Positions 1-64,000 of a stretch of DNA of 64,000 nt are shown here, in pieces. The DNA is from Prochlorococcus sp. AG-355-P07 (GTDB lineage: Bacteria; Cyanobacteriota; Cyanobacteriia; PCC-6307; Cyanobiaceae), in contig QCEN01000009.1 in assembly GCA_003280575.1 (NCBI GenBank), positions 25 through 64,024 of the forward strand. Reading direction: 5' to 3'. The notes below the pieces were generated by a model that saw only the letters and a program-made list of their open reading frames with translations, ran no database searches and was not told the DNA's origin. The number at the start of each line of letters is the position of its first letter. Within the stretch, counting starts at the first letter, position 1. The position numbers and the translations under genes were made by a program.

Positions 1-1600
1 CTTTTTGCAAAGTAGCCTCTGTTGAGGGATCCATAAATGCTGTGGCTTCGTCCATTATCAAAACAATAGGATTTCTAATCGCTACTCTTGCTACTGAAAG
101 AAGTTGCCTCTCTCCAGAAGAGAGATTTCCCCCTCTCTCCCTAAGAAAAGTGTTCAAACCTTCTGGTAATTTTTTTAATAAACTGATTAATCCTAATTCT
201 TTACAAACATTTTCCAATTCGAGATTGTCTATATCCGCATTTAGTCTCAAATTATCTGCAACATTTCCACTAAAAATAAACGTATCTTGTAAGACTACAC
301 CCAACATATTTCTAAGGGTTGAAATAGGAATATCTTTAATATCTATATCGTCTATTAAAATTTGGCCTGATTGAGGTTCATACAATCTACACAATAATCT
401 AATTATGGTTGTTTTACCTGAACCAGTTGGTCCAACAAAGGCTACATGCTCTCCTGGATATATTAAAAAAGATAAATCTTTTAATATATGTTCCCCTTCT
501 TTATAAAAGAAACTAACATTTTTAAATTCGATTTTACCCTTAAATTTTTTATTTACATTTTCCGCATTTTCTAAAAAATGTTTTGCCGATGTAGAATCCT
601 TAATCTGTATTTCTTCATCCAATAATTCATTTATTCTCTCTACAGCTGTTAAACCTCCTTGTATCTGAGTAAATCTTTCTGCAAGCTGCCTTAAAGGTTC
701 AAAAAGTCTTTGGGAATATAAAATAAAAGTTGTTAATGTACCTAAACCAATATTTCCAGAAGTAACAAGGTACCCTCCAAATGCTAAAACCAACGAAACT
801 GCTGCAAGGGAAATCCATTCTATAAATGCAGAAATGCTACTGTCATAAAAAATTGTTCCATTGACAGCTTTCTTATAAGCAACTCCAGTATTAGAAAATT
901 TCTTGCTATTAAAATTCTCTCTTCTGAACATCTGAACGACTTCTAGACCTTGAAGATTCTCTTGAAAATCAGAGTTGAGTTGAGATAGTTCCTCTCTCAC
1001 TTGATAATTAGCCTTTCTATAGCGTTTTTGAAGCCAGATAATAAAATATGAAACTGGAATCTGAGTTAATAACAATAAAATGGCAAGCCCTCGATCAATT
1101 GAAAGCATTGTCAAAGAAATTACTATTAAGCTAACAAAGTCAGCAATGACTCCCACCGCCCCACTCCCAAAAACCTCGGCTAAAGCATCAACATCATTGG
1201 TTAATCTCGTTAATAACTTACCAACGGGCATTTTATCGTGATACTTAAGAGATAAAGATATTGAATGGTCAAAAAGTTCTCTTCTTATCCTGGCAGTTAA
1301 TCTCTGACCAACAGCTTGGATATTGTAGGTTTGGTATCCTTGCAAAACCAACCTGAAAATAACTGTTATAAATAAGGTAAGGATAATGGCATTTATTGAC
1401 TGCCCAAAAAAAGTTTTACTTAGCCAAACATCTGTACTTTCGTTTTTAAGAATAGTTATTGCCTGCCCTACCAATAGTGGTTGAATTGCTCCAGAGAAAG
1501 ATACAGGTAGCAATATTATTAAGATTAAATAGATTGTTTTTTTATCTTTAGTTAAATATTTACCTAACTTTTTAATCCTACTAAAATCCTTAGAAAACAT
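1..1600 (-). CDS. ABC exporter, fused permease + ATPase (MsbA/MdlB-like); C-terminus runs off the left window edge
   Basis: My manual minus-strand translation from ATG (complement 1598-1600) is open to position 1. It has an N-terminal TM region, Walker A GPTGSGKT (about 405-440), ABC signature LSSGE (about 95-125) and Walker B IMDEAT. It is absent from the ORF track only because no stop lies in the window. Confidence 0.85.
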   Translation of the reverse strand, partial: MFSKDFSRIKKLGKYLTKDKKTIYLILIILLPVSFSGAIQPLLVGQAITILKNESTDVWLSKTFFGQSINAIILTLFITVIFRLVLQGYQTYNIQAVGQRLTARIRRELFDHSISLSLKYHDKMPVGKLLTRLTNDVDALAEVFGSGAVGVIADFVSLIVISLTMLSIDRGLAILLLLTQIPVSYFIIWLQKRYRKANYQVREELSQLNSDFQENLQGLEVVQMFRRENFNSKKFSNTGVAYKKAVNGTIFYDSSISAFIEWISLAAVSLVLAFGGYLVTSGNIGLGTLTTFILYSQRLFEPLRQLAERFTQIQGGLTAVERINELLDEEIQIKDSTSAKHFLENAENVNKKFKGKIEFKNVSFFYKEGEHILKDLSFLIYPGEHVAFVGPTGSGKTTIIRLLCRLYEPQSGQILIDDIDIKDIPISTLRNMLGVVLQDTFIFSGNVADNLRLNADIDNLELENVCKELGLISLLKKLPEGLNTFLRERGGNLSSGERQLLSVARVAIRNPIVLIMDEATAFMDPSTEATLQK

Positions 1601-1612
1601 TTAGCTAATCAT

Positions 1613-2251
1613 CTATAAAGCATTAGTTGATTCTATTGATAAAATCGTATCTTTGAGATGATTATCATCTAATCTCATTGATAAAGGATTGCCAATTAGT
1701 CTTGCAGTTGAGTAAAAAAGATCATCAATTTTGATTAAACCATTCTCCTTGAGAGTCTTTCCGGTTGCCACTAAATCTACTATTGCCTCTGCCATCCCAG
1801 TAATAGGACCAAGCTCGACAGATCCTGTTAAATGAACTATTTCTACAGGTATATTTAATTCATCAAAATAAGATCTTGCTGTTTTTGTAAATTTACTTGC
1901 AACCTTACAATTAGCTGGGAGATCAGTTGGTTTGGAATAGTTGCTGTTGTTCTTTACTGCCAACGACATATGACAACCCCCAAATCCTAAATCTAATAAC
2001 TTTGCAACTTTCAATTCAGATTCGCGTAAGACGTCATAACCAACAATACCCAAATCAGCCTGACCATAACTAACATAAACAGGAACATCTCCATTTCTTA
2101 CTAATAAAGCTTTAGCCCGTTTGCAATTTGATTCAAATGTTAATGATCTATTATTTTCGTCCAAAACTTCAGAAAAATCTAACCCAGCTCTTTTAAAAGT
2201 GGAAATTGAATCTTTTAACAGAGCTCCTTTTGGTAAAGCTATAGTAAACAT
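1613..2251 (-). CDS. hisG: ATP phosphoribosyltransferase, short form
   Basis: 212 aa. N-terminus [12 protein letters not shown] and overall HisG-S pattern recognised. Confidence 0.85.
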
Positions 2252-2290
2252 AGATCAATTTCTTCAAGGACTATTCATTCTAAGTTAACA

Positions 2291-3031
2291 ATGGCATTTA
2301 ATAAAGCTCGCAATATAATCGGACTAAGAGTTTTAAATGACAACGTCATTTGGTTGTGGATCAAAGATAAATCCGTTGTTGTTGTAGATCCATCTGTTCA
2401 CGATCCAGTAATTAGATATATAGATGAAAATAATTTTCACTTAAAAGCTATTTTGCAAACTCATCATCATACAGACCATATTGGAGGGACAAAGTCTCTT
2501 ATTGAAAGATGGCCAAATGTAAAGGTGATTGCTTCCTCCAAAGAAAAAAAGCGAATACCTTTTCAAAATATATCTGTAGAGGATGGAGAAACTTTTAAGA
2601 TTTTAGGAGAAGAAGTAAAAATAATTGAAGTATTAGGGCATACAAGTTCACATATTGCCTTCTTTTTGAATGGGAAAAATCCTGTTCTTTTTATTGGTGA
2701 TACATTATTTTCTGGAGGCTGTGGCAGAATTTTTGAAGGAACTTATCGACAAATGTATTCTTCACTAGAAAGGATAAAATCTTTACCAAAAAATACTCTC
2801 ATATATTGTGCACATGAATATACAAAGGCAAATATATTATGGGCATTGAATATCAAGCCTAAAGATCAAGATATAAAAAATAAACTTTTGGAAGTTGAAA
2901 AAAAACTTTCTCATAATGAATTGACAATTCCATTTTTACTTGATGAAGAGATGAAAATAAACCTTTTCTTGAGAGCAAAAAATTTAGAAGAATTTACTTT
3001 TTTAAGAGCAAATAAAGATTTATGGGTTTAA
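2291..3031 (+). CDS. gloB: Hydroxyacylglutathione hydrolase (glyoxalase II), metallo-beta-lactamase fold
   Basis: [10 protein letters not shown] metal motif and the C-terminal HEYT motif typical of GloB. Confidence 0.85.
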
Positions 3032-3055
3032 ATAGATAGGTATCTTCTAAAAAAA

Positions 3056-3448
3056 ATGTCCACCAAACAAGTAATTAAAACATCAAATGCTCCAGATCCA
3101 GTAGGACCTTATAATCAAGCAATAAAAGCTGGGGATTTTATCTATTGTTCTGGTCAAATTGCTATAGACCCAGCCTTAAATGAAATAACATGTTTAGGAG
3201 ATATAGAGAAGGAAACTATTCAAGTTTTAAAAAATCTCTCAGCAGTTCTTAAAGCTGGTGGAGCAAAAATAGAAGATGTAATAAAAACAACTATTTACTT
3301 AACGGACTTGAGTAATTTTCAAATTGTCAATAAAATATATAGTGATTTTTTTAATATAGAGAATCCTCCAGCAAGGGCCTGCGTGGAAGTTTCATCTCTT
3401 CCAAAAGGAGTTTTAGTTGAAATAGATTGCGTCGCATTTTTAGATTAA
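3056..3448 (+). CDS. ridA: RidA/YjgF/L-PSP family enamine/imine deaminase
   Basis: 130 aa. APDPVGPYNQA and ARACVEVSSLPKGVLVEI motifs typical of RidA. Confidence 0.85.
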   Translation: MSTKQVIKTSNAPDPVGPYNQAIKAGDFIYCSGQIAIDPALNEITCLGDIEKETIQVLKNLSAVLKAGGAKIEDVIKTTIYLTDLSNFQIVNKIYSDFFNIENPPARACVEVSSLPKGVLVEIDCVAFLD

Positions 3449-3533
3449 TTTCTAATTATTGAGAAATTTGAAATATGAACCAATTGTGCACCATAGTTGT
3501 ATAGATTATTAGTAGATAATTCATCTTTGATCT

Positions 3534-3761
3534 ATGTCAGCAGCAAAGCTAAATATAGATGAACTAGAAGCAGGTTATCCTTTATTTTGCAAAGCTCTGA
3601 GACTATTAATTTTAAAAGGTAATTCAGTTAAAGATATAGAAAAGACAGTATGCTGGGGGCATCTTGAAACTTTAAATAGATGTTTGCCAGGAAGATATAA
3701 AGCCCCTACATATTTAATGGCCTTAATTAAGAGAGATATTGCAAAGCCAAATAACTATTAA
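3534..3761 (+). CDS. Hypothetical 75-aa protein
   Basis: ORF only; no recognisable domain. Convergent with the end of the cso operon. Confidence 0.4.
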   Translation: MSAAKLNIDELEAGYPLFCKALRLLILKGNSVKDIEKTVCWGHLETLNRCLPGRYKAPTYLMALIKRDIAKPNNY

Positions 3762-3767
3762 AAAGGA

Positions 3768-4007
3768 CTAATGTTCTAAATAAAATTTATCAATATCCTT
3801 TGAAAAATCTTTTTCCTCGTCTGATATCTCTTTATTTTCTAAAAATATTGAAAGACTTACAAAATTCTTACCGAAGCTGATATTTGGATAGATATCCCTT
3901 TCTTTGCATAATTTTTCAATTTCCCCCATGAATTTACTAATTCTTGAGTATTGATCAAATTCAAATCTTTTTTCAATCCTCAAAGGTGATTCTCTTTCAT
4001 TCCACAT
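3768..4007 (-). CDS. Pterin-4a-carbinolamine dehydratase-like protein, alpha-carboxysome RuBisCO assembly factor (acRAF)-type
   Basis: 79 aa, last gene of the cso cluster. PCD/DCoH-like length and pattern, but the catalytic HHP is replaced by IYP, as expected for acRAF. Confidence 0.75.
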   Translation of the reverse strand: MWNERESPLRIEKRFEFDQYSRISKFMGEIEKLCKERDIYPNISFGKNFVSLSIFLENKEISDEEKDFSKDIDKFYLEH

Positions 4008-4080
4008 TAATTTCTTTTTTCAAGACTAATTTCACTATACCTTCAACAAAGATTATCAATAAACTTTTGAAATTAAAATT

Positions 4081-4329
4081 TTAGTCACTCTCCCAAAAAT
4101 CAATAATGCCACCAATTGTTAAATCGGTTTGAACTTCTGGGTTAGGGCATGCAAATCTCGCAGCAGAGCCACTAGCAGTAAAAACCCAATTACCTTCTCT
4201 AGCGCCAACAGGATCAACCGCAACTAATTTCTTTCCTTTATTATTTTCTAAAATTCGTAAATTCATATGCCCTAGGCCAGCGACTCTTTGAGTACATACC
4301 ATTCTTCCTAATACCTTCATGATTTCCAT
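4081..4329 (-). CDS. csoS4B: Carboxysome vertex (pentamer) protein CsoS4B, EutN/CcmL family
   Basis: 82 aa EutN/CcmL-like sequence. A strong AAGGAGGA Shine-Dalgarno lies 9 nt upstream of the ATG at 4329. Position in the cso operon fits. Confidence 0.9.
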   Translation of the reverse strand: MEIMKVLGRMVCTQRVAGLGHMNLRILENNKGKKLVAVDPVGAREGNWVFTASGSAARFACPNPEVQTDLTIGGIIDFWESD

Positions 4330-4347
4330 AATTTCTATCCTCCTTTT

Positions 4348-4599
4348 TTATAACTTGTCAGGATCCCAATGATCAATTATTCCAACAATCGTTAAATCGC
4401 TTGGATAAGATTTGCTTCCCGCAGCTTCTCTAGCAGCAGAACTTCCAACACAAATAACCCAATCTCCTGGCTTACAGCCAACAGCATCAACTGCAACTTT
4501 ATTAGAAGATCCATCTAATACAACCTGCAGATGTTTATGTTCAAAACCAGGGATCCTGTTTGTTGATACAAGTGGTTTTAGAACCTTACAAATTAACAT
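4348..4599 (-). CDS. csoS4A: Carboxysome vertex (pentamer) protein CsoS4A
   Basis: 83 aa paralogue of the neighbouring EutN/CcmL protein; operon position fits. Confidence 0.9.
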   Translation of the reverse strand: MLICKVLKPLVSTNRIPGFEHKHLQVVLDGSSNKVAVDAVGCKPGDWVICVGSSAAREAAGSKSYPSDLTIVGIIDHWDPDKL

Positions 4600-4601
4600 A
4601 A

Positions 4602-6131
4602 CTAGTGAGCCTCCTCTGTTTTTTTATCTAAAGACATTCCAATAATTTTGGCGGAATGAATGTTGTCCCTATCTCTAATAGTAGAGCAAGTATGTAACAA
4701 CCCTTGATCAACTAGATTTTTATATCTAATTGATATCGCATTATTAACTCTTTCACAATCTTTTATTGCTCTCTCTTTTGCGCCAGGTACTTTGCCAGAG
4801 TAATCAAATCTTATCACTACTGGAATAGGTAGATCTTGAGAAACATTTAACCCAGTAAAGATCTTTACTCCTACATCTAAATCCGGAGCCCCTTCTTCGA
4901 CTGTATCTAAATGAGCAAAATAAGTTAAATTTCTGAGATGTACTTCTTTAAAACCTATTCCAACTCCAATAAACCTCTCTGCATGTCCAATATCATCATA
5001 AGAACCATTATAAAAACTCTTAACATAATCAATTTGAGAAATATTATTAACAATTAATTTATACGTAAATTTTTCCAGTCCACTGAGTTTATCTTTTGAA
5101 GTATGCTCAGAAATTGTTTGACAAATTTCTCTCTCTGCATCCTCTTGTGAAAAGTTTATTGTTGAATTATAAATTTCTAAAGTAGAAATAGTTTTTTCTA
5201 AATCAATCCCTCCATCTCTTGTTGACAAATGTATTTTTAATGAATCAGTGTCTGTATCAAGTCCAATTAACATTAAATCCACAGAAGCTCCGCAACAAAA
5301 GCTGTTTTCTACAGCTTCTTTGAAAGCATATAATTTATTTCTACCTTCTTTTGCCGCTAGCTCGTCGTTACTCCCATGAGCTGCGCATCCCTGATGCAAA
5401 GGATCTACAGAACTAAAATGATAAGTTACAACTTTTAAGTATCTGGTATCTTTATGCGCTTCATTAGGGATATTCTCTCTATATCTTTTATGTTCAGTTT
5501 TTACCCAACGATTAACGGTATTTTCAATATCAAACAGTGCTCCAGCATGGGATCTTCTTCTTACTGAACTAAAAGGTATTCTCATTACATAAGCAACTGA
5601 ATGAGCTAATCGCCCATCTGAACAAGGAGTTATATCAAGTAAATGTATTCCACAATCTAAAATAAATTTTTCAAAATCTTCCGCACCTCTACTGCCTGAA
5701 GCACCTTCAAGTGGATCATTTTTAAAAAAATTATCACTAAGCTTCTCATGTTGTTTAAAAGCACACCATGCATATAGAGCTCTCATATCAAGAGGTTTAA
5801 CCCAAGATTTATCCAATACATGATGGGGCAGATCTATTCCCAAATTTTTTCTTGATATTATCTGAGCTTTACTTATAAAATCTTCTTGATGTTGTATTCG
5901 AGCAATTTCCTTTAGAGTTGGAACAATTTTGTCAAAATCACTTTTTATTTTGCTTTCATACCTATATAAATTCTCATTTTGGATATTATTAGTTAATTTA
6001 TGAAATTTTCCAGAATTTGGGAAATTATTTGATTCTTTAGTTTGTATATGAATATTTTCCGTAAAAGTTTTCATCGGAGCTGTAGGCCCCAATGTAAAGT
6101 TCTTGGCTTTTGCCAGTCCTCTTAAAGGCAT
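4602..6131 (-). CDS. csoSCA: Carboxysome shell carbonic anhydrase CsoSCA (CsoS3)
   Basis: 509 aa lying between csoS2 and csoS4A. Sequence recognised as the CsoS3 family. Confidence 0.9.
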   Translation of the reverse strand: MPLRGLAKAKNFTLGPTAPMKTFTENIHIQTKESNNFPNSGKFHKLTNNIQNENLYRYESKIKSDFDKIVPTLKEIARIQHQEDFISKAQIISRKNLGIDLPHHVLDKSWVKPLDMRALYAWCAFKQHEKLSDNFFKNDPLEGASGSRGAEDFEKFILDCGIHLLDITPCSDGRLAHSVAYVMRIPFSSVRRRSHAGALFDIENTVNRWVKTEHKRYRENIPNEAHKDTRYLKVVTYHFSSVDPLHQGCAAHGSNDELAAKEGRNKLYAFKEAVENSFCCGASVDLMLIGLDTDTDSLKIHLSTRDGGIDLEKTISTLEIYNSTINFSQEDAEREICQTISEHTSKDKLSGLEKFTYKLIVNNISQIDYVKSFYNGSYDDIGHAERFIGVGIGFKEVHLRNLTYFAHLDTVEEGAPDLDVGVKIFTGLNVSQDLPIPVVIRFDYSGKVPGAKERAIKDCERVNNAISIRYKNLVDQGLLHTCSTIRDRDNIHSAKIIGMSLDKKTEEAH

Positions 6132-6134
6132 TAA

Positions 6135-8429
6135 TTAACCTCGTGCACCACCTGAAAAGGTAACAAGTTGTCCTTCACGAGTATTGCCACTTGATCCAGT
6201 TATTAAGAAATCTGGTTTTTCTGTTCCATCATTTCTTTTAACTTCCATAGGGGGCATTGCACTCATGAATCCTGCTCTTGATGGATTTCTCTTTCTAGAA
6301 GAAGCTCCCTCAGTGCCTGTTACCTTATCACCGCGATCCCAATCGTCACCAGTTACGTTTCCCACTGATTGCCCTTCACCAGTAATCCTTGATGCGACTC
6401 TTTTTTCTGGTGTCTTTGCCGCACGGTCTGCTTCTTCAATTTCCATTTTTTGTTTATAAGTAATATTTTTATTCGGTTCAAATCTAAATTTTTCAGTACC
6501 AGTGACCTTATCAACTGCCATATCAAAAGGTCCTGTCACCTTCGAACCATTTTCATATTCATTACCTGTAACACCTTGAGTATTTTTTTCAGAGTATTTA
6601 TCTCTTGATGGTGATTTAACAGAGAATTCCTTCCAAGAGTTACCTGCTGACTTTTCCGGATTCGCATAAGCCGTATCATGTGGAGGATTATCACAAGCTT
6701 GTGAGAACTGATCTCCACCAACATAGGGAGTACCTGTTAGATTTTTACAAGCACCTTTCTTAGCACCTGTCATTACTCCGCCAATTCCTGGTTGCTGTCC
6801 TGTAAGTCTGGCATTTGAATTATTTCCAGAATTTACTGTTGATCGGGATTTCATATCTTCAGAAATCTCAGTACTACAATTTTCATTAATCTGATCTAAG
6901 CCTGCATATGGTGTTCCTGTTAATACTTTGCATGAACCTGGTTCATCTCCAGTTACTATTTCTGATCTTCCTGTCATAGTGCCGCTTATTAAATTTGACT
7001 TTGAAGAAAGGCTTAAACCTACTTTTCTAGCTTCTGGTTTTGGTTTTGAACCGCAAAACTTCTCGTATTGTTGAGATCCAATGTATTCATCGCCAGTTAC
7101 ATTCTTACAACTCCCATGTTCATTGCCTGTCATATGGTCTGATCTTCCAACCCCTGTACCAGTTACATTATTCCCATTAAGAGTGTTGTAACTACCTACT
7201 TTTTCAAACGCTTTACCTTTTGGATTTGGCTCAGAGCCAAGATATTGATCTCCAGTTAACTGATGTCCAGAACCTGATTCATCTCCAGTAACTAAGGTTG
7301 ATCTACCAGGAAGTGATCCAGATACTTTTAATCCATCGGTTGTAGTACTGTGTTTAACCTTTGAAGGATTTTTTGGAACATCACCACAATACTTCTGTGA
7401 TTGATTAGAAGATGCATATTCAGTACCTGTAAGGTTTTTACAAGTCCCTGGCTCATCTCCTGTGACCCTATCAGATCTACCAACTTCATTCCCAGTCACT
7501 TTATTTCCTGATGTTGTTGCAGTAACAGTAGATCTAAGTGGTTGTTTATAACTTGGTTTATCTTGACAAAATTGATCAACAACTTCTGCTCCCAGGTATT
7601 GGGTGCCAGTTACTGTTCTGCATGTACTTGCTTCATTTCCTGTAGTTTTTAAAGATCTATTAGCTTGTGTTCCAGTCACTATTTGACCTGAATCAGTTTC
7701 ACTTTTACCAACTTTCCAGCTAGCATCTGCAATATTTTGTTTGGCGCCATTTTTATTTGGACCACATGGTCTACATTTACCATTACCTTTTTTGCCTGTA
7801 GCACCAGTTTTACTTCTTAGCTCTCTCACTCTCTGAGAAATTTCTCTACTACTTAAATCTGGGTCTCCCCTTCTGGCTAAAGAAGCGGCACTGGTATTTT
7901 GTTTAGTTGCTGATTTTCCATGCTTAGATTGAGCTTCTCTTCTCGCCAAAACAATATCTCTACTTGTATTAACAATAGGCTTTCTCTTCTGATTAATTCT
8001 TCTCTTAACGTTTGGTTTTAGGGACTTTGATTCTGTACTGGTTGAATCCTGACTTTCTTGATTTTTATTTATAGTTGATTTAACTGTGTTTACAGGACTT
8101 TCTTTTTTAACATCAGTACGGGTTCTATCGGATGAAGTTATAGCTGATTTCCCATGGCTAGACATTGCTTTTCTTCTCTCTATTACAAACTCTTTACTAG
8201 ATAAATTTGTTGAAGAATTTCTGTTTACTTGAGTTTTTGGAATATGTTTTGAAGCTGGTTTAGAAATATTATGATTATTAAGTGAAGACTGAGTCCCAGA
8301 AAAATGTATATCTTGAGAAGATCGAACTCTATCTTTGGTAGTTGAAGAATAAGCAGCAGCTTTTTTACCGCTATCACTCATCTCCTTTCTTCTTTCAAGT
8401 GCAATCTCTCTGCTGGTTTTTTTTGACAT
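6135..8429 (-). CDS. csoS2: Carboxysome scaffold protein CsoS2
   Basis: Repetitive and basic. Four N-terminal S(R/K)E-x-ALxRR-x5-GK peptides are followed by repeated VTG..G.C(K/R)x(V/L)TG(T/D)xY units. The ATG at 8429 (MSKKTSREIAL) is the likely start; the ORF track extends to a TTG at 8438. Confidence 0.9.
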   Translation of the reverse strand: MSKKTSREIALERRKEMSDSGKKAAAYSSTTKDRVRSSQDIHFSGTQSSLNNHNISKPASKHIPKTQVNRNSSTNLSSKEFVIERRKAMSSHGKSAITSSDRTRTDVKKESPVNTVKSTINKNQESQDSTSTESKSLKPNVKRRINQKRKPIVNTSRDIVLARREAQSKHGKSATKQNTSAASLARRGDPDLSSREISQRVRELRSKTGATGKKGNGKCRPCGPNKNGAKQNIADASWKVGKSETDSGQIVTGTQANRSLKTTGNEASTCRTVTGTQYLGAEVVDQFCQDKPSYKQPLRSTVTATTSGNKVTGNEVGRSDRVTGDEPGTCKNLTGTEYASSNQSQKYCGDVPKNPSKVKHSTTTDGLKVSGSLPGRSTLVTGDESGSGHQLTGDQYLGSEPNPKGKAFEKVGSYNTLNGNNVTGTGVGRSDHMTGNEHGSCKNVTGDEYIGSQQYEKFCGSKPKPEARKVGLSLSSKSNLISGTMTGRSEIVTGDEPGSCKVLTGTPYAGLDQINENCSTEISEDMKSRSTVNSGNNSNARLTGQQPGIGGVMTGAKKGACKNLTGTPYVGGDQFSQACDNPPHDTAYANPEKSAGNSWKEFSVKSPSRDKYSEKNTQGVTGNEYENGSKVTGPFDMAVDKVTGTEKFRFEPNKNITYKQKMEIEEADRAAKTPEKRVASRITGEGQSVGNVTGDDWDRGDKVTGTEGASSRKRNPSRAGFMSAMPPMEVKRNDGTEKPDFLITGSSGNTREGQLVTFSGGARG

Positions 8430-8470
8430 GATCTTCAACTTTGAAATTTTTTAAAAACTTTTTTGAAAAA

Positions 8471-8498
8471 CTTTCTCCAAAAAATTTTTTGGAGAAAG
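8471..8498 (-). terminator. Perfect 28-nt palindrome (CTTTCTCCAAAAAATTTTTTGGAGAAAG) between cbbS and csoS2; putative intercistronic attenuator or processing hairpin
   Basis: Read directly: the two 14-nt halves are exact reverse complements. It lies 23 nt downstream of the cbbS stop. Confidence 0.6.
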
Positions 8499-8520
8499 AT
8501 ATTAACTACGATAAGTAGCT

Positions 8521-8862
8521 TTAACGTCCTTGGAAAACTACAAAAGCTGTTCCTTGACTTTGAGTGTAAGCATCGTATCCGATAATTCTTACATGATGAT
8601 CAGGGTATGCTCTATGGCATGCCTCTAATTCGCTCACGATCAAGTTAAGATCTTTTTCCCCAAAGAATGGGAGTTTCCAATAAGACCAATAAGTTTGCAT
8701 ACATCCACTTGGATGAACATGCTCAATAACTGGACTCCAACCTTGAGCAATTATGTACGCAATTTGGTCATATATTTCTTCCTGGGTCATCGGTGGTAAG
8801 AAACCGAATGTTTCCAGGGTTGCAACTGTTTGATAGTCGCTTACTGTGCTCTGGAAAGGCAT
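8521..8862 (-). CDS. cbbS: RuBisCO small subunit (form IA)
   Basis: 113 aa, MPFQSTVSDYQTVATLETFGFLPP...; textbook RbcS/CbbS sequence. Confidence 0.97.
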   Translation of the reverse strand: MPFQSTVSDYQTVATLETFGFLPPMTQEEIYDQIAYIIAQGWSPVIEHVHPSGCMQTYWSYWKLPFFGEKDLNLIVSELEACHRAYPDHHVRIIGYDAYTQSQGTAFVVFQGR

Positions 8863-8914
8863 AATTAATCAAAATGTGAATGTGATTTCTCGTAAAAACA
8901 AGAATTTAATAAGT

Positions 8915-8937
8915 TTGAGGAGAATTAAACTCCTCAA
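8915..8937 (-). promoter_or_regulatory. Intercistronic stem-loop between cbbL and cbbS (8-bp stem TTGAGGAG/CTCCTCAA, 7-nt loop)
   Basis: Read directly. It contains the only GAGGAG SD-like sequence in the cbbL-cbbS spacer. Confidence 0.5.
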
Positions 8938-8951
8938 TTTCGAAACTTGAG

Positions 8952-10367
8952 TTAACCCTGAACATCAAGCTTGTCGACAGTGTCAAACTCGAACTTAATT
9001 TCCTTCCAAGTTTCTAGAGCAATAGCTAATTCAGGACTATGCTTAGCAGCTTCCATAAGAATGTCTCTACTCTCTTTTTCGATTTCGCGACCAGCATTAC
9101 GTGCTTTTACGCAAGCTTCTAAAGCTACTCTGTTAGCTGCAGCTCCAGCAGCTGAACCCCATGGATGACCATGTGTTCCTCCACCGAACTGAAGGCAGGA
9201 ATCATCCCCAAAGATTGCTAAGAGTGCAGGCATATGCCAAACATGGATACCACCTGATGCGACTGCAAATACTCCAGGCATTGAACCCCAATCTTGATCA
9301 AAGAAGTTGCCTCTTGATCTATCTTCAGGAACAAATGACTCTCTTAAGTTGTCAATATAACCAAGAGTTGTTTGACGATCACCTTCTAGTTTTCCAACCA
9401 CGGTTCCAGTATGTAATTGGTCTCCTCCAGATAGTCTCAAACATTTTGCAAGAACTCTGAAGTGAATACCATGCTTTGGATGTCTATCAATAACAGCATG
9501 CATAGCTCTGTGAATATGCAGAAGCATGCCATTTTTACGACACCAATTAGCTAATCCAGTATTTGCAGTAAAACCACCAGTTATATAATCATGCATGATG
9601 ATTGGCATATCTAGCTCTTTTGCAAATTCAGCTCTTTCATAGAGTTCTTCAGGAGTGTTAGCAGTACAATTTAGATAGTGACCTTTAACTTCTCCAGTTT
9701 CTCGCTGAGCAAGCTTAACTGCTTCTGCAACAAACTCAAATCTTTCTCTCCAACGTTGGAATGGTTGAGAATTAATATTCTCATCATCCTTGGTTAAATC
9801 AAGACCGCCTCTAAGACACTCATATACAACTCGACCATAGTTTTTACCAGATAATCCTAATTTAGGTTTGATGGTACAACCAAGTAGAGGTCTTCCGTAT
9901 TTATTAAGTCGATCTCTTTCAACTACGATTCCATTTGGTGGACCACCGCAAGTTTTAATGAAAGCGATTGGGAATCTAATATCTTCTAGACGTAGATGTC
10001 TTAGAGCTTTAAATCCAAAAACATTTCCAACAAGAGATGTTAATACGTTAGTAATTGAGCCTTCTTCAAAAAGATCTAAAGGATATGCAATAAAAGCATA
10101 GAAGGCTTCAGGATCTCCAGGAACGTCTTCGATTCGATAACAACGTCCTTTATAAAATTCTAAATCTGTAAGTAACTCGGACCAAACTGTTGACCAAGTA
10201 CCTGTTGAAGATTCTGCGGCAACAGCTGCTGCAACTTCTTCTCTTGGAACACCTTCCTGACCTGTACATTTGAAACAGGCTAGTAAATCGGTGTCTAGGG
10301 GTACATATTCTGGAGTCCAGTAGGTATCTCTGTACTCCTTTACCCCTGCGTCATACTTCTTACTCAT
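8952..10367 (-). CDS. cbbL: RuBisCO large subunit (form IA)
   Basis: 471 aa, [23 protein letters not shown]...; catalytic [16 protein letters not shown] motif present. Confidence 0.98.
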
Positions 10368-10436
10368 AAGGATAAATTTAGGTCTGTGTAGGGAAAATAA
10401 TTATTGTGCAAAATTTATAAATCTTGCTTTAATTAC

Positions 10437-10748
10437 TTAGTCCTTTTGACCAAGAAATTCACCGTTACCTAGAGCAGGTTCAACTTCTCTATGAGGACGA
10501 GCAATAATGTGAGCGGCAACTAAACCGTCACCAACTCTTTCGCAAGCATCAGCACCGGCTCTTACAGCTGCGTTAACTGCACCTGTTTCGCCTCTAACTA
10601 AAACTGTGACATAACCGCCACCGACGAATTCACGACCAATAAGGCGAACTTCTGCTGCCTTTGTCATTGCGTCTGCTGCTTCGATTGCAGGTACAAGTCC
10701 GCGTGTCTCGATCATGCCGAGAGCGATACCCATTGTTTCTGTAGCCAT
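10437..10748 (-). CDS. csoS1: Major carboxysome shell hexamer protein CsoS1 (BMC-H)
   Basis: 103 aa, MGIALGMIETRGLVPAIEAADAMTKAAEVRLIGRE...; canonical BMC domain. Confidence 0.97.
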   Translation of the reverse strand: MATETMGIALGMIETRGLVPAIEAADAMTKAAEVRLIGREFVGGGYVTVLVRGETGAVNAAVRAGADACERVGDGLVAAHIIARPHREVEPALGNGEFLGQKD

Positions 10749-10766
10749 TGTCTACTAAATACTAAA

Positions 10767-10780
10767 TGTGGAATGTTCAA
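10767..10780 (-). repeat. Copy A of the exact 14-nt word TTGAACATTCCACA (minus-strand reading), 19-32 nt upstream of the csoS1 ATG
   Basis: Plus strand reads tgtggaatgttcaa. Identical to the copies at 10998-11011 and 57798-57811. Confidence 0.9.
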
Positions 10781-10971
10781 TTCGAAGAATGCTTCATTAA
10801 GTACTTATAAGTCAAGCGTTTTCGACAAAATCTCCATTAATGTTTTTTCTATCATTCATAAGTTAAACTTATCACCCTTGGTACTATTGATATGTCAATA
10901 CTTATGCAAATTAGTTAGTGCATCAAAACATACTGTTGTGTTAAGAAAAAATTTACATTATGTTATTTCCG

Positions 10972-11028
10972 TACGAGACAGGCCCTGTCTATTCAGGTGT
11001 GGAATGTTCAACCTTTCCTGTCTCCGTA
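10972..11028. other. GC-rich stem-loop (GAGACAGG/CCTGTCTC, extendable to 11 bp with one bulge) whose 34-nt loop displays motif copy B
   Basis: 10975-10982 is the exact reverse complement of 11017-11024. TAC 10972-10974 pairs with GTA 11026-11028 across bulged C11025. A competing local hairpin AGACA/TGTCT lies at 10976-10990. Confidence 0.6.
10998..11011 (-). repeat. Copy B of TTGAACATTCCACA (minus-strand reading), 63-76 nt upstream of the Ham1 start
   Basis: Plus strand reads tgtggaatgttcaa. It shares a 15-mer (GTTGAACATTCCACA) with copy C. Confidence 0.9.
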
Positions 11029-11073
11029 TCAAGCTTTAAAGTAAGATAATATTCACAATATTTTTATATTATT

Positions 11074-11658
11074 TTGAACCTTCCAGTTCTAACTATTGCG
11101 AGTGGCAATCAAAGAAAGGTATCTGAAATTTCAGAAATGCTGGATGTTTTGTCTTTAAAGGTTGAGAAGCAACCAGAATATTTAAATGTCGAAGAGACTG
11201 GGAAGACATATTTTGAGAATGCTCTAATTAAAGCCAAGGCAGCTTCTCTAGAGACAAAAACTTGGGCATTGGCTGATGACTCTGGTCTTGAAGTAGATGT
11301 TTTAGATGGTCGACCAGGAATTTATTCTGCTCGATATGCCAAAAATAATGATGAGAAAATTAAAAAATTAATTAATGAACTTTCTGATAGTCCTTATAGA
11401 AGTGCAAGATTTATTAGTTGTATGGTTTTGTGCGATCCCTCAGGAAACTTAGTTAAAGATACAACAGGAATATGCTGGGGAGAAATTCTTAAGAACCCCA
11501 AATATCCTAATGGGGATTTCGAATCTATTTTTTGGGTTAAAGAAGCTAATTGTGTTTACGGTGAGCTCTCACAATCACAACTAAATAAATTAGGTAGTAG
11601 AGGTAAAGCTGCAAAAATTATGTCACCTTTTTTAAAAAAAGAGATAGGTTTAAGTTAA
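11074..11658 (+). CDS. rdgB: Ham1/RdgB family non-canonical purine NTP (dITP/XTP) pyrophosphatase
   Basis: 194 aa; LTIASGNQRKVSEI and the DDSGLEVD motif. TTG is the only canonical start in frame (in-frame stop at 11047-11049). Confidence 0.85.
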   Translation: MNLPVLTIASGNQRKVSEISEMLDVLSLKVEKQPEYLNVEETGKTYFENALIKAKAASLETKTWALADDSGLEVDVLDGRPGIYSARYAKNNDEKIKKLINELSDSPYRSARFISCMVLCDPSGNLVKDTTGICWGEILKNPKYPNGDFESIFWVKEANCVYGELSQSQLNKLGSRGKAAKIMSPFLKKEIGLS

Positions 11659-11680
11659 AAAAGTTTTAAATAAAAAATTC

Positions 11681-12451
11681 TCAATAATTTGAAATTTCTT
11701 CGATTGCTCTTATAGCAGCAGCTGCGGCTTCTTCTACATCTCCTTCTTTCCCAGCGAGAGTTAATCTACCAAAAGCGCCAACTGCCTTCACATCAACAAC
11801 AGTTATATTAGATGCTTTTTCAGCTTCATTTGCTGCTTTTAAAACATAACCAGCAGGTTCAGTTTCTAATATAAACATACTCATTCCAGATTGAATCATT
11901 GATCCACTTCTGTTTTGTCTATTTATTAAAACAGCATGATCTGGAGTAATCGCGCGAATGACTTCAGTCCAACTTGTTGAAGGTTTCGTTCTTTTTCTAA
12001 CCTCACTTCCAATAGCATCTAGAACAACATCTCCAGAATGTAAAACAGTGCTTTGATCTTTATGGTATAGAGCAAGAGAGCCAAATGCTCTTTCAACAAT
12101 CATTTGACCAAGTCTTACATTACTTGCTTTTAAGGCAATATCAGTGACTCTATGCACGGCCATCCCAGGCGAAACTTCCATCCAAAGGCATGAGTCTCCG
12201 GGTATAGGTAAAAAACCTCTACTAACCGTCCCCATATATGCAGCTAATTGAGGTTGAAGAGAATCCAAAAAAACATATGTTCTTAACTCAATTTGCTCAA
12301 CTTGACTTGCTTGTCTGGACACCAAAGACTTTTCTGAATCAGTTGTAATAAAACAGCTTGCACCACTGGCCTGAGATTGCACCTCAGATCCTGTGACAAG
12401 AGAACGGCCCTTTTTTCGTTCCCCTCTGTTTAAACTAGAAGTTGGTTCCAT
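11681..12451 (-). CDS. csoS1D: Tandem-BMC-domain carboxysome shell protein CsoS1D
   Basis: 256 aa with two degenerate BMC domains. Sequence and position (upstream of csoS1, separated by Ham1) match CsoS1D as described for Prochlorococcus. Confidence 0.85.
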
Positions 12452-12547
12452 TCACGCGACTATAACGGATAATGGTTCATTTTTTCTATTAAATTTACTT
12501 GCATGCTTCCCACAAAACGATAACTTCAAGTAAAGATATGCATTTTT

Positions 12548-12916
12548 ATGGGAACTTCTCAAAAAAAAGAACAAAATGTTTCTGGTTCTGAAAAAGAATT
12601 AACTCCTGATCAAACTCTTGGATTAGTTAGCTTAAGCTTAATGCAAAAACTATCTCAGAAAGACCCATCTTTAAGTTGGTTAGAAGAAGATAAAATTGAA
12701 AAAGTAAATCTTAAGAACCTCAGAGATAGATTGGAGTTAACGCAATTAGCTATAAATACTGGAGCACCTTTAACCACTTCTGAAGTCGCAGCTTTAATTG
12801 GGGCAAAGCCCGGGAAATCTAAGTTAGAAAGAGCAGGATTATTAGCAACGAAAATAGCTAGAAATGTGTGGAAGATTTCAAAAATAAGTCAAGGAAATTC
12901 CTTCTACAGAAATTAA
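12548..12916 (+). CDS. Hypothetical 122-aa protein with a possible helix-turn-helix (LTTSEVAALIGAKPG)
   Basis: ORF plus a weak HTH-like segment. Divergent from csoS1D. Confidence 0.45.
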   Translation: MGTSQKKEQNVSGSEKELTPDQTLGLVSLSLMQKLSQKDPSLSWLEEDKIEKVNLKNLRDRLELTQLAINTGAPLTTSEVAALIGAKPGKSKLERAGLLATKIARNVWKISKISQGNSFYRN

Positions 12917-13064
12917 AATACGCCTTAAAAGTTTTTTTCATAATTCCCATTTAAGTATTTAAACATTCATATAAGTTTTTTAAATGTGTTCATTTTGTAA
13001 GAGAACTTATTAATTACTTTCTTTAATTAAAAAGTTTATGCAAGCTTGAAATATTAGCTCTTGA

Positions 13065-14330
<1,266 letters not shown>

Positions 14331-14335
14331 AAACT

Positions 14336-15907
14336 ATGGAATTAACTCTTTGGACATATGAAGGACCACCACATGTTGGTGCTATGAGAATTGCCTCATC
14401 AATGAAAGACATTCATTATGTGCTTCATGCCCCCCAAGGAGATACATATGCAGATCTTCTCTTTACAATGATCGAGAGGAGGGGGCAAAGGCCTCCAGTA
14501 ACGTATACAACTTTTCAGGCAAGAGACCTTGGAGGCGATACAGCTGAATTAGTGAAGAAAAATATTAAAGAAGCGGTTGAACGATTCAAACCCAAAACTC
14601 TTTTAGTCGGTGAAAGTTGTACAGCAGAACTTATCCAAGACCAACCTGGAGCTCTAGCGAAAGGGATGGGGTTTGATATGCCGATTGTGAATCTTGAATT
14701 ACCTGCTTATAGCAAGAAAGAAAATTGGGGGGCCTCAGAAACCTTTTATCAATTAACAAGAACCCTTTTAAAAGAAAAAGTAAGCTATTCAGAGAAAATA
14801 AGTCCTCTAAGGTGGAAGGAATTTGGGCGTAGACCAAAAGTCAATATACTTGGCCCTTCATTACTAGGATTTAGATGCAGAGATGATGTAATCGAAATCC
14901 AACGCATACTTTCAGAGCAAGGAATAGATACAAACGTAGTTGCTCCATTAGGTGCTAGTCCAGATGATATAGAAAGACTAATTAATGCTGAAATAAATGT
15001 TTGTCTTTATCCAGAAATTGCGGAAGCAACATGCGACTGGCTTAAACGGAACTTTGGAATGGAATATACAAACACTATTCCAATTGGAATAAAAAATACA
15101 ATTGAATTTATAAATGAAGTTCATAAGAAATTAGATCTTCCTTTGACGAATAAAAAAGAATTAGAAAATAAATCAAAACTTCCTTGGTACTCAAAATCAG
15201 TTGACTCAAATTATCTAACTGGCAAAAGAGTTTTTATTTTTGGTGATGGAACACATGCAATCGCAGCAGCCAAAATTGCTAATGAAGAATTAGGTTTTGA
15301 AGTAGTGGGTCTTGGAACATACAGCAGGGAGATGGCCAGGCAAGTAAGAGCTACCGCAAAAGATCTAAATGTAGAAGCTCTGATAACTAACAATTACCTA
15401 GAAGTAGAGGATGCCATGAAAAAAGCCGCCCCTGAACTAGTTTTAGGTACCCAAATGGAAAGGCATAGTGCAAAAAGACTTGGCATTCCATGCTCAGTAA
15501 TTAGTACTCCAATGCATGTTCAAGATGTTCCTGCAAGATATAGCCCTCAAATGGGATGGGAAGGAGCAAATGTGATTTTTGATGACTGGGTACATCCCCT
15601 AATGATGGGCTTAGAAGAGCATCTTATTGATATGTTCAAACATGACTTTGAGTTTGTTGATGGTCATCAAAGCCATTTAGGACATACAGCGACAAACTCA
15701 AAGGATATTTTAAATTCTGACGAAAAAAAAGAAAAAAATAGTAAAGAAGGAATTATCTGGACTGAATCTGGTAGAGCTGAATTAACAAAGGTTCCATTTT
15801 TTGTAAGAAGTAAAGTTAAAACAAATACTGAAAAATACGCAATCTTGAGAGGAATTCCAGAGATAAGCGATGAAACACTTTATGATGCCAAAGCATATTT
15901 CAGTTAA
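14336..15907 (+). CDS. chlB: Light-independent protochlorophyllide reductase subunit B
   Basis: 523 aa, [48 protein letters not shown]; textbook ChlB. Confidence 0.95.
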
Positions 15908-16096
15908 TTTTTACAAATAAAATATAATTAAGTCATGAGTATTTTCACTCATAATCTAATAGATTTAATCCTGAAAATTCAATTATAAGAAAATTTTCCC
16001 CGCTTTTAATACAATTAAATACATATTTGTTTAGAAATATATTTCATGTGTATCTTCGCTGCAAGAATAGAAATAATAACGTGTTTAAAGCTTTAA

Positions 16097-16985
<889 letters not shown>

Positions 16986-16991
16986 TCTTAA

Positions 16992-18002
16992 TTAATCTAA
17001 TCCAACCAATTGGCTTGTTAAATCATAAGTTTGTTGAGAGGTCTTAGTATCAATTATTCTTTTTGACAACTTTTGAGAAAAAGCTTTTCTGCCGGTTTTC
17101 TGACGATTTCCCCAGCTCCAATGGACTGATGGTTTAGCAAATTCTTTATAAGTTGCCACTTTAGCGACCCTCTCTCCTGCCAGTCTTTGTGAAACATATC
17201 CTTTTGTTATGAATTTTTGAAATATCGGGAAAAGGAATCTAAATAACCAAGGTGTATCTCTAAAAAGTTTTGTATCAGCAACACATCCAGGATATAGAGA
17301 ATTTACAATAATATTCTCTGCAGGATATCTTTTTGATAATTCTTGAACGGTCACCATATTGCAAAGTTTACTATCCTTATAAGCCTTACCAGGCTTAAAT
17401 TTCTTTCCATTCGCCATACTTATGGGAGATAAAAAACCATTTTTGAATCCAGATAAATCTCCCAAATCAGCTGGGGCAGGGATGGGGATCCTTCCTCCAA
17501 GTTCTGAATAATTAGCCGTAACAGTCCCTAATACTGTAATTCTTGGCTTGAATACAGTAAATTTGCCATTTAAAATAATTTCTCTCTCAGAAGATAAAAT
17601 ATTATTCATAAGTAGGTTTATCATAAGAAAATGCCCAAAATGATTTACTGCCATAGAGTTTTCAAACCCCTGAGCAGACCTTTCAGGTCTTTTTAGTCTA
17701 GGCTTATAAACTGCTGCGTTACAAATAAGAGAATTTATAGGCTTCTTAAATCTTTCCAATATTTCATCGCAACCTTTTCTCACATCATCCAAGTTAGAAA
17801 GATCTATTTCAATAAAGTGAACATTTTTAACTTCTTCTTTTGTCAAGGATTCCTCAGCTATTTTTATAGCTCTTATATTTGATCGATTAACTGCTATAAC
17901 CTCCCATCCAAATCTCAAAAGAGGTTTTAGAGTATTTAATCCAACTCCTGAAGTTGTTCCTGTTATTAGGACTAAACCCTTAATGTTCTCTCTCACTAGC
18001 AA
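16992..18002 (-). CDS. por: Light-dependent protochlorophyllide oxidoreductase (LPOR), SDR family
   Basis: 336 aa; ITGTTSGVGL NADPH motif and YKDSK catalytic motif. Confidence 0.9.
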   Translation of the reverse strand: MLVRENIKGLVLITGTTSGVGLNTLKPLLRFGWEVIAVNRSNIRAIKIAEESLTKEEVKNVHFIEIDLSNLDDVRKGCDEILERFKKPINSLICNAAVYKPRLKRPERSAQGFENSMAVNHFGHFLMINLLMNNILSSEREIILNGKFTVFKPRITVLGTVTANYSELGGRIPIPAPADLGDLSGFKNGFLSPISMANGKKFKPGKAYKDSKLCNMVTVQELSKRYPAENIIVNSLYPGCVADTKLFRDTPWLFRFLFPIFQKFITKGYVSQRLAGERVAKVATYKEFAKPSVHWSWGNRQKTGRKAFSQKLSKRIIDTKTSQQTYDLTSQLVGLD

Positions 18003-18050
18003 AAAAGTTAATTGAAAAATGAAAAGTAGAATGATTCAAGATCATTCTTA

Positions 18051-18398
18051 TCAACGCCATATTACTCTGATATTGTCCCTAGAAATTATTTGATCCTGAT
18101 CCTTCATAAATCTTTGCTCACCTTCAGAAGAAAATAAATCATCAAACCTATTTGTTAAGACATTGAATCGATATTTTTCGTATGAAAATGAGTCTTGAAT
18201 TTCCCTCAGCCTTGTTAATCTAACTTTGGAGCTATACCCAAGTTTAAATAAACTTATTAGTGCTAAAAGGGAAAAGCAAATTTTTATACTCAAAAAAACT
18301 AAAGTTACAAAATTTGCCTGTTTCTGTTGCTTTTTTTTAAATGCAGAACCAAGGTATTTTTTGTAAAAATTTCTGTTTTTATAAGAAGATTTTGACAA
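18051..18398 (-). CDS. Hypothetical single-pass membrane protein, possibly septum-formation-initiator (FtsB/DivIC)-like
   Basis: 115 aa with a basic N-terminus, one TM segment and a coiled-coil-like C-terminus. TTG start. Assignment is tentative. Confidence 0.4.
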   Translation of the reverse strand: MSKSSYKNRNFYKKYLGSAFKKKQQKQANFVTLVFLSIKICFSLLALISLFKLGYSSKVRLTRLREIQDSFSYEKYRFNVLTNRFDDLFSSEGEQRFMKDQDQIISRDNIRVIWR

Positions 18399-18481
18399 AT
18401 TTTGTTATTGAATACTAGCTGGATAACTCAATTCAGTCTCACTATATTATTACCTTAAATATATAAATTTTCTAATAAATT

Positions 18482-18586
18482 TTAGTTTCTACCTAAACTA
18501 ATTCCTAACCTGAGAGCTAAAACTCCTGCATGCATAACTACTATCAGGCTTAGTGCAATTAAATTTATTGTTTGAGTTTGCTCCAT
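18482..18586 (-). CDS. psaM: Photosystem I subunit XII (PsaM), 34 aa; not in the ORF track
   Basis: My manual translation gives [34 protein letters not shown]. It has a single TM helix, and the HAGVLALRL pattern is as I recall for marine picocyanobacterial PsaM. Confidence 0.7.
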
Positions 18587-18688
18587 TGTGAAAAAAAATA
18601 TTTCCTATATTCTCCACCCAAAAGAGTGAATTTGACACACTATTACAAAATGATGTTACGTAATTAATAAATTGAAAGAAAAAATTTA

Positions 18689-19429
18689 TTGAAAATTATT
18701 ATAAATAGACCTACAAAGTTAATTTTGAGAATAGCAAATCAAGCTTTAATTTTTTCGACAAATAATTTATCAGGATTTGATCAAATGGCTTTAGATTTAA
18801 ATTTTTTAGATCAGACTATTTCTAATCCTGAAATAATTCTCACATTGAGATTCTACTATTGGACTGGGGATTGGCTTTCAGTTGGCTATCACCAAAAGGA
18901 AATCCCTCCTCATTGGAAAAAATTATTGATTAATAAGGAAATTAATATTGTAAGACGTCCTTCAGGAGGGGGAGCTGTTTTGCATTCAGGGGGCATAACA
19001 TATGCATTAACATTTAAAAAAACTCACTATAAAATCCTAAGTTATGAAATGGTAAATAATTGGTTAATTAAAAGTTTTAGAGAATTAGGTCTAAACTTGC
19101 AAAATGGTAATTTAACAAAATCACCCATAACAAATAATTGTTTTGGGACTTCACTAATTTCTGATTTAGTTGATCAGGATGGGGTCAAAAGGATAGGAAG
19201 TGCCCAATATCGTAAAAAAGGTGCATTCCTTCAACATGGAGAGATTCAAACAAATCCTCCAAAAGATTTATGGTTTAAATTATTTAAAGAAGAAGCTCCA
19301 CCAAAAATAAATTTAGACCTCACAAATGATGAAATAGTTCAACATTTAAGAAATTCATTTCTAGAGAATAAATCAAACATAAAGTTCAAGAATATTTCCA
19401 TAGATAATAAAATATTAGGAAAATTTTAA
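18689..19429 (+). CDS. Lipoate-protein ligase A-like (biotin/lipoate A/B ligase family) protein
   Basis: RRPSGGGAVLHSGGITYAL and KRIGSAQ motifs. Start uncertain (TTG at 18689). Confidence 0.7.
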   Translation: MKIIINRPTKLILRIANQALIFSTNNLSGFDQMALDLNFLDQTISNPEIILTLRFYYWTGDWLSVGYHQKEIPPHWKKLLINKEINIVRRPSGGGAVLHSGGITYALTFKKTHYKILSYEMVNNWLIKSFRELGLNLQNGNLTKSPITNNCFGTSLISDLVDQDGVKRIGSAQYRKKGAFLQHGEIQTNPPKDLWFKLFKEEAPPKINLDLTNDEIVQHLRNSFLENKSNIKFKNISIDNKILGKF

Positions 19430-19441
19430 TGACACGGATTC

Positions 19442-20665
19442 TTAAAGATCTCCCTTCTGCTTCATTGAATTAATTATTCTTGGAAATTCAATTCCCAGAG
19501 GATATTGATTTTTATAATTTAATTTATTGACAATTTCTGAAGGCAAATTAAATCCTAATTTATTCAATACAAAATTTCCTATTTTAGACCTATCAATTAT
19601 CCCTAAAGGGATATCTGCTTCATTGAGAACCAATATAAAACCTTCACCGGTTTCTTCAAGTCTTTCTATAGTTTTCCATAATTTATCTTTACTATAGACA
19701 CTTTCTAAACTATCAATTGGCTTCTTAAAATCGCCAACAAAATTTCGTTCCCATTTTTTTATGGAGACGGTTTTTAATATATTCTCATCAATAAAACCAG
19801 TCCATCTTCCATTATTAGTAACAAAAAAATATTTATCTGATGCATCCTTTTTATTTTTTATCAATGTATTCAATTCTAAGAAATTAGAATCGAATTCAAT
19901 TTTTCTTAAAGGCTTTAATTTAAGCTCAGAAACTTTAGTAAATTTAAGTATGTTTTCAATTTTAAAAAATTGACTTTCTGACTTTGAAGAATTAACTCCG
20001 AACAATCCTAAAAAAGAAAGAATAAGACCATAGTAAAAGTTAAATCTAAATAAACAAATTATCCCAAATAAAAGAACTAAAAAAGATAAAGATAAATTTA
20101 CTTTATTAAGAAAGTTTCTTCCTTTGTTTTTACTACCTGAGAAATGCCAAATAATACTTTTTAATAAACTTCCTCCATCTAAAGAACCTATTGGAATCAA
20201 ATTTAAAAAACCTAATAATAAATTTAATATACCTACTCTAGAGATAATATTAATGAATATTATTTCTTGGGAGGCACTGTAATTACTTATTAAAAGGAGA
20301 ATAAATGCTGTAGCAAAACATAATAAAGGTCTTATAATCGCGATTTTTATATTTCCAATAGCAGTTTCACAATACTTATCTATTTGTAAAATTGCTCCGA
20401 GAAAATAAAAAGTAATTTTTTTTATTTTTACTCCCTGATTTAAAGAAACAAAAGTATGTAAAACCTCATGGAAAATTATTGATGATAATAAGAAAAAAGA
20501 AGTTAAAAAACCTATAATCCATGCTTCTTTCATATTATAAATATCGCCTGAAGAAAAATTAACTTGATTACTTATGCTCCATGAAAATAAAAAGAGAAAA
20601 ACAAACCAATATGGATGAATTTTGAAGGGGATTCCCCATATTTTAAAAATCTGACAACTTCTCAA
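19442..20665 (-). CDS. Site-2 protease family (peptidase M50) membrane metalloprotease with C-terminal CBS-like region
   Basis: HEVLH zinc motif in a TM helix, multiple TM segments, LNLIPIGSLDGG motif. Confidence 0.75.
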   Translation of the reverse strand: MRSCQIFKIWGIPFKIHPYWFVFLFLFSWSISNQVNFSSGDIYNMKEAWIIGFLTSFFLLSSIIFHEVLHTFVSLNQGVKIKKITFYFLGAILQIDKYCETAIGNIKIAIIRPLLCFATAFILLLISNYSASQEIIFINIISRVGILNLLLGFLNLIPIGSLDGGSLLKSIIWHFSGSKNKGRNFLNKVNLSLSFLVLLFGIICLFRFNFYYGLILSFLGLFGVNSSKSESQFFKIENILKFTKVSELKLKPLRKIEFDSNFLELNTLIKNKKDASDKYFFVTNNGRWTGFIDENILKTVSIKKWERNFVGDFKKPIDSLESVYSKDKLWKTIERLEETGEGFILVLNEADIPLGIIDRSKIGNFVLNKLGFNLPSEIVNKLNYKNQYPLGIEFPRIINSMKQKGDL

Positions 20666-20720
20666 AAATAATCTCCGCTATATTTAGCAATAATATTAAT
20701 TTTACATACAGGCTAATGAT

Positions 20721-21377
20721 ATGCCCAAGACTAATACTTTAGTTAAAATTTGTGGACTAACGTCCGAAGAACAAGCTCTTAAAGTCGCTAAATTAGGAGC
20801 CCATGCTATTGGCATTATTTCTGTTGAAGAGTCACCAAGGTATGTATCAGCTGAAATTAAGAAAAAAATATTTAAAACCCTAGAATGTTTTTATCCGAAA
20901 ATCGATAGAGTATCTGTTGTACAAAATTGTCCTATAGATTTAATTATCAAAAATTTTCTAGGCAACCCAAGTGAAACTATCATTCAATTACATGGTGATG
21001 AAGATATTGATTACTGCAAAAAATTAAGAGAAAAAATACCAACTATTGGCTTATGGAAGGCTTTCAGGATAAAAACAGAAAAAGACTTGGATAGAATACA
21101 ACCTTTTGAAGATTTTGTAGATGCGATATTGCTTGATTCTTGGAATGAAAAAACTTATGGAGGTTCAGGAAAAAAAATAAAATCTAACTATCTAAAGAAT
21201 TTACAATTTAGCAAACCTTGGTGGTTAGCAGGTGGAATATCAATTAATTGGATCGATGAGATTTTAAATGAAATCAAACCAAATGGATTAGACATATCTA
21301 GCAGTATTGAAATTTCACCAGGTATAAAAGATCTAGAAAAAACAGAGGAACTTTTTAAGTTTTTAAAAAGGATTTAG
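20721..21377 (+). CDS. trpF: Phosphoribosylanthranilate isomerase
   Basis: 218 aa; VKICGLTS N-terminus and TIM-barrel TrpF pattern. Confidence 0.8.
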   Translation: MPKTNTLVKICGLTSEEQALKVAKLGAHAIGIISVEESPRYVSAEIKKKIFKTLECFYPKIDRVSVVQNCPIDLIIKNFLGNPSETIIQLHGDEDIDYCKKLREKIPTIGLWKAFRIKTEKDLDRIQPFEDFVDAILLDSWNEKTYGGSGKKIKSNYLKNLQFSKPWWLAGGISINWIDEILNEIKPNGLDISSSIEISPGIKDLEKTEELFKFLKRI

Positions 21378-22114
21378 TAATTATTAGTAGCAGACTGCTG
21401 TTTTACAAGCTCAAAAAATTCTTGTTTTAAACTTAAATCGTGTCTAAAATCGCCTCTCACCACAGAATTAATCATACTTGTATTTGGTTCTTTTACTCCT
21501 CTCCACTTCATACAATAATGTTGGGCTTTTACAATAATTCCTAAACCTTTAGGTTCACACAGTTTTTCGATTTCATCTGCAAGAATCATTACAGCTTCTT
21601 CCTGAATATGAGGTCTTGAAAAAACCCAATCAGCAACTCTGGCAAATTTTGAAAGTCCTATGACATTATTTCCAGGTTTAATACCTATCCAACACTCTCC
21701 TAAAATTGGAACTAAGTGATGTGAACATGCCGATCTGACAGTAATTGGGCCAACGGTGTAAATCTCATCAAGATTTTTGTCATTTGGGAAACTTGTAACT
21801 TTAGGTTGTTTATGATATCTGCCTTTGAAAACTTCATTTAAATACATTTTTGAAACTCTTTCAGCAGTTTCTTGAGTATTATGATCATTTTCAGTATCAA
21901 TTACGAGGGAATTAAGTAGATCTTTAACTCTAGAGGCTACTTCTTTTTCCAAAATTTCTAATTCTCCAGGATTTATAAAATCTGCAATATTATCATTAGC
22001 ACTAAATCTTGTTCCAGAATTCTTGATTCTGTCTCTTATAATTTCAGAGATTAATTTATTAGTAATCTGGTCATCGAATTTTTTAATATTATCGTTGGGT
22101 AATGTAGAGGTCAT
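21374..22114 (-). CDS. folE: GTP cyclohydrolase I
   Basis: CSHHLVP zinc-site motif and C-terminal HYCM..RG motif. Confidence 0.85.
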   Translation of the reverse strand: MTSTLPNDNIKKFDDQITNKLISEIIRDRIKNSGTRFSANDNIADFINPGELEILEKEVASRVKDLLNSLVIDTENDHNTQETAERVSKMYLNEVFKGRYHKQPKVTSFPNDKNLDEIYTVGPITVRSACSHHLVPILGECWIGIKPGNNVIGLSKFARVADWVFSRPHIQEEAVMILADEIEKLCEPKGLGIIVKAQHYCMKWRGVKEPNTSMINSVVRGDFRHDLSLKQEFFELVKQQSATNNY

Positions 22115-22267
22115 AAAATTCTAAACAGAAAATTGTATGCAACTTAATTAACTGTATCTTCCAAAAGCTTAATTGCTTTAACACTATATCACATTCTCTT
22201 GTTTAATCGGGTTCAAATATCCCTAAAAAAAATCACTTTTTTAAGATTAAATAGATAATTAGGATAT

Positions 22268-22975
22268 CTAAAAGGCTCCTCCAGAAGGCATCAAAGTTAA
22301 GTCTTCTATTAATTGTGATTCAGGTTTTTGAGCCATATACAGAATAGTATCTGATACCTCGCTTGAGGAAAGCATAGAAGTTCTATCAAAATCAGAATTG
22401 ATTGATTCGGAGTCCCAAAGAGGAGTATTCACTGAACCAAGAGTTATTGTGCAAACTCTTATTGAATTAGATCTCTCTTCTTCCCTCAAGCATTTAGTAA
22501 ACATTGCTAGTGCAGATTTTGAAACACAATAAGCTCCCCATTGTGGGAATGCATTATAAGAGGCATGGCTACTAACATTAATGACTAAACCACCATTTTT
22601 TCTCATTTGAGGAATTATTGAGCTACAAATTTGAAAAACACTTGTGAGGTTTATTTGAATAGTTTGTTCCCATTGACCTAAATCCATCTCAACTAAAGGC
22701 CCATTAAATGCACAACCGGCATTATTTATTAATACTGAAGGGCACCCATACTTTTCAATTGCTTCCTTAACGCAATGCTCTATTTCTAGAGGATTAGATA
22801 AATCACATTTAACTAGGCTAATTTTTGATTTAGTAGGCAACAATTTGCTTTTCAGTTTCTGCATTAAATCCATATTCCTGGATAGTAAAATTAAATCCCA
22901 GCCAGCATTAGCAAAAGTAATTGCGGTAGATCTACCAATACCTTTCGTTGCACCCGTTATAAAAGCTAGTTTCAA
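22268..22975 (-). CDS. Short-chain dehydrogenase/reductase (SDR)
   Basis: TGATKGIGRS cofactor motif, NNAG, and YCVSK catalytic motif. The maximal ORF to 23074 would overlap accA by about 100 nt, so the TTG at 22975 is preferred. Start uncertain. Confidence 0.8.
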   Translation of the reverse strand: MKLAFITGATKGIGRSTAITFANAGWDLILLSRNMDLMQKLKSKLLPTKSKISLVKCDLSNPLEIEHCVKEAIEKYGCPSVLINNAGCAFNGPLVEMDLGQWEQTIQINLTSVFQICSSIIPQMRKNGGLVINVSSHASYNAFPQWGAYCVSKSALAMFTKCLREEERSNSIRVCTITLGSVNTPLWDSESINSDFDRTSMLSSSEVSDTILYMAQKPESQLIEDLTLMPSGGAF

Positions 22976-22976
22976 T

Positions 22977-23984
22977 TTATTCAGTTTTTTGGGGAATTTC
23001 ACTATAAATCTCTTCAATATTGTTTGCTTCGATAAATTTACCCAAAACCCTAAATTTTTTGTATCTTTCCGCAATTAATTCATCTTCAGGCATTTGCAAT
23101 AAATCATTAAGGTGTTTCAAAATAGCCTCTTTCAATGTATTACCGGCATCTAAAGGAGCCCAATTGTTCCCGCCAGAAGGTTCTGGTAATACCTCATCAA
23201 TTATCCCCAATTTAAGTAAATCTTTACCTGTAATTTTAAGTGCTAATGCTGCTTCAGGCGCCTTCGCAGCATCTCTCCACAAAATTGATGCACATGCTTC
23301 TGGACTAGCCACTGTATAAACACTGTGTTCAAACATTAGTAACCTATCGGCAACACCTATTCCGAGTGCGCCTCCTGAACCCCCTTCTCCAATGACAGTA
23401 GCCACAATTGGAACTTTCAATCCAAACATCTCTCGAAGGTTTCTTGCAATCGCTTCACCTTGACCTTGTTCTTCAGCTTTTAAACCGGCATAAGCTCCAG
23501 GAGTATCAATAAATGTAAGAATTGGCAAAGAGAATCTATTTGCATGCTGCATTAATCTAAGAGCTTTTCTGTAACCTCCTGGTTTTGCCATCCCAAAGTT
23601 TCTTACTACATTTTCTTTTGTGTCCCTTCCTTTCTGATGCCCTAACATCAACACTGGTCTATTATTTATCGAACCTATCCCCCCAATTAGTGCCATATCA
23701 TCGCCACCATTTCTGTCTCCATGTAATTCAATCCAGTCATCACAAAACATTTGAACAAAATCCAAAGTACTTGGTCTTTGAGGATGTCTTGCTACCTGAA
23801 TCTTTTGAGCAGGGGTGAGAGATTTAAATATTTCTTCTCTTCTCCTAGCAGCTAAGGTTTCAAGCTGCAGAAGCTGTTGACTAACATCTACTTCTGAATC
23901 TCTTGCTAATTCTTTAATTTGCTCTATCTGCTTCTCAAGTTCAACAAGAGGTTTTTCAAAATCAAGGAGGTAACGTTTAGCCAT
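22977..23984 (-). CDS. accA: Acetyl-CoA carboxylase carboxyltransferase alpha subunit
   Basis: 335 aa, [26 protein letters not shown]...; canonical AccA. Confidence 0.95.
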
Positions 23985-23987
23985 AAT

Positions 23988-25028
23988 TTATACAGTTAAT
24001 ACTTTAGGCTGCTTATCAAGTTCAATCGCAGAAAAACCATGCTTTAAAGAAGCTGCTCCAATAAACTCCATCTTTTCGAGGGAAATGTTATTTCTTCCCC
24101 AACTAAAATTTGTATGACACTTTTCAAATTCTAAAATCATAGCTTCTGCAAAGCAAGCAAACATCTCTCGCTGAGGGTTTTGCATTTCCGCAAGTTCCAT
24201 CATATTCCAACCAATATCATTGAAAAACTCTACTATACCTCCTTTCAAAACATGAATATTTTCACCCTGAAATTTCTCATCAAGATTTTTGGGGTATCCG
24301 CCATCAATCATTAAACATGGTTTTTTTAGGTTATTTGTATCAATTTCAATAGTTTTAGGCATACTTGCAACCCATACAACAATATCTGCCTGAGGCAATG
24401 CCTCATTTAAGCTTGTTACGGTGCCGCCATTTAATTCTTTTTGTAAAAGAGCTAGTGGTTCTTGTTGTCTTGCTACCATAAGAAGTTCTGAAATACCAGT
24501 TTTATTGATAAGCCATCTACAAACAGCACTACCAATATCACCAGTAGCACCAATTACAGCAACAGTTGCTTTTTTAAGGTCTATCCCAATGCGAGGCGCA
24601 TTTATTTCTAGTTGCTTACAAATAACCCAAGCGGTATGAGTATTGCCAGTAGTAAACCTTTCCCACTCTAATGAAGTATTTCGAATTTGTTTATGCTGTA
24701 AAAGATTAAAATTCTCAAAAATAATAGAAGTAAATCCTCCTAAGGCGGTAATATTTATCCCTTTTTTCTGAGCTAGTTCCATAGCATTTAGTACTTTTCT
24801 TCTAGCCGTTTTAAACCTAGAAAGCATCTCAGGAACAAAGCACGAATCTATATAAGAACCTTCAATAGATATTCCAGTAGCACTCTTAACTTCTACATTT
24901 TCAACAAGCTGAGGAGGAGCAGTACACCAAACATCCAAATCGCCATCAGCAATATGATCAAAGCCTAGCATCGAAGCTTTTCTTTTTGCATCTTCAAAAC
25001 TGGTTGAGTGGCCTATTAACCCAAACAT
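23988..25028 (-). CDS. aar: Acyl-ACP reductase (alkane pathway)
   Basis: 346 aa, [15 protein letters not shown]...[13 protein letters not shown]; closely matches the AAR family and lies next to ado. Confidence 0.92.
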
Positions 25029-25136
25029 TTAAAATTTATAAATGGTTTCTATACAATGTTATGAACAATAGCACAGAGGTAACTACTTCAATAGGATTGA
25101 TTAATTATTAAAATCCTTAACTAATTAGAAATGTAA

Positions 25137-25892
25137 TTAGACGATAGCTGCCATAGCCATTCTTGCTATTTCTCTATTATCTAGACCTATTTCCATCAAT
25201 GTATCTTGATACGCAATCATAAATTCTTCCATTAATTCTTCTCTGTCCATAGCCAAAACTGATGCGTCATCTGCTACTTCATCTAACATCTTTTTAATTA
25301 ACGGAAGATTAACCTTATTAGCTTCCATTAATTCCTCTTTACATGTGGATAGATTTTCTTTAAGCCACTCTTGCCCATAATTTAAATGAAGATATTCATC
25401 TTTAACCACTCCTTCTGTTATTTTTTTTGCAAAAGGATCCGCAACTCTTATGTAGACGTTATAAGCAGAGATTGCAAATGCTTCAATTAAGATAGCTTGT
25501 ATTAAAAGACATGTTGTTAGATTTCCTTTTTCAAGAGCGACTTGAAAATTACCATGTAATTTAGAAAAGAATTTTTTAGCAAATTCCATATCAGCTACTA
25601 CACCTAAATTTCTTCCGCATGCAGTAAACCCTTTTTTATGCTTCATTTCCATCCTCGCTAATTTAGTCAACTCCTCTAACTCATCTGGAATTAAAGTTGC
25701 TATTGAAATGTAATTATCATGAGCCTCTTGCTCTCCCTCTATAACAATTGCATTTATTCTGCTGTATGCATCCTTATAAGAATCTGTAGTGAAGTCGGGC
25801 AAATCTAAAGAAATCGGATTAGTCGATTCGTCAATAGTTTTTTTATTTGATTCTAGAGTTTGCATGTCAGTAATCTTTAGCTCATTATGCAT
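25137..25892 (-). CDS. ado: Aldehyde-deformylating oxygenase (aldehyde decarbonylase)
   Basis: 251 aa ferritin-like di-iron protein; EGEQEAHDNY and EAFAISAYNVY motifs. Confidence 0.92.
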   Translation of the reverse strand: MHNELKITDMQTLESNKKTIDESTNPISLDLPDFTTDSYKDAYSRINAIVIEGEQEAHDNYISIATLIPDELEELTKLARMEMKHKKGFTACGRNLGVVADMEFAKKFFSKLHGNFQVALEKGNLTTCLLIQAILIEAFAISAYNVYIRVADPFAKKITEGVVKDEYLHLNYGQEWLKENLSTCKEELMEANKVNLPLIKKMLDEVADDASVLAMDREELMEEFMIAYQDTLMEIGLDNREIARMAMAAIV

Positions 25893-25976
25893 GAATATTA
25901 CACGATTATAGAGAGTTTATTTAAATATCATGAAAATAGTTTCAATTGTTAAGTCACATTTTTTACTTAAACTTAT

Positions 25977-26771
25977 TTAAGAATTGTTTGGCCAATCTGA
26001 TTCCATCAGATTCATAATCAATTTAAACCAATGATTTATCAATAATTCCTTTAAATTTTTCCCTAAAGACTCATTTGCTCCTCTACTATCACCTATAACA
26101 CCTGATTTACTGAAGTCGTCAGTAAGCCAAGCGGTCGGAGCATTTCCCTCTAAACTCCAACCTTCTGGGATCTGTCCTTTTATGCCCTCATTTGGACGTT
26201 CATCACCTACTAATTCTGGTTTTAAAGCAAGCATCAAACTTGTTTCAGCTAAAGAAGCATGAAGCCCAACCTCGATCTCAGTTTTTGTTAACAAATCACT
26301 TAATCCATTAACGCCACTCCATAAGAAACAAGGGAAAACTGCCATCCCAGGTGCGAAACTTCTTAGCTCTCTTGCTGCGGTATTTAATAGTGAGATTTGA
26401 CCTCCATGTCCATTAATCAATATCAATCTTTTAAAACCCATTTCAGATAATTGAACTCCGACTTCCTTAATCATTGAGGTTAGCAAATTTGAGGAAAGTG
26501 AAATTGTTCCGGCAAAACCCTTATGTTCTGGAGAAAATCCAATATATTGAGTAGGAAGTTTTTTTAATGGAATATCGGAAGAGATTAATTTAAAAACTTC
26601 GCTAATTATTTCATCAACAAAAATACTATCTGTAGCAAGAGGCAAATGTGGTCCATGTTGCTCAACAGCACCGAATGGCCAAATCAATGTAGATCTTTTG
26701 TCTTTTGCAATACTTTCAATTTCTTGCCAATTTAAATATTCAAATTTATTAGGAATTGGTTTAAAGTTCAT
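25977..26771 (-). CDS. Creatininase (creatinine amidohydrolase) family protein
   Basis: GAVEQHGPHLPL and INGHGGQ motifs. Confidence 0.8.
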   Translation of the reverse strand: MNFKPIPNKFEYLNWQEIESIAKDKRSTLIWPFGAVEQHGPHLPLATDSIFVDEIISEVFKLISSDIPLKKLPTQYIGFSPEHKGFAGTISLSSNLLTSMIKEVGVQLSEMGFKRLILINGHGGQISLLNTAARELRSFAPGMAVFPCFLWSGVNGLSDLLTKTEIEVGLHASLAETSLMLALKPELVGDERPNEGIKGQIPEGWSLEGNAPTAWLTDDFSKSGVIGDSRGANESLGKNLKELLINHWFKLIMNLMESDWPNNS

Positions 26772-26837
26772 TAATTTTAATTTCGAGTACTAACATTTAG
26801 AGTATGTTAATAATTAATTATTCTTATTTTACCTACG

Positions 26838-28052
26838 ATGGGAGTCAGTAATAAAAATGCCCAAGATAATATCCAACCAAAGGGCAATAAAAAAGATTTT
26901 AAAAAACCTCTTCAGGTTCTTCAACTAACCAAGAAAGATAATCAAAAAAAACCTCAAGAAATATTGAATGAGCAACCCAATTCGCAAGAAGATATTAAAA
27001 AGGAAAATATCGCAATTAAACCTCAAATAACAAAAGAAGAATCAGTAAAAGAATTTGAGAACAGAATTGAAAACACTAAATCTTTTGATAGTTCTCAACA
27101 AGACTTAAATAAACCCCTTAATTTTTCTGAGCAAAATACTGATTTTCAACTAGAAAGAACAGTTGATGAATTCGATTTTGATGAAAGTGCTTTTTTGGAG
27201 GCTTTAAATGCAAATGAGCCAATTGGGGCTACTGGAGAAACAATTTCAGGGAAGGTTATAGCAATTGAAAGTGATGGACTATATATCGACATTGGTGGGA
27301 AAGCACCTGGTTATATGCCAAAAAAAGAAAGTGGGTTGGGCGTAATAACTAACTTTAAAGAAAAATTTTCTATAGGTCATGAAATAGAAGTTTTGGTTAT
27401 AAAAGAACAAAATGCTGATGGGATGGTTACAGTGAGCGCTCGGGCATTAATTCTCAGAAAAAGTTGGGAGAAAGTTTCAAGTTCCGCAAAAAACGGAGAA
27501 TTAATTGAAGTTTTAATTAATGGATTTAACAGAGGTGGGCTTACATGTGATGTAGATGGATTGAGAGGCTTCATCCCAAGATCCCAACTTAAAGATGGTC
27601 AAGATCATCAATCTTTTGTTGGCAAGACTTTAAAAGTAGCATTTCTTGAAGTGAATCCAGAATCCAGAAAATTAGTTCTCTCTGAAAAGAAAGCATCATT
27701 AGTCTCTAAACTTACAAGTCTAGAATTGGGTCAATTAATTGAAGGAGAAGTTTTAGCTGTAAAACCATATGGCTTTTTTATTGATTTAGGTGGAGCTAGT
27801 GGACTTCTGCATCAATCCTCACTCACAAATGGGTCTATTCGTTCTTTACGAGAAGTTTTTAGAGAAGGAGAAATTATAAAAGCTTTAATATCTGAAATTG
27901 ACCTCGAGAAAGGGCGCATTGGTCTCAATACTGCACTCCTAGAAAAATCTGCGGGAGAATTAATTATTGATAAGCAAAAAGTTATGCAAGAAGCAACAGA
28001 AAGAGCACTAAAAACTAAAGCACTCTTCGATAAAAAAGAACAAGATAAATGA
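26838..28052 (+). CDS. Ribosomal protein S1-like protein (S1 RNA-binding domain repeats, long acidic/basic N-terminus)
   Basis: Three S1-domain-like segments (GKVIAIESDGLYIDIG..., GFNRGGLTCDVDGLRGFIP, GEVLAVKPYGFFIDLG). Confidence 0.8.
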   Translation: MGVSNKNAQDNIQPKGNKKDFKKPLQVLQLTKKDNQKKPQEILNEQPNSQEDIKKENIAIKPQITKEESVKEFENRIENTKSFDSSQQDLNKPLNFSEQNTDFQLERTVDEFDFDESAFLEALNANEPIGATGETISGKVIAIESDGLYIDIGGKAPGYMPKKESGLGVITNFKEKFSIGHEIEVLVIKEQNADGMVTVSARALILRKSWEKVSSSAKNGELIEVLINGFNRGGLTCDVDGLRGFIPRSQLKDGQDHQSFVGKTLKVAFLEVNPESRKLVLSEKKASLVSKLTSLELGQLIEGEVLAVKPYGFFIDLGGASGLLHQSSLTNGSIRSLREVFREGEIIKALISEIDLEKGRIGLNTALLEKSAGELIIDKQKVMQEATERALKTKALFDKKEQDK

Positions 28053-28954
28053 ACATCAATAAAAAAATGGAGTCAAGTCTTAAATTAAAAATTTCAGATT
28101 GGGAATTAGACTTTTACTCAAGACCAATTATTGAATCAAATGGTAAAAAAAGGTGGGAGTTAATTATTTGCTCTACAAGAAGTTATAAGACAGAAGATAT
28201 TTTTCTTTGGAATAAAAAATGCCCTGCCAATGAAGTTAACTCAGTATGGCTTACAAAAGCACTAAATGAAGCAATAAGTGAAGCAAAAAAACAAGGGTGG
28301 GAGAAACCTTCAATAGTTCGATTCTGGAGGTCGTCAATGAAATCGATCATTAAGAAATCTCTGGAGAACCTAAGTATTGAAGCCATTATTAGTAGGAGAA
28401 CTTACGATTTATTAGATAGAATAGATTTTCTCGAAAAAGAGATTTATCCAAAGGAAAAAGGTTATGTAAGAGGGGTATTAGCCCCTACTTTTACTTCTAA
28501 GCTGGAGAATTCTCCTACACCTCTACCAGAAGCAGTACGGGGCGATGCTTTAACAATCTCTGAAATATCAATTGGCGAACTAAAATCAGCAGAAAATTGG
28601 CCTATAGAATTTGGAGATATTTTCCCAATTCGGCAAGATTTGGATGATAATTACTTAGTTCCTGGATTAAGACTTTTTAGCAAAGATAGATCTTTAGCTC
28701 TTTCTGCATGGTTCAGTTGTTTAGAACCTGTTAAATTAGTCGTCAATAAGAACCAACTAATACTTGAAGCTTCAGAAGACGATAAGTGGCTGGTAACTGA
28801 TTTACCAAAAAAAGATGCAAACATTTTGAGTACAAAGTTTTTAGAGAATAAAAAAAATTCTTTTGGTTATCAATTTATTTCCATACAGTCGACGCCATAC
28901 ATCGAAAAATTTGCAGGATTCTGGATATTGAGAGATATTGAATTAATTTCATAA
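28049..28954 (+). CDS. Conserved cyanobacterial/plastid protein, Tab2-like (DUF1092) putative RNA-binding protein
   Basis: WELDFYSRP N-terminal motif. ATGA overlap with the preceding S1-like gene. Family assignment is from memory. Confidence 0.6.
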   Translation: MNINKKMESSLKLKISDWELDFYSRPIIESNGKKRWELIICSTRSYKTEDIFLWNKKCPANEVNSVWLTKALNEAISEAKKQGWEKPSIVRFWRSSMKSIIKKSLENLSIEAIISRRTYDLLDRIDFLEKEIYPKEKGYVRGVLAPTFTSKLENSPTPLPEAVRGDALTISEISIGELKSAENWPIEFGDIFPIRQDLDDNYLVPGLRLFSKDRSLALSAWFSCLEPVKLVVNKNQLILEASEDDKWLVTDLPKKDANILSTKFLENKKNSFGYQFISIQSTPYIEKFAGFWILRDIELIS

Positions 28955-29189
28955 ATTCAGTTTAGGGGCAGGAACTATTCCATACAAAGAAATATATTTC
29001 TCAAAAGCTGAAATTTTTATTCAAAACAAAAAATTTGAGTATTATAAATCACCTATCCTTAGTCAAAATAATTTCAAACATGCATACTTTACGAAGTCAA
29101 GCTCTGAGAAATTTCTTCAATTATTAGGGAATCACTTTAATGAAAATTACATAAATTGTGTTTCCAATCAAATTCACAGTAATAAGATC

Positions 29190-29759
29190 GTGTTTGGATC
29201 GGATTCGGAAAAAGGGATTAAGACTGATGCAGATGGTCTTGTTAGTAATAAATGCAATCAAAACTTATGGGTTTACACAGCTGATTGTATGCCAATATTT
29301 TTTGCAGATAAAAGAACAAGAAATGTGGCAACCCTGCATTGTGGAAGGAAAGGTTTAGAAAAAAAAATAATAAAAAATCTGATTAAAATTTTCGATAATT
29401 ATGGGACATCTAGAGATAACTTACTTGTTGCAATAGGACCAGCGATTTCAAAGGAACATTATCTCGTTGATAAAATGACACTCGAAGAATTTTATAAAAA
29501 GGCTGAAAACAAAAATATAACGGTCAATTTTACTAAAGCTGAAAAAGATCTTTATTTTAGTGATTCAAATCACTTCAAAGAGCAAAACTTAAATCAAATT
29601 GATCTTAAAAGATCTGCCTTTGGACAACTTTTAAATGAGAACATCCCTAATACAAATATAGATATATCAAATTTATGCACATATAAATTAAAAAATGAAT
29701 TTAATTCCTGGAGAAGGAGTAAAACATTTTCGAGACAATGGAGTTTTATTTGCTCATAG
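29190..29759 (+). CDS. YfiH/PgeF (DUF152, laccase-domain) family protein; minimal ORF from GTG, with homology continuing upstream
   Basis: TADCMPIFF and ATLHCGRKG motifs. The in-frame upstream segment 28947-29189 still looks like the family N-terminus (FKHAYFTK) but has no ATG, GTG or TTG. Confidence 0.7.
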   Translation: MFGSDSEKGIKTDADGLVSNKCNQNLWVYTADCMPIFFADKRTRNVATLHCGRKGLEKKIIKNLIKIFDNYGTSRDNLLVAIGPAISKEHYLVDKMTLEEFYKKAENKNITVNFTKAEKDLYFSDSNHFKEQNLNQIDLKRSAFGQLLNENIPNTNIDISNLCTYKLKNEFNSWRRSKTFSRQWSFICS

Positions 29760-29765
29760 AGATAG

Positions 29766-30116
29766 TTAACTTGGACAAATTTCACTAGTTAACTCTTTTG
29801 CTACTAATAATTCGGTCATTTCCTTAGTACTTTTAATATCAAAAACTTTCGCTAACAAAATATTCTCTTTGAAACCAAAAGGTTTTATTTTCACTTTGCT
29901 TCCCCTTGGGAATTCTCTCTTAAGTAAATTAGTTGCTTCAAGCTCATCATTTTCATTTACATCTACACAAAATAATCCAATCGTTAAATTCCTATTTTGA
30001 TCCCCCACTAAAATAGTATTAGAACTTTTGATTTGAAGAATTTCAGCCGAGTTAACTATGACAGGATTAAGAAAAATCAAACAGATTATAATTAAAAATT
30101 TTGATAATTTTTTCAA
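29766..30116 (-). CDS. Hypothetical secreted protein (signal peptide)
   Basis: 116 aa; N-terminal MKKLSKFLIIICLIFLNPVIVNSA signal-like sequence. Confidence 0.5.
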   Translation of the reverse strand: MKKLSKFLIIICLIFLNPVIVNSAEILQIKSSNTILVGDQNRNLTIGLFCVDVNENDELEATNLLKREFPRGSKVKIKPFGFKENILLAKVFDIKSTKEMTELLVAKELTSEICPS

Positions 30117-30181
30117 TTCAGAAATATCTAAGATTTTGAATTATTTTAAAATTAATTTTTTAAAAAGACGAATTTAAAAGA

Positions 30182-31957
30182 TTAGTCTTCACAATTAACA
30201 TATCCAACCATTTGAGCATTACTTTTGCCAGGAGGAACCATTGGATAACAATTTTCACCTCTTCTGACAAGAATATTAATCAAGGCAGGGCCGTCATGAT
30301 CAAGCGCATTTTTTAATTCATTCTGTAATTGTTTTCTATCAGAAATCAAGTATCCTTTAACTCCAAAAGATTCAGCAAGTTTTACAAAATCAGGTTCACC
30401 ACAACTCATATCAGATGAAGAATATCTTTCATCGTAGAAGCTTTCCTGCCATTGCCTTACCATCCCTTGCCAGCGATTATTTATAATAATTAATTTTACC
30501 TTTAGACCATATTGAGATAAAGTTCCTAATTCTTGAATATTCATTAAGACACTTGCATCTCCTGCAATACAAATTACATCTGAATTAGGTAAGGCTGCTT
30601 TTACTCCAATTGCAGCTGGCAATCCAAAACCCATAGTTCCTAGGCCTGCACTACTAATCCATTTTCTTGGAGAATTTCTAAGATATTGAGCTGCCCACAT
30701 CTGATGTTGTCCTACATCTGTAGTTACATAAGCTTCGGGTAAAAGTTCCCTCACTTTTAAAAGAACCTCCTGAGGATAAATTTCTCCTTCTTTAGGTGGG
30801 TCATATAAAGGGTGTTTATTTTTCCAAAAATCAATTTTTTCTAACCAGTTTTTCGTCTGAAATGTAAATTTTTTATTTAAAGATTGTTCATTAATTTTAA
30901 GAACAGCTTTTGAAACATCAGAAACAATTGCAACATCTACGCGTCTATTTTTATTAACTTCTGCCGGGTCAATATCTATGTGAATTACCTTTGCTTTAGG
31001 TGCAAAAGTATCTAATTTTTCTGTCACCCTATCATCGAATCTAGCTCCAATAGCAATTAAAAGATCACATTCTGTAACAGCGAAATTTGCATAAGCAGTT
31101 CCATGCATTCCTAACATCCCTACTGATAAATTGTCTTTTTCATCAAAAGCACCTTTCCCCATTAACGTTGTGGTAACTGGTATTTGATAATTCTTAGCCA
31201 AAGTTTTTATTTCATCATGAGCCCCTGAAGATATTGCCCCACCTCCTACGTATAGAAGAGGTCTTACAGAATCTTCTATTAATTTAATTGCTTTATTGAT
31301 ATCGCAATCATTAATTTCTCCATTCCTTTTAAATCCTTTAGGAACAATCTCACCAGGCAAAACTCTCTGGTAATTAAAGAACTCCTGACCAACATCTTTG
31401 GGTATATCAATTAAGACTGGGCCTGGTCTTCCAGAAGAGGCTATAAAAAAAGCTTCAGAGACTACTTTCGCGATATCTGAAGGATCTCTTACTACCCATG
31501 AATGTTTCACTATTGGGAGAGTAATACCAAAAATATCAGTTTCTTGAAAAGCGTCTGTGCCGATAGCAGGTCTTGGGACTTGACCTGTAACTACAACTAG
31601 GGGGACTGAATCCATTTGCGCAGTGGCAATTCCAGTTACCAAATTTGTTGCACCTGGGCCTGAGGTCCCAAAACATACTCCTACCTCACCAGTAGATCTT
31701 GCATATCCATCAGCTGCGTGTGAACCACCTTGTTCATGCCTAACCATATAATGCTTTAACCAACCTTCTTGTTCTGCTTTATGAACAGCATCATATATTG
31801 GTAGTATGGCTCCTCCCGGATATCCAAATATAACTTTTACTCCATGAATTTTTAAAGAATCCATTAGTGCATCTGCACCAGTTATCCGAACTGGATTTTC
31901 ATGTTTTGAATTACCCTTTGAAAAGGATCTCGAAGTAAGGGTCACTAAAAAATTCAA
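30182..31957 (-). CDS. ilvB: Acetolactate synthase large subunit (ThDP-dependent)
   Basis: 591 aa maximal ORF; [13 protein letters not shown] and [14 protein letters not shown] motifs. Start (TTG 31957 or GTG 31945) uncertain. Confidence 0.92.
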
Positions 31958-32079
31958 TATTTACTATAAATATTAAACTTAATTAATTACTTTTGCCTCA
32001 TTTAGAAATGTAATGTCAGAAATTTATTCAGAAAAATCTTTGAAGAAATTTAAAATTTTCAAATAAATATCAAATTTTT

Positions 32080-33255
32080 TTATAAGATGCCAAGTTTATG
32101 TAGAGGGCCAGAGCCTGAAATAAGTTCAATAAAAAGCACAAGAAAAATAATCATTGCAACCCTTCCGTTCCAGACCTCTGAACTATTATTCCAACCCCAT
32201 TGCCACTTCTCTTGGGGATAAAGTTTAACTTTTTCAGGTAACTGAGAAGCTTCCTCTATATTAATTAGAGGTCCTTCCAAACAGGAAATCACTAGATCAC
32301 TAAGTCCTTCAATAAAGGTAGGATGAGTATTTAAAGCCTTAACTCTCCGAAAGTTTTTAACACCAGCTTTTTCAGCTATTTCTTTATATTCAATATCAAT
32401 TTCTTGCAATGTTTCTATATGCTCTCCAACGAAACTTATAGGGACCACAATCAGATCATTAACATTTGACCTTCCGAGTTCAGCTAACACTTCTTCTGTA
32501 TAAGGCTTCAACCATTCAACAGGACCAACTCTACTTTGATAAGAAAGTGTATGAGGATTACTATGGCCTAAACATTTTTCCAGCTCATTTATAATCAACA
32601 AAGAACAATCTTCAATTTGTTGTTTATAAGGGTCTCCAGCTTCCTCAACGTAACTCTTAGGGACTCCATGGGCAGTAAAAAATATATGAGCTTTTGAAGG
32701 TGATTCACAAAGTGAAATTTGTTCAGAAATTAATTCGACCATAGACTTTAGATAACCTGATTGACTGAACCAACTTCTTACACATCTCATTGGAACCTTC
32801 TTAAATTCATCATCAGAATCTCGCAATTTTTTTAATTCTCTAAAGCTCGAACCACTAGTACTTATCGAAAAATGTGGATACAAGGGTATTACAACAACTT
32901 GATCTATGCCATCTGCTTTCATATCAGCAATAGCTGATTCTGTAAAAGGATGCCAATACCTCATAGCTATATAGGTAGTAGCATTAAGTCCCTTGTTCCT
33001 TAATTTAGACTGTAATTCTCTTGCTTGTTGTTCAGTTATCCTTCTTATAGGTGACCCTCCACCAATAGAAAGGTATGCCTGTTGTGAAGTAGTACTCCTA
33101 AGCGTACTAATTAACCAAGCTAGGGGTTTTTGAAATACAGGAAAAGGAGTCCTGATTATTTCTGGATCAGAAAAAAGATTGTATAAGAATGGGCCAACAT
33201 CAGTAATGCGTTCAGGCCCTCCTAAATTCATTAATAAGACGCCTATTTTATCCAT
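32080..33255 (-). CDS. hemH: Ferrochelatase with C-terminal CAB/LHC-like membrane helix
   Basis: 391 aa, [15 protein letters not shown]...; C-terminal [22 protein letters not shown] chlorophyll-binding-type motif typical of cyanobacterial HemH. Confidence 0.93.
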
Positions 33256-33320
33256 TTAAAATTTATGAAGATTGAAAATCAACATTAAAAACGTCATTAT
33301 ATGGTCAATTATATAAGTAA

Positions 33321-34490
33321 ATGAACGTAATTCAGGAAATTAATAATGTCAATGATAAATTTGCTACTCAGGGCAGCAAGCTTAAAATTGAAAAAAGAGG
33401 AGAGAAATTAAATATTCGTGGTTCACTACCCTCCAAAGAAGATAAAAATAACTTTAAAATTCAAAGAATATCTCTTGGTTTAAAGGCTGATATTTCTGGA
33501 TTAGAAGAGGCCAAAAAAAAATTACAATTAATCAATTTGCAATTGGAATTGAATCAATTTGATTGGATTAATTGGATAAGCAACCCTTATAAAAATCAAA
33601 TAAAAGACGGTTTTGAATTCCCAAGTAGATTAAATCAATTTGAGGAATTTTTTTTTAAAGAAAACAAAAGTGATTTTCGAACCAGCACTAGAAAAACCAC
33701 TTGGAGAAGTTCTTACAAACCATATATGAAAAGAATCCTCAATATTTACAATGATTATGAAAATGAAGCTTTAGAAAAAATATTTCAAAAAACACTTGAA
33801 AGTTACAGAGAAGGTAGCAGAAGTAGGAAACAATGCGCTACTTCTCTAAGTGTTTTGGCTAAGTTTTTGGACATTCAACTACCAGAGGATTGGAAATTAA
33901 ATTCTAAAGGATATGGTCTGAACAAAGCAGGGTTTAGGGATCTCCCCACAGACGATTTAATAGAAAAACTTTGGGAGAGGATACCAAACAAATCTTGGAA
34001 ATTTGTTTTTGGTTTGATGGCTACATATGGATTAAGAAATCATGAAGTATTTTTTTGTGATTTAAGTTCCCTAACTAATTTTGGGGACAAAATTATTAGA
34101 GTTTTACCTACTACTAAAACTGGGGAACATCAAGTTTGGCCATTTCATCCTGAATGGGTGGAAAAGTTCGAATTATTAAAACTTGGTGAAAATCCAGAGT
34201 TACTACCAAATGTCAATAGAGACCTTAAAATCACAACCTTACAAAATATTGGGAAAAAAATTACAGATCAATTTAAACGTTACTCTTTACAAATAAAACC
34301 CTATGACCTCAGGCATGCTTGGGCGGTGAGAACAATTTTTTATGATTTACCAGATACTGTTGCTGCAAGAATGATGGGACATTCAGTGAGTCTTCATACT
34401 CAAACTTATCACCACTGGATTACTAAAAGAGATCAACAAAAGGCAGTTAATAATGCACTTTTAAAGGTTAAGAGGTCTAAAAATACTTAA
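33321..34490 (+). CDS. Tyrosine recombinase / phage-integrase-family protein (orphan, no flanking mobile-element signs)
   Basis: C-terminal catalytic-domain pattern: GLRNHE, YDLRHAWAVR (H-x-x-R) and MGHS...TQTYHHW (His...Tyr). Confidence 0.75.
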   Translation: MNVIQEINNVNDKFATQGSKLKIEKRGEKLNIRGSLPSKEDKNNFKIQRISLGLKADISGLEEAKKKLQLINLQLELNQFDWINWISNPYKNQIKDGFEFPSRLNQFEEFFFKENKSDFRTSTRKTTWRSSYKPYMKRILNIYNDYENEALEKIFQKTLESYREGSRSRKQCATSLSVLAKFLDIQLPEDWKLNSKGYGLNKAGFRDLPTDDLIEKLWERIPNKSWKFVFGLMATYGLRNHEVFFCDLSSLTNFGDKIIRVLPTTKTGEHQVWPFHPEWVEKFELLKLGENPELLPNVNRDLKITTLQNIGKKITDQFKRYSLQIKPYDLRHAWAVRTIFYDLPDTVAARMMGHSVSLHTQTYHHWITKRDQQKAVNNALLKVKRSKNT

Positions 34491-34516
34491 AGAACTATAA
34501 TCATTAAATAAAAAAT

Positions 34517-35218
34517 TTGAGTTATATGCAGGAAAAACCTTCATCGTCTGAGAAAATATTCAACCTCGATAATCAAGCAAATAAACTGGGAATGGGAGGC
34601 AACCTATCACCAGAGAGTGATGAGGTCTTATATAAAAAAAGAATGCAGAAAAGAAAAGATATTCAAGCCGAAAGACTTCAAATTAGAAAAACAAAAAAAG
34701 GATTATTGATTGTTTTTACTGGGAATGGCAAGGGCAAAACGACTGCTGCTCTAGGTATGGCTTTAAGAACGATAGGGCATGGTTATAAAGTAGCAATCAT
34801 TCAATTTATAAAAGGAGGCTGGACCACTGGAGAAGAAAAAGCACTTAAAAATTTGTCTTCAAACATATCTTGGCATTCATTAGGAGAAGGTTTTACTTGG
34901 GAAACACAAGACAGAATAAGGGATAAACAATTAGTTCAAGAGGCGTGGCAACTAGCCAAAAAATACATACAAAACGAATCTTATAAACTTATCATTCTTG
35001 ATGAAATTAATATTGCGACAAAACTTGGTTATCTTGCACCCGAAGAAATAATCACTTTTTTAAAAAGCTTAAATAATAGAAGAAATCATATTGTTTTAAC
35101 TGGAAGGGGAGCATCTGATTTAATAATCAATTACGCTGATCTGGTTACAGAAATGAAACTAATAAGACATCCTTTTAAAGAGCAAGGAATAAAAGCACAA
35201 AAGTGTGTTGAATTTTAG
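34517..35218 (+). CDS. cobO: Cob(I)yrinic acid a,c-diamide adenosyltransferase (CobO/BtuR)
   Basis: GNGKGKTTAALG P-loop and LDEIN motif. TTG start. Confidence 0.85.
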   Translation: MSYMQEKPSSSEKIFNLDNQANKLGMGGNLSPESDEVLYKKRMQKRKDIQAERLQIRKTKKGLLIVFTGNGKGKTTAALGMALRTIGHGYKVAIIQFIKGGWTTGEEKALKNLSSNISWHSLGEGFTWETQDRIRDKQLVQEAWQLAKKYIQNESYKLIILDEINIATKLGYLAPEEIITFLKSLNNRRNHIVLTGRGASDLIINYADLVTEMKLIRHPFKEQGIKAQKCVEF

Positions 35219-35345
35219 TTGAAATAAATTTTTATTTGAATTTTATTTAGGCAGGTTTAGAAATGTTTAAAGACGCAAGCAATATCAGAACAAAAAATAA
35301 ATTTGGCACATTTACTTGCTAAGGTCTTAAAAGTACAATCATTGA

Positions 35346-36050
35346 ATGACTTACAAAAGAGTTCTCTTAAAACTTAGTGGTGAAGCACTAATGGGTGAAA
35401 AACCTTACGGTATTGATCCTGCTATAGTTCAGTCAATTGCAGAGGATGTTTCAAAAGTAGTCGAAAATAATGTACAACTTGCAATAGTTGTTGGCGGTGG
35501 GAACATTTTTAGGGGGCTTAAAGGATCTGCAGACGGAATGGATCGCGCGACTGCTGATTATGTAGGGATGCTAGCAACAGTAATGAACGCGATTTCACTT
35601 CAAGATGGTCTTGAAAGAGTTGGAGTTGCAACCAGAGTGCAAACAGCAATCGAAATGCAGGAAATTGCCGAACCCTACATCAGAAGAAGAGCCATGAGGC
35701 ACCTAGAAAAAGGTAGAGTTGTAGTTTTCGGAGGTGGATGCGGAAATCCATTTTTTACAACTGACACTACGGCTGCTTTGAGGGCAGCAGAGATAAACGC
35801 TGAAGTTGTTATGAAGGCTACTAAAGTTGATGGAGTATACGATCGTGATCCTAATCAATTTAAAGATGCAAAAAAATATTCTGCTCTCAGTTATCAACAA
35901 GTTCTTAGTGATGAAATTGCAGTAATGGATAGTACTGCCATTGCACTTTGCAAAGATAATAATATCCCAATTATGGTTTTTGATATATTCAAAAAAGGAA
36001 ATATTTCCAAAGCTGTTGCTGGTGAGCCAATAGGCTCTTTAATTAGTTAA
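35346..36050 (+). CDS. pyrH: Uridylate (UMP) kinase
   Basis: 234 aa, [15 protein letters not shown]; canonical PyrH, followed by frr. Confidence 0.95.
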
Positions 36051-36072
36051 AGATCATTTAATTTTTTTAATT

Positions 36073-36621
36073 ATGAAAGAAAAAGAAATTCAAGAAAATA
36101 TGAATAAAAGTATTGAAGCCACACAAAGAAACTTTAATACAATAAGGACAGGCAGAGCTAATGCTTCCTTGTTAGATAGAGTAAGTGTTGAGTATTATGG
36201 AGCAGAAACACCAATCAAATCGCTTGCCACTATAAGCACTGTTGATTCGCAAACAATTTCAATACAACCTTTCGATATTTCATGTTTACAAGCGATAGAG
36301 AAATCTATTTCTATGAGTGATTTAGGTATTACTCCAAATAATGATGGGAAAGTAATAAGAATAAATGTTCCTCCTTTAACAGAAGAAAGAAGAAAAGAAT
36401 TTTGTAAATTAGCCTCTAAATATGCAGAGGAAGGAAAAGTAGCTTTGAGAAATATCAGAAGAGATGCTGTTGATAAAGAAAAAAAAGACGAAAAAGATGG
36501 CCTTATTTCTATTGACGAATCGAGAGATAATCAATCTGAAATTCAGAAAATTACTGATAAATATATTGCTTTAATAGAAACTAAATTATCTGAAAAAGAG
36601 AAGGAAATTCTAAAAGTTTGA
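36073..36621 (+). CDS. frr: Ribosome recycling factor
   Basis: 182 aa; [11 protein letters not shown] motif. Confidence 0.95.
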
Positions 36622-37754
36622 TAGGATTTGACGTTGTAATAATTGGTGGAGGTTTATCAGGATCTTCCACCGCTCTTAACCTATCAAAGAAAGGATATTC
36701 AGTTTTAATTATTGAAAAAGAAAAATCCCAAGATTACAAACCATGTGCAGGGGGGATGGCATCTTCAATGCAAAGATTTCTTCCTTTGGATATTGAAGAT
36801 TGCATAGAATCAAAAATTAAGAATGTTGAATTCAGATGGAAGGCAGCCGATAATGTAACTGCTGATCTGACGGGTGAATCCCCATTTTGGATTGTTAAAA
36901 GAGAAAAACTAGATCAATTATTACTTGAAGAATCCTTGAGTAATGGAGCTCAGATAATGAGACCATTATTGATAGAAAAAATTATAAAAAAAAATGATAA
37001 ATGGGAAATTACTTGCAATAACAAAATAAAATATATTACAGAATTTCTTGTAATTGCAGATGGCTCCCAATCCATGTGGGCGAGTTATTTCAATTTAGGG
37101 CCACGAAAACCGAAATTTGCTAACACACTCTCATTAAGATTAAAAGGTTTAGGGGAAATACCTAGAGATGCAGTTAGGTTTGAGTTTGGATTTATAAAAT
37201 ATGGCTTTGCATGGGCATTCCCCCTAAGAGAAAACTTAAATATTGGTTTAGGTACTTTTATAAATAATGGTCTTTTAGAAAATCAGGCTATAAATAAACA
37301 AGTAATCAGAAGCTTCGGTTTTGATGATTTTCCTCATAAAACAATTATTAAGAAACTAAGAATATGGAATGGCTTCCACTCAATTAATGGTGACAGAGTT
37401 TTAGCGGTTGGAGATGCCGCATCTCTATGTGATCCATTTTTAGCTGAAGGAATTAGACCATCTTTAATTAGTAGTTTTTATGCCGCAGAATACATAGATC
37501 AGTGCATATCAGGAAAAGTAGATGATTTAAATCTTTATACAAAAAAAATTAACAACATCTGGGGGAAATCAATGGCTTGGGGGAGGAGAATAGCCCAAGT
37601 ATTTTATAGATTTCCCAGAACTGGATATCAATTAGGTGTCAAAAGAAAAACCGCACCTAAACGTATTGCTCAAATATTATCAGGAGAAATGAGTTATGAA
37701 GATATTGCAAAAAGAGTTATCAGAAGGTTTTTAACAAAAAGTGGGCCTAAATAG
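36618..37754 (+). CDS. FAD-dependent oxidoreductase, geranylgeranyl-reductase-like
   Basis: [12 protein letters not shown] dinucleotide-binding N-terminus and GDAA motif. 4-nt overlap with frr. Confidence 0.7.
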
Positions 37755-37775
37755 TTTTTCAATTCAAACTTAAAT

Positions 37776-38777
37776 TTAGTTAGCAGAAATCAATTTATGA
37801 TTTTTAATCTCTGAATATCTGTTTAGTAGCAGCTCTTCCAATTCTTCAATAGCCTTACTGAATCCAGTAATACCTTCACTAAGCTTTTCACTTGCCATTT
37901 GATCTTCTAACATACTTAATCTGAAATCTTTTTCTTCAAATTCGTAGTCAATAGAATCATTTGTTTGGGTACTTACATCTAATTTTCTAACTAACTCTCC
38001 TTTTTCTTTTTTCAGTTCCTCAAGAAATTTTGGTGCGATTGTTAAAAGATCGCAACCTGCTAGTTCTTTTATTTCATCAAGATTTCTAAAACTAGCTCCC
38101 ATTACTTCTGTCTTGAATCCCTTTTCTTTAAAGTAATTGTATATTTGAGTAACCGAAATAACACCAGGGTCTTCAGCACCAACAAAACTAGTTTTACCAG
38201 TTTTTGCTTTATGCCAATCTAATATACGGCCAACAAACGGAGAAATTAGCGTTATCTTTGCATTGGCACAAGTTACCGCTTGGCAGAAGTTAAAGAGTAA
38301 AGTTAAGTTGCACTTAATGCCCTCTTTTTCCAAAATTTCAGCTGCCTTAATTCCCTCCCAGGTCGCGGCAATTTTAATCAAGATTCTTTCCTTTTCAATT
38401 CCAAAATTTTTGTAAAGTTTGATCAATTTTCTCGCTTTTTCCACGGTAGCTTCAGTGTCAAAGCTCAGTCTTGCATCAACTTCTGTAGATACGCGACCTG
38501 AAATAATTTTCAAAATTTCTTTTCCAAAAAATACTGAAACTTGGTCAACAGTTTCTTTAATTAACTCAATTTTCGAGAATCCTAGGGGCAAGGCATTTTC
38601 TGAACTTTCTAAAGCCTTATCAATTAATTTCACATAATCAGGATTCTTAGCAGCAGCAAGTATTAGCGATGGATTAGTGGTGGCGTCCCTTGGTTGAAAC
38701 TTTTTTATCGAATCTAAATCTCCAGTATCCGCAACAACTACAGTCATTGAGGACAATTGTTCTAAAATTGATTTCAT
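37776..38777 (-). CDS. tal: Transaldolase
   Basis: TVVVADTGD and ATTNPSL motifs. The ATG at 38777 (MKSILEQL) fits the family N-terminus better than the upstream ATG at 38801. Confidence 0.92.
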
Positions 38778-38867
38778 ATCTAGATAATCATATTTATACA
38801 TAAATTAGCTTTAATTCCTGCTGAAATCATCAGTTAATGAACTAAATATTTATAAATTGGGAAAATT

Positions 38868-40622
38868 TTAGGGTTTTTTAACAATCATTCCATGGTCTTT
38901 ATTCTTAGGAGGTATTTTTTCAATTACTATCAAACTCTCGATAATTTCTCTCGCAACTGGGACTGCAACAGTTGAACCATAGGCATATGATTTAGATGGT
39001 TCATCAACTACTACAAGGACAGCATATCTCGGATCATTAACTGGTAAGGTCGCGACAAAACTGCAAACTTTTTTACTTGTGTACAAACCATTTAAGGCTT
39101 TTTGAGAAGTACCCGTTTTCCCAGCAATCCTATAACCCTCGATTTTTACTCCAGATCCACTACCTTTATCAACTACGCTCTCCATCCATTCAAGAACAGT
39201 TTTAGAGACCTCCTGTGAAAAAATTTGTTTTTTTGGATTTTTTTTAACACTTTCTTTGAAAGTTGAGGTTACATGTGGAGTTACTTCAAAACCACCATTT
39301 GCTAGAGCAGCATGAAGTTGAACCAATTTAAGTGGCGAGATTGAGAACCCTTTACCAAAAGAAGTTACAGCAGGCTCAATTGATTGATTTACAAATAAAT
39401 CTTTTCTCTTTAGTTGGCCAGCAGTTGATTCAAATAAATCAGTCTCTAAATTTTTATTTATACCTAAATTTTTTAACCAATCCCAATATATTGAGGGGTC
39501 TAAGTTTTGCATTATTTTTACCATCCCAACATTACTTGAGACCTGCAACACTTTTGGATAGTCGATGTATCCATTTCCTTTTTTATCCCAGTTAGAAAGC
39601 GTCCATCCTCCAATATTAATCTTTCCAATATCTTCAACTAATCCATCTTTCTGGATTACTTTCTCTTCTAAAGCTAAGGCAAGATTGATAGGTTTAAAAG
39701 TTGAACCAGGTTCAAATAAATCTTGAGAGTACCAACCCCGAAAAAGTTCAGAATCATAAAGCCAAAATTTATTTGGATCATATGACGGGACCGTAACCAA
39801 GGAGAGAATACGACCATTATTAACATCCATAACTATTGCGAATCCCTTCTTTGCTTTCCATTCGCTTACTTGCTTTGATAAAGCATTAAATGAAGCTTTC
39901 TGTAATTTTGAATCTATAGTTAGACCTAAACTTTTGTAATCAGAAATAAAATCACCTGGGGCTGAATTATCAGGTAGAGGAGTTCCATCTCCTCCTCTTT
40001 TTATAAAATTACTTTTGTTAAAAACTTTGATTTGATCATCTAAATGAAGCTCTAAACCTGCTGAAGCTTTATTCTCATCATTAACAAAACCGACAAGATT
40101 AGAGTAAATCTCTCCTTGTGGATAATATCTCTGCGAATATTTAAACAAATCAAGTCCGCTTATACGAAGGTTCTTGATCTTTTCTGCCTTTTCTTCAGAA
40201 ATTTTATCCAAAAGCTTGATGCCACTTGTTTTATTATTAAATTTCCTCAAAAGTATTTCATCACTAATATCCAAGATAGGTGACAATTTTTTTGTAACCT
40301 CTTCAATACTGCGAACTTTGTTAATTGAATCGCCAGGAAAATTGAAATATTTTGGATGGGCCCATAACTTATAGAGCGGTTTATCGTAAGCAATCAGTCT
40401 ATTATTTCTATCAACAATTGATCTCCTTTTTTTTAAGGAGTTAGTTTTAGAAGACTGAATTAATCTAGCTTTCCTTTGCAAATCAGATGCGTTAAAGACT
40501 TGCAATTGAACTAACCTACCAAACAAACAAAATATTAAGAGTATGCAAAAAATATAGAGAAATTTAAATCTTCTTTGATCAAGGGGTGTTAGATGAACAG
40601 TTTTTTTATATTTTTTCATCAA
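38868..40622 (-). CDS. ftsI: Penicillin-binding protein / peptidoglycan transpeptidase (FtsI-type)
   Basis: 584 aa with an N-terminal TM anchor and the STFK, SSN and KTGT motifs. Confidence 0.9.
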   Translation of the reverse strand: MMKKYKKTVHLTPLDQRRFKFLYIFCILLIFCLFGRLVQLQVFNASDLQRKARLIQSSKTNSLKKRRSIVDRNNRLIAYDKPLYKLWAHPKYFNFPGDSINKVRSIEEVTKKLSPILDISDEILLRKFNNKTSGIKLLDKISEEKAEKIKNLRISGLDLFKYSQRYYPQGEIYSNLVGFVNDENKASAGLELHLDDQIKVFNKSNFIKRGGDGTPLPDNSAPGDFISDYKSLGLTIDSKLQKASFNALSKQVSEWKAKKGFAIVMDVNNGRILSLVTVPSYDPNKFWLYDSELFRGWYSQDLFEPGSTFKPINLALALEEKVIQKDGLVEDIGKINIGGWTLSNWDKKGNGYIDYPKVLQVSSNVGMVKIMQNLDPSIYWDWLKNLGINKNLETDLFESTAGQLKRKDLFVNQSIEPAVTSFGKGFSISPLKLVQLHAALANGGFEVTPHVTSTFKESVKKNPKKQIFSQEVSKTVLEWMESVVDKGSGSGVKIEGYRIAGKTGTSQKALNGLYTSKKVCSFVATLPVNDPRYAVLVVVDEPSKSYAYGSTVAVPVAREIIESLIVIEKIPPKNKDHGMIVKKP

Positions 40623-41047
40623 TATCCTCTTTGATATTTGCTGTCACTAAAACCTTTAATGAGACTACTCAAATTTTTCTTAAATAAACTTTCTTTTTTT
40701 TCTGCAACTTTATCTAGATAGATTAAATCTTCAGGTTTAGTTTTTCTATAAATATTGAGAGACTCAAGTTCACTAATATAAAATTCCTCAATTTTAGAAA
40801 TATAATCAATGAGATTATTATTAATAGCAATTGTTTTAGATAAGGTTTTATATGTATTTGACCATTTTCTTTGGCTATCAAAAGATAAGAAAAAAAGGAT
40901 AGATATTAATACCAAAAGAGAGATATTTATTGTATCGAAAATTTGATGTATTAATTTGATATTTAGTAAGGGTATTTTATCGGAATTTTTTTTACTTTCA
41001 TATAAAACTTTTTTTTTAAAGTGAAGTTGTTTCCTATAAGGTTTCAT
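40619..41047 (-). CDS. Hypothetical single-pass membrane protein, translationally coupled to ftsI (FtsL-like position)
   Basis: 142 aa with one TM segment and a coiled-coil-like C-terminus. 4-nt overlap with the ftsI start. Confidence 0.5.
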   Translation of the reverse strand: MKPYRKQLHFKKKVLYESKKNSDKIPLLNIKLIHQIFDTINISLLVLISILFFLSFDSQRKWSNTYKTLSKTIAINNNLIDYISKIEEFYISELESLNIYRKTKPEDLIYLDKVAEKKESLFKKNLSSLIKGFSDSKYQRGY

Positions 41048-41132
41048 CTATGATTTATTTATTAAATAAAATAAGTTTTATTAATTAAATAAACATCTAT
41101 TTGTTTGATTTGCAAGTGAAAAATTAAATTCT

Positions 41133-42494
41133 TTATGTCCTCAATAAGAACAAATTTAAGAAAGTCAATCCATTCCATAAAGAATGCATAATCACTGAAG
41201 AAAACAAACTCCCTGAAGCAATCCTTGTAATTGCCAATCCAATTCCTAGAACAAATAATGGCGGCATCTCTCCCAAACTTAAATGCGCCAAAGCAAAAAT
41301 AAAAGCTGAAACTATGACACCAGAAATTACCCCAAAATCTCTTGAAAGAGTTGGTAGTAAAATACCGCGAAATATAATCTCCTCAAATAGAGGAGCTAGT
41401 AGAGTTGTTGTTACAAATAATAAAAAAAATGATAAGTAATTATTATTATTAAGAACAATTTCCAGCAAAGGGTTACTACCATTCTGATTATCGATCAGAC
41501 TATTCATAATTAGTGAAATCAATAAAACAAAAGGTACGATTGTTAACCAACCTTTAATTCCTTGAATAATTGCGTATTTTATTGGCAAGAAATTGAACTG
41601 TAAATAATCCTTTTTAAAATTAAATTCACCATTCAAAGATTTAATTTGATAATAAACTATCCCTAATGGCGGAATAGCCATAAAAAAATATCCGAAGAAT
41701 ATTTTTAAAGATTGAGATAATTCATTAGAAATATTTTTAGAAAAAAGTTCAACTAAACTGATAGAGAGTAAAGGTGATAAAACTTCTCCTAAAACAACAA
41801 ATCCACCAGCAATTAATAAAACCATATCTATTAATTCTAAATCTAAGGATTTAATTTCTTGCAACCCAAACTTTTTCATAAATAAAGTATTCCATAATGT
41901 TTTTAAAGCCAGAATTGAGCCAAGAATAATTGTTAAAAGTGGAATTAGTCTGATGGCTAATATTTTTAAAAACATTTTGCTTGAAAATGATTTTGTTATT
42001 AATGAACTATCGTCAAAATCAAATTTCCGGCTTAAAAGGTGATATAAAAATCTATCTCCATTAAATAAATCAAAGATATCAGAATTTGGTTTATATGAAT
42101 TATTATTTGATTTTTTTTCTATCTCATCAATCAGTAATTTAAAGTTTTTATTTTCAAAATCTTTAGATATATTTTTATAGATTATAGAATCATTTGGTTC
42201 TGAAGAAATTATACGAATTAATTTATTTCTTTCTGTTAGTTCTTCAAATGAGACCTCAGATAGTGATTTATTTATTTGATCAACTGGGTCATTAATAATA
42301 AAAAATTTTTTAAGCTTTACAGGTATTGATTGGACAGATAATTCAGCAATTTCTTGTTCTTTTTGGCTTATATCAAATGAAACAGATGGTCTATTAAGAC
42401 TATCTCTTAAGCCTTGTTGCCATACAAAAAAAGTTATGACTATAGAAATAAAAGCTAAAGTGAGTTTAGACTTAGAAATATTTTTGAAGGTCAT
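41133..42494 (-). CDS. CPBP-family (CAAX/Abi) intramembrane metalloprotease
   Basis: EEIIFRG and FALAH motifs; polytopic. Confidence 0.75.
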   Translation of the reverse strand: MTFKNISKSKLTLAFISIVITFFVWQQGLRDSLNRPSVSFDISQKEQEIAELSVQSIPVKLKKFFIINDPVDQINKSLSEVSFEELTERNKLIRIISSEPNDSIIYKNISKDFENKNFKLLIDEIEKKSNNNSYKPNSDIFDLFNGDRFLYHLLSRKFDFDDSSLITKSFSSKMFLKILAIRLIPLLTIILGSILALKTLWNTLFMKKFGLQEIKSLDLELIDMVLLIAGGFVVLGEVLSPLLSISLVELFSKNISNELSQSLKIFFGYFFMAIPPLGIVYYQIKSLNGEFNFKKDYLQFNFLPIKYAIIQGIKGWLTIVPFVLLISLIMNSLIDNQNGSNPLLEIVLNNNNYLSFFLLFVTTTLLAPLFEEIIFRGILLPTLSRDFGVISGVIVSAFIFALAHLSLGEMPPLFVLGIGLAITRIASGSLFSSVIMHSLWNGLTFLNLFLLRT

Positions 42495-42611
42495 AACTTA
42501 TTATATTATTGAAAAACTATAATTATTTATCATTGAAGTTCATTATATTTCTGTTTCTATTTTAATCACGCCATGAGATGATTAAATTATCTTAATTTTC
42601 AAATTTATATA

Positions 42612-43940
42612 ATGGCCATAAGATTAGTTTTAGTTAGGCATGGACTAAGCAGTTTCAACGCAAAAGGATTAATTCAAGGAAGAACAGATGATTCATTGTT
42701 AACTGATGAAGGATACAATCAAGCCCGAAAAGCAGGAAAAGCATTATCAAAAATAAACTTTCATAAAATCTATTCCTCCCCACTTGTGAGAGCAGCAGAG
42801 ACTGCAAAAACAATTAAAGAGGCCTTCAATAAAGAACAAAATATTGTATTTGATGATAATTTGCTTGAGGTAGATCTTAGTGAATGGTCTGGTCTAAAAA
42901 TTGATGAAATAAAAAAGAAATTTCCAGAAATTTACCCTTTATGGAAAAATGATCCTGAAAATCTAATCTTAAAAAGAAATGATAATAAAACCTATAAACC
43001 AATTCAAGAGTTATTTTTTCAAGCAACAAATTTTTTAGAAGACATTTTAAAAATTTATCTAGATAAAGATGATGTGAATATTTTAGTTGTAGGACATAAT
43101 GCGATTCTCAGATGTTTAATCCTCTTGTTAATAGGTAAACCTAAGCAAGGTTTTAGGAAAATAAAATTAGAGAATGCTTCTTTCTCGATACTAAATATTT
43201 CTAAGAAAGATAACTCTTTCACGACCCAAATTGAATGCCTAAATCAAACTTCCCATCTGAATAAAAATATTCCAAATCAAGTTGGAGATTCCAGAATATT
43301 TCTAGTTAGGCATGGTGAAACAAACTGGAATAAAGAAGGGAGATTTCAAGGTCAAATTGATATCCCTCTAAATGAAAACGGAAAAGATCAAGCTAGAAAG
43401 ACTTTTGAATATTTGAGAAATATTTCTTTCAATAAGGCATTTTCAAGTTCAATGCATAGGCCTTATGAAACTGCACAAATTATCCTTCAAAATAGCAAAG
43501 ATTTAGAAATAGAAAAAATAGATTCGCTTGTAGAAATAAGTCACGGATTATGGGAGGGGAAACTGGAAGAAGAAATAAAAGAGCAGTGGCCTGTTTTACT
43601 AAAAAATTGGCATGATAAACCTGAAGAAGTAATAATGCCAGAAGGTGAATCTATAAAAGATGTATCAGAAAGGTCCGTAGAAGCTTTTAACAAAATTTGT
43701 CTATCTCAAAAGGATAATGATCTAAGCCTTCTGGTTGCTCATGATGCAGTCAATAAAACTCTAATTTGCAACATCCTTGGGATTAATTATTCAAATATTT
43801 GGATGATAAAACAAGGTAATGGTGGCATAACTATAATTGATCTTTTTAATGACCCCAATAAGCCCCCTGTGATTAGCGCTCTAAACATTACAACCCACCT
43901 AGGAGGAATAATTGATACAACTGCTTCAGGAGCACTTTAA
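42612..43940 (+). CDS. Tandem histidine-phosphatase (phosphoglycerate mutase family) protein
   Basis: Two RHG catalytic motifs (LVRHGLSSFN, LVRHGETNWN), each followed by its own domain. Confidence 0.8.
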   Translation: MAIRLVLVRHGLSSFNAKGLIQGRTDDSLLTDEGYNQARKAGKALSKINFHKIYSSPLVRAAETAKTIKEAFNKEQNIVFDDNLLEVDLSEWSGLKIDEIKKKFPEIYPLWKNDPENLILKRNDNKTYKPIQELFFQATNFLEDILKIYLDKDDVNILVVGHNAILRCLILLLIGKPKQGFRKIKLENASFSILNISKKDNSFTTQIECLNQTSHLNKNIPNQVGDSRIFLVRHGETNWNKEGRFQGQIDIPLNENGKDQARKTFEYLRNISFNKAFSSSMHRPYETAQIILQNSKDLEIEKIDSLVEISHGLWEGKLEEEIKEQWPVLLKNWHDKPEEVIMPEGESIKDVSERSVEAFNKICLSQKDNDLSLLVAHDAVNKTLICNILGINYSNIWMIKQGNGGITIIDLFNDPNKPPVISALNITTHLGGIIDTTASGAL

Positions 43941-43994
43941 ATTAAAACCCTTTTAAAAATTAGTTTTGATGAAGTCAGAAGAAGAAAAAGAGGG

Positions 43995-44654
43995 TTATTT
44001 ATTGAAAAAACCAACTTGACTAAGAGGCCAAAATCTAAAATATGCTTTACCAATTATCTCCTTTTTATGGAGAAATTTACTTCCAGGCCAATATCTACCA
44101 TCCCAGCTATTTGACCTATTATCACCCAATACTAAAAAATGATCTTCAGGAACTTTTGTATTTTCAAATTTACCACATTTATTAAATATTGATAATGAGC
44201 ACTTGTAAGAGACATAAGGTTCAGGTATTAATTTATTATTTATTATTAATTCACCCTTCTTGTTTACGCTGACAATTTCTCCTGGAAGTGCTACTACTCT
44301 TTTAATATACGCATCGCAAGCTTGATCCCTCAAGCCAGGAATAAACGACATCGGAGGAAAACTCATAAAAAAACAATATCTTTTTTTTGGCAGAGGCTTA
44401 GATCTTGATGAAATTAATTTTTCGTCAAAGGAGTAAGGAGAGTTAAAAACAACAATATCTCCTCTTTTTGGTAAAGAGTTTCTTAGCGAAAATTTTTCAA
44501 TAATTAGCCTATCGTTTATTTGTAATTCTGGGAGCATTGATCCAGAAGGGATATAACGCGGTTCAGCGAGAAAAGATCTACAAGAAGAAACAAAAAAAGT
44601 TAATAGAATTAGTAGACCCCATTCTTTTAAAAAACTTTTAATAGAAGCATGCAT
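43995..44654 (-). CDS. lepB: Signal peptidase I
   Basis: SGSMLPEL (catalytic Ser), YIKRVVALPGE (Lys) and GDNRSNSWDGR motifs. Confidence 0.9.
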   Translation of the reverse strand: MHASIKSFLKEWGLLILLTFFVSSCRSFLAEPRYIPSGSMLPELQINDRLIIEKFSLRNSLPKRGDIVVFNSPYSFDEKLISSRSKPLPKKRYCFFMSFPPMSFIPGLRDQACDAYIKRVVALPGEIVSVNKKGELIINNKLIPEPYVSYKCSLSIFNKCGKFENTKVPEDHFLVLGDNRSNSWDGRYWPGSKFLHKKEIIGKAYFRFWPLSQVGFFNK

Positions 44655-44683
44655 AAAATTAATAAAATTTTGATTTTTTAAAC

Positions 44684-45040
44684 TTATATAAATTGTTTGG
44701 CATATTCAATTTCATTAAAACCTAATATTACTTTTTTCCCTTCGTAAATCAAAAATGGTCTTTTTATTAATTTGCCATCACTTAAAAGAAGTTGAATAAT
44801 TTCTTGCCTAGATAAACCATAAATATCAATATTAAGATTTTTAAAAGCTTTACCTCTTGTATTAAAAACCCTTTTCTTATCATCAGAGTATTCATCTAAA
44901 GCTAGATTTAAATAATTAACATGTGGAGGTTCTTTTACAATATCAATTAATTGGAATTCATAATCTTTGTTTTTAAGCCACTTTGCAGCTTTTCTGCAAG
45001 TAGAGCATTTCAAATAACTATAAAAAATGATTTTTTTCAA
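44684..45040 (-). CDS. ArsC/Spx/YffB-family small thioredoxin-fold protein
   Basis: 118 aa; N-terminal CSTCRKA motif and KRPF motif. Confidence 0.7.
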   Translation of the reverse strand: MKKIIFYSYLKCSTCRKAAKWLKNKDYEFQLIDIVKEPPHVNYLNLALDEYSDDKKRVFNTRGKAFKNLNIDIYGLSRQEIIQLLLSDGKLIKRPFLIYEGKKVILGFNEIEYAKQFI

Positions 45041-45591
45041 TTTAATTTAGTAATTTTTGATTTCTTAAGTACTTTAAAGTTTTTCTTTTTTAGGGGCATA
45101 CAACTTTTCAATAAATTTTCAACCACATCAAAATCCCTCCAACCGTCAATTTTAACTGTTCTTCCATCAAGTCCTTTACTTGTTCTAAAAAATTCAGCAA
45201 CATCCTCAAGCTGATTAGGAGCAATTTGATTAATACTCACTATATTGGCCTGTCTAGCATTAGCAATAGGCACACATAAAAGTTTTCCATCATACGCACC
45301 ACAATCATGCATATCCAAAACTCCAATAGGTCTAGCTTTTATTAAACAACCAGCAAAAGTTGGCTCGTCCATTATCACCATTGCATCAAGAGGAGCTCCA
45401 TCATCAGCAAGGGTATTTGGGATAAAACCATAATCAAACGGGTACCTAACTGAAGAATGCAATACTCTATCTAAGGCCATTATTCCTGCAACAGAGCAAT
45501 ATTCATATTTATTCCTGCTACCTGCAGGTATTTCAACAACAATATTTACTATTCCCTTCATTGGAGATGGAGGTATTGAACTAAGGTCCAT
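45037..45591 (-). CDS. ppa: Family I inorganic pyrophosphatase homologue (typical cyanobacterial type) with substitutions at catalytic positions
   Basis: MDLSSIPPSP..VEIPAGSRNKYEY..YPFDYGFIPNT. However, the DGDPLD motif reads DGAPLD (codon GCT, complement of 45394-45396), and the conserved (S)YK motif reads TSK. Confidence 0.85.
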   Translation of the reverse strand: MDLSSIPPSPMKGIVNIVVEIPAGSRNKYEYCSVAGIMALDRVLHSSVRYPFDYGFIPNTLADDGAPLDAMVIMDEPTFAGCLIKARPIGVLDMHDCGAYDGKLLCVPIANARQANIVSINQIAPNQLEDVAEFFRTSKGLDGRTVKIDGWRDFDVVENLLKSCMPLKKKNFKVLKKSKITKLN

Positions 45592-45835
45592 CTTTTTTAA
45601 AATCCTGATTATGAATTATCTCGTTTCCTTTAGAAAAAGGTCTTCCAATTAAAATGCTTATTGAAGGTAAAAGGATTGTCAAAAATGCAAAAATAATACC
45701 TAAAGATGTTATGGATAAACTCCTTATACTTAAGGGGTCATCATCATCTCTTTCAAAATCATTTCGAGCAGAACCAATAGAAGATTCTTCGCTTGATTTA
45801 CTTTGAATAAACTGCTTTGATTTCGTGTAACTCAA
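45581..45835 (-). CDS. Hypothetical small membrane protein (one TM)
   Basis: 84-aa ORF overlapping the ppa start by 11 nt. No recognisable domain. Confidence 0.4.
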   Translation of the reverse strand: MSYTKSKQFIQSKSSEESSIGSARNDFERDDDDPLSIRSLSITSLGIIFAFLTILLPSISILIGRPFSKGNEIIHNQDFKKDGP

Positions 45836-45931
45836 GAACTCTTGATTGGTAAAGACTAAGGAGATAATTAAACATCATTATCCTACATTCAAAATGTCAA
45901 TAAATCAAAACATTGATTAGTAACTTTTTAA

Positions 45932-46282
45932 TTACTCTTTTTCTAGCAAAGACCTAATAGATTTTAGTTCTTCTAATATTTGTACCAGAATATTTTGAGT
46001 AGCAGAGGAAGGTGTATTAAAGACCTCTACAGTAACTTCTTTAATTCTTAGAATATCTTTTGCGAATCTTGCTACTTCATTAGGATGGAATTTCAATGGA
46101 TCTTTTTGATCAGTTCTAAATTCGGGATTTAATTTTCTTGGATTAAAGCTAGGGTTTAGATTTCTTAAATCTGTATTTGTATACCTATAGACAGAAGCTC
46201 TCGATCTGTTTAGGAATTTTTGGACTTCATCGATACCTACTAATTCCTCTTCGCTATAAATATTGGAATCTATATTTTCCAT
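45932..46282 (-). CDS. Hypothetical protein with N-terminal HTH-like segment (VQKFLNRSRASVYRYT)
   Basis: 116-aa ORF with an excisionase/MerR-like HTH pattern. Tentative. Confidence 0.45.
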   Translation of the reverse strand: MENIDSNIYSEEELVGIDEVQKFLNRSRASVYRYTNTDLRNLNPSFNPRKLNPEFRTDQKDPLKFHPNEVARFAKDILRIKEVTVEVFNTPSSATQNILVQILEELKSIRSLLEKE

Positions 46283-46458
46283 AGACTTAAGAAAAACGTT
46301 TTAGTAATAAAAAACTTTTTAAGAGAGTTTGAACTTCATTACTGAAGAAGTTAGCAGAAACAATATTTTTAGACTAGCCGCGTTGAGGGACTCAAGACAC
46401 TTTAAATTATTTTTTCATCTTAATTGATAAAATTAAATATTATTAAGGATTTTTTTGT

Positions 46459-48261
46459 ATGCGCGTGACAACCTCATTTCCTCTGGGGACACTTCGTGAC
46501 ACACCTTCTGAAGCTGAGATTATTTCACATCAATTACTCTTAAAAGCTGGGTATATTCGCAGAGTTAGCAGTGGTATTTATGCATACATGCCAATAATGC
46601 TTAGAGTTATTGAAAAAATATCTGCAATCATAGATAGAGAGCTTAATATTATTGGTTGTACAAAATTACTATTACCCCAACTTCATCCTGCAGATTTATG
46701 GAGAAAAAGTGAAAGGTGGGAAGGTTACACTGCAGGGGAAGGAATAATGTTTAATCTCAAGGACAGACAAGGTAAAGAGTTTGGTTTAGCTCCAACTCAC
46801 GAAGAGGTGATCACGAGTATTGCATCAGAGACCATCAAATCCTATAAGCAATTACCTCAATGTTTTTATCAAATTCAGACAAAATTTAGAGATGAAATAA
46901 GGCCAAGGTTTGGATTAATGAGAAGTAGGGAATTTATAATGAAAGATGGTTATTCTTTTCATTCTTCAGAAAAAGATCTGTCTTCTTTCTATGAAAAGGT
47001 GGGCAATGCTTATGAAAATATTTTTAAATCTTGTGGACTGCAAACAGTAGGGGTTGATGCTGATAGTGGAGCAATTGGCGGTGCCTCCTCCAAAGAATTT
47101 ATGGTCACGGCTGATGCTGGGGAAGATTCCATTTTGTTTACTCAAAGTGGTTCTTATGCGGCAAATATTGAAAAAGCTGTTTCTCTACCCTCTCAACCTA
47201 TTCCGCTAAAAGATAATATTGCAGAGTGGTTGGAAACACCTCAACAAAAAACAATCCTAGAAGTTTGCGATAATAATAATTTAGACCCTAGTCAGATTAT
47301 TAAAGTAGTAATATTCCTTGCACAGTTCGAAGGTGATTTTGATGTGCCAATTCTTGCATGCATAAGAGGCGATCAACACATTAATGAAGTAAAGCTTTTT
47401 AACTTAATCAATAAACTTCATAATTTCAATCTCCTTAATCTAAAAAAGATTGAAGACAAAAATACTATCGAAAAAAATCTAGTTAATTTTCCTTTAGGTT
47501 TTATCGGGCCAGATTTAAATAATAAAACTATTAAAGCTAATTCAAATTGGGACAAAAAATGGACAAGAATAATTGATCACTCCGCGAGCGACCTTTCAAG
47601 GTTTATAAGCGGTGGGAATAAAGCTAATTTCCATAAAGTTTTTCAAGAATATTCTTTTACTTCGAAAGAATATCTAATTGGGGATATCAGGAATGCAAAA
47701 AAAGGAGATAGAATAAGCATTGATGATGATGAAGAACTTAAAGAAAAAAAAGGTATCGAGATTGGACATATTTTCCAACTAGGTCAAAAATATAGTGAAA
47801 AATTAAACGCAAAGTTCTCAGATAAGGATGGTCAGTTAAAAAATTTATGGATGGGTTGTTATGGAATAGGAGTTACCAGAATAGCTCAAGCTGCTATCGA
47901 ACAAAACCATGATCAAAAGGGAATTTGTTGGCCTATCCAGATTTCTCCTTTTGAAGTTATTATTATTCCAACAAATCTAAAAGATCCTATTCAAAGTGAT
48001 CTTACTGAGCAAATCTACAACGACTTTTTAATTAATAAAATCGATGTCCTTCTTGATGATAGAAACGATAGAGCTGGAGTAAAATTTAAAGATGCAGAAT
48101 TAATTGGTATTCCTTTTCAGATAATTATTGGCAGAGATTCTATTAATAGAGAAGTAGAACTTTTATGCAGGACAAATAATACTAAGTTTAAAATTAGTAC
48201 TGATAAATTGTTGGAAACATTTATTTCCGAATCAGAAATAATGTACAATAAAAAGTCTTAA
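46459..48261 (+). CDS. proS: Prolyl-tRNA synthetase
   Basis: 600 aa; class II motifs (RPRFGLMRSREFIMKD, GCYGIGVTR) and an editing insertion. Confidence 0.95.
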   Translation: MRVTTSFPLGTLRDTPSEAEIISHQLLLKAGYIRRVSSGIYAYMPIMLRVIEKISAIIDRELNIIGCTKLLLPQLHPADLWRKSERWEGYTAGEGIMFNLKDRQGKEFGLAPTHEEVITSIASETIKSYKQLPQCFYQIQTKFRDEIRPRFGLMRSREFIMKDGYSFHSSEKDLSSFYEKVGNAYENIFKSCGLQTVGVDADSGAIGGASSKEFMVTADAGEDSILFTQSGSYAANIEKAVSLPSQPIPLKDNIAEWLETPQQKTILEVCDNNNLDPSQIIKVVIFLAQFEGDFDVPILACIRGDQHINEVKLFNLINKLHNFNLLNLKKIEDKNTIEKNLVNFPLGFIGPDLNNKTIKANSNWDKKWTRIIDHSASDLSRFISGGNKANFHKVFQEYSFTSKEYLIGDIRNAKKGDRISIDDDEELKEKKGIEIGHIFQLGQKYSEKLNAKFSDKDGQLKNLWMGCYGIGVTRIAQAAIEQNHDQKGICWPIQISPFEVIIIPTNLKDPIQSDLTEQIYNDFLINKIDVLLDDRNDRAGVKFKDAELIGIPFQIIIGRDSINREVELLCRTNNTKFKISTDKLLETFISESEIMYNKKS

Positions 48262-48286
48262 GGCTTATTTTTTTGGGAGCTAAGTT

Positions 48287-48724
48287 ATGTTACTGAAATG
48301 GACATCGAAATTATTTTTTAAAAATCTTGCCAAAGCTATATCTTTTTCAATATCCTTAATTGTTGTTTTTACACTATTCAGTTATCCTTCTTTAGCAGCA
48401 AAAACCTCTATGACAGGTGACTATACGAAAGATACAATTTCAGTTGTAAAAACATTACAAACAGCTGTTGATACTCCAAAAGATTCTGCAAATAAAGATG
48501 AAGTAAGAATTGAGGCTCTTACACTTATAACTGACTATATTTCTAGATACAGAAATAGAGGAATGGTGAATAAAACACAATCATTTACTACCATGCAAAC
48601 AGCTTTAAATGCTATGGCAGGTCATTACAAAAACTTTGCAAGTAGACCTTTACCAGATAAACTTAAGGAGCGTTTAACGAAAGAATTTTCTCTTGCTGAA
48701 AAAATGGTTCTAAGAGAAAGTTGA
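48287..48724 (+). CDS. psb27: Photosystem II assembly lipoprotein Psb27
   Basis: Signal/lipobox-like N-terminus followed by TGDYTKDTISVVKTLQ, typical of Psb27. Confidence 0.8.
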   Translation: MLLKWTSKLFFKNLAKAISFSISLIVVFTLFSYPSLAAKTSMTGDYTKDTISVVKTLQTAVDTPKDSANKDEVRIEALTLITDYISRYRNRGMVNKTQSFTTMQTALNAMAGHYKNFASRPLPDKLKERLTKEFSLAEKMVLRES

Positions 48725-48732
48725 TACAAATC

Positions 48733-50116
<1,384 letters not shown>

Positions 50117-50130
50117 TTTAGTCTAAATTC

Positions 50131-51135
50131 ATGAAGGGATCTTTTAGACATTCTGATCATAATAAAAAGTTTGATCTCATTGCTCTGGGCAACGCAATAG
50201 TAGATATTATTGTCAATATTGAAGATGAGTTTCTTGAGATAAATAATCTGGATAAAGGATCAATGAATCTAATTGATTCTGATGAATCTCAGAGATTGTT
50301 AGAAAATTGCAAAGTGATCAAACAAATTTCAGGTGGGTCCTCAGCAAATACCGTTGTTTCTTTAGCAGAATTAGGCAATCATGTGCAGTTTATAGGAAGA
50401 GTGAAAAATGATCAATTTGGGGATTTCTTTTCTGACGATATAAAAAAAAGTAAAACTATATTTAATACCCCACCTACTATTGAAGGTGCTCCAACAGCTC
50501 ATTCAATCATTTTGATTACACCTGATGCACAAAGAACTATGTGCACTTACCTAGGAGCATCTGTTGAGTTTGAACCAAAAGACATTGACTTTAATGTAAT
50601 TAAAGAAAGTAAATACTTATATTTAGAGGGATATTTATGGGACAGCGAATTAGCTAAAAAAGCTTTTATTAAAGCCGCCCAAATTGCAAAAGAATCTAAT
50701 ACAAAAATAATCCTTTCTTTGTCTGATTCATTTTGTGTGGATAGACATCGTGAGAGTTTCTTGGAATTAATTTATGAATATGTAGATATTGTTTTTTGTA
50801 ATGAATCCGAGGTATTAAGTCTATTTAAAAATGATAAATTAGCAAGCTGCCAGGGAGACCTATCTTCCTTATGTAAATTAGTCATAGTAACTCTTGGAAG
50901 CAATGGTTCTCTGATCGTTAACAAAAATAATGTTGAAATAATTGAGTCAATAACGAAAGGCAAGATTATTGATACTACAGGAGCGGGAGATATCTATGCG
51001 GGAGGATTTATCCATGGATTAATAAACAATTGTTCCCTCAAAAAATGCGGAGAGATTGCTTCAATTTGTGCGGGGCAAATAATTACGCAATTAGGATCTA
51101 GATCAGATATTGATCTTAAAGAGTTAATTAAATAG
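50131..51135 (+). CDS. PfkB-family carbohydrate/nucleoside kinase (adenosine-kinase-like)
   Basis: DTTGAGDIYAGGF signature near the C-terminus. Confidence 0.8.
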   Translation: MKGSFRHSDHNKKFDLIALGNAIVDIIVNIEDEFLEINNLDKGSMNLIDSDESQRLLENCKVIKQISGGSSANTVVSLAELGNHVQFIGRVKNDQFGDFFSDDIKKSKTIFNTPPTIEGAPTAHSIILITPDAQRTMCTYLGASVEFEPKDIDFNVIKESKYLYLEGYLWDSELAKKAFIKAAQIAKESNTKIILSLSDSFCVDRHRESFLELIYEYVDIVFCNESEVLSLFKNDKLASCQGDLSSLCKLVIVTLGSNGSLIVNKNNVEIIESITKGKIIDTTGAGDIYAGGFIHGLINNCSLKKCGEIASICAGQIITQLGSRSDIDLKELIK

Positions 51136-51141
51136 ATTTAA

Positions 51142-51450
51142 TCAAATAGTCTTATTCACCCAATCATAATATTTCATCTCAGCATGATATTTTTTGTAAA
51201 TAATTTGAGGGACATCATATGTGGAATTTTTATTTACGAAATCAATTAAAAAATCTTTAAATTCTAGTTTACTTTTTATTGTGATTTCAAACTCTTTAGT
51301 TTCTTCAATATAATCATCCCACTTATAAATTGAAAAAATTTGCTTTATCGAAACACAAGCTGCAAGTTTATTTTGTATTAGTAATTTAGCCATTCGCAAA
51401 GCATTTGCCTTACTTGATTCAGTTGTGATCATAACTAATACTTCCATCAT
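51142..51450 (-). CDS. cutA: CutA divalent-cation tolerance protein
   Basis: 102 aa; KLAACVSI and YKW motifs. Confidence 0.8.
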   Translation of the reverse strand: MMEVLVMITTESSKANALRMAKLLIQNKLAACVSIKQIFSIYKWDDYIEETKEFEITIKSKLEFKDFLIDFVNKNSTYDVPQIIYKKYHAEMKYYDWVNKTI

Positions 51451-51460
51451 GAATTAAACA

Positions 51461-52258
51461 TCAATATTTTTTAATTATGTGATTTATCAAATTGTTATAT
51501 TGATCAAAAGAGTAAGAATAATCATTTTTAATTTTCGGCCTTTTAACCAAAAATAACTTCATCTTACTTCCAGAAACTATACTCTCCCAGTTTTTCTGAG
51601 AATAACTTCCAGATTCTCTGCATAGAATATAATCTATCTCCCAAAAATCACAAAGTTTTTTTTCTAAAATTCTTTTATTATTTTTACTCGGTTCAAGGAT
51701 CGCTATGTTTGAATTTTTAATACATGATCCAAAAGCTTTTGTAATACTCTCATAGGTTGGGAGTATCCTTGCAAATACATTTGCTTTACAATTCATATAA
51801 TAACTAGCTGTATCGTTTAGGAATCTTGATCCTATTGCAAGGAGAATATTCTTATTCTCAATATTAAAATTATTTATATCCTTTAAATCATCAATATAAA
51901 AAAAATTATTATTGTTATTTATTAGAGATTTCCTCTCAAATAGTAAAAGAGGTGTATTAATTTCTTTACATGCATTATTAAGATTTTTAGAAATTATTAC
52001 GGCAAACGGATGAGTAGCATCTACGACGCATGTAATTTTATTTTTATTTATGAAATTAATTATTTGATCTTTATTATTTAATTTCCCCGTAATGATATGT
52101 AACTTTGGATTCTTAATATAAGCTTGCCCTGCTTTATAAGTTAAAACACTTGCAAAGACTGAATAATTAAGTTCAAGAAGCCTATTAGCTATTACAGGTC
52201 CATCCGAAGTTCCTGATAGGATCCAAACATTTTTATAGCAATTTCCTTGATTCTGCAT
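51461..52258 (-). CDS. cobK: Precorrin-6A/cobalt-precorrin-6A reductase
   Basis: 265 aa; N-terminal VWILSGTSDG and DATHPFA motifs. Confidence 0.7.
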   Translation of the reverse strand: MQNQGNCYKNVWILSGTSDGPVIANRLLELNYSVFASVLTYKAGQAYIKNPKLHIITGKLNNKDQIINFINKNKITCVVDATHPFAVIISKNLNNACKEINTPLLLFERKSLINNNNNFFYIDDLKDINNFNIENKNILLAIGSRFLNDTASYYMNCKANVFARILPTYESITKAFGSCIKNSNIAILEPSKNNKRILEKKLCDFWEIDYILCRESGSYSQKNWESIVSGSKMKLFLVKRPKIKNDYSYSFDQYNNLINHIIKKY

Positions 52259-52286
52259 CAGTATGTCTTTAATTAAATAGTAAGTA

Positions 52287-52712
52287 ATGAATCATTGTTT
52301 AATTCAGGCGGTCATTAATAGCGCTCCCCAAATGAGGTATACCAAAGAAAACCAAACTCCAATTGCAGAAATGATTGTTAATTTTAAAGGATTACGTAGT
52401 GATGATCCAACCAGAGATCTCAAGATCATAGGATGGGGAAATATTGCCCAAGAAATGGTAGATGAACTAAAGGAAGGGCAAAATATTGTTATTGAGGGAC
52501 GTCTAAAGATGAATTCTGTCACTAGAAAAGATGGAACGAAAGAAAAGCAACCAGAACTAACAGCTTCAAAAATTCATCAAATATCTCCAGTTGATGTTAT
52601 TAAATCTGATCAAAAAGAAAATAATGAGTCATTTGAAAATAAAGAAACTTCCAAAAAATCTAATTGGGATAGTTCACCTTTAGTACCTGAAGTTGACGAA
52701 ATACCTTTTTAA
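52287..52712 (+). CDS. ssb: Single-stranded DNA-binding protein (OB fold, acidic C-terminal DEIPF tail)
   Basis: RYTKENQTPIAEM OB-fold N-terminus. The C-terminal DEIPF resembles the SSB interaction tail. Confidence 0.8.
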   Translation: MNHCLIQAVINSAPQMRYTKENQTPIAEMIVNFKGLRSDDPTRDLKIIGWGNIAQEMVDELKEGQNIVIEGRLKMNSVTRKDGTKEKQPELTASKIHQISPVDVIKSDQKENNESFENKETSKKSNWDSSPLVPEVDEIPF

Positions 52713-52713
52713 A

Positions 52714-52923
52714 TCAAATATCAACATTATTTTCTTGAACACTTATAATTAACTTGCTTATTTTCCTTTCAAGCGCGGCAAGTTCGCTTCTTATTTCTGG
52801 CCATTTACCCTTATCAAGATTTTCTAGTAGCCACGCTCTATCTTGATCAAGTTTAAAAATTAAATCTCCTTGATTAGCAGTATTAGAATCTTGCATAATA
52901 CTTATTAGCCCATTTAAAATCAT
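52714..52923 (-). CDS. Hypothetical 69-aa protein
   Basis: ORF only. Confidence 0.4.
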   Translation of the reverse strand: MILNGLISIMQDSNTANQGDLIFKLDQDRAWLLENLDKGKWPEIRSELAALERKISKLIISVQENNVDI

Positions 52924-52937
52924 TCTACTAAATCAAA

Positions 52938-53468
52938 ATGAAGAAATACTTATCACCTGGAAACTTAATCGTAACCGCAGGGGGTATATTAGCTTTTGTT
53001 GGAATGACTGCTTATTTTACAGACTCAGTGAACTTAAGTGTACCAACTTTTTTTTATGGAGTACCTATTTTCCTTATTGGCTTAGGCTTAAAGACTTCCG
53101 AAATACCTCCTGTAGAGTTATTTGACAAGACAAATTTTGCGACAAATAAATTTAATAGACCAAAAGAACTAACAGCACTAGTTAAAGACGTTACAAGATG
53201 GAGGTATGGGATAAAAGCTCATCTTGAATCGTCATTAGAATCTTTAAATTTGTGGGACGAGGATAACCCCCCTCAATTAAAAGAAATAGAAGAAATTACA
53301 AAGGAAGAAAAAAATGGTCTCAGAATGCGTTTCGAATTAAACGCTGTCCCTCTAGAAAAATGGATTGACAAACAAGAAAGATTAAATAGGTTTTTCGTCA
53401 AAGGTCTTGAATCAGAATTTATTATCGACGATAATAAAAAAGAATTTGATTTTATTCTCTTTTATTGA
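52938..53468 (+). CDS. Conserved hypothetical membrane protein (two N-terminal TM helices)
   Basis: 176-aa ORF with a TM pattern. No confident family assignment. Confidence 0.5.
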   Translation: MKKYLSPGNLIVTAGGILAFVGMTAYFTDSVNLSVPTFFYGVPIFLIGLGLKTSEIPPVELFDKTNFATNKFNRPKELTALVKDVTRWRYGIKAHLESSLESLNLWDEDNPPQLKEIEEITKEEKNGLRMRFELNAVPLEKWIDKQERLNRFFVKGLESEFIIDDNKKEFDFILFY

Positions 53469-53532
53469 ATATAGGGATATATTTGTAAAAACCTTATTTC
53501 TCAATTCAATCAATTTTTAATGAATTTCAATA

Positions 53533-54384
53533 ATGAATGATTCTCAAAGGGTATCAATATTAAGCGAAGCACTTCCATATATACAAAGTTTCTCAGGTAG
53601 AAAAATTGTTATCAAGTATGGTGGTTCTGTTATGGAGAATGATAATTTAAAAAATGCTTTTTTTAGAGACATTGCACTTTTATCAACCGTTGGGGTTTGT
53701 CCAATAGTAATTCATGGAGGTGGACCAGAGATTAATAATTGGTTAGAGAAATTAGAAATATCTCCTAAATTCGAAAATGGATTAAGAATTACTGATCAAA
53801 AAACAATGGAAATTGTCGAGATGGTTCTAATGGGTAGAGTTAACAAACAAATTGTAAAAGGGATTAATAAAACTGGATCCTTAGCTGTGGGAATATCAGG
53901 TCTTGATGGAAACTTAATTGAATCTAGAGAACTAGGAGATGGTAGCCATGGGTTAGTGGGAGAGGTTACAAAAATCAATCCTGAAATATTAGATCCTCTT
54001 ATTTCTAAAGGATATATCCCAATTATTTCTAGCATTGGATCAACCTTGAAGGGAATTTCCCATAACATCAATGCAGATTTTGTTGCTGGAGAAATTGCTG
54101 CTGCAATAAATGCAGAAAAACTTATTCTTCTAACTGATACTCAAGGTATTTTAAAAGAAAAAGATAACAAAAATAGTCTTGTTGAAAAAACTAATCTTAA
54201 AGAGGCAAGGGATTTTATTGATAAAAAAATTGTGACTGAAGGTATGATTCCAAAGACAGAATGCTGTATAAGAGCTTTAGCCCAAGGAGTCAAAGCAGCT
54301 CACATAATTGATGGAAGAATAGAACATTCAATACTTCTTGAGATTTTTACAAATTCCGGAATAGGTACAATGATAGTCGCCTAA
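53533..54384 (+). CDS. argB: N-acetylglutamate kinase
   Basis: 283 aa; [10 protein letters not shown] and [10 protein letters not shown] motifs. Confidence 0.95.
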
Positions 54385-54387
54385 ACC

Positions 54388-55497
54388 ATGAAAACTTATG
54401 AGCAAGTTTTAGAAAAAGTAGAACTTGCTTTAGCTAAAGGTGAGTATCATTATTGCATTGAATTTCTTTTGCCCATAATCGAATCATTTCCTTTATCAAG
54501 CAAAGAGGGAGTAAATTTAAGAACAATCTTAATTACTGCTCTATGTGGTATCAATAAAAGGGAGGAGGCTAAAAGGTTTTGTAAAGAACTTCTAAAATCT
54601 TACGATAATAAGACGAGAGAAAATGCAAAATATTTGATGGAAGTTATAGACTCTCCTGACATTAAAAAGCCAGAAAATTGGAACGTACAGTTTGAAAGCG
54701 ACCCATCACTCAATAGAAAATCTCTCGACTCACTCCGCAAAAAAAAAGAAGTATTGAAGAAAAAAAAATTTATTAATGTAACTGAGACACCAACTGGTGA
54801 AACAAAACCCTTTCAGAAAGGCTTTTCACTAATCATTTTTTTAATACTATTATTATTAATTCCACTTTTAAGTGGCTGCGTAAAAATTGAGGATACTCTT
54901 GATCTTAGTGAACTTGATTCAATAACCAATAATTTAGTGATAGAGAGTAAATACATAAAGAAATTGCCTTGGCAATTAAAATTTGAAGAGAAGATGAAAG
55001 ATATTTTTCCTGACGCAGACATTGAACAAGACGAATCAGCCTTTTCTTTGAAACATAAAAACCTCAATTTAGAAGATACAAAACAAGTTCTTAAAATCAC
55101 CCAAAATACAGCTGGAGAGTTAGCGGGAGAATCAACAAATATAGAAATTAATACTACTCAAAAAAACTTCATTTTTTTTAAAAAATACTTTTACAGGTTA
55201 GATTTGGATCTAAATTCTATTCAAGGTATTGATAATTTAGAACTAATTTTCAAAATTATTCACCCTAATAAAGCTAGCATTAGTGATAAAAATAATTCAA
55301 ATATAAAAATCACAAAAAATCAAATAACTTGGAATTTAAATCAAGGGCGAATAAATAGTCTTGAATTTTCTTTTTGGAGCCTCAATAAACTTTTGATTGG
55401 GATACCTATTCTTTTAATAATTATAATATTGGCTTATTTATTAAGATTATATAGATTTAAATTAGGTTCAGATCTACCTCAACTTCCATCAAAGTAA
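54388..55497 (+). CDS. Conserved hypothetical membrane protein (TPR-like N-terminus, two TM segments)
   Basis: 369-aa ORF directly after argB. No confident family. Confidence 0.5.
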   Translation: MKTYEQVLEKVELALAKGEYHYCIEFLLPIIESFPLSSKEGVNLRTILITALCGINKREEAKRFCKELLKSYDNKTRENAKYLMEVIDSPDIKKPENWNVQFESDPSLNRKSLDSLRKKKEVLKKKKFINVTETPTGETKPFQKGFSLIIFLILLLLIPLLSGCVKIEDTLDLSELDSITNNLVIESKYIKKLPWQLKFEEKMKDIFPDADIEQDESAFSLKHKNLNLEDTKQVLKITQNTAGELAGESTNIEINTTQKNFIFFKKYFYRLDLDLNSIQGIDNLELIFKIIHPNKASISDKNNSNIKITKNQITWNLNQGRINSLEFSFWSLNKLLIGIPILLIIIILAYLLRLYRFKLGSDLPQLPSK

Positions 55498-57774
55498 TTA
55501 CAACTCTGCTGGATTAACATCTATTGTTAAAAAAACATTTTTTGGAATAAGTTTCCATAATATTGTTCTATCAGGTAAAGGTATCGTTGTTCCTTCAGGA
55601 CCATGTATTAATATCTGCCATCTAAATTTTTTACCGACTTTAGTAATTAAACTTGGAGCAGGGCCAATTAATTTCCAGTTCTTTTTCTCACAAAAATTGA
55701 GTAGATATTTTGCTAATTTTATTGCAATTGACTCAGTTAATTCATAATTTTCACCTGATAATTTAAGAAGGCAAATTGTGCAAAAAGGGAATAAATTAGC
55801 ATCTTTTCTCAATTTGGAGTTTTCAGTTAAGAATCTTTCATAATCTCTTTTCTGAAGATACGAAATTACCGGGTGGTTAGGTTTATATGTTTGAAAAATT
55901 ACTTTTCCTTTTTTTTGAGCCCTGCCTGCCCTGCCAGCTAGTTGCAAAAACAATTGTAATGATTTTTCTTCTGCCGAAATATCTGGACGATGAAGCAACC
56001 CATCTGCTGCAATAACTACTGAAAGAGTAATGTTGGGGATATCAATCCCTTTTGCCAACATTTGAGTTCCCACAAGAATATCAGCTTCACCTTTAGAAAA
56101 CTTTGAAAGAATATCTCTATGACCATCTTTCCCTGAGGTTGTATCTCTATCAAAGCGAAGTACTCTTAAGTCAGGAAATTCTTCATTTAAAAACTCTATT
56201 ACCCTTTGCGTACCTATTCCAAAAGGTTTAAAGGCGGTTGAATGGCAATCTGGGCAACGATTGATCAATCTTGATTTATGATCACACCAATGGCAGCGTA
56301 ACCATTTTTTCCCTTGTGAACCAAGATGCACTGATAAAGGAACATCACAGTTAGGGCAATTAATTAAATATCCGCAATTTCTACAACTTAAAAACCCACT
56401 GTGTCCCCTCCTAGGGATCAAAATTATCGCCTGCTCTTTTTTTATGCGTAGTTGAGGAAGCAATTGTAATAATTCATTGGAAAAAATTTTCATATTTCCT
56501 TTCTTGAACTCATCCCGCATATCAATAATTCTTATTTCAGGAATCTCATTACTGGATATCCTTTGAATCATTCTTACCAATTTAAAATTCTTTTCAAAAA
56601 TACACTTTTTCCAAGTCTTCATTGATGGGGTTGCACTCCCAAAAATTAACTTTGCTGAATTCCTTTTTACTATTTCAATAGCAATCTCTCTTGCGTCATA
56701 ACAAGGCATAGGACTATCTTGTTTATAAGAAACATCATGTTCTTCATCCATGATTATTAATCCTAGATTTTTCATTGGAAGAAAAACTGCGGACCTTGTT
56801 CCTATTACTATTAAAGGTTCATTGGCATTATTAATTCTCTTCCAAACCAAGGTCCTATGATTAGGAGAACAGTTACTATGGTATTCGTAAACAACATTAT
56901 TAAATCGCCGACTAAACCTATCAATAAGTTGAGGAATTAGTCCGATTTCTGGGGCTAGTATCAAACAACTTTTTTTCTTAAGAAGTTGATCTTCAGCAAT
57001 TCGCATATAAACTTCTGTTTTACCTGAACCTGTTTCGCCCCATAGAAGTAAAACATCTCCTGGTTTCATTGTTTGAAATTCTTGAAATGCAATTTTTTGC
57101 TCATTTGTAAGATTTGGTTTTTTAGTTGCAATATGATCATTTGAAAAGGAATTAAATTTAGTATTTATATTTTTTTTTCTTTTAGACTTAACAAGGTAAT
57201 TTTTACTAACCATTGAGCTAATTAAAGTATAATTAAAACCAGACTTTATTAATTCACTTTGCCAATTCCCTTTTTCAGGCAAAGTATTCATTAAAAAAAA
57301 TTCTTTTTTGGTTAATCCATTTTTCTTAATATCAAATCCTTTTTTAGTTTCAATCCATATTTGATCTTTTAAACCTTTTGAAAAATTCTTATATTTACCA
57401 ATCCAGCCAGGAGGAAATGCAGTTTTTAACATTTTTAAATTACTAACCATATAAAAAGAGGCTAGGGACTCTATACATTCTCTCCAAGAGTCATCAATTA
57501 TTTTTTTCTGCAAAATACTTTCAACAAACAAATATCTTATGCTTTTCCCTCGAGTAATATTTGCTGCATCATTATTGATTGTCGAAAAGTTTTTTTTTGA
57601 GATCACCAACCCATTCAATAATCTCCCTCTTAGTCTCACACTTACAATATCTCCAACTTCTGCCCCAAGATTATTTCCATCTAAATAGTAAAAACTTTCA
57701 TTACTACTACCTATATCAAGCAAAATTTCCAATTTGTAGGAGATATTTGATAACTGATTACTTGCCGGCTTCAA
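55498..57774 (-). CDS. priA: Primosomal protein N' (replication restart helicase PriA)
   Basis: 758 aa with Walker A GETGSGKT, DEEHD, and Cys-rich zinc motifs CRNCGY..CPNCD..CHWCD..CPDC. TTG start uncertain. Confidence 0.92.
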   Translation of the reverse strand: MKPASNQLSNISYKLEILLDIGSSNESFYYLDGNNLGAEVGDIVSVRLRGRLLNGLVISKKNFSTINNDAANITRGKSIRYLFVESILQKKIIDDSWRECIESLASFYMVSNLKMLKTAFPPGWIGKYKNFSKGLKDQIWIETKKGFDIKKNGLTKKEFFLMNTLPEKGNWQSELIKSGFNYTLISSMVSKNYLVKSKRKKNINTKFNSFSNDHIATKKPNLTNEQKIAFQEFQTMKPGDVLLLWGETGSGKTEVYMRIAEDQLLKKKSCLILAPEIGLIPQLIDRFSRRFNNVVYEYHSNCSPNHRTLVWKRINNANEPLIVIGTRSAVFLPMKNLGLIIMDEEHDVSYKQDSPMPCYDAREIAIEIVKRNSAKLIFGSATPSMKTWKKCIFEKNFKLVRMIQRISSNEIPEIRIIDMRDEFKKGNMKIFSNELLQLLPQLRIKKEQAIILIPRRGHSGFLSCRNCGYLINCPNCDVPLSVHLGSQGKKWLRCHWCDHKSRLINRCPDCHSTAFKPFGIGTQRVIEFLNEEFPDLRVLRFDRDTTSGKDGHRDILSKFSKGEADILVGTQMLAKGIDIPNITLSVVIAADGLLHRPDISAEEKSLQLFLQLAGRAGRAQKKGKVIFQTYKPNHPVISYLQKRDYERFLTENSKLRKDANLFPFCTICLLKLSGENYELTESIAIKLAKYLLNFCEKKNWKLIGPAPSLITKVGKKFRWQILIHGPEGTTIPLPDRTILWKLIPKNVFLTIDVNPAEL

Positions 57775-57797
57775 AACTTTTTCTTAATATTGGATTG

Positions 57798-57811
57798 TTG
57801 AACATTCCACA
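57798..57811 (+). repeat. Copy C of TTGAACATTCCACA (plus-strand reading) in the priA/rpoD divergent intergenic region
   Basis: Exact 14-mer, and a 15-mer with the preceding G shared with copy B. A 9-nt spacer then leads to the half-similar TTGCACATT at 57821-57829. Confidence 0.9.
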
Positions 57812-58095
57812 AAGTGTTTTTTGCACATTGTAAGTATCCTGCTCTTAAGGGAGACATGAAGCTTTGATCATTGACTGAAAATTCAAAATGATCTGCCTGT
57901 CTGAGAAATCCCAAGACTTTTTACTTTAGGTAATCTATAGCACTATTTAAATTTTTCAACAATTTAGAAAACTTTTCTATTTCTCATTTTGTGAAAAAGT
58001 TTTTTAAGCATTAAGGGTAACTTTACTACTAATTGTTCAAATTAACCCTAAATAAAATTTTATCTAGTTAAATTCACCTTAGATAGGAGTCAATT

Positions 58096-59277
58096 ATGTG
58101 TCCAGTCGCAGCAGAATCAAAAAATTCCAAGTCTAGTTCAAAAAAAAAGATCAATAAAAAAATTAATCCAAATTTAGAAACAGTAGTTGAAGGAGATGGT
58201 ATTAAAAATAGTCAAAATTCGCAGACATCTTCCGAGTTAAACGAAAGCAGTATTGAAAATAATAATGAATTTAATGATTCTGAAGAAGAAGATAAAGGGC
58301 TTGGGAATATAAAGCTTGGCCCAAAAGGTATCTACACTGAAGATTCAATAAGAGTTTATCTCCAAGAAATCGGAAGAATTAGACTTTTAAGACCAGATGA
58401 AGAAATTGAACTTGCAAGAAAAATTGCTGATTTACTGCAATTAGAAGAATTAGCAACTCAATATGAGTCAGAAAAAGGGCATTTCCCATCAGTAAGAGAA
58501 TGGGCCGAGTTAATAGATATGCCTCTTTCCAAATTTAGAAGAAGACTTCTTTTAGGGAGGAGAGCTAAAGAAAAAATGGTTCAATCAAATTTAAGATTAG
58601 TTGTTTCCATTGCAAAAAAATATATGAATAGAGGTTTATCATTTCAAGATTTAATCCAAGAAGGAAGTTTGGGTCTAATTAGGGCCGCGGAAAAATTTGA
58701 CCATGAAAAAGGTTATAAGTTCTCTACATACGCGACTTGGTGGATTCGACAAGCCATTACAAGAGCAATTGCGGATCAAAGTAGAACTATTAGATTGCCA
58801 GTTCACTTATACGAGACAATATCCAGAATTAAAAAAACCACAAAAGTTCTTAGCCAAGAATTTGGCAGGAAGCCTAGTGAAGAAGAAATCGCTGAAAGTA
58901 TGGAAATGACAATTGAAAAATTAAGATTTATAGCTAAAAGTGCGCAACTTCCTATTTCTTTAGAAACTCCAATTGGGAAAGAAGAAGACTCAAGACTTGG
59001 AGACTTTATAGAGGCTGATATAGAAAATCCAGAGCAAGATGTTTCTAAAACTTTATTAAGAGAAGATTTGGAAGGAGTATTAGCCACTTTAAGTCCGAGA
59101 GAAAGAGATGTTCTCAGATTGAGATATGGGATTGATGATGGAAGAATGAAAACTCTTGAAGAAATTGGCCAGATTTTTGATGTGACAAGAGAAAGAATTA
59201 GACAAATAGAGGCAAAAGCCCTAAGAAAACTTAGACATCCAAATCGAAATGGGGTTTTAAAAGAATATATAAAATAA
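58096..59277 (+). CDS. rpoD: Principal (group 1) RNA polymerase sigma factor
   Basis: 393 aa with regions 1.2-4.2 recognisable ([63 protein letters not shown]). Confidence 0.95.
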
Positions 59278-59373
59278 AAAAAGTTAAGTATAGTTTTCAG
59301 CTTTAGAAACTTGCAAAAGAATAGCTTAAAATAAATTCGACTTTATTTTAATTCAAATTCAAAATAATATTTA

Positions 59374-60324
59374 ATGACTAATTTTAAGCTGAAAATAGCT
59401 AGTAGAAGAAGCAAACTAGCAATGGTTCAAACTTTATGGGTTAAAGATCAACTAGAAAGAAATATTCCCAATTTAGAGGTATCTATAGAAGCTATGGCAA
59501 CTCAAGGTGACAAAATCCTTGATGTAGCCTTAGCAAAAATAGGCGACAAAGGCCTATTTACAAAAGAACTTGAAGCACAAATGCTCGTAGGCAATGCAGA
59601 TATTGCAGTACATTCTCTGAAAGATTTACCAACCAATTTGCCTAGTGGCCTTAAATTAGGATGCATCACAAAAAGAGAGGATCCTGCAGATGCTTTAGTA
59701 GTAAGCAAAAAAAATGACTGTTATAAGCTAGAAACCTTACCTGAAGGTTCGATTGTTGGAACAAGCTCCCTAAGAAGACTTGCACAATTAAGAAATAAGT
59801 ACCCCTATCTTGTTTTCAAAGATATCAGGGGAAATGTTATTACAAGAATTGAAAAATTAGATGCAGGAGAATTTGATTGTATAATACTTGCGGCCGCTGG
59901 TTTAAAGAGATTAGGCTTTGAATCAAGAATTCACCAGATTATTCCAAGTGAAGTTTCCCTTCATGCCGTTGGCCAAGGAGCACTAGGCATTGAATGTAAA
60001 TCTGATGATAAAAAAGTTTTAGAAATTATAAATATCTTAGAAGATAAACCCACCAGTCAAAAATGTCTAGCAGAAAGGGCTTTTTTAAGAGAGCTTGAAG
60101 GTGGATGCCAAGTCCCAATAGGTGTGAATAGTAAAATTCAGAATGAACAACTTTGCCTTACTGGTATGGTTGCATCTCTTGATGGAGAAAGGCTCATTAA
60201 AGATCAATATATTGGCAATATTAATGATCCCGAAGAAGTAGGCAAAGAACTAGCTAAAAAATTAAAGCTGCAGGGTGCCGAAGAAATACTAAGCGAAATA
60301 TTTGAAAAATTTAGAGAAAAATAG
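59374..60324 (+). CDS. hemC: Porphobilinogen deaminase (hydroxymethylbilane synthase)
   Basis: [15 protein letters not shown]-terminus and GGCQVPIG cofactor-Cys motif. Confidence 0.95.
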
Positions 60325-60330
60325 AATTAG

Positions 60331-60921
60331 TTAATTGACTAATTTAGGATCAATTTCTTTTTTGTATCTCTCTTCACAATCTTTAATCACTTTAACAGCT
60401 TCTTCTATCCCAAAAAAACCATTGACACTGCATGTTCCTGGTTTTTTTAGATCTTTGTAGTGCTCCCAATAATACTTTGTTTCTTTTAACCAATGATCTC
60501 CAAGCTCTTCATAACTTGAGATATGATCCATTCTTTTATCATCTGCGAGAACCGCTATTACCTTATCATCGACCTCTCCACCATCATCAAATTTCATCAC
60601 CCCAATAATCCTTGCTTCCACAATAGATCCGGGTATCAATGGCTCAGTAACCCCAACAATTTCTACATCAAGTGGATCTCCATCTTCATCCCATGTCCTT
60701 GGAATACATCCATAAGCAAAAGGATACGCAAGTGATGAATAACCTACCCTATCAAGTTTAAGATGGCCCGTTTCTGTAATTAATTCATATTTATTTATGG
60801 TATTAGAGTTCAATTCAACAATAGTATTTATTATTGTATTTGAGCTATCAGTGAAAGCATTTAGTATGTGCAATAAATTGGGGGTAACCCTGCTTGGGGG
60901 CTGATTTAGATTTGCCATCAA
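60331..60921 (-). CDS. ppa: Family I inorganic pyrophosphatase, second paralogue with a complete catalytic residue set
   Basis: INKYE, LDRV, YPFAYG, DEDGDPLDV, DDGGEVDDKVIAV and WEHYKDLKK motifs all align to the E. coli-type PPase active site. Confidence 0.85.
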   Translation of the reverse strand: MMANLNQPPSRVTPNLLHILNAFTDSSNTIINTIVELNSNTINKYELITETGHLKLDRVGYSSLAYPFAYGCIPRTWDEDGDPLDVEIVGVTEPLIPGSIVEARIIGVMKFDDGGEVDDKVIAVLADDKRMDHISSYEELGDHWLKETKYYWEHYKDLKKPGTCSVNGFFGIEEAVKVIKDCEERYKKEIDPKLVN

Positions 60922-60981
60922 GAAATTATTTTTGTTTATCTTACATCCTCACACCTAACCAAATTCTTTAAAAGTAATGTT

Positions 60982-62487
60982 TCAGCAAAAATCATTTATT
61001 TTAGATCTTAAATGATTAATAAAATAGTTTGGCGATAGTTCTTCATTAGTTACAGCTCTTACCAACTCCATACAATTAACTGATCTGCCATATTTATGTA
61101 TATTATTTTTTAACCAAAAGATGATCTTTTGATATTCACCATTTTCAATTAAGTTGTCAATCAAACCTATATCTCTCTCCATTTGAGAAGATATTTGCGC
61201 ACTTATAACATGTCCTAACAAATATGAGGGAAAATATCCAAACGCCCCTTCACTCCAATGAACATCTTGAAGACAACCTTCTGAATCATTAGATGGTTTA
61301 ATTCCTAGGAGTTCATCATATCTTTTATTCCATTCTGTTGGAATATCTTCAGCAGGTAACCCTCTTTCAATTAAATCTATTTCAAGTTCGGTTCTTATTA
61401 ATATGTGTAAGCCATAAGTCAATTCATCCGCTTCAACCCTATTTAATCCTGCTTCCAAATGATTAATAGATTTCCATAGTTCTAAATAATTATTAAGAGG
61501 ACATCCAGCCGAAACAAATTTTTTAAAAAATCTTTTTGAAAAAGATTTGGATTTAACTATTCTATTTTCCCAAAATAAAGATTGACTTTCATGAATACCC
61601 ATAGAGGTTGCTTGACCTAAAGGCCAAGCAAACCATTGATGACTTTGAGATGGCAAACCCTGCTCATAAATAGAATGCCCCCACTCATGCGCAGTTGCTA
61701 AAAAACTTGATAATGGTTCACCTTCAACAATTCTTGTAGTGATCCTAAAATCATTCGGCCCTAATGTAATCGAGAAAGGATGGGGAGATTGTCCAACAAC
61801 AACGAGATCTCTATCTCTTCCAAATTCGTCAAGTAATTTAGAACATAAATTTTTTTGAGATTCTGGACTTAAATCCCAATGATTTTTTTTGGACTTGTTA
61901 ATTTTTCTAATCAAGCCTGGGATGGTTTCTTTCAAAGGTTGAAAAATTTTATTCAACCATTTCAAATTTAATTCAGGCTCAAAGGGTTGGGCTAATGTCT
62001 CCCAAGATGAACATTGAATAGATATTTGTTTTGCCTCTTCAATCCGCAATTTAACTAATTCTTCAAAGAAAGGAAGAAAAATTTTAAAATCTGATTTTTC
62101 CTTAGCTTCTTGCCAGCTTTCATACCCTTTAGATTTTGCCTTTGCTAGAGACTCAACTAATTTAGGATCTAAATTTCTTTCTCTATTAAATTCCTTTAAT
62201 AAAAGACTAATGTTTCTTTCTTTATCTTTTATGAAAAGTTGATTATCGGAATTTCGTTCAATATCTACTAGTTCATTTTTAGCAGATTGTATTAAATTAG
62301 AAAATTCCTCGGAAGAATTTCTTTCATGCAATACTTTTGCAATATAAGTAAGTTGTTCAGACCTCCAAGAAGCACCTCTCTTTGGCATTCCAGTATTCTG
62401 ATCCCAATAAAGTGTATTTTGGATTGAACCTAATATTTGTGTTTCTTTAAGGTAAGCACCCAGCTTATTCCAATGAGTTTCAGCCAA
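60982..62487 (-). CDS. Carboxypeptidase Taq (peptidase M32) family metallopeptidase
   Basis: HEWGH zinc motif, plus IRTELE and DVHWS-type motifs. TTG start. Confidence 0.85.
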   Translation of the reverse strand: MAETHWNKLGAYLKETQILGSIQNTLYWDQNTGMPKRGASWRSEQLTYIAKVLHERNSSEEFSNLIQSAKNELVDIERNSDNQLFIKDKERNISLLLKEFNRERNLDPKLVESLAKAKSKGYESWQEAKEKSDFKIFLPFFEELVKLRIEEAKQISIQCSSWETLAQPFEPELNLKWLNKIFQPLKETIPGLIRKINKSKKNHWDLSPESQKNLCSKLLDEFGRDRDLVVVGQSPHPFSITLGPNDFRITTRIVEGEPLSSFLATAHEWGHSIYEQGLPSQSHQWFAWPLGQATSMGIHESQSLFWENRIVKSKSFSKRFFKKFVSAGCPLNNYLELWKSINHLEAGLNRVEADELTYGLHILIRTELEIDLIERGLPAEDIPTEWNKRYDELLGIKPSNDSEGCLQDVHWSEGAFGYFPSYLLGHVISAQISSQMERDIGLIDNLIENGEYQKIIFWLKNNIHKYGRSVNCMELVRAVTNEELSPNYFINHLRSKINDFC

Positions 62488-62595
62488 AGATTTAAATGGA
62501 AATTAAATTTATCTTAAGATAAAAATTTTAATGTCTGCAGTAAAACATTCATCTTTATCCATAATAGGATATTGATTAATTAAGTTTTAACTTAT

Positions 62596-63051
62596 ATGGA
62601 ACAAATATTTTCAAAATTAAAATTCATAACCCATGGGGAGGGTTTTATTGATATCACTTATGATTTAAATTTATGTGTTGAAAAAAATAATTTTCATTCC
62701 GGAATTTTAAATTTAACTTCACTTCATACAAGTTGCAGTTTAACTATTAATGAAAACGCAGATCCAAATGTACTGAGGGACCTAAAAAAGTATATGCAAT
62801 CGATAGTTCCCTATGATTCATACTTAACCTTATCTAAAAAAAGAGAAGAAATATCCTATAAACATTATCAAGAAGGAGCTGACGATATGCCAGCACATAT
62901 TAAAACATCTCTAACAAACACTTGTTTATCTTTGAGTTTTCAAAACGGGAAAATTATGCTTGGCACATGGCAAGCAGTTTATTTATGGGAACATCGATTT
63001 GATCAAAAAGAAAGAATCATAAATGTACATATAGTTGGTGAGAAAAAGTAA
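62596..63051 (+). CDS. YjbQ/UPF0047 family protein (secondary thiamine-phosphate synthase-like)
   Basis: 151 aa; HTSCSLTINENADPNV and GTWQAVYLWEH motifs. Confidence 0.8.
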   Translation: MEQIFSKLKFITHGEGFIDITYDLNLCVEKNNFHSGILNLTSLHTSCSLTINENADPNVLRDLKKYMQSIVPYDSYLTLSKKREEISYKHYQEGADDMPAHIKTSLTNTCLSLSFQNGKIMLGTWQAVYLWEHRFDQKERIINVHIVGEKK

Positions 63052-63087
63052 GCTATTTATAATGTAATCAGTCAGATTTCTTATTTA

Positions 63088-63378
63088 ATGGAACCCTACA
63101 TTTTGCAAGATGAAGAATTGAATGAATTAATTGTCAAAATCCCTGGCTGGGAAATTAAATCTAAACAAATCCAAAGAGAATTTAACTTCACTAATTTTAT
63201 TGAAGCCTTTGCTTTTATGACTAAGGTTGCTTTAATCTGTGAAAAATATAATCATCATCCTAACTGGGAAAATGTTTATGCAAAAGTAATAATTAAATTA
63301 AATACACATGATCTAGGAGGTATTACGAATCTGGATCAAACATTAGCTTCGGAAATCAACAAAATTTTCGATCAATAA
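63088..63378 (+). CDS. phhB: Pterin-4a-carbinolamine dehydratase (canonical PCD/DCoH)
   Basis: 96 aa with the canonical YNHHPNWENVY...TH motif. Confidence 0.85.
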   Translation: MEPYILQDEELNELIVKIPGWEIKSKQIQREFNFTNFIEAFAFMTKVALICEKYNHHPNWENVYAKVIIKLNTHDLGGITNLDQTLASEINKIFDQ

Positions 63379-63407
63379 AAAAATAAACTCGTTTTCAACT
63401 ACTCAAA

Positions 63408-64000
63408 ATGTCTAAAAATTTATTGCCAGTTACTATTATTAGTGGATTTTTAGGTTCTGGCAAAACAACACTTCTGAATCATATTTTAAAAAATCAAGTT
63501 GGTATTAAAACAGCTGTTTTAGTGAACGAATTTGGAGAGATCGGAATAGATAATGACTTAATAATAGAAGGCTCAGAAGATATGATCGAATTAAATAATG
63601 GATGTATATGTTGCTCTATCAATGGCGAATTATTAAATACCGTATCCAAAGTTTTAGAAAGAGCTGAAAAATTAGACTATTTGATTGTTGAAACAACTGG
63701 ATTAGCAGATCCATTGCCAGTAGCCATGACTTTTGCGGCTGGTGATCTTCGAGAAAAAGTAAGATTAGATTCGATAATCACTGTCATTGATGGAGAAAAT
63801 TTTGATTTTGAAATTAATAATACAAGTGTCGCTTATTCTCAAATTTTATACGGAGATATCCTTCTTCTAAATAAATCTGATTTAGTAAATGAAAAACAAT
63901 TAAAGAAAATAGAGGAGTTTATAAATAAAATAAAAAAAGAACCAAGGATTTTGAGATCAACTAATAGTGAAGTTGCATTACATACAATAATGAGCGTGGG
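63408..64000 (+). CDS. CobW/HypB/UreG-family (COG0523) GTPase, N-terminal part; continues beyond the window
   Basis: My manual translation from the ATG at 63408 gives MSKNLLPVTIISGFLGSGKTTLLNHIL, a CxCC metal motif (NNGCICCSI) and ETTGLADP. Confidence 0.85.
   Translation, partial: MSKNLLPVTIISGFLGSGKTTLLNHILKNQVGIKTAVLVNEFGEIGIDNDLIIEGSEDMIELNNGCICCSINGELLNTVSKVLERAEKLDYLIVETTGLADPLPVAMTFAAGDLREKVRLDSIITVIDGENFDFEINNTSVAYSQILYGDILLLNKSDLVNEKQLKKIEEFINKIKKEPRILRSTNSEVALHTIMSV

Follow-up and report, generated by a model that had tools for sequence, protein, structure and literature searches.

The csoS1-Ham1 locus and its repeated word

The csoS1-rbcL operon and the Ham1/rdgB gene are divergent neighbors in the window, the 64-kb stretch of Prochlorococcus DNA analyzed here, and the spacer between them carries two exact copies of a 14-nt word, TTGAACATTCCACA (Table 1). 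In Prochlorococcus and marine Synechococcus, to which a large share of ocean carbon fixation is due, Rubisco and the carboxysome are products of the cso operon, and to our knowledge its control in these regulator-poor picocyanobacterial genomes is poorly known. The word reads on the minus strand at copies A and B and on the plus strand at copy C. Copy C lies between two genes: priA, on the minus strand and thus opposite to the copy, begins with a TTG at 57774, 24 nt away, whereas rpoD, for the primary sigma factor, has its ATG at 58096 on the plus strand, 285 nt downstream of the copy. Every coordinate reported in the first-pass annotation holds, including the intergenic location of all three copies, the 19 nt between the end of copy A and the csoS1 ATG (A at 10748) and the placement of copy B 63-76 nt upstream of the Ham1 TTG at 11074. 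The Ham1 start itself, TTGAACCTTCCA, matches the word's first 12 letters at all but one position.

Table 1. Positions of the word copies and of the control elements around them (window coordinates; putative elements are named as such)
Feature	Positions	Strand	Remarks
Copy A	10767..10780	-	TTG precedes the putative csoS1 +1; the csoS1-rbcL operon mRNA would begin with AACATTCCACA
Putative csoS1 5' UTR	10749..10778	-	29-30 nt; start site transferred from MED4 and CC9605
Putative csoS1 promoter	10786..10815	-	-35-like TTGACT (10815-10810), 18-nt spacer, -10-like CATTCT (10791-10786)
Putative distal Ham1 promoter, -10-like TATGTT	10959..10964	+	start would be expected at 10972-10974
5' domain of the long (distal-start) Ham1 leader	10973..11024	+	three-way junction; fold and covariation
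P1	10975-10982 with 11017-11024	+	covarying closing stem
P2	10984-10987 with 10994-10997	+	part of the three-way junction
Copy B as it would be transcribed, UGUGGAAUGUUCAA	10998..11011	+	seed complementary to the csoS1 mRNA 5' end
Loop/junction holding copy B	10998-11016	+	part of the three-way junction
Ham1 translation start, UUGAACCUUCCA	11074..11085	+	in high-light (HL) Prochlorococcus, similar to the csoS1 5' end and a potential cis partner of the seed
Copy C	57798..57811	+	priA-rpoD spacer; exact match

Apart from runs of A and T, TTGAACATTCCACA is the sole 14-mer with three or more copies in the window, and variants of it with one or two mismatches occur nowhere in the window. The figure of about 10^-3 that had been estimated for one given 14-mer is of about the right size but applies to a word picked post hoc. 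Shuffled windows yielded at least three matches with no more than two mismatches in 4 of 100 trials, so that the window alone suggests, without deciding, that the recurrence is not accidental. The question is settled by the comparative data, as copies A and B are kept across genomes: footprinting of the csoS1-Ham1 spacers places them at fixed positions in 43 HL loci and recovers the core across genera, and both persist from Prochlorococcus at 31% GC to Synechococcus and Cyanobium loci at ~60% GC. Copy C, too, is retained in related HL contigs (L231, L168 and L177), of which L231 was fetched without using the word. Recurrence by chance, with no common function, is thus extremely improbable and for copies A and B effectively refuted, which upholds the initial view of a non-random word in the csoS1/Ham1 control region.

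Around the three copies the flanking sequences are unrelated, and the shared sequence is confined to the 14 letters, which rules out a larger repeat or a mobile element. No intrinsic terminator-like site, that is, a GC stem followed by a U run, was found. Symmetry within the word is limited to GAAnnTTC, with no dyad, direct-repeat or helical-repeat architecture; taken with their flanks, copies B and C give palindromes and copy A does not, and none is consistent between copies. Copy C is specific to HL genomes of the window's type. Other clades have a different hairpin at its position, and its own folding, on either strand, is no better than that of shuffled sequences. Beyond the window, a census of the exact 14-mer in metagenome contigs returned 120 matches, nearly all of them chance occurrences in unrelated organisms; the only Prochlorococcus contexts to recur were the three already known. 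A search of phage records and viral contigs for a phage-borne copy gave no match to the Ham1 leader, and the 11 matches there to the Synechococcus-type 16-mer lie in unrelated contexts.

A conserved putative promoter and mRNA 5' end at copy A

Of 88 alpha-cyanobacterial loci, 82 have the core GAACATTCCA at -45 to -12, equally far upstream of csoS1. According to published start-site maps, csoS1 starts at 518681(+) in MED4, with 90,415 reads, and at 716414(+) in Synechococcus CC9605, the latter at a distance of 412 nt from rbcL; across marine Synechococcus loci, 409-415 nt separate the G of copy A from the downstream rbcL. Both starts fall on the G or A of copy A, so the operon mRNA would begin (G)AACAUUCCACA. 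The csoS1 and Ham1 starts given here for the present strain are transfers from these relatives, for MED4 by distances only, and the MED4 figure of 44 nt upstream is consistent only with PMM0549 being annotated from Met6. The start-site mapping suggested at the outset thus puts copy A at the csoS1 +1, in strains other than this one.

Copy A would span -3 to +11 of the putative csoS1 promoter, while copy B lies ~230 bp upstream of the csoS1 start. A consensus promoter scan detected neither the csoS1 nor the Ham1 promoter. The -10-like element of csoS1 is non-canonical and takes the form CAnnGT in other clades. From HL Prochlorococcus to Cyanobium, CTTGAC and CAnnGT hardly change, if at all, and their spacing to GAAC is constant, in the arrangement CTTGAC-N18-CAnnGT-N7, while the 5 nt immediately before the copy A core vary. 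As the alignments indicate, conservation of copy A starts exactly at the csoS1 +1 and the core word is ancient. Nucleotides 1-10 of the csoS1 mRNA are predicted to be single-stranded, with unpaired probabilities of 0.7-1.0. A same-sense RNA motif in a long csoS1 5' UTR was considered and rejected, since the csoS1 start is at copy A and the MED4 map has no csoS1-sense start upstream of copy B.

A structured Ham1 leader that would present copy B

Copy B would be transcribed from the opposite strand, and as RNA the two copies would therefore be complementary and not identical. Ham1 starts in MED4 are at 518401(-) and at 518485(-), the latter 102 nt upstream of the gene, and the CC9605 start is at 716220(-), which sets the divergent csoS1 and Ham1 starts 194-196 nt apart in the two strains. 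From this conserved spacing we infer the distal Ham1 start in the window; with the same spacing the Ham1 leader would begin 0-2 nt before P1 in seven lineages. The -10-like sequence block of the distal promoter is invariant in HL, and according to the published starts in MED4 and CC9605 the orthologous element is covered by a Ham1-sense transcript.

The leader folds into a three-way junction that was recovered in every lineage examined. In its closing stem P1, 92% of cells are paired, seven of the eight pairs show two-sided changes and the covariation score is 0.907 compared to 0.25 in shuffles, all counted on hand-registered strands, a procedure that favors the structure; MAFFT combined with RNAalifold was unusable because length variation misaligns the stems. 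P2 shows a compensatory change, CCUGC/GCAGG. At the interior P1 positions 4-6, G-U pairs are formed by the Ham1-sense strand only. Within the loop, AAUGUUCA has an unpaired probability of 0.9-1.0 in low-light Prochlorococcus and Synechococcus and a lower one in HL, in which a weak 4-bp hairpin partly closes the seed. Rfam covariance models gave no match at the gathering score in the 64-kb window, whether for Yfr1, Yfr2/Cyano-1, other cyanobacterial motifs or riboswitches, and around the word copies only chance-level matches appeared at E <= 10.

Copy B is confined to loci that have Ham1 as the divergent neighbor of csoS1: it was seen in HL and low-light Prochlorococcus, in several marine Synechococcus and at a single Cyanobium-like locus, and some Ham1-adjacent loci lack it (L048, L051, L063 and L066). 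In Cyanobium, sbtA-sbtB lies between Ham1 and csoS1, copy A is perfectly conserved and copy B is missing near either gene; no word motif accompanies Ham1 at the Cyanobium loci, owing to the insertion of sbtA-sbtB. Since copy A is kept where copy B is missing, pairing with the Ham1 leader cannot be the primary constraint on it, and some further reader of copy A must exist to recognize GAACAUUCCA in lineages without copy B.

The seed also has a potential partner in cis. The first-pass annotation had proposed that 11001-11011 could pair with 11074-11084 and bury the Ham1 TTG. In the window 10 of these 11 pairs can form, and in HL the potential is supported: at least 9 of 11 are kept in 42 of 43 loci despite amino-acid changes, the UUG falls within a predicted duplex of -9 to -20.6 kcal/mol in 13 of 14 start-region variants, and duplex z-scores run from -1.3 to -5.8. 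Low-light Prochlorococcus and Synechococcus show no such pairing (z about 0), and the helix is weak and not part of the minimum-free-energy fold. The proposed covariation analysis of this pairing revealed no true covariation, because the loop is invariant.

Probable complementarity between the csoS1 and Ham1 messages

The Ham1 leader loop can form 12-16 contiguous pairs with the csoS1 mRNA, counted from its nucleotide 1, and a second block of pairing spans the csoS1 ribosome-binding region and AUG. Predicted csoS1-leader duplexes reach -30 to -47 kcal/mol compared to -18 to -29 for shuffled sequences, the cofold minimum is intermolecular in 12 of 12 lineages, and both partners are predicted to be accessible, the seed less so in HL. 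Pairing is shorter, with merely 9-10 contiguous pairs, or interrupted by an internal mismatch in L049, L050, L057 and MIT 0916/1012.

The two copies also change together. About four independent lineage-specific variants are found in both A and B of the same genome: CATCCC (L049 and L050), CCAT (L053 and L054), CCACCCCCT (L064) and CACA (HL). Identity between cognate copies exceeds that in all 100,000 permutations (p < 1e-5, with lineages that are not independent of one another). The boundary of the shared word also varies: the word begins with the G in Synechococcus loci and in most of those from low-light Prochlorococcus, takes in one preceding base (T) in MIT 0916/1012, and begins at TTG in HL.

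Sequence conservation, a covarying fold, matched variants within genomes and mapped starts in two related organisms are the observations on which the interpretation is built. They lean modestly towards reading the word as an RNA-RNA complementarity, through which the divergent, non-overlapping csoS1 and Ham1 transcripts are predicted to pair as antisense partners. Judged by sequence, the two messages can probably pair, in a link that is conserved across marine picocyanobacteria. The earlier suggestion of an sRNA target comes close, in that the csoS1 5' end is the predicted target of pairing; its partner, however, would be the leader of another mRNA, 200 nt away in the DNA.

Alternative explanations

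Rather than RNA, the word could be read as DNA. A putative transcription factor might bind GAACATTCCAC at the csoS1 start as its main site and at an auxiliary site 231 bp upstream, acting by DNA looping or by blocking the long Ham1 transcript, with copy C as the third site of a regulon. This shared operator, raised already in the first-pass annotation, fits promoter control by its position: copy A overlaps +1, the classic place for a repressor, the copies are direct repeats at the DNA level, and copy C is intergenic beside another promoter region. The dispensability of the upstream copy in several lineages resembles that of many auxiliary operators, and the persistence of copy A without copy B implies that something else reads it. 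Yet the word lacks the dyad or helical-repeat architecture of an operator beyond GAAnnTTC, and conservation of copy A sets in exactly at +1, with variable sequence in the 5 bp before it. The loop that holds copy B belongs to a covarying RNA fold, for which a DNA site would have no need, and matched lineage changes in A and B would call for repeated shifts in factor specificity. In line with the annotation's remark on the word itself, neither the word nor its conserved flanks contain an NtcA (GTA-N8-TAC), LexA, HLR1/RpaB or Pho consensus box, and CGRE1 does not match either. A DNA operator is on these grounds the weaker reading and rather unlikely.

The Ham1 leader might instead act in cis only, by sequestering its start codon or sensing a ligand, with the csoS1 5' end kept separately for mRNA stability, translation or promoter escape and the likeness of the two left over from an old duplication of the csoS1 promoter and UTR. 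Seed-to-start pairing is indeed kept across the HL start-region variants, copy A is conserved without copy B, and, like some riboswitches, the leader has a three-way junction at its 5' end. The region after copy B even resembles an internally deleted csoS1 UTR, including GGCAAtGGC around the AUG, which fits a duplication. The cis pairing, however, is confined to HL and absent from the minimum-free-energy fold, and no Rfam family matches. Moreover, a remnant free of selection would have lost its identity with copy A over a shift from ~60% to 31% GC, and it would not follow the lineage-specific changes of copy A. Islands of identity of 12-16 nt, being below the minimal homology that RecA needs, are too short for efficient gene conversion. 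A leader acting exclusively in cis is accordingly quite improbable, and the preferred interpretation is still pairing between the two messages.

Relation to known regulatory systems

Leaders that work in trans have precedents. Listeria SreA is a riboswitch element that also works in trans as an antisense regulator of prfA; as proposed here, part of one gene's cis leader base-pairs with the 5' UTR of a second mRNA. Unlike SreA and prfA, the present partners are divergent neighbors whose complementarity arises from a direct DNA repeat, the 'target' is by far the more abundant partner and no ligand is known. The rpoS leader with DsrA forms an anti-antisense switch, which the HL Ham1 start resembles in that an upstream leader segment can sequester it and a better-matching trans RNA could displace that segment. 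The displacer here would be the 5' end of an operon mRNA and not a dedicated sRNA, and the cis helix is weak and limited to HL. In the lac system, O1 and O3 serve as main and auxiliary operators with DNA looping; likewise, the present locus has a pair of identical sites separated by a few hundred bp, of which one overlaps a start and the distal one is dispensable in some lineages. In contrast to lac, the site here has no symmetry or known binder, and its distal copy lies within a covarying RNA structure.

Two picocyanobacterial systems are closer in phylogeny. The csoS1 mRNA is a documented sRNA target in MED4, where the trans-acting, base-pairing sRNA Yfr10 targets it (Lambrecht et al. 2019, PMC6778093). 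As with Yfr10, a short exposed seed in a structured RNA is predicted to pair with the csoS1 mRNA, but the seed resides in the 5' leader of the protein-coding Ham1 mRNA, encoded ~200 nt away on the opposite strand. It also reads GUGGAAUGUUC, which is not the Yfr1/Yfr10 motif, and its target is the extreme 5' end of the mRNA. CGRE1, the operator of the GntR-family regulator PlmA/PMM1637 at the yfr2 promoters of picocyanobacteria, consists of a palindrome of 21-22 nt between GTTA/GTTG flanks and lies ~55 nt upstream of the start (PMC6191309). It was considered as a candidate because it, too, is a short conserved intergenic word common to Prochlorococcus and marine Synechococcus that emerged from promoter alignment; it misfits in sequence and architecture, as the present word is unrelated, non-palindromic and situated at +1 and inside an RNA loop.

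A possible link between carbon fixation and nucleotide-pool sanitation

How might such a pairing work? Most likely it would act as an antisense switch linking two mRNAs. The Ham1 leader loop would engage the first 12-16 nt of the csoS1 mRNA, and the second block would extend the duplex across the csoS1 ribosome-binding region and AUG. In HL, the loop could alternatively pair in cis with the region of the Ham1 UUG start, given the likeness of this region to the csoS1 5' end, and the csoS1 mRNA would displace the loop from there. In the MED4 libraries that contain both, csoS1 start-site reads exceed those of Ham1 by ~9-fold to ~400-fold, which argues against control of csoS1 by the leader. Given the far greater abundance of the csoS1 mRNA, the favored direction is that it would titrate the Ham1 leader and make Ham1 translation dependent on cso expression. 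The reverse, in which the leader would damp csoS1 translation or stability when cso transcription is low, is also conceivable. From the alignments, folds and relatives' maps we infer the start sites of this strain, a duplex in vivo and the direction and effect of regulation.

The present analysis locates a conserved, putative cso promoter and the invariant 5' end of its mRNA, and it describes a structured Ham1 leader into which the complement of that end is built. No description of this complementarity was found in the literature searched or in Rfam, and no paper found in that search has the word in connection with cyanobacteria. The pairing, if real, would be a clear example of neighboring, non-overlapping mRNAs that cross-regulate one another via a direct DNA repeat read from opposite strands.

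A bolder extension, speculative and probably not correct in full, would make the 5' end of the csoS1-rbcL mRNA, the cell's most abundant operon message, a regulator in trans, an mRNA acting as an sRNA, of a dedicated receptor loop on Ham1/rdgB, with a second site in the priA-rpoD spacer in HL genomes of the window's type. If true, the expression of genes for nucleotide-pool sanitation and for replication and transcription would be tied to that of carbon fixation in the ocean's dominant phototrophs.

The repeated word and its copies

The 14-nt word TTGAACATTCCACA occurs three times in the window, as copy A upstream of csoS1, copy B in the Ham1 leader and copy C in the priA-rpoD spacer; re-locating these positions confirmed all the distances given in the first-pass annotation. 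With A/T runs set aside, it is the sole 14-mer with three or more copies, and no variant with one or two mismatches lies elsewhere in the 64 kb. Three or more matches at up to two mismatches were reached in 4 of 100 shuffles, so the window taken alone is only suggestive. A larger repeat was rejected because the three copies have unrelated flanks. NtcA, LexA, HLR1 and Pho boxes were rejected since their consensus sequences are not contained in the word, as was CGRE1, which does not match it. Scans of the window and of the regions around the copies gave no Rfam family match, and the word was not found in the searchable cyanobacterial literature. An 88-aa ORF at 10773-11039 (+) covers the whole csoS1-Ham1 spacer with copies A and B; it is almost certainly spurious, because the conservation of the spacer follows promoter and leader elements, not a coding sequence.

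Copies of the word, neighbouring genes and predicted RNA elements
Feature	Position	Strand	Remark
rbcL	8952-10367	-	
csoS1	10437-10748	-	
Copy A, TTGAACATTCCACA	10767-10780	-	exact match
P1 stem	10975-10982 with 11017-11024	+ (Ham1-sense)	predicted fold
P2 hairpin	10984-10997	+ (Ham1-sense)	predicted fold; follows P1 5' strand
Loop/junction holding word	10998-11016	+ (Ham1-sense)	predicted fold
Copy B, TTGAACATTCCACA	10998-11011	-	exact match
Ham1/rdgB	11074-11658	+	TTG start
csoS1D	11681-12451	-	
priA	55498-57774	-	TTG start
Copy C, TTGAACATTCCACA	57798-57811	+	exact match
rpoD	58096-59277	+	primary sigma factor

Copy A and the 5' end of csoS1 mRNA

Comparison loci were sampled via the exact CsoS1 protein (10) and via a genome scan (80). 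The csoS1-Ham1 spacer is 94% identical throughout in high-light (HL) Prochlorococcus, where copy B is invariant and copy A varies in its first two letters alone. The core GAACATTCCA stands 29-33 nt ahead of the csoS1 ATG in 82 of 88 loci, ranging from Prochlorococcus of 31% GC to freshwater Cyanobium of 60-66% GC. Copy A is thus ancient, with GAACATTCCACCCCTT as the ancestral form. Upstream lie an invariant CTTGAC, 18 nt, a non-canonical CAnnGT, 7-8 variable nt and GAAC, so that conservation picks up again exactly at G.

This conserved, non-canonical CAnnGT is the -10-like element of the highly expressed cso promoter (window 10786-10791; CATTCT in HL), separated from TTGAC by an 18-nt spacer. 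Its form suggests that the promoter needs an activator or a particular sigma factor. A palindrome, ATAAGT-TTA-ACTTAT (10848-10862; ancestral form TGATAAGC-N3-GCTTATCA), has its centre some 77 nt ahead of the inferred csoS1 start, and its core does not vary between Prochlorococcus and Cyanobium. Its T-N11-A / TNA-N7-TNA pattern is typical of LysR-type (CbbR/RbcR-like) sites, and its position is typical for an activator.

Start sites published for other strains locate the 5' end of the mRNA. The csoS1 start of Synechococcus CC9605, 716414(+), lies 412 nt ahead of rbcL (Red Sea mdRNA-seq), and the copy A G lies 409-415 nt ahead of rbcL in marine Synechococcus loci, which puts the start on this G within about 3 nt. 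For strain MED4, Read et al. (2017, Tables S8-S11) list a start at 518681(+), with 90,415 reads and 44 nt ahead of PMM0549. This distance would fit if PMM0549 were annotated from Met6, the second Met, 15 nt past the true start (29 + 15 = 44); the annotated start is probably too far downstream by that amount, and the Met6 reading also brings the MED4 spacer, reported as 341 nt, to 326 nt, matching other HL genomes. Transfer of both maps to the window predicts a csoS1 mRNA that begins at 10778/10777 with (G)AACAUUCCACA.

A structured Ham1 leader around copy B

In MED4 (Read et al. 2017), Ham1-sense starts lie 18 and 102 nt ahead of Ham1, and the tables list none in the csoS1 sense upstream of copy B; in CC9605 (Red Sea mdRNA-seq), a Ham1 start lies at 716220(-). 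Distal Ham1 and csoS1 starts are separated by 196 nt in MED4 and 194 nt in CC9605, and with this spacing the leader starts 0-2 nt ahead of P1 in the window, MIT 0916 and comparison loci L052, L054, L058, L049 and L056.

Copy B is predicted to belong to a structured RNA transcribed from the strand opposite to csoS1. P1 is fully replaced between lineages (GAGACAGG/CCUGUCUC, GCAGCGGU/ACCGCUGC, GGAGCCGG/CCGGCUCC, CCUGAA/UUCAGG), with two-sided changes in 7 of 8 pairs. Counted on hand-registered strands, 92% of P1 cells are paired versus 58% in shuffles, the covariation score is 0.907 versus 0.25, and slid registers give only 40-51% pairing. P2 has a compensatory variant, CCUGC/GCAGG, and only on the Ham1-sense strand does the interior of P1 contain G-U pairs.

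Every copy B lies at a locus where csoS1 and Ham1 are divergent neighbours. In Cyanobium, sbtA-sbtB separate the two genes, copy A is intact, and no copy B was found near csoS1 or Ham1 in the loci examined. In the freshwater Cyanobium loci (L220-L230, L060-L090) these inserted bicarbonate transporter genes leave Ham1 adjoining csoS1D, and the csoS1 promoter and 5' UTR stand intact downstream of the sbtB terminator hairpin. The region downstream of copy B resembles a csoS1 UTR copy with an internal deletion, which suggests an origin by duplication.

Complementarity of csoS1 mRNA and the Ham1 leader

Copies A and B are direct repeats on DNA yet are transcribed divergently, so in the Ham1 leader the word reads UGUGGAAUGUUCAA, complementary to the opening bases of csoS1 mRNA. 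The shared word is 9-16 nt long across lineages. Its first letter is the G in Synechococcus and in the majority of low-light Prochlorococcus loci, and the preceding T in MIT 0916/1012; in HL it opens with TTG. Some variants are lineage-specific and stand in both copies of one genome: CATCCC in loci L049 and L050, CCAT in L053 and L054, CCACCCCCT in L064 and CACA in HL. Within-genome A/B identity exceeds that in all 100,000 permutations, a significance overstated by the non-independence of lineages.

Predicted csoS1-leader duplexes begin at mRNA nt 1, and a second block spans the csoS1 ribosome-binding region and AUG (UGUCUA:UAGACA in HL, GCCUUGCC:GGCAAUGGC in Synechococcus). Their energies are -30 to -47 kcal/mol versus -18 to -29 for shuffles, the duplex is the cofold minimum in 12 of 12 lineages tested, and both csoS1 mRNA nt 1-10 and the loop AAUGUUCA are predicted to be unpaired.

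The first-pass annotation had proposed that the loop could pair with the Ham1 TTG start. This is plausible as an HL-specific addition: of the 11 pairs between start region and loop, 9 or more are preserved in 42 of 43 HL loci despite amino-acid changes, one HL locus has an exact 12-mer, UUGAAUAUUCCCACC in L038 and L043 pairs along its full length, and in 13 of 14 HL variants the UUG lies within a predicted duplex (-9 to -20.6 kcal/mol; z-scores -1.3 to -5.8). It does not extend to low-light Prochlorococcus or Synechococcus, where start-region pairing gave no signal (z about 0), and the helix is absent from the minimum-free-energy fold of the leader. In HL, the loop could have either of two partners: the Ham1 start, in cis, or the csoS1 5' end, which matches it better, in trans. 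Nearly all Ham1 genes in the Prochlorococcus and marine Synechococcus loci (L001-L058) start with TTG, as does the longest priA ORF in the window (57774).

Copy C and the priA-rpoD spacer

Copy C is exact in the related HL contigs L231 (fetched without use of the word), L168 and L177; other clades have a different hairpin at its position, with TAAnnT 7-9 nt upstream in each clade. Since the chance of a third copy in 64 kb is about 10^-3, it is probably related to copies A and B. Transcription in the rpoD sense would yield a second RNA starting close to UUGAACAUUCCACA, and in the priA sense a second leader with an anti-csoS1 seed 24 nt ahead of the priA UUG. Neither strand of the copy C region folds better than shuffles.

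The spacer as a whole (57775-58095; loci L091-L099 and L231-L233) holds blocks GGGAAGAC..GAAGCT and GTCTGAGAAAGCCCCTGAC, conserved from HL Prochlorococcus to Cyanobium and accompanied by clade-specific hairpins. It has no Rfam match, and the sole start in the MED4 tables here is that of rpoD, 14 nt upstream of the ATG. A leader or small RNA that has yet to be described may lie here, ahead of the primary sigma factor gene.

A possible antisense switch

A DNA operator is a possible reading of the word, but the word has no symmetry, copy A conservation is bounded at +1 and an RNA fold surrounds copy B. The favoured reading is an antisense switch between the csoS1 and Ham1 mRNAs. Because csoS1 start-site reads exceed those of Ham1 by about 9-fold to about 400-fold in the MED4 libraries listing both, csoS1 mRNA acting on the Ham1 leader would be the more plausible direction. 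Only one library, that with a huge csoS1 signal (Table S8), lacks the distal Ham1 start; those in which csoS1 is low or unlisted (Tables S9-S11) contain it, although this inverse listing across four libraries is only a hint. The chief difficulty for the switch is that copy A is also conserved without copy B, in Cyanobium and in loci L048, L051, L063 and L066; GAACAUUCCA must have another reader, for which a protein, another RNA or an initial-transcribed-sequence effect are candidates.

csoS1 is a known target of the sRNA Yfr10 (PMC6778093), which acts via a motif different from the word, and carboxysome-locus papers name Ham1 merely as a neighbour. The favoured reading would be a case of RNA regulation by base pairing, with an mRNA leader and the mRNA of a neighbouring operon as partners.

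Follow-up and report, generated by a model that had tools for sequence, protein, structure and literature searches.

A conserved 14-nucleotide word at the start of the Prochlorococcus carboxysome operon mRNA, in a structured Ham1 leader, and in the priA-rpoD spacer: a possible RNA pairing module

The 14-nt word TTGAACATTCCACA occurs in three exact copies in the 64,000-nt stretch of DNA analyzed here (the window), and it is a conserved functional word, neither a product of chance nor a MITE, as the initial annotation of this DNA had argued at its core. Copy A (10780-10767, minus strand) lies at the start of the carboxysome (cso) operon mRNA, copy B (11011-10998, minus strand) lies opposite an unpaired stretch in a folded leader RNA of the divergent Ham1 gene, and copy C (57798-57811, plus strand) lies in the priA-rpoD spacer. 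We tentatively propose that an RNA-RNA pairing module around the carboxysome operon has left this word as its trace in the DNA. We infer that the RNAs pair and which strand of copy C is in use, and we regard this reading as a serious possibility rather than as the probable one. Judging by its sequence, the window comes from an HLII Prochlorococcus; its priA protein is 92-96% identical to the priA of HLII Prochlorococcus genomes.

No exact match to TTGAACATTCCACA was expected by chance (0.00 in 100 shuffles of the window). Beyond copies A, B, and C, the 64-kb window contained no match with up to two mismatches; degenerate copies, that is, any falling between 0 and 3 mismatches, were absent, and sites with three to four mismatches lay mainly within coding sequence. 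The third exact copy between priA and rpoD, reported previously, was thus found again, as was the identity of copies B and C over a 15-mer: GTTGAACATTCCACA is common to both, and their identity ends there. The flanks differ among the three copies, with identity ending at 14-15 nt. A dispersed repeat or MITE, the very finding named beforehand as fatal to a functional word, was rejected on the grounds of three copies in 64 kb, identity limited to 14-15 nt, and differing flanks. Neither terminal inverted repeats nor a target-site duplication was visible around copies A, B, and C, and all three sites are orthologously fixed across clades. A metagenome scan with the 14-mer points the same way: among the at least 120 stretches listed, which were mostly chance matches, five were Prochlorococcus-like, and all five lay in contexts A, B, or C. 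Overall, the word looks like a two- or three-member set, neither a regulon motif nor a repeat family. It was also rejected as a -35 box, since its spacing to any -10 box misfits at copies A and C.

The csoS1-rbcLS-cso operon mRNA opens with the 12 nt of copy A that run from G10778 onward. Metatranscriptome depth fell from more than 100,000 in csoS1 to about 20 upstream, with the drop located between 10751 and 10791, and one high-depth contig had its 5' end at 10778, with a joint resembling template switching. In MED4 (csoS1, PMM0549; Ham1, PMM0548; rpoD, PMM0496; priA, PMM0497), dRNA-seq placed a primary start, supported by 90,415 reads, 44 nt ahead of csoS1 as annotated, a position that would correspond to G10778 if the MED4 annotation uses the second ATG. 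The csoS1 promoter (10786..10815, minus strand) consists of a -35 box TTGACT (10815-10810) and a -10 box CATTCT (10791-10786). Its architecture, TTGAC-N17/18-CAyTsT-N7/8-GAACATTCCA(C), is conserved in genomes of 31 to 68% GC, namely, in HLII, ~50% GC Prochlorococcus, 55-63% GC marine-Synechococcus-like, and 65-68% GC Cyanobium-like lineages, and the distance from GAACATTCCA(C) to the csoS1 ATG is 29-33 nt in nearly all alpha-cyanobacterial loci fetched. The core GAACATTCCAC of copy A is invariant at the cso start in marine and freshwater picocyanobacteria over the same 31 to 68% GC. In locus L088, both T's preceding the G are changed while GAACATTCCACA is retained, which fits a start at the G.

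Read on the plus (Ham1) strand, copy B is UGUGGAAUGUUCAA and stands unpaired within the folded leader RNA. In HLII, Cyanobium-like, and marine-Synechococcus-like loci, its counterpart GGTTGAACATTCCAC precedes Ham1 by 61-122 nt, and copy B stays with Ham1 where sbtA-sbtB are inserted between Ham1 and csoS1. A covariance model placed the structured RNA at 10975..11024 (plus strand), where the distal Ham1 transcript would begin. In the fold, P1 (GAGACAGG/CCTGTCTC) is the outer stem and P2 (CCTG/CAGG) the inner hairpin; the complement of the word comes next and is single stranded. The sequence of the outer stem varies by lineage (GAGACAGG/CCTGTCTC, GGAGCCGG/CCGGCTCC, GGAGTCGGG/CCCGACTCC, GCGACACGC/GCGAGTCGC, and GAGGCAGGC/GCCTGCCTC). 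The model, which replaced RNAalifold on MAFFT alignments where the 3' arm was misaligned, was built solely from nine HLII sequences; it nevertheless matched high-GC loci at full length and on the Ham1-direction strand, with E values of 7e-10 to 0.03. In the alignment fitted by this model, 97.1% of the cells are paired, 9 of the 13 pairs are changed on both sides (compensatory), and covariation reached 0.396 versus 0.129 in shuffles, none of 500 shuffles being as good. In slid controls the covariation collapsed to at most 0.08. Furthermore, three independent T>C variants (L084 type, L105, and L174) yield a G.U pair on the Ham1 strand and an A.C mismatch on the other. The seed GGAATGTTCAACC is invariant in 18 of the 19 aligned leader sequences; of 16 single-sequence folds, 14 left it unpaired or placed it in a hairpin loop, and its mean unpaired probability in the window's leader RNA was 0.61. 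On this comparative evidence, copy B belongs to a structured RNA on the Ham1 strand that is uncatalogued so far. Indeed, Rfam 15 gave no match to the element and none window-wide at gathering thresholds, and the Rfam matches seen in both spacers were noise (E > 3).

In MED4, dRNA-seq shows a second, primary Ham1 start, 102 nt upstream of Ham1 and 196 nt from the cso start. By spacing, it maps to about position 10974 of the window, about the first base of the outer stem and one base before the model match, and the distal Ham1 transcript would therefore open directly with the fold. The metatranscriptome contigs, which carry no strand, showed modest extra depth at 10992-11060. No promoter was found at copy B in the (minus) orientation of the word, and U-tracts 3' of the fold are inconsistent between lineages. 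The initial annotation had read the word as a control element for DNA-maintenance genes, Ham1 and priA. That reading is the less well supported of its two, although copy B does act on the Ham1 strand; the evidence is for a Ham1-leader RNA element and not for a promoter motif shared by the two genes. The TTTTGAA start context that it had described for both genes lends the reading no weight, since it is not conserved outside HLII, and in high-GC relatives Ham1 starts at a conserved CACAATGG. Two further candidates were rejected at this locus. Pairing in cis of the leader loop with the Ham1 start region (TTGAACCTTCCAGT, 11/14) is HLII specific only, and an 88-amino-acid open reading frame (10773-11039, plus strand) with its ATG in the reverse-complement word has an implausible sequence, carries a 1-nt indel in L088, and was never called a gene.

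Copy C was compared among the priA-rpoD spacers of 79 HLII loci, of a locus from a divergent high-light clade (L180, a metagenome contig), and of five high-GC relatives. In the window, its reverse complement occupies the positions 24-37 nt upstream of the priA TTG start (57774), leaving 23 nt between word and TTG, and from the end of the word to the rpoD ATG (58096) there are 285 nt, in accordance with the distances given earlier. Absence of the word from sister strains had been named as a refuting result, but all 79 HLII loci carry copy C without a mismatch, and its distance from priA does not change among them. The block 57760-57965 is nearly invariant within HLII, however, so that this count says little by itself. 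L180 carries copy C exactly and is identical to the window at 63 of the 65 nt around it, hairpin included, while its rpoD coding sequence is 84% identical, versus 93% for an HLII strain. The five high-GC relatives keep the divergent arrangement of the two genes and lack the 11-mer in this spacer; for the priA-rpoD spacers of low-light and HLI Prochlorococcus, a genome scan yielded HLII loci alone, protein searches yielded mostly HLII or Cyanobium relatives, and a scan of viral contigs came back empty.

The imperfect hairpin that had been noticed at the 3' end of the word is present at 57809..57831 (plus strand), with arms ACAAAGTG (57809-57816) and CACATTGT (57824-57831) around the loop TTTTTTG; it forms 7 of 8 pairs and overlaps the last 3 nt of the word. 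It is retained in the 79 HLII loci and in L180, the length of the T-run alone varying. In contrast, the half-copy TTGCACATT (57821-57829) claimed downstream of copy C is at chance level, 9-mers with at most one mismatch being found 58 times in the window versus 52 expected, and it is not meaningful; it is the 3' arm of this hairpin.

Conservation in the same spacer predicts a distal rpoD-directed promoter on the plus strand, with a -10 box TAATAT at 57785..57790 (TAGTAT in 78 of the 79 HLII relatives) and a start at G57797. In the five high-GC relatives, a near-consensus, rpoD-directed TTGCAA-N17-TAnnAT-N7-TTGGGCAGTCC adjoins priA; this distal promoter is followed by conserved hairpins and a leader of 400-680 nt. 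The TAATAT-N7-TTGAACATTCC of the window occupies the place homologous to TAnnAT-N7-TTGGGCAGTCC. Since TTGGGCAGTCC stands at this place in the high-GC relatives, copy C appears from these sequences to be derived, having arisen by change at the 5' end of a distal rpoD transcript that is itself conserved and of which, given the predicted start, it would form +2..+15. It begins 7 nt after the -10 box, and copies A and C thus share a geometry in which the word begins ~7-8 nt after the -10 box. A proximal rpoD promoter lies at 58069..58082 (plus strand; -10 box TAAATT, start at ~G58082) within a conserved block, and in MED4 a primary start is found 14 nt upstream of PMM0496. For the priA-rpoD spacer, the MED4 start-site tables list this proximal -14 start alone, and they contain no priA start. 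In metatranscriptomes, RNA was abundant over ~57830-58096, and a ramp in depth at 57792-57873 resembled the one at the known cso 5' end; no clean 5' end at 57797 was seen in the contigs, which lack strand. In the other direction, a consensus scan predicted a priA-directed promoter at 57932..57959 (minus strand; TTGAAA-16-TAGATT), the hexamers of which are TTGAAA and TAAATT in L180. Use of this promoter would place the complement of copy C in the priA leader. Of the two readings offered by the initial annotation, the one that links the cso operon with rpoD is the better supported, because A and C begin within ~2 nt of a transcription start (predicted for C), in the sense orientation.

Across 255 kb of relatives' loci, the 11-mer occurred 57 times against 0.08 expected, and all 57 occurrences were at A or B, always in the cso orientation. 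A and B are complementary over 12-16 nt in HLII, Cyanobium-like, and marine-Synechococcus-like loci, and their identity beyond the core is lineage specific (CCACA in HLII, CCACCCCC(T) in Cyanobium-like loci, and ..CTTAC in L233). The word core never co-varies: the 11-mer is invariant over a GC range of about 40%, indicating that some additional constraint acts on it. In L091-L098 (~50% GC, low-light-type Prochlorococcus), A and B have drifted independently (GAACATCCCAT versus GAGCATTCCAC), and the match between them is broken by two mismatches. This weakens the case for a strict pairing constraint, and a common trans factor fits instead. Such a factor could be a protein that binds GAACATTCCAC sequence specifically in duplex DNA, with copy B as an auxiliary or Ham1-related site. 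The word would then occupy +1..+14 of the cso and (predicted) distal rpoD promoters, the classic position for a repressor, and A and C are equal in their geometry to the -10 box. Invariance of the 11-mer in place of co-variation is expected of a protein site, and the independent drift of A and B in L091-L098 runs toward a common consensus. The cso genes of MED4 form one co-regulated module, and a 2026 preprint suggests, as a guess, that RbcR regulates cso.

We consider this operator rather unlikely. A site in DNA leaves unexplained the compensatory RNA fold of copy B on the opposite strand; inspection of the word showed neither dyad nor spaced direct-repeat symmetry, and the degenerate copies (0 to 3 mismatches) that a regulator's sites would include are lacking in the 64 kb. 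The word is, moreover, unlike CGRE1 and unlike the known NtcA, LexA, and HLR1 motifs or the T-N11-A dyads of LysR. In the lac (O1/O3) and gal (OE/OI) systems, an operator at +1 is accompanied by a distant auxiliary operator, and here, similarly, the word at the start site is repeated identically, in direct orientation, ~230-260 bp farther upstream. Unlike those operators, the word is asymmetric, the spacing is unphased, and copy B follows Ham1 past a 1.5-kb insert and lies in a co-varying RNA fold. The A-B spacing, 230-257 bp and out of helical phase, grows to ~1.7 kb where sbtAB (1.5 kb) is inserted, which argues against looping, and A-B DNA looping was rejected on these grounds.

RNA-RNA pairing is the simplest account using all the facts, because two mRNAs, one of them predicted, begin with the word in sense, and a co-varying fold at a mapped start exposes the antisense. 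The cso operon mRNA begins with GAACAUUCCACA (copy A), and the divergent Ham1 gene, encoding an rdgB-type NTP pyrophosphatase, has a distal promoter whose transcript opens with the ~50-nt folded element. In this element, UGUGGAAUGUUCAA, copy B as read in the Ham1 direction, is left unpaired and complements the word exactly. According to our proposal, the leader RNA would bind the outermost 5' bases of the cso mRNA by base pairing, which would alter the stability or translation of this mRNA or, reciprocally, of the Ham1 mRNA. High-light Prochlorococcus would have gained a third partner through a change of the distal rpoD transcript start from GUUGGGCAGUCC to GUUGAACAUUCCACA (copy C), and 15 nt of this transcript could then pair with the Ham1-leader loop as well. 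Within the module, use of copy C on the plus (rpoD) strand is favored over its use on the minus (priA) strand. The pairing, the direction and sign of the regulation, and the firing of the distal rpoD promoter at G57797 are steps that we infer.

The computed duplex energy was -34 kcal/mol for B:A, versus -14.9 ± 3.3 in shuffles, and -25.6 kcal/mol for B:C, a value within reach of the best shuffle (-29.6). The seed and both of its targets (A and C) were mostly unpaired in single-sequence folds. Among four MED4 samples, the distal Ham1 start was called only in the three in which the cso start was weak or absent, and this inverse pattern is suggestive support for pairing. In reads, the MED4 cso start exceeded the distal Ham1 start 10 to 400 times, and the Ham1 leader therefore cannot titrate the cso mRNA; regulation may run the other way, with cso as the regulator and not the target.

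A pairing module could also use copy C on the minus strand, where the predicted priA leader has UGUGGAAUGUUCAA just 3' of a hairpin and 23 nt before the start codon. The abundant 5' end of the cso mRNA would then be the regulator and the Ham1 and priA mRNAs its targets, and DNA/nucleotide housekeeping would be coupled to carbon fixation. Consistent with this, copies B and C show the same order of hairpin, word complement, and start codon, and the best other match of the copy B model in the window was copy C on the minus strand, although this match was not significant (11.9 bits, E 1.9). The predicted priA-directed promoter (57959-57932) is conserved, contig depth in four runs stays even between priA codons and 57874-57888, and the excess of cso reads over Ham1 P2 fits cso as regulator. 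For the minus-strand RNA of copy C and the cso 5' end, the computed duplex energy was -25.7 kcal/mol, versus -13.5 ± 3.0. However, the candidate outer stem has 4 bp and loses one pair in L180 uncompensated, the minus-strand fold keeps the word complement largely paired (mean unpaired probability, 0.34), and a priA start is missing from the MED4 listing. This arrangement also leaves unexplained why the word lies exactly 7 nt past a conserved plus-strand -10 box, and we judge it unlikely. Very doubtful is the wider version in which the cso mRNA 5' end acts as a riboregulator of the folded leaders of Ham1 (in alpha-cyanobacteria) and priA (in high-light clades), and perhaps of the distal rpoD transcript, via the 11-15 nt word. 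If true, mRNA-mRNA pairing would wire together carbon fixation, replication restart, and global transcription in an organism most of whose protein regulators have been lost.

The copies might instead serve unlinked functions. At +1, GAACAUUCC would be an element of the initially transcribed or promoter-proximal region, such as a -10-like AACATT pause signal or a determinant of 5'-end stability; the Ham1 loop would bind something else, a protein or a ligand; and copy C would have arisen from GTTGGGCAGTCC by AT drift and chance in high-light clades. Sigma-dependent pausing takes place at -10-like hexamers within the first 10 transcribed bases, and AACATT (+2..+7) keeps A2 and T6 of the -10 hexamer. 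In addition, the ancestral C sequence already agrees at 9 of 12 positions, with two of the three changes being G>A, and A and B are not strictly complementary in L091-L098. Drift does not, however, yield 15/15 identity with copy B, nor does it explain the conservation of 63 of 65 nt across high-light clades whose rpoD coding sequences are 84% identical. A 13-nt loop that exactly complements the 5' end of the neighboring mRNA from 31 to 68% GC is likewise hard to take as coincidence, and a pause element would explain neither the conservation through +11 nor copy B. We find unlinked functions quite doubtful.

Prochlorococcus and marine Synechococcus account for much of the carbon fixed in the ocean, and we know of no demonstrated regulator of their alpha-carboxysome/RuBisCO operon. 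The word offers three handles on this question: an 11-nt element that stays invariant at the very start of the cso mRNA throughout the alpha-cyanobacterial radiation, an uncatalogued structured RNA beside cso that shows its exact complement, and a third copy that heads a (predicted) sigma-factor transcript in the most abundant ocean clades. If the RNAs pair, they would form a compact post-transcriptional switch for the carboxysome and an example of streamlined genomes swapping protein regulators for RNA. The pairing is testable by oligonucleotides and reporters, without Prochlorococcus genetics.

The proposed module resembles known systems in part. FasX, acting on ska in Streptococcus, and RoxS, acting on yflS in Bacillus, are small RNAs whose pairing to the outermost 5' bases of a target mRNA alters the stability of that mRNA. 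As in these cases, a short, perfectly complementary seed in a structured RNA faces the first 10-15 nt of the target, away from the start codon; unlike in these cases, the seed, for which pairing is predicted, lies in the 5' leader of the Ham1 mRNA, divergent from the target's own promoter. In Listeria, the SreA and SreB riboswitch transcripts act in trans on other mRNAs and thus illustrate that the 5' leader of one gene can pair with the 5' untranslated region of another, but the Ham1 leader has no evident ligand-sensing domain or terminator. The Yfr1/Yfr10 motif is ACUCCUCACAC. Like the Yfr family, the Ham1 leader combines an invariant single-stranded motif with variable flanking stems and occurs picocyanobacteria-wide; in contrast to Yfr1/Yfr10, its motif is GUGGAAUGUUC, it is a leader and not a free-standing gene, and its location differs. 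Yfr1, Yfr10, and Yfr2 are conserved cyanobacterial small RNAs; UCCU forms the core of the motif in Yfr1/Yfr10, and in MED4 the csoS1 mRNA is pulled down with Yfr10, by a motif other than the one described here (PMC6778093, PMC6191309).

We found no paper or Rfam entry describing either the word or the Ham1-leader fold, which to this extent are unreported. A literature search with the word sequence returned unrelated primers only, and these loci are unmentioned in Steglich 2008, Lott 2020, and the Red Sea mdRNA-seq papers. CGRE1 (the PMM1637/GntR site) is a 22-nt palindrome flanked by GTTA/TAAC and located ~55 nt upstream of the start site (PMC6191309). The word is not palindromic and sits at +1, and it was rejected as CGRE1. 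The consensus of the DnaA box is TTTTCCACA, and that of the LexA box is RGTACNNNDGTWCB. The word was rejected as a LexA box, of which it holds a half-site only, and as a DnaA box, with which it agrees at 7 of 9 positions while its conserved core extends 5' of any such box. The motif TTCCACA occurs 10 times in the window, versus ~7 expected as estimated from base composition.

Upstream of rpoD lies a long leader (window positions 57833 to 58095, plus strand) that is both highly conserved and highly expressed, the metatranscriptome depth over it being at least that over the rpoD coding sequence. This leader harbors a nested hairpin (57849 to 57913, plus strand; GGGAGACA...GATCATT/AATGATC...TGTCT...TCCC) whose stem is kept between clades and whose loop is variable. 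No start for the leader was found in the MED4 start-site tables. On the opposite strand, a candidate sigma-70-like promoter directed toward priA (57932 to 57959, minus strand; TTGAAA-16-TAGATT) is kept as TTGAAA/TAAATT in a metagenome contig of a divergent high-light clade (L180). From this candidate promoter, priA would acquire a leader about 150 nt long, spanning the complement of copy C of the word.

The conservation of the Ham1-csoS1 spacer extends beyond the two words that it contains. Indeed, the entire spacer (10749 to 11035, minus strand) is about 95 to 100% identical among genomes of HLII, the clade of the window, and this conservation takes in a TTGACA-containing block (10897 to 10860). 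Ham1 and csoS1 are separated in some picocyanobacteria (L240, L242, L244, and L110) by an insertion of sbtA, a bicarbonate transporter gene, and sbtB, which encodes the transporter's PII-like regulator. With this insertion, the folded copy B element still adjoins Ham1 and precedes sbtA by about 250 nt, and copy A remains at the csoS1 start.

Ham1 itself starts with a conserved CACAATGG in high-GC relatives. In HLII (window region 11053 to 11076, plus strand), CACAATAT stands in place of their ATG, and the Ham1 open reading frame starts at a TTG located 21 nt downstream of the position of that ATG. The region of this TTG (TTGAACCTTCCAGT) agrees with the word, apparently by happenstance, in 11 of its 14 positions.

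At the distal rpoD promoter of high-GC relatives (L111, L248, L256, and L257), CATTCC/CATTCT directly precedes the -10 box. In the cso promoter it recurs within the -10 region (window 10786 to 10792), as GCATTCT/GCATTGT. The pentamer recurring at both promoters is the core pentamer of the word. A second word, TTAAAATTAATGAAC, is also exactly repeated in the window, with differing flanks, at 13834 to 13848 (plus strand), 26766 to 26780 (minus strand), and 30886 to 30900 (minus strand); because it is AT-rich, its three copies are less surprising.

Finally, an abundant contig from metatranscriptome run X7 (depth 4662) matches csoS1 up to position 10766, where unrelated sequence replaces the word. 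A chimera is one possible origin of this contig, a variant 5' end another.
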